Assembly: GCF_963676685.1 (NCBI RefSeq) | Contig: NC_092351.1 | Location: 372,001 to 436,000 of the forward strand | Length of the DNA: 64,000 bases | Direction: 5' to 3' | DNA from: Mytilus edulis | Lineage: Eukaryota | In this document: positions 1 to 64,000 of the stretch, in pieces | How positions within the stretch are numbered: the first letter of the stretch is position 1 | Layout: each line of letters begins with the position of its first letter | Made by a program: the position numbers and the translations under genes | The notes under the pieces: model-generated | Database searches by the model: none | Told to the model about the DNA's origin: nothing | The model's input: only the letters and a program-made list of their open reading frames with translations

Positions 1-224
1 TAATTTTGATTAGTGAAAATTTAAGAAGTTTTAATATATACCAGTAAAAGAAAAACACTTCACTGTATAATAAAACGGTAAAATAAAGTAATGATAATGG
101 ATGACGACCAGCGGCGAATAAAACTAATATTCAGGACGATTACGTGTAAATATAATAAGAGTATTAACCCCGTTTTTTACTAGAGTGACAAGCGGAGTCG
201 GTTTTTTTTATCGTGTAAGTTCAC

Positions 225-445
225 AAGATATTAGTTCGCAGGAAGAAAAGTCACCCGACCCGGACACATTTCCGACTCTGAGCCGGCCAGTATGTGCTCT
301 TACTCTATTATGCCAAGTGTTAAGCGTTGAAATAGAATACCAATTTAATTAACGTCTTTGTATGATCGTTCGGTATTCGAACAAATTTAATGACCTCCCG
401 CTCTCGAGGCGAACGCCCACACACGAGACCAACAAGGAGAGTGGT
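225..445 (-). mobile_element. Degenerate tRNA-headed SINE fragment
   Basis: The minus strand shows a tRNA-like head with a B-box-like GTTCGAA (plus-strand ttcgaac ~376-382), followed by a SINE-like body. Family not assigned. Confidence 0.4.
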
Positions 446-649
446 AGTGATCGGTAGTACAGAATATCATACCAAAAACTAAAATACAATATACAATACA
501 GTTTCACAGAATTCTCACAGTTACTAAAGCGAGCTAAAAGTATCTGACCTAAATTGGATGCGTGAAATGATATAGTAAACTACACGTAAATATGGATGAT
601 CGACTTCAGGGTAGATTTTATGGATCAAATTAAAAACTCTTGCACCTAT

Positions 650-902
650 TATTCGAGTGGTCCAAGTATTGCCTGCTGTTTCAAGTCTTAATGTCTGTCC
701 TTATTCAATATACCCTCATTTTCTAGTGGTATTTTAAAGTTTCACGTCCAACCTCACTGTTGACCTCCTATTGTACGACCTACCTATTATATTTAATATG
801 TATGTGTTATAGTCATTAACAGGCATGAAATATTTGCTACTGGACGTAACAGGCATGAAATATTTGCTACTGGACGTAAAGCAAACAACAATAAATCAAT
901 CT
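650..902 (+). mobile_element. SINE 3' portion with (AATC)-like tail
   Basis: Ends in atatttgctactggacgtaaagcaaacaacaataaatcaatc, with a 30-bp local duplication (818-878). A similar 3' end recurs at ~4870-4912. Confidence 0.4.
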
Positions 903-3372
903 AATTAATTTCTCTGTTACATTACTAGTACTTAGCACACAAAGACAAGATCTTGTAAAATTCTATAATTTACAATTTCCATTTAAATTTGTATGTTATT
1001 TTTTTATTTTTTGGGGGGGGGGGGGGGGGTTCTCTTCAGTTTATCACATAATTGACAGCTTATTCAAAAGTTTTAAATATTTTTTTACTATTGTTCTTAT
1101 CTAATGTTGAAATACGATTTATAACATGTGATTTTTTTTTGTCAGGCAAGGATAAAACTAAGAAAGATAAAAGTTTTTTTTTCGGGTGTTTTTGCTTCAT
1201 TTAGACATGAAAAGGGAACAACGGACGACTAAATTAAAGTGTTTGTTTTCATATAATGTATATTTGATCGGGACAGTGAAACCTAGTTTAATACGGTTTT
1301 ATTCATTGAATTTGCATGCATAGTTCTTATTTAAAAAACACACAAATAATGCAAGATCTATTTATTAATTGGACTGAAAAGACAAACTAATTATTTTGCA
1401 TTCGCATGTATCTTAATGTAGGAAAATTACCAAATCAGAAACAAAAGGAACATTTACCGGATGAATATTGTGAAGGAGCTTATGCATCTAGGACTGTCCG
1501 ATTAGAAGTTCTTTAACAAGATATTTAAAAAGCTAATTGTTGGAAGAGTTAACTTACTGTTTTCTAAGGTCTGATCTTTACGATTCTAATTCATGATTAC
1601 TGACAGATCAAAAACATCAAGTATATATAGCATGAAGTTGTTGGGCATAATATTCATTGGTCAGTTATAAATGAGGTCTGTATGGGTGTTTTGATTGCCT
1701 GATTTATTAAAAAAGAAATCTTTTTTTTTTTAAAGTTGGCTAACCAAATATAAATTTAACCTCTAATTTTGTAAATAAAACTATCTTTTGGTGTTATTTA
1801 GATGCTATTTTTTTTTTATCATGAATAAATAATTATATGATGTAATGCCATTAAATCGGTCCGTTTTCATTTTAATTTGGTAACTGTTAATTGTTTATAT
1901 CAGTCTGAGTACTGTATAACTATCATTTAAGTTGAACATATTTAGACTCGTCCAGTTCAGGGGAATTAGGGTTCTGTACTTTTCTTATATTTTTGACGGT
2001 TTGTAAGTCAGTAAAAGTTAAATGATAAAGTTAATATTGATATTAACTTATCATTGAACTTTTACTATTACTAAATGAAGTATTTAGGGTAAAAACTCAC
2101 TTTAGGTGAAAGTGATAAAACTGATACAAAGTCAAAGACAGCATAAAGAAGTTAAACAGGGAAAAATTGGAGGTCCTGATCTCATAATTAACAAGTTTTT
2201 AAAGGTATGGTCGAACTCTAATTATAATTCTGACATCAATTTCTAGTACGATACTAAATTCAGAAAAAAATCCGGAATATTTCTTCATTTACATCAATTT
2301 ATTAATCTTATGACCCAATTGATTGTGTGAACTAAGAAGGTATAAGCATAACAAGCTGTCTTTAAAAGTTGGATACCTCAACATAACAGAGCTTTTCTTG
2401 AAACAAATGATTTCTTATGTTCAAATTAAGGTGGTTTTAGAAGAAAAATAATACAGAACTGTAGATTAATACGGAACATATCATACAAAATTGATTTAAT
2501 GAAAAAAAAAAATCCGTCAGAGTAGACTATGTAGACAGAATTACAGGTTAGACAGATTAAGACAGTCAACAAAACAGAGTAGAGGTCTTGGGTCAGGAAC
2601 AATGATATGCGTATCTTTACATCCTCAATAACCAAACATACCACCCACTTTGACACTGGTTTACTGGCGTGGCATTGATATTTCAAATGATTGGAGGGAG
2701 CTTTAAATGCATGCAGAGGATTTATCATACTTGTATTTTTGTTGTTGCTTTGAATTGCAAGGCAAGTCTCCAATTAAAAAAAATAAAGACCCTAAGTGTC
2801 TTGGAAGTCGAAATATGGTCACAAATGGTAGACCTCCGAACGGCAGAAATCTTCAAAGTGGTTCTCCGTTATGCCGTGCGTCATGGACAAGTACGGAGCC
2901 ACGTCCGTTTAATAGAAACTTATTAATGAATCTACCTTTATGAACCCTTGCAACAACTGTAGGCGGCTTGTAGCAATGATAAGTTTCTTTCTCTATTCAA
3001 TAGAGTGCTGAACACCAATATATAGTACTGAACCAGTCCATGTTTTATATGTACCATAAAATTAATCAGTGACGTAGTACCCAGAACGCAACATTCGAAC
3101 TCTTCACCTATAACCTGACATGCATTGATCGTATATTGACATTTAATGATTGCAACGATTATTTATATTGCAACTGTATTTTTTGTATGAATTGCTGTAT
3201 GACCTAAATAAACCCTGGTGAGTTTCCTATATTGTTCTTGTATTATTAAGTATATGCTCGGATTACAACACTCTCATTTTCCCGTGTAAGTCGATTTATC
3301 CAGGATCGTTAACCGGGGTGGCCTCCATTACATGATCTATACACTAAAATAAGGTTCAGTCCACCTTTATCT

Positions 3373-3780
3373 ACATGTATTGTCGAAATGCGCATCTGGT
3401 GCAAGAAAATTGGTACCGTTAATTTTATTACTACCACTGGGTCGATGCCTCTGCTGGTGCACTGTTAGTCCCCGAGGGTATCACCAGCCCAGTAGCCAGT
3501 ACTTCGGTACTGGCATGAAAATACGGATTTTTTGTGTTGTTAAAATTTGCCGTTACAAAATATTAGAAATTATTATAAATTAAGGAATGTATCTCCCTCA
3601 TGCAAAGCTCTGATTCCTTTCACGGATTTAACTATACTTTTTGGACCTTTTGGATTATAGCTCTTCATCTTTTATATAAGCTTTGGATTTCAAATATTTT
3701 GGCCACGAGCATCACTGAAGAGACATGTATTGTCGAAATGCGCATCTGGTGCAAGAAAATTGGTACCGTTAATTTTATTA
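3373..3780 (+). mobile_element. Non-LTR retrozyme-like unit (350-nt period) with hammerhead ribozyme
   Basis: Perfect 58-bp direct repeats at 3373-3430 and 3723-3780, a 350-nt period. The repeats overlap a hammerhead core. Related copies occur at ~31650-31835 (-), ~51085-51431 and ~63560-63690. Confidence 0.85.
3709..3752 (+). ncRNA. Minimal type I hammerhead ribozyme
   Basis: GCAUCA-CUGAAGA-GACA(UGUAU)UGUC-GAAA-UGCGCA-UC/UGGUGC. Stem I is GCAUCA:UGGUGC, the CUGANGA and GAAA boxes are intact, and stem III is palindromic. Predicted cleavage after C3746. Confidence 0.88.
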
Positions 3781-4344
3781 TCTACTTTTGAAAATGCCTG
3801 TGCCAAGTCGAGAATGTGACAGTTTTTTCCGTTCGTTTGATGTGTTTTATTATTTGATGTTACCCTTGATTGAGGACTATTCGAATTTTCCTACTAGAAA
3901 TTTTGTGATTTGACTTTTAAAATTTTTAACATTACGCGTCCTGAATTTTCGTAAAATACATAACACTTGCCTTTTAAACACAAGTGTCGAAAATGTAAAA
4001 GTTTGATAAACTAACTTCAAAATTGTATGGCTTTCAAGATTAATGCAAAAAAAATGCTCTAATTTGATTGGTAGGAAAAACTCAGGTTGAAGTATTGACT
4101 ACAACACGTGGGATGGAGTACTTTAATAACACAAAACCATTGTCAAATGTTAAAAGCTGCCGCGATGAATATTATTGCATAACAAGAACTTTTAACTTAT
4201 TAGAATATTAAATATTCCTTAGTTGTCTGGAGACTGTCTGTTGAAATGTGTTTGTATTGACCTTATGACTTTATGCAGACATTTATAGGCAGGCGTCGAC
4301 AAGAATAAAGGCAATACACGACCTTAAAAAAGCGTGTCGCTTAA

Positions 4345-4533
4345 TTATTTCTCGGTGTTCAATACGACTTACTGGGTACTGGCTATGTGCAGAGTAACGG
4401 ATAATACTACTGGCTATGTGCAGAGTAACGGATAATACTACTGGCTATGTGCAGAGTAACGGATAATACATCTATTTCTCGGTGTTCAATACGACTTACT
4501 GGGTACTGGCTATGTGCAGAGTAACGGATAATA
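4345..4533. repeat. Short tandem duplications (~31-bp unit tactggctatgtgcagagtaacggataatac)
   Basis: Three tandem copies plus a longer duplication, directly visible inside a SINE-like fragment. Confidence 0.8.
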
Positions 4534-5794
4534 CATCCAACCGCAACTCTTGAGATATGTGCCCCCCAAGGCCATACAGGTATGGTCATTTGTCTTCTTA
4601 CCAGCAGTAAAACGTTGACAAAGTGAGGCGCCTGGTCAGAACTCGGACGTTAAATCCGATGCCTCGTGTTTAAATTGATTTAAAGAATACTTTCAACAAT
4701 TCTTTGATAGAATACTTTCAACAATTCTTTGACGAGTCCGTAGCTAGCCAGTTGCAAAATAGTAAAATCTTATTTTTCTGCAGCAATCAAAATTTCACCG
4801 ATCGTCATCCCAGATGGTCTCTTTGACTAGACCGTAAAAATGCATGCACTCGTCCTAAACATGCACGACATATTTGCCACTGGATGTTTACACACCAACA
4901 GTCTAATCAATCTATTAAGATGAACGATCTTGAAACAACAGAACGACATCAGAGTTAACTTAACTTTCTCAATAATTCCTCTTTTTATAAATGAACAACT
5001 TGAGAAATGTTTGGTTCAAAGCATGCCTTCCGATCTGTAAATGATAGCGCTAAACTTTATAATTATATTATAGTGATATTCGATACTTCCTTCAATTTGA
5101 GGTAAGTTTATGTATTGAAAATGTATACTTCTTGATAGGTAATAAGTCCTGCTAATTAAATACATGGGTTATTATTCTCACAACCAGTCGCGAATATTCC
5201 CTCACACGATAAGTGCAATATTATGATTATATTTCACTCACTAACCAAGTAACATATAAGATATACTGAACGCCGAGGAAAATTCAAAACAGAAAGTCCC
5301 AAATCAAATGGCTAAATTAAAAGCTCCTAATCACATCAAACGAATGGATAACAACTGTCATATTCCTCACTTGGTACAGGCATTTTCTAATGTAGAAAAT
5401 GGCTGATTGAACCTGGTTTTAAGGTTGCTTTACATTGCATTTGTATAACAGTTGCATTAAATTTACTACATATTGACAACGATGCGTGAACAAAACAACG
5501 ACATAATTCTAGTAGATAAAAATGTCAAATATACAGCAATCAACATTGTTTTACAATCTTGATCATTAAAAAACCAAACAAATATGTAACAAAGACGGTT
5601 TGTGATTTTCCTGTATGCATGAGGCGGTGCTTATGTATCGAGTCATTGTGCTATTTTAAAACTGGTTCCATTTCTTGTCTTGCATGTTTTGCTTTGTGCT
5701 TGACAAACGTATGCTTTTTAATGTTTCTTTGTTACACATATGACGTGGTTCTGTACTTACACATCCCGTCTTTAAAAAAAGAAAAAAATCACAT

Positions 5795-7412
5795 CCCTAA
5801 TTAACTGGGCATTTAAAAAGTCGGAATGCGAGTACATATGTTCAAACTCTTTTAGATCATTTTTTAGTAGCAATAAACAAAAGAACTATGTCAATTGGAC
5901 ATGCTTTGATACTATTTATGCACTTGAATTTTTACTTGATAACATTTTTGTTCGCTTTGGAGATTCCGTATATCGTCAAGTTATTGGAATTCCAATGGGG
6001 ACTAACTGTGCACCACTTATTGCGGACCTGTTTTTGTATTGTTATGAGTTACAATTTATGACTAAAATTAGCAAAGACCCATCAAAACAACATTTGATAC
6101 AAAAATTTAACAATACTTTTAGATATTTGGATGATATATTGGCTCTAAATAATGACGACTTCAGTATGTATACTAAAGAAATTTATCCTGTAGAACTTAC
6201 TTTAAATAAAGCTAATGATAACAATGACCACTGCCCTTTCCTCGATCTTGATATCTATATCATAAACGGGAAGCTTAATACAAAAATTTATGATAAAAGA
6301 GATGATTTTTCATTTCCTATTGTTAATTATCCATTTTTAGATGGTGACGTTCCCTTGTCACCATCTTATGGTGTTTATATATCTCAACTTGTACGATTCG
6401 CTCGTGTATGTAACAATGTATTAGATTTTAGCGAGAGAAATTTATGTATTACTGAAAAATTATTACACCAGGGTTTTCGATATCACAAACTGGTCAAAAC
6501 ATTTACTAAATTTTATCACCGGTATAAGGAAATAATTCGTAAATATAACTCAACATGCAGACATCTTATACGTTCAGGTATTTCACATCCAAAATTTTAT
6601 GGAAATATTCTTTATAAAGCACAAAAATATCAGTATTCTCCTCAGAAACTAACAAAACCTTTAAATAGACTTATTAAAAGGGGATATAGTTACGATACTG
6701 TTGTCAGGTCATTAAAGATTGCATATTTTGGCTTTAACATTGATTCACTGATAGGGTCTTTGCATCAGAACTAAACACATTTATTTCTAAAAAAACAGTT
6801 GTTGGCATGACACGGGTTATGTTCTTCTCATATATTTTATGATAGTATGATACTAAACCCTTAAAGGGAGGGATTGTACCTGATATTCATATGATGAAGA
6901 CATAATCTTTCAATCAGTTTAATTGAGGTCTGGAGCTGGCATGTCAGTTAACTGCTAGTAGTCTGTTGTTATTTATGTATTAATGTCATTTTATTTATTT
7001 TCTTTTGTTACATCTTTTGACATCGGACTCGGACTTCTCTTGAACTGAATTTTAATGTGCGTATTGTTATTCTTTTACTTTTCTACATTGGCTAGAGGTA
7101 TAGGGGGAGGGTTGAGATCTCATAAACATGTTTAACCCCGCCGCAATTTTGCGCCTGTCCCAAGTCAGGAGCCTCTGGCCTTTGTTAGTCTTGTATGATT
7201 TTAAATTTTAGTTTCTTGTGTATAATTCGGAGTTTAGTATGACGTCCATTATCACTGTACTATTATGCATATTTTAGGGGCCAGCTGAAGGACACCTACG
7301 GGTGCGGGAATTCTCGCTACATTGAAGACCCATTGGTTGCCGTCGGCTGTTGTTTGCTCTATGGTCGGGTGGTTGTCGCTTTGACATATTCACCATTTCC
7401 TTTCTCAATTTT
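5795..7412 (+). mobile_element. 5'-truncated Penelope-like element (RT C-terminal half plus 3' region)
   Basis: The reading frame is open from ~5797 through GIPMGTNCAP...RYLDD...PFLDL...YDKRDDF...YISQLVRF. No C-terminal GIY-YIG before the stop at 6774. The 3' terminus recurs inverted at ~19000-19075. Confidence 0.85.
5995..6774 (+). CDS. Penelope-like reverse transcriptase, C-terminal fragment
   Basis: RT motifs MGTNCAP, YLDD and FLDL in the ORF track. Confidence 0.8.
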   Translation: MGTNCAPLIADLFLYCYELQFMTKISKDPSKQHLIQKFNNTFRYLDDILALNNDDFSMYTKEIYPVELTLNKANDNNDHCPFLDLDIYIINGKLNTKIYDKRDDFSFPIVNYPFLDGDVPLSPSYGVYISQLVRFARVCNNVLDFSERNLCITEKLLHQGFRYHKLVKTFTKFYHRYKEIIRKYNSTCRHLIRSGISHPKFYGNILYKAQKYQYSPQKLTKPLNRLIKRGYSYDTVVRSLKIAYFGFNIDSLIGSLHQN

Positions 7413-8130
7413 AAGAATTAAATATTTCTAACCTACCATCCTCGCCTATCGCTTTCCCTTGTTTTGGATTTTATTTATGTAAGTCAAATCCGCTCATAAA
7501 CGACTGAAAGTTTGAATTGGCTAGATCAACTTTGACTCGAACGTAGAGTCCAGTTTGAATATTATTTATGCATGTAAAATTCTCTCGTTAACGACTGGAA
7601 GTATGAATTGGCTATATCAACATTGAGGCCAAAGTGAATCGTGCGTATGACCTGTGAATGTAAACGGCACAGTTCGAGATATACATTAATTGTGTCGGCC
7701 AAAGCTTCAAAATATTAGTCTTGAGATTGCATTTCTGTAAATATTGACAATGTAATTTGATTTCTCTAATTTACCATTTGATCTGCTTTTACGGCCAAAA
7801 CTGAATCACTTTTACTATGAAGATGTGAAAAAAATCTTTATTGTAGAATTATAAGTGCGTATGCACTACAATTTTTTTCAAAGGTTAAAATATAGGGCTG
7901 TGCGGATATTTTCAAAGTTTATGTGCCCTGAACTCTTCAGTCTTTAGCCATACATCTTTGAAAGAACGTAAATAAGAAGTTAACCTTTCCATCCTGCCGG
8001 TTGTCTACATGCTTATTGTGTATTTCTTCTGAAAAATGTCATTATGTTTAAGAGAAACACAAAAGAAGGGCACACAGGAAAAATCATTAGGTAATATGAA
8101 AGACCAAAATTTAATAATAGAACAATATTA

Positions 8131-8628
8131 GGTCCGAGACCACAATTGTCGTCCCTTGATTTTCGTTGTTCAATTGTCGTCCCTTGATTTTCTTCGTTGT
8201 TCAATTGTCGTCCCTTGATTTTCTTCGTTGTTCACGAATATAGTCCATAGTCCCTAGTGTTGACAGTGGGTTACTTGCCAAATTTATTTCTCCATGTTTA
8301 ATGCCTCAAATTGCAAATAGGGGGATGAGATTACACTGTAAGAAAAATTGGGTCCAGAATTTTAAAGGAAAGTAGTGATTTGGTCCAACTGAAAAAGGTT
8401 GAAAATTAGCACTTCGGAAGCTGTAAAAAGATTTCAAGACGCCCTAAACATAAAATTGTCCATATTTTGAGTTAGAGCCGATGAAGTTTTCTATAATTTT
8501 GATATAATTTGTCCCAAAAGTAGTACAACACACTGTAAAAGTTTCTTTGAGAAAGCGCAGGTGGGATTTTTTAAATTTTCATTTATGTTCTAAAAGAAAT
8601 GCACTACGAAATAATTGTGTTCTCGGAC
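8131..8628. mobile_element. MITE with GTCCGAGA-CACAATT terminal inverted repeats
   Basis: ggtccgagaccacaatt (8131) pairs with aattgtgttctcggac (~8612-8628). Internal ~30-bp tandem at 8143-8234. Partial inverted copy at 19987-20200. Confidence 0.6.
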
Positions 8629-8893
8629 TAATAGCGGAATTGTTAAGTATTGAGTCACGTTACATGTAACAAAGAAAGTTGAGGTACTACGGACAAAGCA
8701 AATATGCAAAATATCGCAAACAACACAGCAATGACGGGATGTATAACATGTATAAGTACAGAGACACGTCAGTGATATTTTTGTAAAGAAGACGATAGAA
8801 TAATAATAGCGCTCCCGACGAACTGTGTTTGTAGGTTGCTACCTGCTCAAGAATGCCATTTTTATTTCCGCACCTTGCAGTTCCCTTAAGGTG

Positions 8894-9436
8894 CTAAAAT
8901 TGAACGCGCTTGGCTTGACGATGAATGATAATATCGTCTTCACTTTCTGCATCAAAATCCTTGACTATGCTTGTCTGGTACACGTAACCACCTCTATTCG
9001 ACAGGAAAGCTTGGAAACCTGTCATGACCGAGTTGAATAGGTCCATCGAACGAGTGTAAAGCGATCTTTAATCAAAATTGGATCGGTCAAGTTGTGTACC
9101 ATTTGCAGATGGCGCTTCAATCTGGTTTGCTCTATTCTGCAGTACGGGCATACTAAGGCTGGAGCAGGTACGGCGCCACGGTTTTTTTATTGCATGAGAA
9201 GTTCGTCAGTCTCTTCTTCAGGAGAGGGATAGGGGTCGGGGTGGATGAGGATGAACTCAACACCCCGACCCTCTATCATTTCCACCATCTCTTTCGTTCG
9301 TTCGAAGGTGGCGATCTTCAATTCTTGTTTGTAATAGTTATATTCTTCTGTTGACGGATGACTGCTTTCCAGCAGCCTATTCCATTCCTTCCTGCTTCCT
9401 AGAACCTTTATTATGTACGTTGTCATTGCTTTATAT
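8894..9436 (-). pseudogene. Second element-encoded unit: exon with acidic stretch, C2H2 zinc finger and short terminal ORF
   Basis: Acceptor ttttcAG at 9437-9439. Frame YKAMTTY...ELLMQ*(9187) continues in frame as KNRGAVPAPALV-CPYCRIEQTRLKRHLQMVH-NL (9022-9186). An overlapping 50-aa ORF MDLFNSVM...KRVQF* spans 8894-9046. AATAAA at 8861-8866. Confidence 0.55.
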
Positions 9437-9544
9437 CTGAAAAATAGAGGAAACAATAATATGGAAAAAAACCCATGGTTAACCCTTTGCGGTGTCAGGA
9501 CCCAAGCAAACAGCCGACAGTTGTCCCATTGGCTATGAGATACG

Positions 9545-10190
9545 CTTATGCGTAGCATCACCGTGAAGTACCACCACAGCAGTGCGCTCCTGGACATGGC
9601 ACTCGCTGCATGGTAGTACACGGTAACCCCCACTCATAGGCCTTTCTCTAACCCTATACATGCAGAATAAATAAGTAAAACTATATACAGATATATACAC
9701 AAGGCAACGACAATGTACAAGATATATACAAGCAAAAGATACCCCGGTCCACCCTGCCCGCCTTTAACAGGGATAGGGATAGGCTTATGCGTAGCATTAC
9801 CGTGAAGTACCACCACAGCAGTGCGGTCTTGGACATGGCACTCGCTGCATGGTAGAACACGATAACCCCCACTTATAGGCCTATCTCTAACCATATACAT
9901 GCAGAATAAATAAGTAAAACTATATACAGATATATACACAAGGCAACGACAATGTACAAGATATATACAAGCAAAAGATACCCCGGTCCACCCTGCCCAC
10001 CCTGCCCGCCTTTAACAGGGATAGGGATAGGCTTATGCGTAGCAACACCGTGAAGTACCACCACAGCAGTGCACTCTTCAACATGGCACTCGCTGCATGG
10101 TAGAACACGATAACCCCCACTCATAGGCCTATCCCTAACTCTATACATGCAGAATAAATAAGTAATACTATATACAGATATATACAACAG
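9545..10190. repeat. ~240-bp tandem repeat, ~2.7 copies
   Basis: Units begin near 9545, 9784 and 10032. They explain the duplicated ORFs in the track. Confidence 0.9.
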
Positions 10191-10199
10191 ATATACACG

Positions 10200-11090
10200 T
10201 GGTCGGTGTCTCTATCACGAAAAAAAAAATCCCCTAACCCACTCCCAATTGGTCGTAGTCTCTATCACGAATAAAAAAAAAATCCCCTAACCCACTCCCA
10301 ATTGGTCGTAGTCTCTATCACGAATAAAAAAAAAAAAAATCCCCTAACCCACTCCCTATTGGTCGGTGTCTCTATCACGAATAAAAAAAAAAATCCCCGT
10401 TCCCACTCCCTATTGGTCGGTGTCTCTATCACTAATAAAAAAAAAATCCCCGTTCCCACTCCCTATTGGTCGGTGTCTCTATCACTAATAAAAAAAAAAT
10501 CCCCGTTCCCACTCCCTATTGGTCGGTGTCTCTATCACTAATAAAAAAAAAATCCCCGTTCCCACTCCCTATTGGTCGGTGTCTCTATCACTAATAAAAA
10601 AAAAATCCCCGTTCCCACTCCCTATTGGTCGGTGTCTCTATCACTAATAAAAAAAATAATCCCCGTTCCCACTCCCTATTGGTCGGTGTCTCTATCACTA
10701 ATAAAAAAAACAATCCCCGTTCCCACTCCCTATTGGTCGGTGTCTCTATCACTGGTCGGTGTCTCTATCACTAATAAAAAAAAACAATCCCCGTTCCCAC
10801 TCCCTATTGGTCGGTGTCTCTATCACTGGTCGGTGTCTCTATCACTAATAAAAAAAAAATCCCCGTTCCCACTCCCTATTGGTCGGTGTCTCTATCACTA
10901 ATAAAAAAAATAATCCCCGTTCCCACTCCCTGTTGGTCGGTGTCTCTATCACTGGTCAGTGTCTATCACGAATAAAAAAAAAATCCCCGTTCCCACTCCC
11001 TATTGGTCGGTGTCTCTATCACTAATAAAAAAAATAATCCCCGTTCCCACTCCCTATTGGTCGGTGTCTCTATCACGAATAAAAAAAAAG
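10200..11090. repeat. ~53-bp minisatellite, about 16 copies
   Basis: Unit tggtcggtgtctctatcactaataaaaaaaaaatccccgttcccactccctat with a variable A tract. The first copies carry ccctaaccc. Confidence 0.95.
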
Positions 11091-11225
11091 TCTCAGTCCG
11101 TCAGTCCCTCATTCCATTTACTAATTCTCTCCTTCGGTGCCTTCTTCTTCAACTTCTTCTGTCTCGTGTCCTCAGCTGGCCTTCCCGTCTGCAAAAATAA
11201 AGATACCTTTAGCCAAGGCATTGAT

Positions 11226-11339
11226 AATGTTTCCCCCCCTTATATCTTTTATGCGTAGCATTTTCACGGGCTATGCCTGTGGTTTATGGGTAGCATTTTC
11301 ACAGTTTATGCGTATGTTTTCATCGTGTATAATTTTCTG
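11226..11339 (+). repeat. Left copy of a ~115-bp intronic inverted repeat pair
   Basis: Reverse complement of 15381-15499 with few differences. Confidence 0.9.
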
Positions 11340-12825
11340 CCCGATCTTGTGTGTTTTATCGAAGGTCCGACTGACTGAGTTTACTAATTAAAGTACTTAC
11401 CTTTACCTTACTCCTCTCTACAACCAGCTCCTCTAGATTCTGCTCTCTCTCCGCCCGAGAGGGGACCACACCGCTGCCTCCGGTCGCCTGCTGTTGTCCT
11501 TCTGCTGCTGCATCCTGAAATTTGATAGTGAAATTTAAAAAAACATTAAGTAACATTTTCACAAAAAAAAGAATCATTTTCACGGGAATAATATATTTGT
11601 TGCGACTAGTAAGCTAATTTACCTTGTAGGCCTTGCCAAGTTTGTCAAGGACAGCATGACGGCTTTCCACTCGCCGGGACTTGTCGTAGTACCGGTCGGC
11701 AGTCGCTACATTGTGCGCCATGTGCTTGGCCAGCTCAATGGCTTCTTCCCGGGTGCCCCCGCTCTCTCTGAGGGTGCTAACCGCCAGCTTCCTGTTCCGA
11801 CTGGCGGTTAGGGTTGTCTTCTCCATCCCCTCTCCCTCGAAGAATCTATCCCATTCTGTCTGGACCAGCTTACTCATTGCCTGTAATAAAAATCACACTG
11901 ACATTATGACCTCAACGAATAATTTTGACCTCAACGAATAATACATAATACGACCGATAGCAGACCGCGAAATAAAAACACCGTCATTTACAATGTTCAA
12001 ACACATAATGTATGTCTTATGTAAATATACGTACCGAGGGCGTAAGGAATTCTCCCTTGCCCGTCAGGAACAAGTAAGGCTGGGGCTTCTCTGGTGGGTT
12101 GACTGGTAGGCTCAGGTGTGTCGCGTACACCTGCATGAGTCCAAGGAGGTCAGCAGCTATCCTCACATGGCAGATCTTGCCAGAGCGCGCCTCCTTGTGC
12201 TCGAACACCTGTAAGAGAGGGATTGATATTAATACGATAGACAGTAATACTTAATCACCTGTAAGAGAGAGATTGATATTAATACGATACACAGTAATAT
12301 AATTACTTAACACTTAATACCGAAAACTTATAATTTATTGTGATTTACCTCGATCTCGATATCAGTCCCATCTACTGCTACAGCCGACAGGACATCAGCC
12401 CGCCTCAAGTGGGTTATGTCCCCAGCCCTCTTGGCGTTACTCAAGAGTAACTGGAGACATAAGATGTTCCGGGCGTCCATCTTGTCTGCCCTGGACAGCT
12501 GCTCTCCTCTCTCTGCCTTCTCGATCACTCTCCGGGCTCAGGTGGGTCGTTGTCAGTCCAGGTACTTGGCTATCTGCGCTGGCTCCAGATCCACAATGTC
12601 CTCGCCACCTTGGCGATGAGGACATCCTCCTTCAGGCTCTTGCTCACCGTCTTCATTGTCTCGGAGAGCGTGGTGAGCTGGTCTGCAAGGAGACGCAGAT
12701 GGCGGAGCCAAGTACCCTTTCCTGCAAGGAACTGCAGGAACCCAGCCAAGCTGTGGAGGTATACCCGCTGGGTAGCAGGCTTCACTCTGAAAAAGAAAAA
12801 GAGGAAATAACTGACACTGCATTAC

Positions 12826-13393
12826 GTATGCGTAACATTTTCACATGTATACTTACAAGTTTCACTTATGCGTAACACTTTCACATGTATACTTACAAAG
12901 TTTCACGTATGCGTAACATTTTCACATGTATACTTCCAAGTTTCACGTATGCGTAACATTTTCACATGTATACTTACAAGTTTCACGTATGCGTAACATT
13001 TTCACATGGCGTGCAACATTCCCCCCCAAACACAACGTAAAGGCTTACAGGGTATGATTGACTTACCTGTCTTCTTGGAGGTGGCGGTTGACCTCACCGT
13101 TCAAGGTCCCGATCTTCTCCAGATCCAGGAGCGCCTGCCTCGTCAGCCCTGTGGGCAACCAAAACTTCACAGCCGTCAAGTGGCTCTGTGTGGTGGTAGC
13201 CTTGCGGGCTATCCCACACGCTCTGTCGGTCATCGTCTTTCTGACAGGGAAAACAACATTTGTATATATATGCATTTCTTATGCGCAACATTTTCACATG
13301 TATACTTAAAAGTTTCACGTATGCGTAACACTTTCACATGTATACTTACAAGTTTCACGTATGCGTAACATTTTCACATGTATACTTACAAGT
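12826..13393. repeat. Intronic ~39-bp tandem arrays (12826-13005 and 13280-13393)
   Basis: Unit cacgtatgcgtaacattttcacatgtatacttacaagttt on both sides of exon 13067-13240. Confidence 0.9.
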
Positions 13394-15380
13394 CTTGGGT
13401 CGTCAGCGACGTAAAAGGCCGGCCGTACCCCAATTCTTTCCCACTGACAATCATACCACGTCATATTTCAATGTATTTTTTTTCTCTCTAAAAACGCAAT
13501 CAAAGGTACCAAAATACAAACTCACCCGTAGTCTACTAGTGCCTGTTGTAGTTCCTGCTGAGCCTGGGTGCCTTCCTCGTAAGGCACTGCTCCCTAGATG
13601 GCCTCGCGGAACTCTTCGCTGTCCTTCTCCAGCTTGTGCACCGTCTTAAGGTGCACATCCATGCGGATCGTATTTGACCCGCACAGACCACACTCAAGAC
13701 GGCCACCGTAGGTCCTGTTGCCTTGGTCGCGGGGTCTGCCCTTCGTCTTCACAGGCACCGCCTCGGCGTCAGGGTGACACACCGTCATGTGACGTCTCAG
13801 GTTGACCACCGCAGCAGTACACCCTTCAATTTGGCACTCCCTGCGTGGTCGTTTCTGAAAATAAATAAAACAAAAACATTTATGTGTAACATTTTCACAT
13901 GACGGGTAGCAATTGTCAGAAAAATACACAAGTCCGTCCACCGAATAAAGTTTCAGGTCCGAAAATTTTTCCCATTTATGTGTAACATTTTCACATGACG
14001 GGTAGCAATTGTCAGAAAAATACACAAGTCCGTCCACCGAATAAAGTTTCTTGAGGGGTTCGATATGTTTTACACTGATAGCCCTTAAGGGTATATATAG
14101 TATATAATAAAAAATATATTAACATAAAACTCACCGTGTCACCCTTATACACCTTCGTGGCGGCTCTCCTCGTCCTTCTACGAACTGGCTCGTCAGCTGA
14201 CTGTGAGTCATCAGCTTCAGTGTCAGACCCTGACTCCTCCGCTGGCACGTCAGCAGCAACAGCTGGAACCTCAGTTCTACGAACTGGCTCGTCAGCTGGC
14301 TGTGGGTCATCAGCTTCATCAGTGTCAGACTCCGACTCCTCCGCTGGCACGTCAGCAGCAACAGCTGGAACATCAGTTCCAGCGGAACTAGCCTCAAACT
14401 CCGCAATAGTGCGGGCGACAAACCCCTTGGCCGAAGAATCTGCAAGAAAAGTGCGAACATTTATAAGTAACATTCACAAAATTTGTTTTTTTCTCGGGCC
14501 GCCTTGTTTTTTTCTGCGGCTTCCCTCTGTCTCCAGCCGTTAACCCGCGGCTCTCGCTAATTTTTTTTTTTTCACATTCAGTTAATTTTCAAATCTAATC
14601 CGTCCTACAAATGTGACAACCGCGTTCACAGTAAGTCAAGTTAACGATTGTTAAACTTACCTAACAGGTCCTTCTCCTCATTTGAAACCTCCTTCCTCTT
14701 CTTGGCAGGAGGTGCCTCCTCGTCCGAAGGACTTTCTACCGCTGTAAAAGGAAATAGTCAACTTTCAATATTACTTGTATCATTTTCACACCTAAAAATA
14801 TATTTTCATAATTTGATATATTTTCATGCCCGTCACTTCGATGTCTAATGATAAACTTACCGCTGTCGTCCGATGAGTAGTCATCAGCGCTGGGTGGCGG
14901 GACATACTGGTCACAGGAGTCCTCCCCTGATGTCATGTCTGTTGACTCTGTAAAAAAAATATTTGCCATGTACATCTACAGTATTCACCATTATGCGTAG
15001 CATTATCACAATTACGCGTAGCATTATCACAATCATATAGAACAGGAAAAAAAAAAAAAAAAAAAAAACAAATACAGTATTCACCATTATGCGTAGCATT
15101 ATCACAATTACATACCCTGCTTCTCCTGTACGATGTCAGCTGCCTCTGGGAAAAACACCATAGACTTCCTCCTGGACGATCTCCTCTCCCCCCTAAACTG
15201 GCGAACCTTCGGGGCTGGGCAAGCTGCTGGCGCCGGCGACTTCTTGAAACCCTTCAACATCTTGCTCTGCTGCGCCAGCAGGTTCCCAAGGAAGGATACA
15301 CCCTTCCTTTCTTCCTTCTCGTCCAGCTTGGACCATTCCAGGTCCAAGTCCTGCTATCCTTTCCCTGTAAGAATAAGTAT

Positions 15381-15499
15381 CAGAAAATTATACACGATGA
15401 AAACATGCACAGCCGAAGAAACTGTGAAAATGCTACCAATAAACCACAGGCATAGCCCGTGAAAATGCTACGCATAAAAGATATAAGGCAGGAAACATT
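15381..15499 (-). repeat. Right copy of the ~115-bp intronic inverted repeat pair
   Basis: Fills most of intron 15365-15529; inverted relative to 11226-11339. Confidence 0.9.
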
Positions 15500-17014
15500 G
15501 GGGCCGATATTTAAATACAATGTACCTACCAGAGTCAGAGTCCTCAAGGTACGCCTCCTGTACCACGTCCCTCAGCTGGCTGGTCCTGGTCTCCTCCTTC
15601 CGCGTTGGGGTCATGCCCTCCTTCCGCGTTGGGGTCGGTGTGACCCTGGTCTCCTCCTCCACCATGTCCTCTTCTGTAAAAAATGAAAGGAAAGATTAGC
15701 AAGGCATGTTCACGTACTTAACAGTGATAATGATTGACAGTGTTGGCTAATATCTAAATACAAGGTACTCACCGGTGACAGGCTCTGTCTTGGGCACTAT
15801 CGGGTCAATAGGGACCGCCTGGAACAAGACGGGGTCGGCCGTGCCAGCGTCCACCTCCACCTTGAGGTCAATAGGGACCTCCATCCTCTGGCCGGCTCCC
15901 GCGTAGTTACCTGAAATATATAATGTGTACATACATTGCACAACAGTTCTCTATGAAGTTTGCATTACCTGAAAAAAAAATAATGTGTGAATACATAGCA
16001 CAGTAGTTCCCCATGAAGACTTGAAAGTAAAGATTTAACATAGGAGGTAAAGGTACTCACCTATAGAAAGGTAACTGTCTGTCCAAGCCTGGACGCGGTT
16101 GACTGCACCGCCGACTCTCAGGCTTGCCCGTCCCAGTCCTGCCCGCAACTGCCTCTTCCCCAGAAACAGGCTCCTAACAGGCCGTCCCACACTTTTATTG
16201 AGGGCAAACCTGCTAGGCATACCCGCTAGGATGCCTGATACGCAGCGGGTCCTGTCCTGCCGTGCCCACCACGCTGCCTCCTGTCCAATCCTCTGCTGGT
16301 CCATCCTTCTGGCGTCCTGGACGCGGGCCAGCCACCAAGGCTCACTAGGCAGTGGGATGTTCACTCCGGGGGTAACCCACTTTAGCTCCTTCCACACACC
16401 ATCCCGAAGAATGGTGTGCTTCCGGGCCACCCTACTGGTCTCATGGTGATCCTTAATGATCACCCTGCTAGATTCTTCCATTAAAACCTGCAATGTAAAT
16501 GTTATGTGTAAGATTGGAGAATATCCGCCCGCTGCCTCTCGATGAAAAATCCTCGGACATAGAAATTTCTCCCCGCTGAAATTATTTTTTCCCCGGCTAA
16601 TCGTACTACCCGCGGCCGCCCGCTAAAACGTCTTCCGCGGATCTTCGATGAAATGAAATGTAAACGTTATGTGTAACATTTTCGCTGATTTTCAAAAGTG
16701 TGGACCGATTTCAACAAGTAACAGTGTAGATCGATACTTATAACCCTACTCACCAGCCTTCTAGTTATCAGCCCCAGCTCTACCGTGGGCTTCTCCGTGG
16801 TCGGGATCCCCCAGGTCCTCATCTGTGACATCGGCATCTTCGTCGGCCGCCACTCGCATCCGGACCTCTGGATCTTGGTAACGGGTACATCCCGCACCAC
16901 TACCTTCGGCACACCATCTTGAAAGATGATGTGCTTCGGGCCTGTCCCACTCGTCAGTCCCGTGGAGGGGTCCTCTATTATCTGCAATATAAACGTTATG
17001 TGTAACATTTTCAC

Positions 17015-17620
17015 TGAATGAAATTTTTTTTCCCTGGTCGTCGCAAGAGGCCGCGGTAGCCCGCTAAAAGATCTTGCGATGTACCTCGTAGAAAAATCCT
17101 CGGACGTGAACATTTCTTCCCGATGAATTTTTTTTTTGTCCCCTGGTCGTGGCAAGAGACCGCGGTAGCCCGCTAAAAGATCTTGCGATGTACCTCGTAG
17201 AAAAATCCTCGGACATGAACATTTCTTCCCGATGAAATATTTTTTTTCCACTGGTCGTCGCAAGAGGCCGCGGTAGCCCGCTAAAAGATCTTGCGATGTA
17301 CCTCGTAGAAAAATCCTCGGACGTGAACATTTCTTCCCGATGAAAAATATTTATTTTTTACCCCTGCTAGTCGTAAGACCCGCGATCGCCCGCTAAAAGC
17401 CAAAGGCCACGATTAATGAAACTTTCCACCGCTGCTTGTAGCAGGGGACGGACCATATCTACCCGCGCCTCGTACAGGCAGAAAAGGAAAGGCCGCGACC
17501 GATGAAACTGTCCGCCGCTGCTTGAAGCAGGGACGAACCATATATACCCGCGCCTCGTATCAGCGGAAAGGGAAAGGCAGAGGCCTCGATCAATGAAACT
17601 GTCAGCCACTGCTTGTAGCC
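17015..17620. repeat. ~119-bp tandem (x3) followed by ~90-bp tandem (x2-3)
   Basis: Repeated ccgcggtagcccgctaaaagatcttgcgatgtacctcgtagaaaaatcctcggac, with a degenerate copy at ~16530-16650, then repeated gatgaaactgtccgccgctgcttg units. Confidence 0.85.
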
Positions 17621-17738
17621 GGGGGGCGGGGGACAATTTTCACAATTAAACTCATTGGGAAAGTAAAAGTTTTATGCGTAGCATTTTGACCGATACATTT
17701 AACAAAATTATGTGTAACATTTTCACAATTAAACTTAT

Positions 17739-17768
17739 GGTTAGGGTTTAGGGTTAGGGTTAGGGTTA
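17739..17768 (+). repeat. Short interstitial telomeric-type repeat (TTAGGG)x4
   Basis: ggttagggtttagggttagggttagggtta. Confidence 0.85.
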
Positions 17769-19254
17769 CAGATACATGTAACATTTTCACAGAAGGTAAG
17801 ACCGGTGCTCTTTTACTTTTTAGTGTGGATTGCCTGAGACCTCGTACTAATGTACATCGCTCGGGCAGGCAGCAATCAGTATTGGCAATTCCTATCCACG
17901 CCTTTCTCGTTAAAGGTTCCCGAATAAAATGACACAACTCCTATCCGTAACATTTTCACATTTTAAGCGTAACAATTCACAAGACCCGAACACGTTTAAC
18001 CGTTTTACTTATTTATTTTTGATGGGTTTCGTACTTTGAAATGAGGGAATTGTCACGGCCTGCAAGAAGACTACGCGCAAATATTACCGGCGCCTTTCTC
18101 TTTATCCGTCGCCAAATGAAATAATGAACTCTTATGGGGAACATTTTCACATCCCTATGTGGAACCCTTCACAAGACAGCAAGAGGGAAGGCCGTTTTAA
18201 TTTTTTTGTGTAATGGGTTTCGGGCTTTGAACAGCGGGGTATTTTCTAAACCCATAAGGCCTACGTAGTCCTCGATTGGCAGAGGCCTGGCAACAGCCGT
18301 TACTCCTCGGTACATGGGGGTGGGATGTCACTGTTTGCAAATCGACCAAGTCCCAAAGTAGCCTTTTCACCCTTGACTCAGGGCTGCATTTAAACACGAT
18401 CGAAAATCATGGAAAGGTGCCGGAGAAGGGGTTGTTCTACTCACCGTGGGCGTCGCTTGTCGCACGTGTACAGGGGCCTATCCCTTGTAGTTGAGGATAT
18501 ACGGGGATCGGCGAGAAAGTTGACACGGCACCCGATACACCATGCTATCCGATCGTGAACTGTTCCCGAAGTCGAGAGCTACCGATGCTTCTTTCCAGTT
18601 TTCCCGTCCGTGAACAGACTAAGTTTCTGCGAGTTTCTAAGTTTTATGCGTAACATTAGCCTACAGGACTTTAAGTAAAAGTAGTTAAACAGGTTTTTTT
18701 CCCATTGTTATGTGCTGTACCTGTGCAATAATTTCACGGCGTGAAACCGTGAAATTTCGGATGAAGTGATCACTGTCAAGTGTTGTAATCTCTTTTAAAC
18801 GTTAACATAAACAATGTCATTCCAAAAACATTTTTGCCTCGAAAAACACGAAAACTGGCACAGAAACACTTCTATATGTACTGAATGTGTAAACTTTTTA
18901 TCAGGATCTGAACATCATAATATTCAGTATGCTAAAAATAAGTGTTATAAAAGCTCGGACGGCAACTAGCTTAACATATTTTGTATAGTTTCATCACTCG
19001 AAAAATAAAATTGAGAATGGAAATAGGGAATGTGCCAAAGAGACAACAACCCAACCATAGAACAGACAACAGCATAGTCCGTCAGAGGTATTTTTATCGT
19101 TCGGCTGCTGTCTTATTGACGCATGTGCAATATGTCCGATTATATAAATCCTTTGGATCATAGTGGGTGCAATATGACCAATTAAGTTAGAAATACGACG
19201 ATGAGGTATGAGTGCCAAATGAGACATCTTTCCATTCAAGACACAATCTAGTAA

Positions 19255-19960
19255 CGTAAGCTTTTGCAGTGTCAAAAACTCGTTGGAAGTACAATGATAA
19301 ATTGCTGGCATATATTGGTGATTTTGAATCTGTTCAAAGTTTTGATTTTTTTACGCTATATACCTCTTTGCCTTATATTCTTATTAAGAAAAAATTCACA
19401 CACCTACTTAAATGGACATTTAAAAAGTCAGAATGCGAATACATATGTTCCAATTCTTTTAGGTCATTTTCTAGCAGCAACAAACAAAAGAACTATGTCA
19501 AATGGACATGCTTTGATACTATATCTGCCCCTGAATTTTTACTGGATAACACTTTTGTTCACTTTGGAGATTCCGTTTATCGTCAAGTTATCGGAATTCC
19601 AATAGGGACTACCTGTGCACCACTTATCGCGGACCTGTTTTTGTATTGATATGAGTTATAATTTATGACTAAAATCAACAAAGACCCATCGAAACAACAT
19701 CTGATACAAAAACATGGGTCTCAATAATGACGACTTCAGTATGTATACTAGAGAAATTTATCCTGCTAAACTTACTTTAGATAAAGCTAATACTAACAAT
19801 GACCACTGCACTTTACTCGATCTTGATATCTTTATCATTAACGGGAAGCTTAATACAAAAATTAATGATAAAAAAAGATAATTTTTCATTTCCTATCCAT
19901 TTTTAGATGGTGATGTTCCCTTGTCACCATCCTACTCGTGTATGTATCAACGTATTATAT
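19255..19960 (+). pseudogene. Degenerate Penelope-like RT fragment, same family as 5795-6774
   Basis: FDFFTLYT, GIPIGTTCAPLIADLFLY*. The YLDD region is deleted. Confidence 0.85.
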
Positions 19961-20518
19961 TTTAGCGAGAAAAAAATTATGAATTGGGTCCGAGACCATA
20001 GTTATTTCCTAGTGCATTTCTTTTAGACAATAAATGAAAATAAAAAAAAAATCCATCTGCGCTTTCTGAATAATATTTTTACAGTGTGTTGTACTACTTT
20101 TGGGACAGATTATATCAAAATTATAGAAAACTTCATCAGCTCTAACTCAGAATATGGACAATGTTATGTTAAGGGGGTATTGAAATCTTTTGACAGCTCG
20201 GCCAAAACAGTCCTGTGTTAAACTTGCCTTGTTCCGAAAATTAAGGTTACCTTCTGAACTTGATGGAACGTTGACAAAATAATATAAAACGCAGTCAAGA
20301 CAAATCAAAAAGTATAAAGTTAAATTTGTACCTGGAATAAATCTCTCAATTTTGATACACTTTTCCCCTTTCTGTGAGTGACCATAATTTCTGTTTGCAG
20401 TGACCAACTCGAAACCGCTCTCGTCCATGAACCTTAATCAAATACTGAAGTACTGAACATCGGATGACCACAAGTTCTTGTGGATGGTCCCAAACACTTG
20501 TCTCAGAAAAAAAGGCAA

Positions 20519-23500
20519 TGGCTATTTTGCCGGCTCCGGAAAATAGCAATCTATATAGAGTTTTGCTATTTTGCAGGTCCTATTTCAGACTTTTAATCCG
20601 ACTATTAGAAATAAAAAATATTTGTATGAAATTATGTATATACAAATCGGATATAGGGCTAAATGTCAATAAGTTTTTAGTCTTTACTTTGACTTCATGG
20701 TCTGGTATATTAACTTTTGGTGAACTGCAATCATTAAATTACATGTACATACGTTAATTTCTGTTAAACGTTCGAAGATAGAAGACGAAAAACTTAAAAT
20801 AAATGATAAGTTCGACTCATATGAAGACATACAGCAGGTTTTAAAGGAGTTTGAAAAAGATAACTATGTTCAACTATGGAAGCGGGATTCGAGGACAATC
20901 AAATTCATGAAAACCAGAGCACCAAACAAAAATTAAACAATAGGCTACTCTATGGTCCTATTAAGTATTGCTGTGTTCATGGAGGCACACAAAACTTCAT
21001 CTACTGATAAGTCTAGTTATTTCATCATTTCATCTGTATCTGTGTATATATACGTGGAAGATACTAATCCTGATTTTTTTTTATACATGTACATTCATCT
21101 CTGTTTTTTTCTTGTAACTAAATAAATTTCAAAATATTTGAGTCGAATAGCAACATTCAACATCTTTCAATCGAAGTTACCCTAAATTTGTGTATACTTT
21201 GCACTAACAAGTACGTTTTGGTGTAGTGCGTAAAATTGCAAAACTAAAAAAAAGCAAATAAGTGTTAAATGTGTTATTCTCGCTTATCATCGAATAACGA
21301 ATAAACTATTTAAGAACCCTATCCAACAACCTTTTTTAAGATGGTCTATCTTCTTGCAGGTCAACGTCCTTACCAGGCTACATTCAAGCATAACTGTCTT
21401 TTGTTCATTCAACTGCATGTGTACGACTCCAGATGGACAACAGCTAACAGTGTCGAAATACAACAATGAACATAATCATGAAATCAATGAAATTTGTTTC
21501 AAGTACTTGCCAAAACAGAGACATCATTCTATCTTCCGAAGAAAGACAAGATGTAGAAAACATGCTCAAAGTAAACGCTAACAAAAAGATGCTACAGAAC
21601 TTTGTAATGCAGAAAAATGAAAAGAAAGTTGTTTTGAAAGATGTGCACGATATACATTCAGGCATAAAGAAAATAGACAAAGATAGACCAAGTCAACTTA
21701 ATGATTGGGTGCTGTTGTCGAATATGTCACGGATGGTGACAAAAACCTGAAAGCAATCTTTCAAGATGAAGCTATTAAGTCAACTTTCGAACAGTTTCCC
21801 GAAATTAAACTTATTGATGCGACATACAAGACAAACAATCTGCGACTGTCACTTTATTTCATAATTACAGTTGATGGTAATGGGCAGATTGAAATTGTTG
21901 TATTGTTTCTGTTAACTGAGGAGGATCAAGATTTGTCGCATCCATCATAGAACTGTTTAAAAATACATAAGACTTCATGGGAAAATGTTTTAAAAGTTAT
22001 ATTAACTAATAAAGATATGTCCGAACGGAATGTATTGAGTTTTAAAAGCGATGCCTGATGCTAATCTCCAGTTATTCACAGTCATGTGCTATGCAATTTC
22101 AGGAGAGAGATAACACCTGAAAAACTTGGTATCACTCCCGGGTAAAAAAATCAGCTCCTTAATTAGAAACTGTACAGAAAATATCTTACTGAAGATCGGA
22201 GGAATAATATAAATCTTGTTATGAAAAATTGACATCTGAACGGTACCGTAGTCTCCTATTTCAACAGAAACTGGCATATTATAAGGTCAGAATAGGTTTA
22301 CGGACTTAAAGATGGAGTCAACCTTGGAAATAAAACAAATAACAGAATCGAAAGTATTAATGATAAAGTGAAGTCCGTACTGACTATCCATCCAAACCTG
22401 CCCAGAATTCACAGGAAGTATTCTGATCGCCATAAAATCATTAAGAACAGAACGAGATCATAAAACTGTTGGCATGTTTCTGACGAAACCGGTTAATGCG
22501 TCTGATACGGAATCTGCCGAATACAAATACCAAGAACTGTTAACGCCGTACGCACTTAGGTATGTATTGAAACAAACTTCAAACTGTAGCGATGTCGTAT
22601 TGAAAAAGTAAGAGAACTGGACAGGTGGAGAATTTTGGTGTGCGGAGAGTAAACTTAAAGAGGGGCAAGTGTAGTGGAATTCATTTGTACATGCACATTC
22701 TTCAAAAGTATGTTTCTCCCATGTAGACACAAACTTTGAGATGTCAACAATGAAGACTTGTTTCAGATGAATGGAATATACCAGAGATAAAACTTAGGCA
22801 CATATACTAGATCTCATAGACTTTTTTGTTCATTTCCCTCCGAAGAATTAAAATCACGATCTTCTATTATTAGCATTCCAAAACGTAGCCGTAAATTGTC
22901 ACAAAGTGAGAAATACAGACAAACACAGCTTCATGCCCAGCAGATTGCAACTTTGTTTTCGAAAGCAACAGGAAACGATTATTTAAACAAAACATCCACT
23001 TTACAAAATATATTAAAACATTGAAATGATGGAAAGCATTGTTTAGTGGTGGAAGTTCTTGAAGTGGAAACATCATTCTGATCAACTGGAATCACAAAGC
23101 GAAGTTTTAGAACTGACTGAATAAGTGGAAAGTATTACCGATAGTCACTGTAGTGAAAGTGGTGAAATCGAACCAGAGAGAGATGACATTAAACTCAAAC
23201 ATAACTAATTGAACTCTGCTGAAACGATTTCGAGTATAGCTTTACCACCTACAATGAAAAAGCGCGGGAGACCAAAGGGAATTACACAAACTGTAAAAGG
23301 ATTACCTAAATAGCAGGCACGAAAGACAAAATGTATTACTTTTGATCAAAAAGCGTCCAAGGAGACTGATGTGATTGTATTAGAATGGTTTGTTGGAAAA
23401 GAAATAGCAAAGTCAGCTGTTGATGACGGTCTTGTGATAGAAGAGGAACACGTAGAAACTCGCCCTGAAATGGTTTCAACTTTATGTTTAGACAAACTAG

Positions 23501-24076
23501 TAAATATAAGATTAATAGAGAAATATTGCACAAAAGAAGCTTGGAAATCGATCGAAAGCATTTATTGTATTAAAGATGAATTAAATTTATATATCTGCAA
23601 TTTTTGCAAAAGCGATGCGACGCAAAAGAAACCAGTGTCATGTGCAGTTCATGTCTTAAGTGGCAGCATCTTTCGTGTGCAAGTCTAAATAATGCACCAA
23701 AAGCAAGGCACTGGTTTTGTTACATTTTTAAACATTTTGAGCTTGTTGATTTGTTTTAGAACCATAACCTTAGAATATGATATAATTTATTTTTAATATA
23801 TATGATTTGTAAATGTGTTTTAAAAAATACATATAGTTTAAGAGACTTCTTAATACGTTGAGAGTATCATATTTACTAGTTCTGTCTAAAGTTATGAAGA
23901 AGACATATTTGTTTAGAGATATTCTAACTAAAGTTTCTATATTTTTTCTATTCTTGTATTCTGAAAATCCTAATTTAGACCGGCAAAATAGCCAAACTCA
24001 ATATAGATTGCTATTTTGCTGGAGCCAGCAAAATAGCATTTTAGATTCTATTTTGACGGAGCCGGAAATATAGCCA
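20519..24076 (+). mobile_element. MULE/Mutator DNA transposon with TIRs (degenerate)
   Basis: TIR tggctattttgccggctccggaaaatagcaatctata at 20519 matches an inverted copy at ~23975-24076 built of gctattttgc subrepeats. TSD not evident. Confidence 0.85.
20770..23730 (+). pseudogene. MULE transposase with FAR1-like, SWIM, AT-hook and PHD motifs (ZSWIM3-like)
   Basis: Motifs KYCCVHGG, HNHEI, LIDATYKTNNLRLSLY..VDGNG, TNNRIESIN, SWIM CTCTFFKSMFLPCRH (22686-22730), KKRGRPKG and PHD-like CNFC..CSSCLKWQHLSC..WFC. Many stops and frameshifts. Confidence 0.85.
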
Positions 24077-25739
24077 CGGCGGCCAAAAATAATAACATCT
24101 CTATAACTGAAAGTGAGGTTAATGCACAGATATAATTTTTTTCTGAGATGATAAATAAATGAAAGGGAATTAAAATGTGGTATTCAGGTGAATTTTAATC
24201 TGACAACTGTCCGAGAGAAAGATTATCCAAAGAAACATCTATAATATCGACCAGTACTTTTTCTATCTTTTTTTTGCAACAAACAACAATGTTAATAGAT
24301 AAAGTTGATAATCAAATTCGGACGCTTAATACCAGGGAGGGCACCGAATAAGCAAATAAAAATATATATCATGGGGTAAAGCAGAACAGATATCTTATTA
24401 ACATATCTCATTTATTTAGGCGTAGAAAAGAAGTCCCCTTTAGTGTACGTTCTAATGATTTCTTGGTTCAAATACATTTTGCCAAATATTGATATATCTT
24501 AAATGATTCTCCCCATTTACTTCTTGGCTAAATAACATTGTTCTGCATAGTATACCGATTGATCTATTAATAGATTATAAAAAAACATAAAGAAGCTACC
24601 TATATCTCAAGCTTGAATATATCATATGTTATGATAATTTATATTAAAATATATAATTTAAATTGGTTGCTGAATATACTATAATTAAATGTCCTAAATA
24701 ATACGTTTGATGTTTCATCAAGATGCAATGAAAATGAAAGGTGTAAAATTTGTTACAGCTCTAAGTCTAAATTTGGTAAAGGTGACTGGGGAAAATTATT
24801 TTTTTAATAAAATTTTCACTACATTTTAGCAACAAGAATGTCCAAAAACTGCTTCGGTTTTGGTACGCATCGGTGTAAAATTTGGTATTCGGATGATATT
24901 TTTAACAGACAACTGTACACTAGAATAATATCAACTAATATCAACTAGAACCCTTTTACATTTTTTTAAAACAAAATACCAATGTAAAAAGATAAATTTG
25001 ATCAACAAAATCAAGACGCCAAATATCAAGGATGGCACAAAATAAGCAAATTAATAAAAAAAAAAATGGAGCAAAAGACAACACAAATCTTTTGAAATAC
25101 TAATTATATTTACAGGCGTAGACAAGCTCTCCTTTTAATGTACGTTTCGGTGAGTTTTTTGTTTCAAATATTTTTGCTTAGCATTTGTATATCATAAATG
25201 ATTTTGAATAGTTACTTTCTTTTTAAACACAGAGTATACCTATTTACCTATAAATCGATTACAGAGTATACCTATTTGCTGTACCTATAAATAGATTACA
25301 GAGTATACCTATTTGCTGTACCTATAAAAAGATTACAAACAGAAATTAGGGTCAACATTTTAATAGATTACAAACAGAAAGAACGGTCAATATTTCATCG
25401 ATTTGCCTATTTATAGATTACAAACAGATAAAACGGTCGATATATGATAATAACCGATAATTTTTCTATAAATGAATAGATATATATAGGGACAACAACT
25501 ACTGTGACATTTTTTCCTCCGGATCAAATTTCACCCGGATATAATTTTGCTTTACACTTGCGTCGCACATATTGGGGGGGGGGGGCATATTTTATTAGTC
25601 CTGTCCTTGGACAATAACTAAAACAATGTTGTTCATCAAATCTTTTAAAAATGATCCTACTGAAGCATGTTAAGTGTGAATCTCAGTGACTCGATATACA
25701 TATATGTATTTGATATTTCCTAAGGAAACTTATATTTGA

Positions 25740-28700
25740 TTGGTAATTAATTATATGTCTGAGGCGTTTTTAAATACTAAAAAAGGTAAGCGGGATTCAA
25801 ATGAGATTAATATCCCAGGGTATAGCAATGAAAGAAAAGATAGAGAAAATAAAAAAGGTGGGGGATGGATAGTTTACTTTGATAATGATATTAAATATGA
25901 AAGAATGACATTATTACAGAATGAAAAAAAAAGAAACTGTCTGGTTTAAGATTTTTCCAAAAGACAAAGAATCATTTTTATTATGTTTTGTATACAGACC
26001 ACCTAATAGCCAAACCTCTTGGTATACTTATTTTGAAAATGAGGTTGTAAAGGCTTATCTATAAATGATAATATATTGCTAATGGGCGACTTTAATATTG
26101 AGTTTTTGAAGCCTCTTCCTTCTAAATGGTCAACTTATATTACAACATATGGTCTTCATCAAATGGTGGTTGACCCTACTAGAGTTACTTCTACTAGTGT
26201 CACTTTAATTGATCATATTTACAGTACAAATCCTACAAGTCTTATCAATGTAATAGTACCATCATACGCCCCAGGTGATCATTATCCTGTTAGCTGTACT
26301 GTAAACAAATTTGCAAAGCTTATTAAAGACAAACCAGATTCACATTTTGAGATCAAATACAGAAACTTCAAAACATTTAATGATGAAATGTTTTTAAAAG
26401 ATTTGTCAAATCAACCACTGATATAATACAGGAAATCAATGATCCAAACGAAGCAATGGACATGTGGTATTACTTACTTGTCAATCTATTAGATAAACAT
26501 GCAGACGTGTAAAAAATAAATGTCAACCTGAATGGTATACTAATGAAATCGGTAAATCAAAATTCCAAGGAGATTATTTTCACAAAAAGAAAGACACTGG
26601 AAATTATAAAAAAATATAGGAACAAAACTAGTGAATTAATCCGTTATGCAAAAGCAAAATATTTTATGGATGCAATAGATAACGATAAAAACTGTAAAAT
26701 TCTTTGGAGGCATTTGAAGGATATGAATTCAACAACAAAACAGGAAATTGACATTTTAACACACGAAGGAAAAGTACTTATAAACAAAAATGATATTGCT
26801 AACTGCTTAAATGATCATTTTAGCCCAGTAGATGAGAAGCTTATATCAAATCCTCACAAAAGTTTTAAATCTGAGAAAATTAATAACTATGTCAATTCAA
26901 AAATAATTGATGATACTAAATTCTCATTATATACTGTCACAAATGACCAGGTTCTATAAGGTCTAAAGAATCTAGACATAACTTAATCAACTGGAACTGA
27001 TGGAGTTGGACCTAGAATTTTAAAACTATCAAGGTCGATTGTAGCAAGCCCCCTTGCTCACATAATAAACCTTAGTTTAGATACTGCAATATTTTCTAAT
27101 ATATTAAAATCTGCTAAAGTTGCTCCCATATTTAAAGGAGGGGATAAAACAGACCCAAACAATTATAGATCCATTTCAATTTTACCAACTGTGTCCAAGT
27201 TATTTGAAAACACTGTCTTTAAACAACTATATTTATTCTTAACCACACACAAATTATTAATACAACAGCAGTCTGGATTTAGAGAAAAACATTCTTGTCA
27301 TACAGCACTCATTAAAATAATTGATAAATGGTTAGAAGAATTGGACAATGGAAATTTTACCGCTATTCTCTTTTTAGATTTTAAGAAGGCTTTTGATACG
27401 GTAAATCACTTTATACTTTTATCAAAACTCAAATTATACAAATGCGATGACCACTCTGTAAAATGGTTTTCATCGTATCTCTCTCATAGAATGCAAAAAG
27501 TTAAGTTAGGAACCACTGAATCAGAATATAAAACTGTAACTTTTGGAGTTCCTCAACGTTCTATACTTGGACCTATATTGTTCCTAATTTATATAAAAAG
27601 TAAAATCACAAAAATACTGAACTTAGAGGAAGATCAATTGGGAAAGTCCATAATCACATGGCAAAATCAAATAACAATGACTTACCATTAACCTTAGAAT
27701 TTACATAATCTGATCTATATGCTGATGATACAACATTACATTTATCATCTAAATCTATTGTAAATTTAAATATATGTTTAAATAAAGACTTAGACAATGT
27801 TATTAAATGGTGTAAAGAAAATGATATGACGATAAATAGCAAGAAATCAAAATGAATGTTTGTTGGATCAGACAGAAAACTGGTAAACTGTAATGAATGT
27901 TTATGTGTTTTATCACAAGATAATATCGCTTTAGATAATGTTGAAGTTGAAAAACTTCTCGGAATTTATATTGATAAAAACCTATCATGGTCAATTCAAA
28001 TTGATAAAATATGCGAAACTATTTCAACCAGAATATATTTGTTAAAAAGGTTGAAACGTTATTTACCATTAAAGGGTCTTATTCTTTTTAAAATAGCTAT
28101 ATATTACCCATTATTGACTACTGTTGTACAGTATGGGGTCTTACCACACACATTAATCTGGAGAGGATACATAAGCTCCAAAAACGTGCTGCAAGATTAG
28201 TTTTATCTGATTCTTTGATTTTCTATCAACAGTAATGTTTAAAAAACTTACATGGATGACTATATTTACGAGGATACACTACTTTCAAGCTGTGTTAATG
28301 TTTAAATGTATGAATGGTCTAGCACCTGATTATCTATCTATTAAACTTACTGCTTGTGCTGATCTTTATAAATATTGTCTGAGGTCGACAACATCAGGAC
28401 TTCTTCGTGTACCAAGACCTAATTCTGATTTTTTTAAAGAACATTTAAATATTCTGGTCTTATTACCTGGAATACTATACCAAATAATATTAAAGAAATA
28501 GATAATTTAGATACATTTAAGACCAACTGTTCAAACTATTTTCTAACTGAGCAGAATAAAGATGCACGAAACTAATGTAATTTTTCTTCTTTTACTGAAT
28601 GCATATGTACTTATTCAATATTTAACTGTATTATGTATTTTATTTTGTATGTATTTTTTTTCTGTTTTCTATTTGAATTAATAGTTTTTGAAGGCCTCAT

Positions 28701-28762
28701 GGAAGATTAACATGTAATTGTTAAATGTGTTACCTTCGTTAAATAAAGAATTTTATTATTAT
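25740..28762 (+). mobile_element. CR1/L2-type LINE ORF2 pseudogene (APE + RT) with 3' tail
   Basis: Motifs GGG..VY, VYRPP, MGDFN, TLIDHIY, DH, NYRSISILP, QSGFR, FLDFKKAFDTV, GVPQRSILGP and LYADD (27715-27729). Ends aaataaagaattttattattat. Confidence 0.9.
27597..27674. mobile_element. Short repeat-terminus insertion splitting the LINE RT
   Basis: Lies between FLIYI and NDLP codons. The sequence matches 42180-42260, and more loosely ~5262-5330 and inverted ~61670-61742. Confidence 0.75.
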
Positions 28763-28814
28763 GAGACATTGCTGTTATATACCTTATATATGAAATTAAA
28801 TCTGTCTAACATTG

Positions 28815-29400
28815 TACAGATTCAGGTTCAGATTCAATATTTTATTAGTCTCACCACTTGTAAGACATATAATACAATTATCATAATATATACATTGAAT
28901 AAAACAATAATTTTATAAATTAAAATACAAGTGCCATTCTATAAAGAATTATGAGCGACTATAGAAATCAATATGAATTATAACTATTTTATTTATCTTG
29001 TCTATAAAAACATTTTTGTTACGTAAAACCATACAACTACAATTATCATGTCTATAAATATTTCAAGTTTATAAAAACATAACCATCAATTAAGCATATA
29101 AAAACTATTTCTTCTACTTAAAATGTTAAAGCAGGTCTTGGCAATCACATCAAAACAATCAGTATTTTTTAAAAAGATATATAAACTTATCACCATCAGA
29201 TAAAATATTAAAATCACCATTACTTCTTTTAACTTCATAAAATAAACTTTCACGTAAATCTGTAAATAAAGGACAATCTAAAATAATATGTTTCTCATCT
29301 TCAATTTTATCCTTGCACACAAAGCAAGCTCTTTCATTTACAGTTTTATTTTCATAATAAGCCAAGATAATGATATTTTTATACAATACACAATTTGTTT
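28815..29400 (-). mobile_element. 3' end of an RTEX/L1-like LINE
   Basis: CCHC knuckle ERACFVCKDKIEDEKHIILDC. Tail on the minus strand is aataaaatattgaatctgaacctgaatct. Confidence 0.65.
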
Positions 29401-29487
29401 TCACCAAGTAAACATATTACGTTTGTTGGTTGTACAGAGGGATTTCAGAAGGATACGAAGTGTGCTTCAGCTGAACCCCTTTCCCCC

Positions 29488-29523
<36 letters not shown>
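29488..29523. repeat. (CA)n microsatellite
   Basis: Direct read. Confidence 0.95.
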
Positions 29524-29527
<4 letters not shown>

Positions 29528-31479
29528 AAGATATAATGTTATAGGAATCTTGAACTTATGAGATATATGTAGAACGACGCATAGTAAGGAATGATTCATA
29601 ATTAATACAATTATTTTGCTTGATAATTTTGCCGGTAATAACATAATTATTTTACCGGGATTTACAATTCCAAATTAGCAGATGTATTCTATTTGTCTAT
29701 CTCGGAGATCCTGAATTCCAGTTCCGGGATATAGTAGTACATCAAAGGAGTTATTAATGATATGTTAATAGCTACATGTATATATTAAGAGGATTCCATT
29801 ATATTGGACTTCTGATATTAGCGATCACCAATTGACTATTATTATTTTTTAAGTCACCACCAACTTTAAATGTGTTCAATTTGCCCGTCCCTCTATCCGT
29901 CCGTCCATCACACTTCAGTTTCAGTCTAGAAATACTTTGACCAAATGATTATGATTCTATTAATGGTTTTTACAGCTTAATATTATGTTACAAGTCAATT
30001 TTGTGATTTATGCTAGTGGAATAACATTTCAGACGGGTGTGTGCCATAAGAAATAAAGAATTTTCTTACAATTGTTAGGGACATATCTATCTTACCATAC
30101 CATAGGCCAGGTTGGCTCGGCTATTGCAATCCCATGAAGTTCATCAGCTGTTAACTTTCAAAAATTGATTATCAGATGATGAACTCGGAACAAAGTCCGA
30201 CCAAACGCAATTATCTTTTCAAGTATTTACTTGTATGCAACATTTTAAAAAAGCAACATACCCCCCCCCCCCCCTTTTTTTCCAAACCCCCAACCCCAAT
30301 GTTACATTATATATTACATTTATTGAACAATCTGAAGAAATAAACCCAGACAAGACTGTGAGTGGAGCAAAGAATGAAGTCATATTCAAATTTGAAAATA
30401 AACACCCTCTATTTATGTATTTTTTATATAAATTTCTATTTATGCAGTTTTTGAGTGGATGTTGCTATGGATAATATGTGTTTCCATGGTAACAATTGAA
30501 GTCAACAATACTTGACGATAGTAATTTAAAGTTTGCGTTAGCTTTTATGTATTTTCTTATTGGTTATAAAACAATTCAGGACATTTAAGCTCTTAGACTG
30601 CTATATTCTGCAAATAAAAACTCCGTTTCCAAGGAAAAAATTGGTTGCTATGGTGATAAAACTAAAGAAAATCCCATGCATTTTTCTAGTCAATTTGGTA
30701 AAGTAGTATCCAAACTTCATAACTACAGTGCTAACTATTCTGTACACATTTGCACTTTTCTGAAGAAAAAAAAACAGAGAAAATTTGATAATTTCGCAAA
30801 AATTCCAATTTCAGAAAAGTTGAAAATATGCTTTTTTTCGCAAAATTTTTCAAAAAATTTACGAATTTGGTTGGCATGCAATCTTCACTTAAATGAAGCT
30901 TAAACCAAGTTGTATCAATGTTACATATGAACATTGATGAAAAATGCATGATATTCTATTCATACATGTCATAATCAGGCTCTAATTTGTGGTGATTTAG
31001 CTGATTTTAGAAAGATTTTACCACGCTCAACAACCAAAAAATAGTGTGTCCGTTACCATCACAACCACTAATATTTTCCCACTAAAATTTTGCAGTATTC
31101 ATTTATTGATTCTACTAGGCCAATTATAGATAGAATCTGGAACCCCCCCCCCATATATCACATGTATATGGCACTCTGTCTGGTTCTTATAAAGAGCTAT
31201 ACACTTCTATGGAATAGAGGGGGAAAGAATATGTAAAATTGTAGTTCATTAACATATGTATTTTTTCTTGTAAATGAATATTATGGTATTTGGTGCATAA
31301 CATTTGAAAGTGTTAACCACTGCAAGCATAGTCAATACTTAAATATGTATTATGTAAATTCCGAACGTACTACTAATTCTACAATGTTCTATTTGAAAGA
31401 TGCCTGTTTACTAGGATTATGTATTAAATTTTATCACATATTTTGTACTGATAAGTACGTTTTTGCATTGCCAATAATA

Positions 31480-33400
31480 GCCGGAAGTCAAGGTTGGTTA
31501 TCAGCCCTCGGTGCCAATATCGTTATCAGCCTTCGAAAACTCATATCGTGCCCCCGAGTTTGACTTCCGGTAACCTGTCGATCAAATACTATTTCTAAAC
31601 AAGATGGCAACTGAAGCAGACGATGATAGGTGTCTCACAATATCGAATGATGATAGTTATCAAAGGTACCAGGATTATAATTCAATACACCAGAGGCGCG
31701 TTTCGTCTACATAAGACTCATCAGGGACGCTCAGATTAAAAAAGTTATAAAGCCAAACAAGTACAAAGTTTAAGAGCTTAATGACTCTAAATTCAAAAAG
31801 GTTGTGCCAAATACGGCTCAGGTTATCTATTCCTTTCAAAAAATTCAAAGATTGTGATAACAGTAATTTTATAGAAGAATTGAAAAATGATAACACAAAG
31901 AGAAAAACTAAAAGTTAAGTTAAATTATTAACCGAATGGTTAAAGGAGAACAATGAGTTACGGACAGAAGAGGACATATCTGTACTCAATCAGTACTTAG
32001 CCAGATTTTACTGGTCTGTCCGATCTTAGAAAAATGAAGAATATAAACCGGATAGCTCGAAATCGATCCTGTCATCAATCAGTAGATATTTAATGGAAAA
32101 GAATGGAATATATATTCTTAAAGATTAGCATTATCTGCCAAAAGGAAGCACCTTAAGTCACAGGGACTTGGAAACAAAAAAATAAAAGCAGATCCTTTCA
32201 CATCTACTCAAATAGACATGTTATTAAAACTATCTCCTAGGAACAGGTAGGTTTATTAAATATTACCCGAGACTACGCATGTACATAAAATTATAATGCT
32301 TTTATGGTATCAGCTTCAAAAATATATCTTAAAACCAGCTAAAAAGATAATGAAGAAAGAAAAGTGTATGTATAAGCCATGCCTGGCAACATCAACATCT
32401 CAACTCTCAATTCTTATGTTTAGGCAACCCTGATGCACTACTTAATACCATATGGGTAAACAATACTTTACACTTCGGTATGAGGAGAAGGAAGGAGCAT
32501 ATTGACATGTTTTTTGGAGACATAAAAAGGATGCAACAGCGAGTGGTGAACAATGTTTAGAATACAATGAAAGGATGACCAAAACCAGGACAGAACACTG
32601 TGACAGTAAAGCATTTGCACCTAAAATGTTTGCAACACCAGGTAACTTTCTTTTAAATTTATTTAATATAAATATAAAATTGACAGTTATTGACAAATAC
32701 AAGAACCACCACACAAGTATGCCTACTCAAGAAGTATGAAAAGTTAACCATAGTTCGCAAGACAATAGTTTCCTCACTGTATCACTCCAATGTGGAGGCT
32801 ACCAATGTCATGTAGTTGACAGGCCATACGAATGTTGTTTCAATCAATGAGTAAAGTTCAGCATCATTAAAGCAACAGCAAGACATGTCTAATATTTCGT
32901 CTGATATTGGTTTAGAGAGCTTAGGATTCATACCACAAGAACCAACTTCAAACACTAGTTTTGAGTCAAACCTGCCGATTTTCCTGAGGATAATATTTTT
33001 GACAGTATTGAACCAAATGAAGTCTGCAAAACAATAGAACATTTTGAGTCTGCAGAAAAAAATGTAAAAATAACAAGTCCACTTTTTCCATTCTTCCACA
33101 AGCTTCTATTGGGAATGATACAAGTAACATTTGTAACTCTGAAAAATAAGATTATTGTTATATATTTGTTGAATTTTTCACATCACTTTATTTTCTCACT
33201 GTGATACATATTTTTATTCAAATGTTGTGAATTTTTGTTGAAAATATTAAACATAATGTGATATCTTCTTCCTTTTTCCCCAGCTTGAAAATATGTGATT
33301 AATAGATAATTACATGTCATTTTCCATATTGGCCCTCTGGCTTGATATGGAATATAGGGCTGATACTAGGGCCAATATAGAAAAAATGCCATATACTAAT
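31480..33400 (+). mobile_element. CryptonA-type (DUF3504/ZMYM-related) tyrosine-recombinase transposon remnant with introns
   Basis: Manual translation gives LNQYLARFYWSVRS*KNEEYKPDS (~31985), LSAKRKHLKSQGLGNK, intron ~32247-32422, NPDALLNTIWVNNTLHFGMRRRKEH, YNERMTKTRT..APKMF and NHS-RKT..LTGHTNVVSINE*SS (~32745-32865). Imperfect inverted repeats lie near both ends. Confidence 0.8.
31687..31730 (-). ncRNA. Minimal hammerhead ribozyme in a retrozyme fragment (~31650-31835)
   Basis: Minus strand reads GCGUCC-CUGAUGA-GUCU(UAUGU)AGAC-GAAA-CGCGCC-UC-UGGUGU; stems I and III are slightly mutated. Confidence 0.75.
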
Positions 33401-33574
33401 CTTTAACTATCGCTATTTTGTGCATTTTTCCTTTGATCTTTTTTTGTGATTATTTTTTATATCATGCTACTCGCTTGAGATGGAAAATTATAGCTAGAAA
33501 CTAAGGAGACACGTGGTGTTGCAAATGAAATTGACATGAAATTGACAAGTTGTCATATGTAAAATAGCGATGAA

Positions 33575-33676
33575 CAGATTAGCATTGGTCATCTCAACTC
33601 GATTGCTTTTCTCGCTTTCGCCGTACCGGCTCAGGCGAGAAAAACAATCTCGTTGAGATGATCAACGATAATCTAT
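33575..33676. repeat. Long imperfect palindrome, probably a non-autonomous Crypton-like MITE end
   Basis: agattagcattggtcatctcaactcgattgcttttctcgc ... gcgagaaaaacaatctcgttgagatgatcaacgataatct. Confidence 0.6.
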
Positions 33677-33792
33677 AAGTGTGTAAAGAACAATTATTCA
33701 AGATATAGAAAGTAAATGCTATAAATACATCTGGGATGGTGGACTAGAAAAGTTGAAAAGAAATACTATAATTAAATCAACGAAGAAGGGGG

Positions 33793-35835
33793 TGTCGGAA
33801 AATACGCGAAGTACTAACATTGAGCTATGGTAACATTGTAACCATAACGCTATATTGAATGAAGTTATTGTATAGATGATTTATAGCTATCGCGACGATT
33901 AAACGCATATAAAAAACACAACGTATTTATTGAGATTCTTCAACATTTAATGGTGCCATAACCTTTGGATATATATGGATTCAAAGCTGAAGTCAGTTCG
34001 TGCTGGACACAAAGGAGCCGTCACGATGCTACTGTTGAAATTCGACGAAATAAAAGTCAAAAACAGACATGTAAGTTGACGAAGTGAATGCCCTTGATGA
34101 TGCCTTCTCAGAGATAAGTTCGGACAACCTAGCAAACTGGTCCATGCTTACATGAAAGCACTCATGAATAAAACTCATCATAGAACTTACCCACACCGAC
34201 AAATGATGCATGTAGCTTGAGGTCTTACGGAGACAAACTTGAATCATATGTGCGAGGATTAGAGTCACTTGGTCAAACACCAGAGATGTATTGCAAATAT
34301 ACAGGTACGATGCAGGAGCCGAATATACAGACAGCTATCAACGTGGTTGAAACAACAGACACAACTAGTGTATTGCATGCATCACAAGTAAGTCCCGACA
34401 TTCTCCTAAAAACAGCAACTGCGCCAGTTATATATAACGACGTAAACATATAATATAACATATTATTTGACGAAGGAGCGCAACGTTTTATTATCACTCA
34501 GAAATTAGCCGATAAACTAGAAATTAAAACAACGGGGAAAATCAGCATTCAACTGTCTGCGTTCGGAGATTTATCTCAGAAAGTTCGTAACTTGGAAACT
34601 GCAACAATACAATTACAGACCGACACGGGAGAAAGTGTGAGTATAAACACACTCATTGTTTCAGAAAATGCCGTCCCGATTCATAACAGTATTTCACAGA
34701 CTACAAGGAGTTACCACAGTTGAGAGGACTTAAACTTGCACATTCTGTACATTTTCATTGGAGAGCGTTTTGAGATCGACCTACTTATAGGCGCGGACTA
34801 CTACTGGGAAATTATGGAAGACAAAATCATAAGAGAGAAAGGACACACCGCTGTACAGTCAAAGATAGGATATTTATTATCAGGACCAATCAACAGAAAT
34901 ATCACCCAGCATTCAACATCTACAGTTCTTTTAAACGTTATATCATCCCATCAATTGGAGAAGACAGAGATTGAAAAGTTTTGGACACTTGAGTCAATAG
35001 GAATCAATACATGTGAAAACAAGGAGAACACCAACAATTTACAGACATACCAGAACACAGCTATTGATTACGAGAAAAAGTACACGGCAAAGTTGCCTTG
35101 GAAACTTGACCATCCAGATATGCCTTCAAATATGGCCATTGCCAAAGGTAAAACCAAGAATATAGCTAGACGCCTACACCGGGAACCGCACTTGCTACAA
35201 AAATACAGTGAAATAATCAATGAACAAGAAAAGGGAAGATTTATAGAGAGGGTTCCAAATACGGAAGATGATAACAACAAACATATGATTCACTACATTC
35301 CTCACCAGCCTGTGAAAAAAGATTCCGAGACCACCCCCATTCGTATAGTGTACGACTGCAGTTGTAAACCACAGCAAGATTTAGCCAGCTTAAATGATTG
35401 CTTAATGCCAACGCCACCCAATCTTAATGACTTAACCAAAATACTAATGCGATCCAGAATCGGGGAATATGGTATCAGTACAGATATTGAAAAGGCCATC
35501 TTACAGATAGGACTTGACAAGAAGGATCGTGACGCTACACGTTTCTTTTCGCTAGCTGACCCCAACGACCCACATAGCAGTCTTACAGCTTACAGGTTTA
35601 AATTCGATATTGTTTGGCGCAACATGCTCATCATTTATTTTTGATTTTTTTGGTTACATATTTCACATTTGTCGGGCCCCAGAATGTTTGAAAATACGCG
35701 AAGTACTAGCAATAAGCTATGTTAAAGTTGTAACCATAATGCTATATTGAATGACGTTATTGTACAGATCATTTAGCTATCACGACGATAAAACGTATAT
35801 ACAAAACACAACGTATATATTGAGATTCTTTAATA
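33793..35835 (+). mobile_element. Internally deleted BEL/Pao LTR retrotransposon
   Basis: LTRs 33793-33945 and 35685-35835, PBS-like tggtgcc at ~33951, flanks GGGGG/GGGCG. Internal remnants: gag, protease (LFDEGAQR, LLIGADYYW) and RT start (HYIPHQPV, IRIVYDCS, LNDCL, DIEKA). Confidence 0.85.
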
Positions 35836-35869
35836 GGGCGATTACAAATGATTGATAAACAAAGTAATT

Positions 35870-37592
35870 CTATATTAAAAAATGAAGATGTGGTATGATT
35901 GCCAATGAACCAACTCTCCATAAGAGACCAAAATGACACAGAAATTAACAACTATAGGTAAGCGTACGGCCTTCAAAAATGATCAAAGGTAATACCGCAT
36001 AGTCAGCTATAAAAGGCCCCGAAATGACAATGTTATACAATTCAAACGAGAAAACAAACGGCCTTATTTATGTACAAAAAATGTAACGAAAAACAAATAC
36101 TAGTATGTAACATATAAACAAACGACAACCACTGAATTACTAGCTCCTGCCTTGGGACAGCCACCTACATACATCCATAATGTGGCGGGGTTAAACATGT
36201 TAGCGGGATCCCAACCCTTCCCTAACAAGAGACAATGGTATAACAGCACAACATAAGAACGAAGTATAAGAATCAGTTGAAAAGGCTTAGAAAAGACAGA
36301 CAAAAGATATCATAGGGACAGTCAAACTTATAATTCGAAAATAAACTGACAACGCCATGTCTAAAAATGAAAAAGACATTACAGACAAAACAATATTACA
36401 CTTGACACAACATATGAAAACTAAAGAATAAGTAACACGAACCCAACCAAAAACTAGGGGTCATCTCAGGTGCTCCAGAAGGGTACGCAGATCCTACTAC
36501 ACACGTGGCACCCGTCGTGTTGCTCATGTTTTAACAAATCCGGTAGTCTAATTCGGTAGGTCACATTCATGAAAGGGAAGGGGATTGTTGTTACGACATG
36601 AGGAACATATCCGATATCATCTGTGAAACGGTTATTCCATAACGGTCAACCAACTCGTGATTTCAACTTCACCATTTTCTAACTCTTGTTTTAATCGCTT
36701 CCTTGTAAGCAAGCAACCCTCTATCAAGAAAATCATGATAGGAAATACAAGCATGGGAATATCGTATCAATTGGGTGATATATACCCCGTATGCAGGTGC
36801 TGCTGGAATGCTGCTAAACTCGTCAGATGAACAAAAATACAAAAGGACGTGGCCGGGTACTTGTACATCCCAACAACAAAAATACACTAGGTACAGATCT
36901 GAGAGTACTCGCAATTAGCGGACAGCTAGTTCAAAGCCACTAACAACTAATTAAAATATCATGCATCTAAGACTAAATTATCAATCCGTACACATCCAAC
37001 ACCCAATGGATTAAGTGTAAAGACGGCATAACAGTCAGAGAAAAACATGACCTTGCGCAATGCCAATATACAGGAATCGACTATGTCTCAAAACGCATTT
37101 TGGTAAAGTAAAATCATTAGTTACGGAATTTAAAAATATCTCATTGTGGTTTGTATAAAAGAGGGATATAAGATACAACAGGGACAGTCATCTCATAGAT
37201 AGAAAATAAACTTACAACGCTACTGCTAAACATACATAAACAAACCCACAAATAATAGTACAGAAGACACAGCATAAAAAAACTAAAGACAACTTGGGGA
37301 GATCTCAGGTGCCCTGAAAGGGAAAGCAGATCCTGTTCCACATGTGGCACCCGTCGTGTTGCTTATGTTATTACAAATCCGGTAAATAGTCTAATTCGGT
37401 AGGTCACATTCCTGAAAAGGGAAATGTTATTGAAGTTACGACATAAGGAACATATCCGATATCATCTGTGAAACGGTTATTCCATCGCGGTCAACCAACT
37501 CGTGATGGCGTACGTAAATTTTACTTTCATCTCCACCATTTGGAACTCTTGTTTCAAAAGCTTCTTTGTGAGTAGCAATCCTCTATCAAGGT
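35870..37592 (-). mobile_element. Cluster of Penelope-like 3'-end fragments
   Basis: SSIPAAPAYGVYITQLIRYSHACISYHDFLDRGLL at 36669-36820. Two copies (~36290-36820 and ~37150-37592) match 59960-60490 inverted. Confidence 0.7.
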
Positions 37593-37599
37593 ATAAACT

Positions 37600-38640
37600 G
37601 GTTGATTAAGATGAATTTTGAAAAGAAGAAAATTCTAGAATAAATCAAACACGTCCCTAATTTCTATAGAGAATTTTTAAATGTTGGGAAATGTCAGGCG
37701 GTAGACAGACGAAAAACCTTACCAAATAAACTCATCATAGATACAAAAAAAAATCAAAAGTTTAAATGTATAAATATGACCATATCTATGATAATTAATT
37801 CATGTCAGTACAGAAGTGAACTTCACAGAATAAGAAAAACAGGTAATTTCGAAAATTAATACATTTTTTGTGGAAAATTGGATAAAGAGTAACTTGGTAT
37901 TGGTCAATGATATTATAGGCGTCACTTTAAATATTTCTTAACATTTTATTTTGCAAAAATTAGTCTGCAAGAAAAATTGGATAGCTAAAAAAATATTTTT
38001 TTAAAAGCTACCCCAAAAGAATAGCTTCACATGTTTAAGTCTGAAAATTCTATTAAGAGTAATGTAAATATTCCTAGACGTCAATTGATCTGGACAGAAC
38101 AAGATTTTAAACAAACATATTATACAAGTCAATTTGTAAAACTGAACCGTCACTTGGTTTGAACAAATGGATGCGTATTTTGCAAGTTAATGAGAATCGT
38201 GGTGTAAATCAATTATATTACTTCATGTTTCATTTAAAGAAAAACACATGAAAAAAAGAGAATACGTTTAAAAAAAGATAGATGGAAACTTTTACAATGT
38301 TATCAACAAACATGTTTTGTTTAAATGAAAGACTATGTAATGTGTGTAACGAAGAAGGAGAAAACCACTTTTTTAATTTGAGGTTTTTATATATAAACAA
38401 ATCTTACTATGAATCTAATCAGAAGTCCACTAATTTAAAAGTTTATTAAACTTTTGTTTAAGAATGCATAAAACAATATAAACAAATCCAGAAATCAAGA
38501 AATGTGTAAATACATTATGTATATAAATTAATACCAGCAGCTGACTAGTTATTAGTGGATTATTAAAAGGATACATTAAGAAAAGCTTGGTTTTCTAACA
38601 AGTATATTTGGTAAACAAAATAAACAAAAAATTGTTTGAA
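37600..38640 (+). pseudogene. Very degenerate L1/Tx1-like LINE 3' fragment
   Basis: PNFYREFL-like and CNVCNEEGENHFF remnants only. Confidence 0.3.
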
Positions 38641-39060
38641 AATAAAACAAAAGTTTAGTCATTGTATATGATATAGGTAAATACTTTATAAATCCCATTT
38701 ATTTGAAGCTATATATTTTGAATCCTTTACCTTGAGAATATACTATTTATTCAAGTGAGTTCAAGCGATATCAAACGATATTTATATCTTTTCGTTATTT
38801 TATCGCAATATGTTCCATTGATTGAATTTCTTATTGACTTTCTCAGACATTTTTGTTTGGTCTTAAATACAGATTTAATTATTTTTTATATCATTCCCAA
38901 TATTTCATTTTGATTGCCAATTAGTGATTTTTCATCTGAAACTGAAACATTTTGAATAACAATTTATAATTCTCATACTTAAAGCATTTAAACATGAAAA
39001 CAGTTTCTCTTTATGTAAGAGACTTTTGTGACGTGTTCTTTCATAAGTCGATCATTACTC

Positions 39061-39176
39061 TATAAAGTTCTGTGTTCTGCAGCGTCATATCTTATTCCAG
39101 TGGTAGTCACCGTCGACAGTGGGTCTCTATTGGAGTGGGATTTTGTTTACTGCAAGTTCTAATCGTGTACAAGAGG
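39061..39176 (+). promoter_or_regulatory. Putative TATA box and non-coding first exon of the GH5-like gene
   Basis: TATAAAAG at 39061, donor GAG|GTAAAT at ~39177 and acceptor tttgtttgtttttcAG at 39796. Confidence 0.45.
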
Positions 39177-39813
39177 TAAATGTTTTTCTTTTAATTTATA
39201 TTATCTATTTTACTAGGTATTCTGTTATGAATATTCAAACATTCACAATCAATAGAAATCAAAACATGAATATTCAAACAATCACAATGAATAGAAATCA
39301 AAAGCTCATAAAACGAATGGATAACAACTGTCATATTCCTTACCTGGTACAAGCATTTTCTTAAATAGAAAATTGTGGATTGAACCTGGTCTTATTGCTA
39401 GCTTGATCTCTCACTTGCATGGCAGTCGCATCACATTCAATTACTAAGTATATTGACAACGATGTGTGAACAAAACAAACAGACATAATAGGTAAAAAAA
39501 AAAATAGGCCATTTATTTAGTATAGTCAATCCATCAATTGAATCAATATGAATCGTAATAAATCAAACGCTTGCAAAATATAACTCTAATATCAGACACA
39601 TTTTAGTTGATCACATCTAAACAACTTCTTGACAATGCAGATCATTTCTTTATGTGGATTGTAATGTACATGTCCTTTCAAGTGTGCCTGCTTTGTCTAG
39701 GGTAGATTGGTAATACATAATAAGAGTTCAAGTAGAAATGGAAAAGATTCGTTCATAATACACTATTAAAAACTTATGCGTTTGTTTGTTTTTCAGCACC
39801 GAAAGAATCCGTT

Positions 39814-40889
39814 ATGATGTTCCAAAAACATCCTAGGATGATGACAATTGTGGTATTAGTTATCACATGCGCATGCTGTTTAAAGGTTCTTTAGCCAGAC
39901 ATAACCCATATACACCAACTAAATACCAGGAAAAGATTGCTCAAGGATTTTCCACGAATTATTTCAAAACCCTCAATTTCAATAAGTACAACAAAAACAA
40001 CTTGGCTGATGTTTATGAACGAGGTTTCAGAAATTTACGACTAAGATGTAGAGCAGATCTTGACAATTTTAACATGACTGTCTTTTTAACCAATTTAGAG
40101 ACTGTCGTGAACGATTGTCTTGCTACGAACATTGCCCCAATAGTTTCTTGGATCCATCACGAGGCCGAAGCTTTCGCTACTGATTCACATCGAACAAAAT
40201 ATTTGGAGTGGTGGACTAGTGTTGCTGAAAGGTTGAAAGATAAAGACTACAGACTTTCATTCAACCTATTTACAGAACTAGGAGTCGACTCATGTGAAAA
40301 TGAATGCGCACAAAGTCTCAGAGAAAACACAGTAAAATACAACGACTGGACATCTGCTGTCGTAAAAAAGATAAGAGAATCCGGCGGAAAGAATGATAAA
40401 CGGATCGTGATTCTAGGTTCTCCAAAGAAAACTGCAAAGGGGTTAGAAGAAATTAACCAAAATATTTATAAAAACGATCATTATATGATGGCAGAGTGGC
40501 ATATCTATGCATCCGGACCAAATAAAAAACTAAAAAACGACGGTAATCCAGGTCAAAAATATTGGTCTAGGACTGGCGACGATTTCGGAAAAAATAATGT
40601 CATGACTGCCATTGGATATGCCAACTATTTTACATCAGTTTACAATTTGACCACTTATCTTGGTGCTTGGATGCCACAAGCTAATGCAAACGGGGACTTG
40701 AACCAAACGGAAATCGTTAATTTTGGGAAATATTTTGCCCAAGTAATCAAACCGATCCCTTGGTCCATGAATGTTCTTGATACCTACTACGACACAAAGA
40801 ATAGCAATTGGAAATTAGATGAACAGGTTATCAAAGGTCAGACATTAAATATGTCACGAGTTCTGGATGAAATTATATCGGTTATGTAA
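39814..40889 (+). CDS. Glycoside hydrolase family 5-like (cellulase-fold) protein, intronless; signal peptide frameshifted in this copy
   Basis: ORF 39867-40889 has GFRNLRLR, IVSWIHH, LSFNLFTEL, IRESGG..KRIVILGS, EWHIY and TYLGAWM in GH5 strand order. The upstream frame MMFQKHPRMMTIVVLVITCACCLKVL* (39814-39894) resembles a signal peptide. Confidence 0.75.
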
Positions 40890-42640
40890 TGATTTCAGAA
40901 GAACATTCTTTCTTCCATGGTTTTTACATGCTCATTAATAAATATGAGCATTTAAGACATTCAATATAAATAAATTGTTTATTCAAGAATTCAAAACAAT
41001 ACCGAGGAAATTTGAAATGCATTTAAGAAATTGACAAAAGAAAAACGTCTATCGATCACGTAAGGTACCAAAAACGTTTGATATAAAGAAAGTTTAAAGT
41101 CATCAGTGACGTCATAAATTTAAAAATTGTACAAATGAAAGTTGTATCTTTATTATAGAGTGTCTTTGATATATTATCAGGTTTTCTTACCCTGGTTTTT
41201 CTTATATGATTCAATGTTATTTCTCTTTTTTCTTATTTACTAATTTATGATTTATCATATGATTTAGATTAGTTATACTTAGTGTTTTCTGATACAGTAT
41301 TTTTCTTATGTAGATATATTTAAAACTTATCTCATATATCCACTATATTTCCATAATGTGATATGATACATATTTTTGTATCATATAATGCAGGTTTTTT
41401 ACGGCGAAATACCTTTTTATTCTTGTAACAATTTTCGTGATTTTCGTAGATGGCTTTATCCACGAATCTAGGCTTTATCCACGAATTTAATTTTTAGCCA
41501 TGGCGTTGTCATTTTATTTTCGATCTAGGAGTATGAATGTCTCTCTTGTATCTTTCGCCCCAATTTTGTTAACAGATAAATCTGCTTTATTTCCAAACGC
41601 TGTAAGAACAGGTGAGTGAAAATATAAACCTTAAATTCAGGAACCTACGGACAGGCAACTTGTTTTGTCATAACCAGGAAAATTGATACCCACGAATAAA
41701 AGTTCCTTCATAGTATTGTAATTTTCCTCCATATTATTGCTTACTTAAAAAGTGTATTTGGTTACTTATTACTTTCTAAAAAAAAATAATTACCATGTGG
41801 TTAATGTGTTTATATGCAAATGTAAATAATTTCATTAGTGCAGTAAAACACTATTTTCAATAAGATTGTTATGCAAGTGTTTGTAACATGTAGTTAAATG
41901 GCACATAATATCTGCAATATTGTTCTGGCTCTTGCTTAAATGAATAAAGATGATACCTTCAACATGAAGCTCTGGCATCTGATCGAGTTTATGTTGCCAA
42001 TATTTTACTGTTATGACAAAATTGTTGTGACAGAAATAAAAAAAAAAGCAAGCTTATCAACAAATACGAATGGCACCTTGAAGAGAATATATTTTCATTA
42101 GATAAAAACAAAAGAGAGACCTCGATCCAGTAAAGTTAAAAGCTAAAATGGTACATTATCATAGACGATAGTTAGCAAACAGTAAAAATCACAAAAAATA
42201 CTGAACCCAGAGGAAATCCAATCGGAAAGTCCATAATCACATGGCAAAATCAAATGACAAAACACATAAAAATCGAATGGACAAGAACTGTCATATTCCT
42301 GACTTGGTACAGGCATTTTCACATGTAGAAAATTGGTGGATTAAACCTGGTTTTAAAGCGCTAAACCTCTCACCTTGATGACATTCTCTTCAAATTCCGT
42401 TATATTTACAATGATGCGTGACGATAGTTAGCTAAACAATATAAAAGTGTCAGAAGACATACATGTAAAGACGTAACTATAAACACGAATCGATAACTGT
42501 TTTAAACCATTTTACTAAGTAATCTCAAAGAGTTTTGATATGTGGTTAAATGTTAAATAAAATAAAGTTTTTATTTGAGGTTAACTGATTATCGAACCGT
42601 TTTGTTTTATTGTTGAAAATTAGTTTTTAACAAAGAATAT

Positions 42641-43085
42641 TTGTATGTCCCACCTACGATAGTAGAGGGGCATTATGTGTTCTGGTCTGTTCGTCCGTCT
42701 GCTCGTTCGTCTATTAGTCCGTCCGTCTGTCCCGCTTCAGGTTAAAGTTTTTGGTCAAGGTAGTTTCAATCAACTTGAAACTTAGTACACATGTTCCTTA
42801 TGATATGATCTTTCTTAATTTAATGCCAAATTAGAGTTTTGACCCCAATTGCACGGTCCATTGAACGCAGAAATTGATAGTGCAAGTTTCAGGTTAAAGT
42901 TTTTGGTTAAAGTTTTTGGTCAAGGTAGTTTTTGATGAAGTTGAAGTCCAATCAACTTGAAACTTAGTATACATGTTCCCTATGATATGATCTTTCTAAT
43001 TGTACCCCAATTTCACGGTCCACTAAACATAGAAAATGATAGTGCGAATGGGGCATCTGTGTACTATGGACACATTCTTGTTTTT
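42641..43085 (+). mobile_element. Non-autonomous Helentron-associated (HINE/DINE-like) element
   Basis: T-rich boundaries, 5' hairpin, (GTCC/GTCT) microsatellite, central tandem duplication and 3' end ggacacattcttgtttt. Related fragment at ~29850-30090. Confidence 0.6.
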
Positions 43086-45070
43086 TATCGAACAGTAATT
43101 TATCTGTTTTCTCCATTATTACGAGAATACAATTCGCTTTGTCTTATAAGTTATAAGTACTTCATGGTAGATTTAGGCTTAACAAACAAATGCAGCGGGT
43201 TTAAACGTTTTGATAGGTACCGACCTACTCTCTTACCTGAAACAATAGTGAAACATCACAACATAAAAGACACACTATAAAACATCAATTGAAATAGCTA
43301 AACTTAATTAAAAGACATATTAACACAGATAAAAATGATCTAAACGAATAAATCTGATCTATGACACAATAAATGAATACAAAAGTAATAAAATAATGGG
43401 TGAATAAATATAAACAACAGCAGTATACCGCGGTGACATGTTGAAATTTTCAAAAAGTAAACCATAACCTTGGAGAAGTATAAATGGAAAACGGAAACTG
43501 TTGCTCATAGTACTAGAACATAATTGAAAAGATTTTGTCGTACCAAACACGTATCAAAGCTAGTATATGTTACTAACAGAGAGAACAACAACATATTTTT
43601 TACATAACAGAGGATAAAGTCTCGATGAAACCAATGTGTTCATGGTAGATTGTAGTTCTGATTGATTGACTGGCGCTTTATGAGTTTTCTGGCTTATATA
43701 TAAACTGTGACCATCGGCTATCTGAATTTGTTCTTCCAGTTGATGGGCCATGGAATTCGATATGAAATGGCTTTGTCTAACAACTTTCTCAGTTTTTTAA
43801 TGTTTACGATGCAAAGATCGCTGGTTATATGTAACCAGCAGAACTAATTATTTTGGGGTTTTTCGGGACAATTGGGTAATTAAACGTTGATATCCTTGAG
43901 GATATAATTCACCTATATCCTCTTCTGGTCTAGCAAAATAACATGTACAGTTATATCTTTATAGTAAAATGATATTATTTTTCAGTAATAAATTTTGGTA
44001 AACGAAAATTTAAATCCTAATTCTACTTTTTTATGATTTTGAAGGTACTTGTTACGAGTTTTAATAGTTAATGATTACAAAAGTCCATTAATATTGCAAA
44101 CAGTCAGTTCTAGGCAGAATATTTATACTAATGGAATTAATTTTTCCCTCTTGAACTGAGTATAACAGTTTAGAAAATTGCTTAAAATAAAATTGGTGTA
44201 TACCCGAAATGTTTTACGAAGGGCCATTCAAAATCCTAGGTAATGCATATAGCACTAGTTATGACTTATATTGCTTCGAGCATATGTGTGAAATAATTAT
44301 AATCTGTTGATACCTAGCATGTAAAACAATCTTCACCATAAATGTTTTCGTTGCATTCTGAGAGAAATAGCGGTTTATAATAATCGAATTTAAATTGTTT
44401 TTCTTTGTAAGAAATATATATTTCTCTATATTGGGTATTTTATATACTACTGCTGATCTTTGCCATTATACCGGTTTTCTTCGTTTAATAATTGTAAAGA
44501 ATTAATATTTAAGTACCTTTTTGTGGTACGGCCACTATCTTTGTGACGTCGCGTAATTGTTATACTTTATGTTGTATTGAATAGAAACGTATTATGGCAG
44601 TTGTTCTTTCTTTAACGTCTTAGATCAAAATACATAACGCAACGCAATAATCTAAATTGGTGCCGTGACTTCAAACGGAGGGAATAGAAATCAGCCGATT
44701 AAAATCCTTGAGAACGGGGAACAAAGCAGCGGTAACAAAAGTTTTTAAAAAACTGGAGGAAGCCATCGGAGATTCACAAATAGACACGGAGGAAGTATCA
44801 ACATTGCTCGAAGCAACTGAGAAGAAAAAGAAGACGTTAGCCTCAATAGACGAACAGATATTAAATGCAGTCTAATCAGAAGATATTACAAATGAAATTC
44901 TTGAAACAGATGAGTATTATTTAGATTTTGAGGGTAAAATTCGAAAATTTAAAAAGTTCTTAAAACCCGTACCAAACGCAAAATTTTCGATACTAGATTC
45001 AAACGCACCAGAGTTTGTTCCGTACACAAATCCATTTACTCATACAAGTCAGCAATTATCTCAGTTAAGT

Positions 45071-47050
45071 TTGACCTCGAGTAATAACCATCGCCTACCA
45101 AAGCTATCTCTTCCCAATTTTAATGGAGACATTTTACAATGGCAATATTTCTGGGATTTATACGAAACCACGATTCATCACAATCACACATTAACTGACA
45201 TTCAGAAATTTTCGTACTTGAACTCATTGTCTCAATTTGAAGCTGCAAACGTAATTTCAGGATTCATCATGACAAATCCAAACTATCACAAAGCAATTGA
45301 ATTATTGAGAAACCGCTATGGCCAACCACATAAAATCATTAATGCGTATATGAAAGCAATACTTGATATACCCGCACCACATGATACATTAGAAAGTTTG
45401 AGAACATTTCATGACAAATCGGAAGCTTACATACGGGGTTTAGAGTCTCTCGGACAATGTCAGGAAATGTACGGTTCGCTATTGATACCAGTGATTCTCG
45501 GGAAGATACCTCATGAAGTACGAAAACATATAACACAAGAAAACAGGAGCGACAGTTGGAATATTCAATTGCTTAGAAACGCGATAGGTAAAGAGATTTC
45601 TATTCAAGAGTCCGGATACGGGGATTATACACAGACGTATTCAACCGCAACTCCTAGCGCAAATTTCATAACAGGCGTTAAACAACTAACTACAGATAAA
45701 ACCCGTCCGATAAACACAACAGACAAATCATTAAACTCGAATCGGAAGAAACAATGCACATATTGTGACGGAAACCACTGGCCAAACGAATGTAAAGATG
45801 TCTTAGATCACGACAAAAGAATAGCCATTATAAAAGAAAAGAGATTATCCTTTAATTGTTTAGGTAAACATAAAATAGCCGATTGCAAATCCAAGAATAC
45901 TTGTAAGTGTTGCCACTGGAAGCATCACTCTTCATTATGTAAACAGAACTCGTACTCAAATAAGCATCATATTGAAACTAAACAATCCCAAAATAGAGTA
46001 GACACAGAAACTTCTATGCTGTATACCGCTAGCGAAGAAAGGTCAACTGTTTTATTGAAAACCGCATTCAGTCCAGTCGTTCACAAAAATACATGTATAG
46101 ATGCAAGAATACTCTTTGACGAGGGAGCTCAGCGCTCGTTTATAACCGAAGAACTAGCAGCTAAATTGGACATTAAAAAAGAGGGGTCTGAAAAATTAAG
46201 TATAGCTACATTTGGAAGTACTACAAAAAAGGTGAGAAATCTTGACAAAACAACAATTAATCTTAAGTCTACCGAAGGAGAATTAATCCCTATTAAAGTT
46301 TTAATTGTACCAACCATTGCTTCACCACTTCAAACTCACAACATAGGAATAACGCAGAAGTTTTCATATTTACTTGGTCTACAATTAGCACACCCAGTCA
46401 TGGAAGGAGAGCAATTTGAAATATCCTTATTAATTGGAGGTGATTTTTACTGGGACATAGTTCAAGACAAAATAGTGCGTGGAAACGGTCCAACCGCAGT
46501 TAGCTCAAAAATTGGATATTTACTTTCCGGTTCTGCCCTACGCGAACCAGTAATGCATCTTTCTCAATGATGAATATACTAGTATGTCACAAACAAGAAG
46601 AGTGCGATCTTGAAAAATTTTGGAAGCTTGAATCGTTTGGAATTGACGCTAAAGAACAAAATGATCCAGACCTAGCTGAATCAATTGAAAATTACTTACA
46701 TTGTACAAACCTCCATTACGAAGAAAATGATAAGTATATTACGAAATTACCATGGAGAGAAAATGCGCCAGAACTACCGACAAATGAAGACATCGCAAAA
46801 TGCAGAACGGAAAGCGTTATTCGTCGCCTTAAGAAGGATCCCGAGATGTTCCGAAAGTATGGTGAGATAAGTACAGACCAAGAAAAAAGAGGATTCATTG
46901 AAAAAGGTATATATGATAAAAGAACATGCACAAACAAGGTTCATTACATTCCGCATCATCCCGTGAAAAAGGACTCAGTCACCACCCCGATACGCATAGT
47001 ATATAACTGTAGCTGTAGAGCGAATGACAGTAGTCCTTGTCTTAACGATT
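45071..47050 (+). pseudogene. BEL/Pao gag (DUF1759, Cys-His knuckles), aspartic protease and RT N-terminus
   Basis: Motifs LPKLSLPNFNGD, CTYCDGNHWPNEC, CKCCHWKHHSSLC, LFDEGAQRSFIT, HYIPHHPV and PCLNDCL. Confidence 0.9.
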
Positions 47051-47579
47051 GCCTGTGCTTACTTAGTTACAGCAAATTCATCGGTCATCGTCATGGCTTA
47101 AAACAGAGTTGTATCCGTAAAACCGATTTCATTACCACGTTTAGAACTTATGGGCGCGCTTATCGGCGCCAGATTAGCAAGGCATCTTCTTAAAGTCATA
47201 ACAACAGAACATGTGTATATGTGGAGCGATAGTCAAATTAATTTGAGTTGGATTAAATCGTCAAAAAATTAAAACCGTTCGTAGAAAATCGACTTAAAAG
47301 AAATAAGAAAATTAACAGAGAATGCTGGATGGAATTATTGTCCAACAGATGACAATCCAGCTGATTACTTAACTCGCAGAATTTACGCTAAACACCTTAA
47401 TAACAACAAATTATGGATGAACGGTCCACAATGGATTTTAAATCGTGAAAATTGGCCGACATGGACGAGGAAAATAGAAGACTGCAGCTCGATGGTAACT
47501 GTTAGTGATGACAATACAGACGATGAAAGAACAAATGCTTCAACATGTTCAACACAGACAATTTCATGTATAGATATAC

Positions 47580-49074
47580 TGTAACGAATTTTAAGTTTCA
47601 CTGTTCCCTTCTATGTAATCACGTTTGTACTGTACAGAATTTATGATATTATGTATAAATGTTTCATGTGTTATTATTCCAGATGTGATTTAAAAATAGC
47701 AAATGACGTCATGCTACTTTCATTTTTAATTATAGATAATATATTGTTCTGGTTTCAGAATATTTAGATTATTAAGAACAAAAGTTAATATATAGTTAGA
47801 AAGTGTATTTATTATAGTTTAAAAATGCTGATATTTTAATTATGTAAAGGGGATAACCTGGACAAGTATTTATTACGTACACAACGTTGATTGACGTTAA
47901 TCGGCTGTTTTTCTGACAACCGTTGTTTTTGTTAAATAACCGTATTTGATTTATATATACATACGTTTTTGGTATAAAACATATTACTAAATCATTTTCT
48001 AAAACACATGTGATTAACATTGGTCATTAAAGTTAAATTGTTGTATTTATTAAGGAAAACGTCATTATTACATTGCATTTTAAGGCTTGAGTCGTCGTTT
48101 TACTTACATTTTTGAATAATTCTTCCTATTTAATATCTACTGGATGGTTGTAAATAACGATGTTTGAATGAGGCATTTTCATTTGGTCCATTGCTCCGAG
48201 GCAAAGATCTTATAGTTTAATCGTAGCATTCAATATTCATGTTGGCCAAAAGCACAAACGTAACGTCGTCCACCACTGTTTACTTGCCGTAAACCGTCTC
48301 AATGTCGTAAATGACAATTGTGACGTCATTAGCAGGTGCGTTGCTACTTAGTATAAATAGAGGACACATTATTGTGTTTTTTCAGACTCCAGACTCTTCA
48401 GTACACTCGATAAAAATATAAAGCAAACGCTTAAGTCTCAGACTTTCTTTCATTCACTATATACTGAATAAAGACACACGCTTTTTCAAGGTACTATTTA
48501 TTAGTAGTGACTCAGTCAATATTTTGAAAGCAGTCACGAATTATTCTTTTGAAATAAATATAAACAATATTTGTTTACAGAAATAAGCGACTCAGTAGAT
48601 TTATAACTTACATTAAATCCATATTTGTGAGACGCACTTCTCAAGGTCAAAACAATGAGTGTGGACATGCATTAATGCTATTTCGTAATGAACGATTCAG
48701 TCGGGCGATATGACAACAAAGCCGTATTTTATGATGGTCTCAATAATGAGCATAAACACATCCAATAGATAAATTAATATCAAATTACATTTATCCGTAT
48801 TGTACTAATATTTTATGAACCGGAATACTTGACCAGAGTTATCCCTACTGTATTATTTGCTTGCTTAAAATTGTTTATAAAGTATTGTCTTTTGAATATT
48901 TGTTACATCAACTAAATGTTTACTGTTGAAATAAATAGTTTATTTTCATACCGTTTTAACTTTCATTAATTTAAAGGATTTTAGAAATACACCTGGTACC
49001 TTGTTTGTGTCAATAATGATCAGTCAAAAATAGTTGAGAAACTCACTACAGTCGTAACGTAGAAAAACGTTACA
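47580..49074. mobile_element. Gypsy-type solo LTR (1,495 bp) nested in BEL pol
   Basis: Termini TGTAACG...CGTTACA, 4-bp TSD ATAC (47576-47579 and 49075-49078), TATAAATA at ~48352 and AATAAA at ~48467. Removing it restores CIDIQRYRILEKAIRVTAYVLRFI. Confidence 0.88.
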
Positions 49075-49277
49075 ATACAACGATACAGAATTTTAGAAAA
49101 AGCAATTAGAGTAACAGCATACGTCTTGCGTTTTATACAGAATTTACAGAATTTAAAAGATAAACGGTTATTCGGATTTATCAGTGTTGAGGAGCGATGT
49201 AAAGCATTATAGTAACAGTACAACAGGAAACATTTAAGGATGAAATTGAAAGCTTGAATTGATTTTCACAGAAAAAA

Positions 49278-50549
49278 GTGCCATTTGTTCGACAACTTAA
49301 ACTATATACAGACAAAAATGGATTACTACGTTGTACCGGGAGAATACAAAACGCACCTGTGAAAGAGAGTACTAAATATCCGTTGTTATTGCCAACACAC
49401 CACAGTCTTACGTCCTTAATCGTAATTGATGCACACACAAAGACTTTACATGCCGGACTTAACAGTACAATCGCATATATTCAACAGAAATATTGGATAC
49501 CGAGAATAAGGCAGTGCGTAAAATCACAAATTCGTAAATGCGTTCAATGCATTAAAATATCAGAAATGCCTTACAGCGCACCCGATCCGCCACCGCTAAC
49601 TAAAGATCGAGTCAACTACGATTATCCTTTTTCAGTAACCGGAGTTGCTTTCACAGGAGCTTTGTATGCAAAAGGAAAACACAACGAATTAAGCAAAACA
49701 TATATTTGTTTATTCACTTGCGCCGCTACTCGAGCTATACACTTGGAGATAGTCACAGATTCAACCGAGGAGTCTTTCATGCTTGCTTTTAAAAGATTTG
49801 TCGCTAGGAGATCTACAACAAGAATTATGTTGTCCGATAATGCAACAACCTTCAAGGCAGCTGCCGAAAAGATTACAAGATCAAGCAAAGACAACCGAAT
49901 ACAAGAAAACTTTGCCGATCAAGTAACTGAGTGGAAATTCATACCCAACCGAGCACCGTGGTTTGGAGGCTTTTGGGAACGCCTAATTGGACTCACGAAA
50001 AAGTCAATTAAAGGAATACTAGAAACGTCATGTGTCACTACGGAAATGTTGAATACAATTATAATCGAAATCGAGGGAACTCTAAACAATCGTCCTATAA
50101 CTCACATTTCTACTGATATTAAAGATCCAGATCCGCTGACGCCAGCGCAACTTTTATATGGTCGTCGACTTGACAACCGGTCGGAACAGAATATTGACAG
50201 TGTTACTTCCGAAGATTTGCACGTGAAACTGAATAAAAATTTACAGAGAAATAATGAACTAATCAACCATTTTCGCTCAAGATGAAAACACGAATATCTG
50301 ACGTCAATCCATGAATTGCACCGTACATCTGGAAGAAACGAACAAACAATACAAATAGGTGACATTGTACAAGTACACAATGACACAAATCGTATAATGT
50401 GGAAATTAGCAGTTGTACAAGATTTAGTTCGTGGAAAGGATGGACTCATTCGATCAGCTGTTATCAAGACCGACACAGGAATCACCAACCGTCCGATTGT
50501 GAAGTTCTATCCGTTGGAAATACTCAGTACAAATGATGACAGTGAATGA
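49278..50549 (+). pseudogene. BEL/Pao integrase plus C-terminal (DUF5641-like) domain
   Basis: HHCC finger (DAH..LH..CVQC), CLFTCAATRAIHLE, SDNATTF, APWFGGFWERL, NNRP and LTPAQLL. The first catalytic D appears as A (TGVAFTG). Stop at 50283. Confidence 0.9.
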
Positions 50550-51084
50550 ACTTTTCTGCCCTGGAGAAATTAGTTTATGTATAGACTGTTCAATTAACTC
50601 CGGTTATTATATAGACTTGTAAAAGTGTTAAATTATTCAGACGTGAACAGTTAAAAAACTATTGAGAGACTTTAACTTTGATTTTTTTCCATTCTATGTC
50701 ACAATTGATCAGACATTTAATTTCAAATCAACGAATTTTTCATATTGTATTTCAAATTTGAGTTAAATATCATTTTCCTGGGCCGCAGAATGTAAAGAAT
50801 TGCGCTAATATTTACGTACCTTTTTGCGGTACGGCCACTATCTTTGTGACGTCGCGTAATTGTTATACTTTATATTGTATTGAATAGAAACGTATAATGG
50901 CAGTTGTTCTATCTTTAACGTCTTAGATCAAAATACACAACGCAACGCAATAATCTAAAATAATCTAGCATTGGTTATATATCGAGATAGTGAATGAATG
51001 GTGTCTATAGGCTACCTAGCCTGTTATATCACGAGTTTGTAATTCAATCAAGGTCTCACTTATGAGCGACAAAAAACATTTAGA

Positions 51085-51431
51085 CGGAATATACAAAACA
51101 TCAATCCTGGTATCTATGATGAATTTATTTACAACCAATGGGTTGATGCCACTGTTGGTGGATTTTTCATTCCCCGAAGGTTTCACCAGACCATTAGTCA
51201 TAATTATACATTAACAGTTTACAAAGCTGTGAATTTTTGATATACTAAGCCACTTTCCTACCTTAAGAATAGTTTACCTTAGTTGTATTTGGCAAACTTT
51301 TTGGTCTTCGTTCTTTATTTGACCTTTTTAACTGTTTTTATTCTAGCGTCACCGATGAGTCTTTTGTAGACGAATGCGCGTCTGACGCAAATTCAAAATT
51401 TCCATCCAGGTATCTATGATAAGTTTTATTT
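51085..51431 (+). mobile_element. Degenerate retrozyme copy with a mutated hammerhead (51346-51388)
   Basis: GCGUCA-CCGAUGA-GUCU..AGAC-GAA-UGCGCG-UC-UGACGC. The body is similar to 3433-3500. Short terminal direct repeats ggtatctatgat. Confidence 0.7.
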
Positions 51432-52152
51432 AGCAACAAGAACAATTCCACAAGAAAATAAATTTAGCGTCACAAAATTTAATCATTGCCTATTTCAAAT
51501 AAAACAAATAAAGAAACATGTTTTGAAGTTTCTTTTTTAATATACATGTATTATAATCATTTTATTATACAGTCAGAACAGTGTATACATTTGTTCAAAG
51601 AAAAGGTGTTTTATTTTTATGTTAGAGGAAATGTTTATGAATCAATATTTGAAACTTAACAGCGTAAAAAGTGCATAAATGAATGGGAAATTGTTAAGCC
51701 ATTATTTGTTAACACTTTGTACATGTATAATCAGTTGATTGAAGGATTCATTCATACCGTATTCTCATAAATTTACAGTAATTTTGATTTGCATATTCTA
51801 TTTATCAATTGCTTCATTGTTGTGACAATATAATGATTCTTGAATTGTACATGTATCAATTTGAAATTTTCAGATTCATTACACTTTAAATAAATGTCAT
51901 ACATTTTATTTATTTTTTTGATTTATCGATCTGAACATATTTCATAATGTGTAATATATCTTTTATTTTAGTGAAAATTCATTACAAGACTGTTTATCTA
52001 TTATGTGAGTGTATCACAGTTGCACAATTCCACAGGTTTTTTTTTCGCCTACGATTATTCATGATTCAGACAAAAGGGTTCATTGTGCTTATTTTTTTAA
52101 TATATACTTACAAATTCAAACTATTGAGATATAATGACGAACATAATGTCTC

Positions 52153-52547
52153 AGCATAAACATACGAATTGTTTAGTCTGTAAGAAAAGCTATTAGCCGT
52201 CTAAGCATAAACATACGAATTGTTTAGTCTGTAAGAAAAGCTATTAGCCGTCTAAGCATAAACATACGAATTGTTTAGTCTGTAAGAAAAGCTATTAGCC
52301 GTCTAAGCATAAACATACGAATTGTTTAGTCTGTAAGAAAAGCTATTAGCCGTCTAAGCATAAACATACGAATTGTTTAGTCTGTAAGAAAAGCTATTAG
52401 CCGTCTAAGCATAAACATACGAATTGTTTAGTCTGTAAGAAAAGCTATTAGCCGTCAAAGCATAAACATACGAATTGTTTAGTCTGTAAGAAAAGCCGTC
52501 TAAGCATAAACATACGAATTATTTAGTCTGTAAGAAAAGCTATTAGC
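52153..52547. repeat. 51-bp minisatellite, ~8 copies
   Basis: Unit agcataaacatacgaattgtttagtctgtaagaaaagctattagccgtcta. Confidence 0.95.
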
Positions 52548-53099
52548 TTTTCACTGCTTTATTATGCTAAATGGCTGCAACTCGGGTACTCGATGCTATT
52601 TAAATACAGCAAAATTGAAAAAAGTATAAAATAATAATAAACTGTTATTCATAGAATCTTTTATACGTTCATATGTTTTAATACATTTAGCAATTAAACT
52701 TTATTGTCAATAAATTTGTCTTCCTGTCGCTTATATTTTCTTTTTTGTCACTAAAATCATGAAATTTTCATTTACGTTTACCTTGAGATTTGAAATAACT
52801 GATTTTTTTTAAAACTTTTTATTAAGTTGTTACCAATTATTAGTAGCCATAAAATACTTACTTTGCACTCAATAAATATGATAGTGATGCATGAAATCAA
52901 AATAAAATTACAATGAATTAAACTTTCCTTTGAGGGTAAAAGGTAAATTGGGGGAATTAAATAAACCGGTGATCACAATCTCAAATCAACTAAATGATCC
53001 CACCTGTTATTTACAGTCTATGAATAATTTATGATCCGATCAAACATATGTATCATTAAATCAATTTGGAGGAAATGACCTTAAATTCGAAGAATTTAT

Positions 53100-56000
53100 T
53101 TCTTAATTGAAAAAAAAATCTTATATGATATATCCACACAGAAAATAGCTTTGTAATTATTGTGCATTATATCATCAAAGTCATATAGCTTACTTAAAGA
53201 TGTTCATCAACCAACCAAACGATAATAAGCCACTGAAAAATGCACATGACATTATGAAAAATAAAATAGTGACTTCGTCAAAATGTAATTACATCCATCA
53301 TATTTTCTAAACAAAAATGTATGATATTGAATTATTTTCAAGCAAATGTATTTTCGAAATCCGCATAAGGGTAAACTGGTATGATTGAACAAACGATGCA
53401 ATTTTTTAACAATTCCAAGATTATATGCTTTATTAAATACTTTCAGAAATTGATTAAAGTATTATTATTCTCTGTTCAAAAGTCCCACATCAAATTAAAT
53501 CCACATTCATATAAAGTATTTTTAATTTCTAACAACCATTTAGAGTGGTAGATACCCCTTTTACTAAGATGATACAATATAGAATACACATGATACGTTG
53601 CCAGAAACCAACCATTCTAGCTTTAATAAGAATATGTACTGGTATTCTACCCAATTCTCCATAAATCATACAATGATCAGTACTTTTTTTAACCTTCAAA
53701 ATTATTTTACAAAATTGCATATGCAAGTTTAATATAATATTACAATTTTCAAAACCCCATACTTCTGCACCATATAACAAAATAGGTACAACCATTGTAT
53801 TAAATAGCTCTAATTGCATATCAATTAGTAAATTCAACTTCCTAGCCTTTCTTAAGACTATAAACATGGCTTTTCTTGCTTGCTGTACAAGATGTGCTTT
53901 GGCGTCATTAAAATTTCCCTTAAAAGAAAATATAATACCAAGGTATTGAAAATTTGTAACAATATTAAGGCTTTCACCACTATATTTAAAGTTCATATTA
54001 TCTGTGTTAAGTCTTGATCTTGAAAATATTACAACTTTTGTCTTAGATATGTTAACTTGCATTTTCCAAGTTTGACAATATAAATACATGGCATTTAATG
54101 AGGCTTTTAACTCTGCTGCCGATTCGGCTAAAATTACAGTATCATCTCCATATAATAACAAATATAAACGAAAATATACAGCGACTTCATCAGTATCAAG
54201 AAAACGTGCTGCAATACTCATATCAACTAAACCATTATATGAATGTGACATAAATTCGACCAAGTCATTTGAGAAAATGGCAAAGAATACAGGAGATAGA
54301 TAGTCTCCTTGGCGTACACCAACATTGGATTTAAAAAAGTTTGAACAAGAGTTGCCTTGTCTCACACAAGACTTTTTGCATTGTTATACATACTGTTTAT
54401 AATCTTAAACATTTTGCCATCAATGGTACATTTTAACAGTTTTTGCCATAAATATACTCTTCTGACAGAGTCAAAAGCTTTTCGATAGTCAACAAATACA
54501 CAATACAATTTTCTACCTCTATGTAAGTATAAATCAATCAAGCATTTCAAATTAAAAATATGATCTGTCGTACTATAACCTTTTCTGAACCCTGCTTGTT
54601 CTTCACACAATGAACCAGAATTTTCTAAATATGTATGAAGCCTAATATTCAAAATGCAAGTAAATAATTTACCATAACAACTTAAAATAGTAATACCACG
54701 ATAATTATCCACATCATTCGGATTACCTTTATTCTTATATATTGGGCATATATAATTTCTGACCAACTATCAGGTATAATACCACTATGAAATACAATAT
54801 TTAATATTCTTACAAAAACAGGCATCAACTTTACTGTGCCATATTTCAAAAATTCATTCAATATAAGATCACCACCACATACTTTATTATTTTTCAATGA
54901 TTTGACAGCATATAATACTTCGTCTTCAGTAATATCTCGATTTAATTCAATATTATAATCAGTAATATTATTAGGTAATACAATATCGTTATCATCCTGC
55001 TCATCAAGAGCATTAAGATTTTGAAATGATCATATAATACATCCATAGTAATTTTATTTACAGCTTTGTTACCTTTTGTATCACATTTGTTCAAAAGAGA
55101 CCAGTATGCTTTCGAATCAGATTTACGCAAGTTTTTCAATTTGTCTATAACAGACTACTGATATTCTCTAAACTGCTTGTTAAGCGTACGTTTATACTCC
55201 CTACTACTAGCAATGAGATTTTCCTTTGTTTCAGCCCTTTGTAATCTCCAGTGGATATTTTTACATTTACGATATGCTTTACGTTTTAAATAACAATCTT
55301 GATTAAAATAAGGTGTACATTTTTTTGACCTGACACCAAGTCGACTGTTCTTGGGTTTGAATTCTACAATCATGTCAGCTTTATCAGCAGCATTTTTAAT
55401 AATTGAATTACAATTCAATATTACATTGTTGACAGTTTCAACATTAATATTATTGACATCTAGATTTTCAAGTTTTTCAACTAAATCATGAATATTTTCA
55501 TCATTCAAATTTTCTAAAAATACATTTGCATTATTATTCCTCCATTTTGATTTGTATACAACATTGCTATTATCCTCATGTGACAGAGTATCAACAGATT
55601 CAAGTATTACAGAAGTATCAAAATGTTTGACAACTGGACAATGAATATCACTCAAAATTGAATCAAAATTTTCAATATTGAAGTATGAAATACATTTAAA
55701 TAACATAGGTGACACAATAGCATAATCAATTAGTGTGTTTTTACTTGTTGTAACAGCCCCTACTAATTGATCATTACTAATTTTACCATTAACAATATAT
55801 AGATCTAAATTTTTACAAAATTCCAATAATTTGTGTCCATAATTATTTATATTCGAAATGTCCTTCGAAGAACGCTTAATTGGGATACCCAATTCATACA
55901 GAGCATTAATACTGTTCATATATTTTCTGGAATTCTCGTCGATCAGCAGGCTGTCTAGGATTGTATCATTTACAATAATAAAGTCATCATGAGTCCCTGT

Positions 56001-57300
56001 ATGGACATAAAAGTCCCCAAGTAGGCACACTTGGTAATTTTTATTAACAGTGATATAATAAGTTATAATCCTGGTACTTTTGATAACTAATATCAATTAT
56101 GTTTTCTAAAATCTCATCAAATATGTCAACTGAACTATAAACACTATTTTCAGGGGGGATATATACTATCCCAAACAACAAAGCACTTGGCAACAAATTC
56201 ACAATAGAGAACAAATATATACATTGACTAGAGATATCAATAACTTTCATATATTTGTAGATAGAACTTTTTACAAATACTGCTATACCACCAGACTTAT
56301 GTCTACATTTCTCACGTATTATAGGTGGTGGTAATTCATAACCAGATAAATGAACATCATCATATGCATACAATTTTGATTCAGTAAAACACAATATATC
56401 ATATAATGAAATAAACTCCACAAAATCGGGGATTTTACTTTTTGAAACCAACCCACACACATTTAATGACAGAACTTTTAGCTGGCCTTTCACATTTTGA
56501 ATTTCACAATTTTGACGTTCACTTTCACTTATGAATATGGGCAAATTTTCAGATTTTGAATTTATTTCAACACTGCGCTCTTTTTGACTTCCTTCGCACC
56601 CCTAAAATTCGGGCAACCCTAAAGCTTTATAATGCACGGTATCCATTCCAATTTTAAACAAGTCATTCGGACTATCAATTGTAACCTTGAACGTACAGTG
56701 GATCCTTCCCTCTTTTGTAAATGCTGATTTTACATTGGTCTGCTTTTTAATGTAAAAGAGTAGCTTGAATTTCAGCTTTGTAAGGTCTTCAGCTATAAAA
56801 ATGTTCTTAAAACGTCCATTTTTTCTCAGCTCGGCACGATTCTTCAACAACAGAAATCGGGGCTCACGGTGGACAAATCTAGCAATGACTTGGCGTGCTT
56901 TCCCCTCGCGCGTCGGACCCATTCTATGTATGGCGTTAAAGTTGTCAGGCTTTATGACTACCCCTACCGAACCAGCAATTTCAATTAAAATATTAGTCAA
57001 GTCTTCTCCGTCTGCTTCTGGAACATTAGAAATGCGTACATTTTCTCGTCTAGAGTACTGATTTAAAGAGTCATTTTCGTACAAGAGTTTCTCACCTGTG
57101 CCTGCAATTTATTGATAGCTTCATCATGCTTGATAAGTCTATCGTCCTGTTTAGTGGTTATAAGTACCTCTAGGGCTGGCAACATCAATGTTATAACTTT
57201 AACGGCCACTTTGTCCTCCCCCGTCATGCCGGTCGTTTCGGCGCTTTTTGTTTGCAAGTGTTCATTAACAGCTGTAGTTGATTCATGAAAGGTTGAATCA
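53100..57300 (-). mobile_element. Near full-length degenerate RTEX/L1-like LINE (ORF1 + APE-RT ORF2)
   Basis: ORF1 56602-57257 (NQYSRRENVRISNVPE, AIHRMG, IFIAEDLT). APE motifs LNVCGL, CFTES, SGGIA, YIPP, LGDF and SDIH. RT motifs NYRGITIL, EEQAGFR, FVDYRKAFD, GVRQGDYLSP and LLYGDD. Multiple frameshifts. Confidence 0.88.
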
Positions 57301-59959
57301 CTTTCTAATAGGTCACTACATTTACTCTTAAACGATGACAGTATGATATCAAAACCATTACAATTTATGTTAAAACTAAAAAAAAACCAGAGTTATCTCT
57401 CTGTATATATTCAACTATAATCTTCGAATGATTAAAGTCAGTCATGTGTTGAAATACACAAACAACTATACACACAAATACGATGCAACAAATTCAGTTA
57501 CCCATTTTCATTCGTTTGCTAAACTATAAAAGATTGGAATAAATTACCTTAACTAACAGTCTGCAGCACCAATATTTAAGAGGAACTTTTCCAGATTTTA
57601 CTCCTCGTTACATACCAATATCTACATGCATAAACTATATTCTTGTTGTCTTATAAGTGTTACTGTCAGTGGATGCGTCATGTCTTCGTCGATGAATTCA
57701 ATATCAGTATCAGTTATTTCTATGTCTTTCAATTTAAAACGTTCAATATGCTAATGTCATTTTGTAATAACTTTATCTTGTGTGCACATATACATGTCAA
57801 ATAATCATTTTTGTTCCATTAGTTTTGAGATATTAAAACAAGGAAACAATGTCTTTTAAAAATATCTTGTCGTTTATTATCCTATCTGAGCGTGAAACAT
57901 GTTCTTCCTATAATTATACTGAATCCATACTATAAACATATACAACTTTTTGTGGGAATAAGATATCAACCATTTGTTTCTTTTTTATATAATTTGTATT
58001 TGGTTAATTTTTTTTAATTATTTTTTTTGTGGCTTATTTCATTTTATTTTCATATGATTCAAATGAACATTTTGAAGTATGACTGGATTTTCAAGAGAAG
58101 GGATATCATTTACACAATATCAATAATTCATATACATGTAGGTTGTGAACATGATTCCTATGAGTTAATAAAATAAGATAGAAAAATAATTATATATAAC
58201 GAAAGATTTGTCAGTAATATGATTTCAAAATATATCTTTTAGAAAGCAAAAGTTTCTTCACTTTGAGGTTTTTAGATTGACCCCCAAAATAATATTCTAA
58301 ATTTGGCAGATATGGTAATCATTCTTGATAAATCTGAAGTATTCTTAGTGGTAATATGTTGACTATTAGCCAGAAATTTACAAATACGTTTAGTCGAAAA
58401 ATCTTGACGATTCAGCTAAGATCATGTGGGTGGAGTTTTGAACTTCTGTATGAGAACGGGAGATTTTCAACGTCCTTGTTAATGTAAAGGATGTGTCACC
58501 GGGGAAACTGAGGTGACTTGTAAGGTCGTGTAACAAGAGCCTGACTGAATGGCCTCTTGTTACTGAAACTGTGTGATGCACCTGATCACACAATGAATGA
58601 TTGCTCTGAATAGCAATGAGAACTCTGAATACTGGTGAAACCTAACTTTTGAGACTCTGGAAGTAGCGATGAATAAACCAATAATTCAGCATGGAATACG
58701 ACTACTTTTATTACAGATGGACTGTGTTCAGTGTAAAGTCCTGAGTCCAAATCTTGCTTATTGAAATTATAAGCAAGTATTTATACACAATTGAAATGAC
58801 AAGAATAGACATAACAAATAACAATTAATTTGAGTGATATTGTTCACTGACAAAGGTTAAACTATTTTTAGAACTTGAAGAATAGATATTAAATGATAAT
58901 CTGATTATGACAATTAAGAACATACATTATGAATAAGGTAAAATGTCACTAATTAGGTAACAGATTGAAACATGTCACTCAATGTCCAAACTAAGAATTA
59001 AAAAGCATGTTGATTTTAAGTCCTGGATACGAAATGTAAATAGAAACGAAATTATAAAATAAAATGAATTATAAAACACAGAGAATTAAAGTCTAAAATA
59101 TCACAATTGAGAATTTTGTATTAAAGTCCAAAATAATAAACGAAGCTGCTTTTTCCCTGGTCACAGATGTTTGCTACTCTATTTCAAAATAACAATCTTT
59201 TTACTGACTGTAATACGTTAACATATTTTATATAACGGAAATAAGAAGCAACAATGAATTTGTCTGGAAATAATCATTTCTATAGCTTTTTCGTTCATTT
59301 TTACACTGGCACCTTTCATCCTTCGAAATCTAGTGAAAATAGTAAGGGTATTTTGAAAAATATCTTTCAAACTTTATGTTTTAATATTATTATAAAAAGA
59401 AAAGAAGATGCTAGTGAGCCTAATTTCTAATTAATGGCACTATATTGGTTCAACTAGAAAATACTGAAAACCTAACAAGTTAAAAACAAGAATAGCGAAC
59501 AGGCTTTATAAATGATAAGATATTTTTTTTATGATTTTGCTATACCCCTCACGTGTTATTGTATGCTTTGTGTTTGATTGATTGCTTCTGTGGTATCCAT
59601 ACATATTGCTTGAACAACAGCACATTTGTGATATAAGGAAGTATGAAATATCCACCAACTAGACATTTCTAAAATGGTAAGTAAGTCGTGTGCTCGTGTT
59701 CCTGTTCGTGACATACACGCTAATCTTTTTCTGACATAATCCTTAACTACATCCGAGAAATTCCTGAGGTGTTTTGTCGAATTGGTGGTCTAAAGAATTC
59801 GATACTTTCTAAGTTGTCCATTGTTTACGATACAGAGATCACCGGATATTACCCCTTTTACCTGACCAGTATGACTTTTTTGTTTTGCGATGATAAAAAA
59901 AAAGAGCTGTCGGGAATTTAACATTTGACATCCTGATGGTCTTTTATAACTTCTTTACA

Positions 59960-60900
59960 AAGTATATATATCTCCGAATTGATACGATATTCCCGGGCTT
60001 GTTCTTCCTATCATGATTTCCTTGATAGAGGGTTGCTGCTTACAAAGAAGCTATTAAAACAAGAGTTCCAAATGGCGAAGTTGAAATCAACCCTTCGTAA
60101 ATTTTACGGACGCCATCACACAGTGGTTGACCGTTATGGAATAACCGTTTCACAGATGATATCGGATATGTTCCTTGTGTCGTAACTACAATCCACTTCC
60201 TTATTCACCACGAATGTGACCTACCGCATTATACTATTTACCGGATTTGTAATAACATGAGCAACATGACGGGTGTCAAATGTGGAGCAGGATCTGCCTA
60301 CCCTTACGGAGCACGTGAGATTACCCAAAGTTTTTGGTAGGGCTCGTTTTGCTTAATCTTTAGTTTTCTATATTGCGTCATGTGTACTTATATTTGTCTC
60401 TTTGTCTTTTTATTTTTTAGTCATGGTGTTGTCAGTTTATTTGCGATCTATGAGTTTGACTGTTCCTCTGGTATTTTTCTCGCCCCTCTATCTTGATGTT
60501 GAATATTTACATGTAGCAATGTATTTTAAATTATGGAAATTATAGAAACAACGGACACGGGTTCTCTACCATATTATAAAACTATTCCTCGAATTATTCA
60601 TAAGCGGTCATCTCAGAATATATGACAAACGCGCCGTTTTTAATTTTTAAATTATCAATTTCCCCAACCTAATTAGTATCCATATCGGATATATATTTTC
60701 CAACTTATGCGGTATTCAAGAGCTTGCATCTCCCACTCAGACTTTGTAAAACGTCAACAGTGTCTGATCAGAAACCAGGGTTAGGTCAAGTAACGCCTCG
60801 TCCATTTTCACAAAAAAAGTTCATCGGAAGATACCAAGACCTTGTTGATTATCGTTCCGTATCAACTAACAAATTAATATACGATGCTCTTGAATTATAG
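59960..60900 (+). mobile_element. Penelope-like 3'-end fragments
   Basis: IRYSRACSSYHDFLDRGLLLTKKLLKQ. A second, more decayed copy lies at ~60640-60900, and another inverted at ~63860-64000. Confidence 0.7.
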
Positions 60901-61779
60901 CTATAGATTCTAGGTACTGTTTAGTCTACTCTTGCATTCTTGTCTTTCATTTTTGCTAATGTGCTTTGTTTATATGCCTTTTTGTGTTTCTTTGTTGACA
61001 TATTTGTTTGTTGGGGATTAAGATTATAACACAAATGATGACTGATGTACCCCTATTTTTGACATTATTACCTATTATATAGATATAAGAAGATTTGGTA
61101 TGAGTGCCAATGAGACAACTCTCCGTCCAAATCACAATTTGGAAAGTAAAACCAATATAGGTCAAAGTATGGTCTTCAACACAGATACGTGGCTCACACC
61201 GAACATCAAGCTATAAAAGGCCCCAAAAATTACTAGTGTATAACCAATCAAACGGGAAGACCAACGTTCTAACCTATATAAAAAAAACGAGAAAATATCA
61301 ATTGAAATTGTTTAACTCAATCAAAAGACATATTAACACAAGTGAACATACACTGAACGAATAAATGTGGTCTGTGATACAAAATCAATAAAATAAGAGG
61401 TGAATGAATAAAGGCAAATGAAGTATACAAATAAACTCATCATACCGCTGAGGTATGTTCAATAATTTTTTTTAAAACCGCATTATCTAAATTTCGGTTC
61501 ACAATTCGGTGTCAATAAAATTGAATTTTATGCGACTATAATACAATTGAGATGTTTAGCTAGCTACAAAAACAGGTTTGGTCCACATTTTTTTGCATGG
61601 GAAGATGCTAATGCAGGTCGTATATATGACAGTTGTTGTCCATTCGTATGATGTGTGTGAGCTTTTGATTTTGCCATTTGATTCGGGACTTGCAGTTTTG
61701 AATTTTCGTCGGAGTTCAGTATTTATTGTGATTTTACTTTTTGTTATATCTCGAATGTGTCAATAAATGATATTATTAG

Positions 61780-62180
61780 TTACACAGTGTGCAATTGTCC
61801 TAATACGAGAATTTATCGGGTCAATAAAATTCATATCGGGTGAGGCGAAGCCAAACCCGATATGAATTTTATTGACCCGATAAATTCCGTATTAGGACAA
61901 TTCAACACTGTGTAACGAATTTATCCTGATTTTGTTATATTACATATTATTATATTCAAATTCAATTTCGAGACAATATCAATAATACATTTTATATAGA
62001 TATAACTAATCTAAAACTGAAAAATTAAAAATATTATGACTATAAAGCAACTCATTTTTTTTAATTTTTTTTATTAGGTCAATGGTATAAGGGAGATAAT
62101 TCCAATTGACGTAATACTGAAATTTATTACGACAATATCAGCCAATCAAAATGCGAGAAATTACTCTAAATCAGGATAAT
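61780..62180. mobile_element. Palindromic MITE (Crypton-like non-autonomous element)
   Basis: ~60-bp arms (61780-61917) around the loop gaggcgaagccaa. atcctgattt (61924) pairs with aaatcaggat (~62168). Confidence 0.65.
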
Positions 62181-62184
62181 AATC

Positions 62185-62705
62185 CTTATTTGGCATTTTT
62201 TATACCTAAAGTTTGTCAATGAATGATGCTGATCGTTATTTGGCTTTTTGTATACCTCATGTTTGTCAATGAATAATGCTGAATCGTTATTTGGCTTTTT
62301 GTATACCTCATGTTTATCAATGAATGATGTTGATCGTTATTTGGCTTTTGTTATATCTAAGTTTGTAAATGAATGATGTTGGTCGTTATTCGGCTTTTGT
62401 TATATCTAAGTTTGTCATTGAATTATGTTGATCGTTATTCGGCTTTTGTTATATCTAAGTTTGTCATTGAATGATGTTGATCGTTTTTTGACTTTTGTTA
62501 TATCTAAGTTTGTCAACGAATAATGTTGATTTATCATTCGGCTTTTATCAATTAACGATTTTGTCAATGAATGTACGTTATCTTACTTTTGTTACTTCTC
62601 GAGTTTATCAAAAAATTATGTTTAAGCGTTGTCTAGATCTTGCTATATCTAAGAATTGTCAATTAATGATAGTGATCTCCCTTTTGCTATATCTCGAGTT
62701 TTTTA
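62185..62705. repeat. Degenerate tandem repeat (~45-50-bp unit)
   Basis: Repeated gatcgttattyggcttttgttatatctaagtttgtcaatgaatgatgtt. Confidence 0.8.
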
Positions 62706-62910
62706 AAGTATGACGTAACTCAGGGGCGTAGCTACCTAGGGCTCATCTAGGCACGTGCCTATACATAAATGTGCCAATTATATACTCCCTTTAGAAAAAA
62801 TGAAATAAAAATACACATTTTAATTCAAATGCGTATTATTATTTAGGCCAGACAGACTTCTTGTTGTCCTTCATGTCACAAATGCCAATCTGTACACTTC
62901 GATGCATATA

Positions 62911-63331
62911 GTCCAGCAGATAGGTGAATAATTGTGCACTTTGTGTTTAAAGCATAAAATTTGGTAGAAACATAGTTTGAACCGTTCTAAACAAAATTAG
63001 ATATGGAGGCAAGCTTGATTTTATCCACTTCCGGTTTTATCATCAAAATGGCGGACTTGCATTTGATAACTGATTAATGGTTATTTAATTCTCACAACTG
63101 GTAGTCAAAGTTTGCTGTGTAGACTATAATATTATTGTGTATTCATGGTTTGAAATAATGTATCATTTAACATGCATCCGCCATTTTGGATTTTACTGGA
63201 AGTTAACTATATTTCCAGCTTGCCTCCATATCTCAAATTAAAGAGTATAGATAAAAGTATGTTTGAGCAAAATTTGGTGCTTTTAACACGAAGTGCACAA
63301 TTTCTTCATATATTGCACCTATCTGCTGGAC
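62911..63331. mobile_element. MITE with TIRs and TA flanks (Tc1/mariner-like)
   Basis: TA|gtccagcagataggtg ... cacctatctgctggac|TA, with the inverted similarity extending inward. Confidence 0.75.
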
Positions 63332-64000
63332 TAGACTATTTAGATTTGATCGACACTCCCCGTTTCATCGTCAACTAATGAAAGATCCTTCTGCGTGATG
63401 CGACTCGTCAAGTCTTACCAGAGATTGATGAGACACTTTCTTATTGATCTCTTCCATATATCCACAGACACCTCAATGTTGATGTTGATGCGAGTATAAC
63501 TGATTTTATTGGCAGAAAAAAAAACTGTCGACATTGACTTTGTGTATAAAACTAGAACTGAATCCTCAATGCTCTTCAACTTTGTAATTGTTTGGCTTTA
63601 TAAATATTTTGATATGAGCGTCATACGAGTCTTATGAAGACGAAACGTGCGTCTGCCGTACTTATTTATAATCCTGGTACCTTTGATAAGCAATTAAAGG
63701 TAGAAGACGACAAAAGAGAGCGATTTGCAGTAATAATTTACTCATTAAAATAAACATATGCAAGCGTCCCAGAGGCACGAAATGCATTTGTGAATTTAAA
63801 AAATTTTGTTGTCAAAAAGGAGGCGAAATAATCTAGAGGTATATTCGAATCGTAGAAAAACTGAAGACTAAGCAACAGGAACCCCACCAAAACGGGATTG
63901 TATTTACAACATAAGGTACATATCGGATATCATCTGTGTAACGAATATTTCATAACGGTCAACAACTCGTGATGGTGTTTGTAAAATGTATGAAGGGAAG

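Follow-up and report, generated by a model that had tools for sequence, protein, structure and literature searches.

A transcribed but broken zinc-finger/recombinase gene of Mytilus edulis is probably a decaying member of a rare Crypton-like family

Cryptons (CryptonA, CryptonI) encode a eukaryotic tyrosine recombinase as their sole enzyme, and introns are found in some of their lineages. In animal Cryptons, the recombinase is the sole recognisable domain (Kojima and Jurka 2011, PMC3212892), and Crypton-type elements typically occur in few copies and have no terminal repeats (PMC3212892, PMC4157794). In Crypton-derived host genes, which are intact, conserved and single-copy, the catalytic Tyr and the second Arg are no longer present (PMC3212892). 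Here, we describe a minus-strand gene located in a 64,000-nt window of the Mytilus edulis genome (the window being the whole stretch of DNA that was analysed). It is probably a decaying, expressed member of a new, rare and undescribed bivalve Crypton-like zinc-finger/recombinase family, the copies of which arose via duplication. No description of this family was found in the literature.

The island that carries the gene resembles Cryptons in having a tyrosine recombinase as its only enzyme and no reverse transcriptase, in its low copy number, in its lack of terminal repeats and in the presence of introns, and the intronless relatives of the gene in M. edulis look like such elements. Unlike Cryptons, the M. 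edulis gene has two N-terminal zinc fingers and 14 conserved introns, its recombinase domain is not DUF3504 by HMM, its transposition is unproven, and its His-Tyr box (HMAHxxxTADRYY) appears, judging from sequence, nearer to the bacterial Xer/integrase type. The DUF3504 host genes (KCTD1b, KIAA1958, ZMYM2/3/4, QRICH1, WOC) are likewise intron-containing nuclear genes with recombinase-derived domains, joined in some of them to zinc fingers, whereas here the catalytic residues are retained and the copies are broken and near-neutral. DIRS/Ngaro elements and the Starship Captain (DUF3435) also encode a eukaryotic tyrosine recombinase. However, the island has none of the reverse transcriptase/RNase H, split direct repeats and inverted terminal repeats of the former, and it differs from the latter in having no DUF3435 match, an animal host and a 9-kb unit without cargo. 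Starships are giant cargo elements of fungi.

The initial annotation of 15 minus-strand exons with canonical splice sites is accurate: AG and GT sites are present at each of the 14 introns, and the spliced contigs of sequencing run X6 contain a joint at every one of them (14/14). The exons are as follows.

16981-16754, minus strand: exon 1, 76 codons; X6 joint 16485/16752
16487-16061, minus strand: exon 2, N-terminal region of unassigned fold, no Pfam match
15910-15773, minus strand: exon 3
15673-15530, minus strand: exon 4, Thr/Pro/Arg/Lys/Glu repeat tract that differs in length between copies
15364-15116, minus strand: exon 5, in-frame TAG
14947-14861, minus strand: exon 6, acidic
14741-14661, minus strand: exon 7, NLS-like PPAKKRK
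14439-14135, minus strand: exon 8, acidic, built from a 102-nt tandem repeat
13854-13526, minus strand: exon 9, two CCHH-type zinc fingers (weak zf-C2H2_11 match), in-frame TAG
13240-13067, minus strand: exon 10, linker ahead of the core-binding domain
12786-12349, minus strand: exon 11, helical core-binding region and first catalytic Arg (NAKRAGD); broken
12208-12035, minus strand: exon 12, beta-hairpin Lys (EHKEARSGK)
11880-11623, minus strand: exon 13, second Arg (SRNRK) followed by the His and the nucleophilic Tyr (HMAHNVATADRYY)
11514-11401, minus strand: exon 14
11188-11093, minus strand: exon 15, TGA stop; internal alternative donor 11122|11121
9436-9187, minus strand: extra 3' exon in the X6 transcript, acceptor TTTTTCAG

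The gene is a real nuclear gene of M. edulis, which is transcribed and spliced correctly. Two of the 14 introns are also backed by raw RNA-seq reads of X24. The junctions of two RefSeq models, P0067 for this locus and the 820-aa P0092 for copy A, are identical to those of the gene. The RefSeq annotation at the locus covers only a 257-aa tail ("uncharacterized protein", Mytilus edulis), so the gene is partially annotated rather than hidden, as it had been called. Its limits are wider than the 11093-16981 first assigned to it. An X6 contig extends 622 nt 5' of exon 1, past 16981, and in the 3' direction it joins the internal donor of exon 15 (11122|11121) to the 9436-9187 exon, an 82-codon open frame that ten more genomic sites have without the recombinase gene. 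Exon 1 follows an AG acceptor and lacks a start codon, so one or more further 5' exons are expected, none of which was located. The reading phase is unbroken from exon 1 to exon 11. The exon lengths total 3,242 nt, or 2 modulo 3, and the ~1,080 open codons originally reported are not obtained given the in-frame stops and a 16-nt deletion.

By its predicted fold, the C-terminal part of the protein belongs to the tyrosine recombinases. Residues 1-165 of the P0067 AlphaFold model have a pLDDT of ~90, and all top Foldseek matches of this model are tyrosine recombinases (E from 7.6e-5, probability 1.0). The initial annotation had proposed a recombinase with two zinc fingers ahead of it and had named the absence of this fold as a possible refutation; both Foldseek and VIA-align find the fold. 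The best structural matches are prokaryotic and phage recombinases (XerA, XerH, XerD, Cre, Tn1549 integrase, lambda integrase), with Z of 12-13.5 over the whole catalytic domain: the P0067 model aligns with XerA at Z 13.5, with XerH at Z 12.8 (rmsd 2.6 Å over 148 residues) and with Cre at ~12. The homologue P0036 reaches Z 13.4 in structural alignment, and in the Mercenaria homologue both domains, the core-binding domain included, align with XerA and XerD. The order of the catalytic residues and the His-to-Tyr spacing of 9 are equal to those of the prokaryotic enzymes. Unlike them, the M. edulis protein is eukaryotic, spliced and nuclear-targeted and contains zinc fingers and long acidic tracts; identity is 13-20%, with no HMM at threshold, and the His of the HxxR box is replaced by Ser/Thr.

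All of the motifs quoted previously are present, including the catalytic ones (NAKRAGD, EHKEARSGK, SRNRK, HMAH...RYY). The family retains Arg, Lys, Arg, His and Tyr in canonical order, invariant or nearly so. No variation occurs at R30, H56 and Y65 of the exon 13 alignment, Arg I and the Lys are present in the family consensus, and the replacement in the HxxR box is found in all aligned members (SRNR, SSIR, TLIR, TRAR). The intact ancestor protein would have been ~1,100 aa long, consisting of an N-terminal region of unassigned fold, acidic tracts and a nuclear localisation signal, followed by two CCHH zinc fingers, a helical core-binding domain and the tyrosine-recombinase catalytic domain. 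It is predicted to bind DNA via the fingers and the core-binding domain. Its fold and residues suggest that it would cut and rejoin DNA via a 3'-phosphotyrosine on the Tyr of RYY, with four residues as predicted helpers: Arg in NAKRAGD, Lys in EHKEARSGK, Arg in SRNRK and His in HMAH.

In profile searches, no Pfam, NCBIfam or PHROG model matches the recombinase part at threshold. The best score against Phage_integrase PF00589 (gathering threshold 27.1 bits) is 20.1 bits (E 6e-4), obtained by the relative P0065. L025 scores 13.4 bits, which is also below threshold, and P0067, P0092 and the single exons give no PF00589 match. DUF3504 has no match at E up to 0.01-1 in the exons, P0067, P0082, P0092, P0065, P0041 or L025, and DUF3435 has none in the profile searches of the gene and its relatives. 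Because these two models do not match, the gene is distinct from CryptonA, in agreement with the earlier claim. The accompanying statement that the island has no reverse transcriptase or gag also holds. No other enzymatic domains are found at 9.2-18.7 kb, and a MULE fragment lies outside the island, at 21.7 kb.

Though transcribed and spliced correctly, the window copy is a pseudogene. In exon 5, it has an in-frame TAG at 15355-15353, which is found neither in copies A, B and C nor in the X1 and X6 contigs. Where exon 9 has its in-frame TAG (13596-13594), copies A and B and X6 have CAG. A deletion of 16 nt affects exon 11 at a GTGGCGAG repeat (12608-12601), and the exon also contains two in-frame TGA codons, at 12555-12553 and 12540-12538. 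Another M. edulis assembly implies both TGA codons (P0091, with GLT and HLS in the shifted frame), and X6 implies at least one of them. Transcripts of another individual are free of three of the five lesions, and polymorphism is seen for both TAG stops and for the 16-nt deletion. Assembly error is possible for single lesions, with three of them backed by independent data. Together, the four stops (two TAG and two TGA) and the 16-nt deletion disconnect the fingers from the catalytic domain. All five close copies in the assembly, the window copy included, are broken, and no intact member is found among the at least 11 loci (close copies and paralogues) of this assembly. The dN/dS ratio among copies is 0.55-0.77, and the exons are not more conserved than the introns. 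The copies and paralogues of this assembly do not include an intact conserved gene under purifying selection.

Four of the five close copies (the window copy and copies B, C and D) reside within inverted duplication blocks near the starts of two chromosome-scale contigs and have more than 10 kb of flanking sequence in common. Copy A lies elsewhere. The features that accompany the gene are listed below.

9539-18675, minus strand: 9.1-kb unit, also found alone at C8:42.43 Mb (copy A) with unrelated flanks
11250-18150, minus strand: span of 22 copies (at most 2 mismatches) of the 19-nt motif GTGAAAATGTTACRCATA
9539-11089, no strand: tandem arrays, 239-bp unit x2.7 and 53-bp unit x~16
17023-17624, no strand: tandem arrays of 109-bp and 86-bp units, immediately upstream of exon 1
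8807-9216, minus strand: decayed zinc-finger/recombinase fragment of the intronless family, directly downstream of the gene

The 9.1-kb unit approximates to the transcription unit plus the flanking tandem arrays, of which those at 9539-11089 are intronic, lying in the intron that follows exon 15 and precedes the extra 3' exon. The presence of copy A at an unlinked site agrees with the island being a discrete unit, as first described. No hairpin or empty site was found. Apart from the internal motif, the island ends have neither inverted nor direct terminal repeats, copy A ends at 18675 on one side and inside a tandem-repeat unit on its left, and the only inverted repeats in the island are intronic (11231-11317 and 15409-15495). 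The motif is in gene sense in 21 of its 22 copies, which are spread over eight of the 14 introns and the sequence upstream of the gene. Near the ends, copies in direct orientation are found within 20 nt on the right and in the first bases of the array on the left. The GC-rich character of the island comes from the exons (GC 0.58), while the introns are host-like (0.35). The 8807-9216 fragment consists of zinc fingers and the next helix, with stops. Of note, copy A is the exact 9.1-kb unit without flanks, which plain segmental duplication does not predict.

In addition to the five close copies, the assembly contains several older broken paralogues, and relatives are present in other bivalves. 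Intron positions are shared with the paralogues and with homologues of other species, in which the borders of exon 13 are unchanged. Intronless relatives with the finger and recombinase architecture are also present in the M. edulis genome (GC of the intronless open reading frame, 0.53). Their equal layout and GC-rich coding sequence suggest a Crypton-like DNA element as the ancestor of the lineage, which would have gained its introns long ago. The tie to the intronless family is based on the common architecture and ~40% identity over short stretches rather than on a rooted tree.

Several other explanations of the locus can be weighed against this one. That the gene is an assembly artefact or a fortuitous array of open frames, for which only the stops and the frameshift speak, is ruled out by the spliced contigs, the RefSeq models and the fold, and its probability is close to nil: the spliced RNA contigs agree with all junctions, the RefSeq models are independent, other genera have homologues, and the fold model is confident. 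A mobile or recently mobile autonomous transposon of ~9.1 kb (9539-18675), intron-rich and with its own recombinase possibly acting on the 19-nt motif, is quite improbable. Its discrete unit at C8:42.43 Mb with unrelated flanks, the complete catalytic residues of the family, a GC-rich coding sequence in an AT-rich genome and the motif copies in direct orientation near both ends would all suit such an element, and so would the transcripts of another individual that are free of three of the five lesions. Its low copy number and lack of terminal repeats are typical of Crypton-type elements (PMC3212892, PMC4157794). However, there are only five close copies, all of them broken and four of them in duplications with more than 10 kb of common flank, so that the mobility proposed in the initial annotation is not borne out. 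The ends display no hairpin and, apart from the internal motif, no terminal repeats, copy A ends on its left inside a tandem-repeat unit, no empty site was found, and the unit is close to one transcription unit. Moreover, an active transposon would not usually have 14 introns at positions that are conserved between species. The recent copies would instead have been produced by segmental, inverted and inter-chromosomal duplication, without demonstrable transposition.

It is also unlikely that the locus is a host gene, i.e. a domesticated recombinase or DNA-binding factor represented here by null alleles or decaying duplicates, with a functional copy elsewhere in the population or in unassembled sequence. 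None of the at least 11 loci in the assembly is intact, both TGA stops recur in other individuals, dN/dS is near neutral, and the proteins annotated in M. galloprovincialis, M. coruscus, Pinctada and Mercenaria are without exception fragments or chimeras. Domesticated Crypton genes have lost the catalytic residues (PMC3212892), which are kept here. The multi-exon structure with intron positions kept across species, the expression and precise splicing, the few copies, the polymorphic TAG stops and 16-nt deletion and the 820-aa RefSeq model of copy A are nevertheless what a host gene would display. A decaying, expressed member of a Crypton-like family remains the preferred reading. Against it, the Mytilus and Mercenaria proteins are only 39% identical and yet keep their catalytic residues, which implies long-term selection that neither a dead family nor recent history explains, and plain segmental duplication does not account for copy A.

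A broader proposal, which we regard as doubtful, is that the gene and its intronless relatives form an undescribed superfamily of animal tyrosine-recombinase elements outside DUF3504, DUF3435 and PF00589. The superfamily would combine two CCHH fingers with a core-binding domain and a recombinase, and one of its lineages would have become intron-rich while keeping the catalytic residues. In that case, a family-specific 19-nt motif in gene sense would fill the introns and mark both ends of the 9.1-kb unit, and it might be either a binding site of the recombinase or zinc fingers (built-in recombination sites) or a dedicated splicing signal.

The 15-exon structure proposed in the initial annotation proves to be a real transcript architecture. 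The minus strand was read over positions 11000-17400 of the window (G000:C8:372001-436000 in the 1.37-Gb genome) and translated in three frames, and the explicit 15-exon model was then tested. Every intron is of the GT-AG type, the reading phases are continuous from exon 1 into exon 11, and all of the landmarks quoted earlier are present (PPAKKRK, two fingers, NAKRAGD, EHKEARSGK, TASRNRK and HMAHNVATADRYY). Joints at 14 of the 14 predicted introns are found in spliced Logan contigs of sequencing run X6 (CT..AC on the plus strand), the species label of which is that of the RNA-seq runs added for Mytilus edulis. Because the 1.37-Gb assembly contains no intronless copy of the window gene, these joints represent RNA and not a retrocopy. 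Two of the junctions are also crossed by raw RNA-seq reads of run X24. For sister copy A, RefSeq has a model (P0092, 820 aa) with junctions identical to those of the window gene, and the translation from the tail of exon 11 to exon 15 reproduces the RefSeq protein of the window locus, P0067 (XP_071124366.1, "uncharacterized protein isoform X3 [Mytilus edulis]"), window-specific residues included. The exon model thus has strong independent support.

The gene is longer than the span of 11093-16981 first assigned to it. One X6 contig continues 622 nt 5' of exon 1, and a donor inside exon 15 is joined by splicing to a downstream exon:

9187-9436, minus strand: extra 3' exon, an 82-codon open exon spliced onto the X6 transcript

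The 24-residue leader of P0091, a protein model from another M. edulis assembly, was looked for in the window and not found.

Eukaryotic elements with tyrosine recombinases are few and poorly understood. The fold of the gene product was examined with natural database proteins, and the window exons were searched singly. P0067 has a confident AlphaFold model, whose top Foldseek matches are all tyrosine recombinases (E from 7.6e-5), with structural Z scores of 13.5 to XerA, 12.8 to XerH and about 12 to Cre; the recombinase assignment made from motifs holds at the level of predicted fold. In the Mercenaria homologue (P0036), which carries an upstream helical domain, both domains align with XerA and XerD. 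The family retains Arg I, Lys, Arg II, His and Tyr; where the HxxR box would have His, all members compared carry Ser or Thr. Neither the single window exons nor the 820-aa P0092 matched anything in Pfam, NCBIfam and PHROGs searches of the family gave nothing meaningful, and a family HMM profile returned chance matches only from PDB sequences. No relative turned up among the viral contigs scanned. An exhaustive phmmer search with exon 13 as the query covered 1.84 billion representatives and yielded 66 proteins in total, mostly fragments, with named matches from Mytilus galloprovincialis, M. coruscus, Pinctada imbricata and Mercenaria mercenaria; among these is a protein automatically named "Tyr recombinase domain-containing protein". 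With long queries, the protein database yielded two M. edulis models, a handful of unnamed proteins and chimeric models of Mytilus coruscus, and nothing else. The window gene is real, expressed and of recombinase fold, and it belongs to a rare and apparently undescribed family, which every curated profile run (Pfam, NCBIfam, PHROGs) missed despite a clear fold and full catalytic residues and whose members are routinely annotated as 'uncharacterized'.

The reading frame of about 1,080 open codons does not survive inspection. The exons total 3,242 nt, which is not divisible by 3, and contain in-frame stops: one TAG in exon 5, one TAG in exon 9 and two TGA in exon 11, where 16 nt are also missing at a GTGGCGAG direct repeat. 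Relatives such as P0036 have Gly and Arg in place of the two TGA codons. The stops and the 16-nt loss explain why RefSeq calls just a 257-aa tail at the window locus. In X6, substitutions remove both TAG stops (13596 A>G, 15355 T>A), and the 16 nt are retained. Of the two TGA sites no more than one can be changed there, since 9 of the 10 differences in the piece are listed at other positions. P0091 reads GLT and HLS, in a shifted frame, across the TGA sites, and therefore both TGA stops are required in that assembly. From the lesions in the window, X6 and P0091 data it follows that the fingers are severed from the catalytic domain in at least three individuals. An extra intron that skips the exon 11 stops was considered and rejected: the X6 contig runs through the region unbroken, and homologues have coding sequence there. 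The window copy is transcribed but is a pseudogene rather than an active element, and the annotation of the locus is to be corrected accordingly.

The genome contains five close copies of the gene (86–98% identity), all five broken somewhere; older paralogues, found on C8, C10 and C7, are likewise broken. On C8 the window gene is paired in inverted orientation with copy C (342-349 kb and 383-389 kb), an arrangement mirrored on C10 by copies B and D (155-162 kb and 194-196 kb). These four share more than 10 kb of flank, and each block lies less than 0.4 Mb from a contig start. The dN/dS between copies is 0.55–0.77, and conservation in exons does not exceed that in introns. Over positions 5000-23200 of the window, substitutions relative to copy C amount to 1.0% for the right flank, 3.0% for the left flank and 4.6% for the gene. 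Such unevenness was rejected as a sign of independent insertion, the left flank being nearly as diverged as the gene; it suggests a mosaic history, e.g. gene conversion between the inverted arms. The shared right flank also carries a MULE/ZSWIM1-3-type transposase fragment (21705-21947, plus strand, Pfam E 4e-17), and a degenerate reverse-transcriptase-like frame at 19269-19646 has no Pfam match.

In favour of the proposed mobile element of about 10 kb, copy A (C8:42.43 Mb) is a discrete unit that has only 9539-18675 in common with the window and unrelated flanks. Against it, terminal inverted repeats and hairpins were looked for at the island ends and none were found, the ends share no direct repeats except the internal motif described below, and no empty site was found for copy A, the flanks of which match other repeats only. 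A mobile 10-kb element is possible but unproven.

The same genome contains intronless open frames in which two fingers of the type C-x2-4-C...RH(L/M)xxxH are followed by a core-binding domain, a recombinase domain and a further C-terminal domain. A near-intact member and an array are the following:

G000:C8:16212001-16222000 (C8:16.216 Mb), 3554-6924, minus strand: intronless relative L025, near-intact, with one TAG
G000:C9:30,547,000-30,590,000: tandem array of the intronless family (L026), ~26 units of 1,651 bp

L025 comprises two fingers, the core-binding domain, the recombinase domain (NGKRAGD, RRHKVITKPC, TTTRARK, HMAHSPAVADRWY) and the C-terminal domain, which is common to the unnamed proteins P0061, P0064 and P0065; its gene is a candidate Crypton-like element. 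Each unit of the C9 array has partial open frames 85–88% identical to the C8:16.216 Mb copy. A decayed fragment of the intronless family lies directly downstream of each gene copy (8807-9216 in the window). Animal Cryptons are described as encoding a DUF3504-type recombinase only, with no further domain and no terminal repeats (Kojima and Jurka, PMC3212892). The window family shares the absence of terminal repeats but differs in its recombinase, which the DUF3504 model does not recognise, and in its further domains. Paralogues and three contigs from other species (41–57% identity) retain the intron positions around exons 11-13. The gene is inferred to descend from a Crypton-like gene that gained introns long ago and whose later history was mostly vertical or duplicative. 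The GC content is 0.58 in the window gene coding sequence, 0.35 in its introns and 0.53 in the L025 coding sequence; the intron value is at host level, and a foreign origin of the island, argued on composition alone, was rejected. With intronless and 15-exon forms of the same domain layout, the family is a test case for intron gain by a transposon gene and for asking whether such a gene was domesticated or simply decayed. If an intact member were active, its zinc-finger targeting could serve recombinase-based tools.

The 3' exon at 9187-9436 matches no Pfam family and does not resemble the C-terminal domain found in the intronless family. It has ten more open copies in the genome (54–95% identity), none with an adjacent recombinase gene, at sites that include C8:78.74 and 79.39 Mb, C11 and C2315.

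The sequence GTGAAAATGTTACRCATAA might be a target of the fingers or of the recombinase domain, or a signal in splicing. The introns carry a repeated 19-nt motif, GTGAAAATGTTACRCATA(A), with 22 copies at 11250-18150 (expected 0.05), 21 of them in gene sense, and further occurrences at 9546-9558 and 18644-18658. In the 1.37-Gb genome the exact motif occurs 29 times, 27 times inside the five gene copies and once adjoining a paralogue; homologous loci in other species lack it. It is found in 8 of the 14 introns, the last copy lying 21–67 nt ahead of the acceptor in seven of these eight, and in introns 9 and 10 it is part of a 40-bp tandem unit that also has GTAAGT. Copy C lacks 65 nt of the window (18658-18722), a gap that begins immediately behind the last copy of the motif; copy A ceases to be homologous to the window 17 nt beyond the start of this gap, which places two independent breakpoints within 20 nt of one motif. 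Two 87-nt inverted repeats, 91% complementary, at 11231-11317 (intron 14) and 15409-15495 (intron 4) flank exons 5-14; they are confined to copies of the window gene, and each arm contains copies of the motif.
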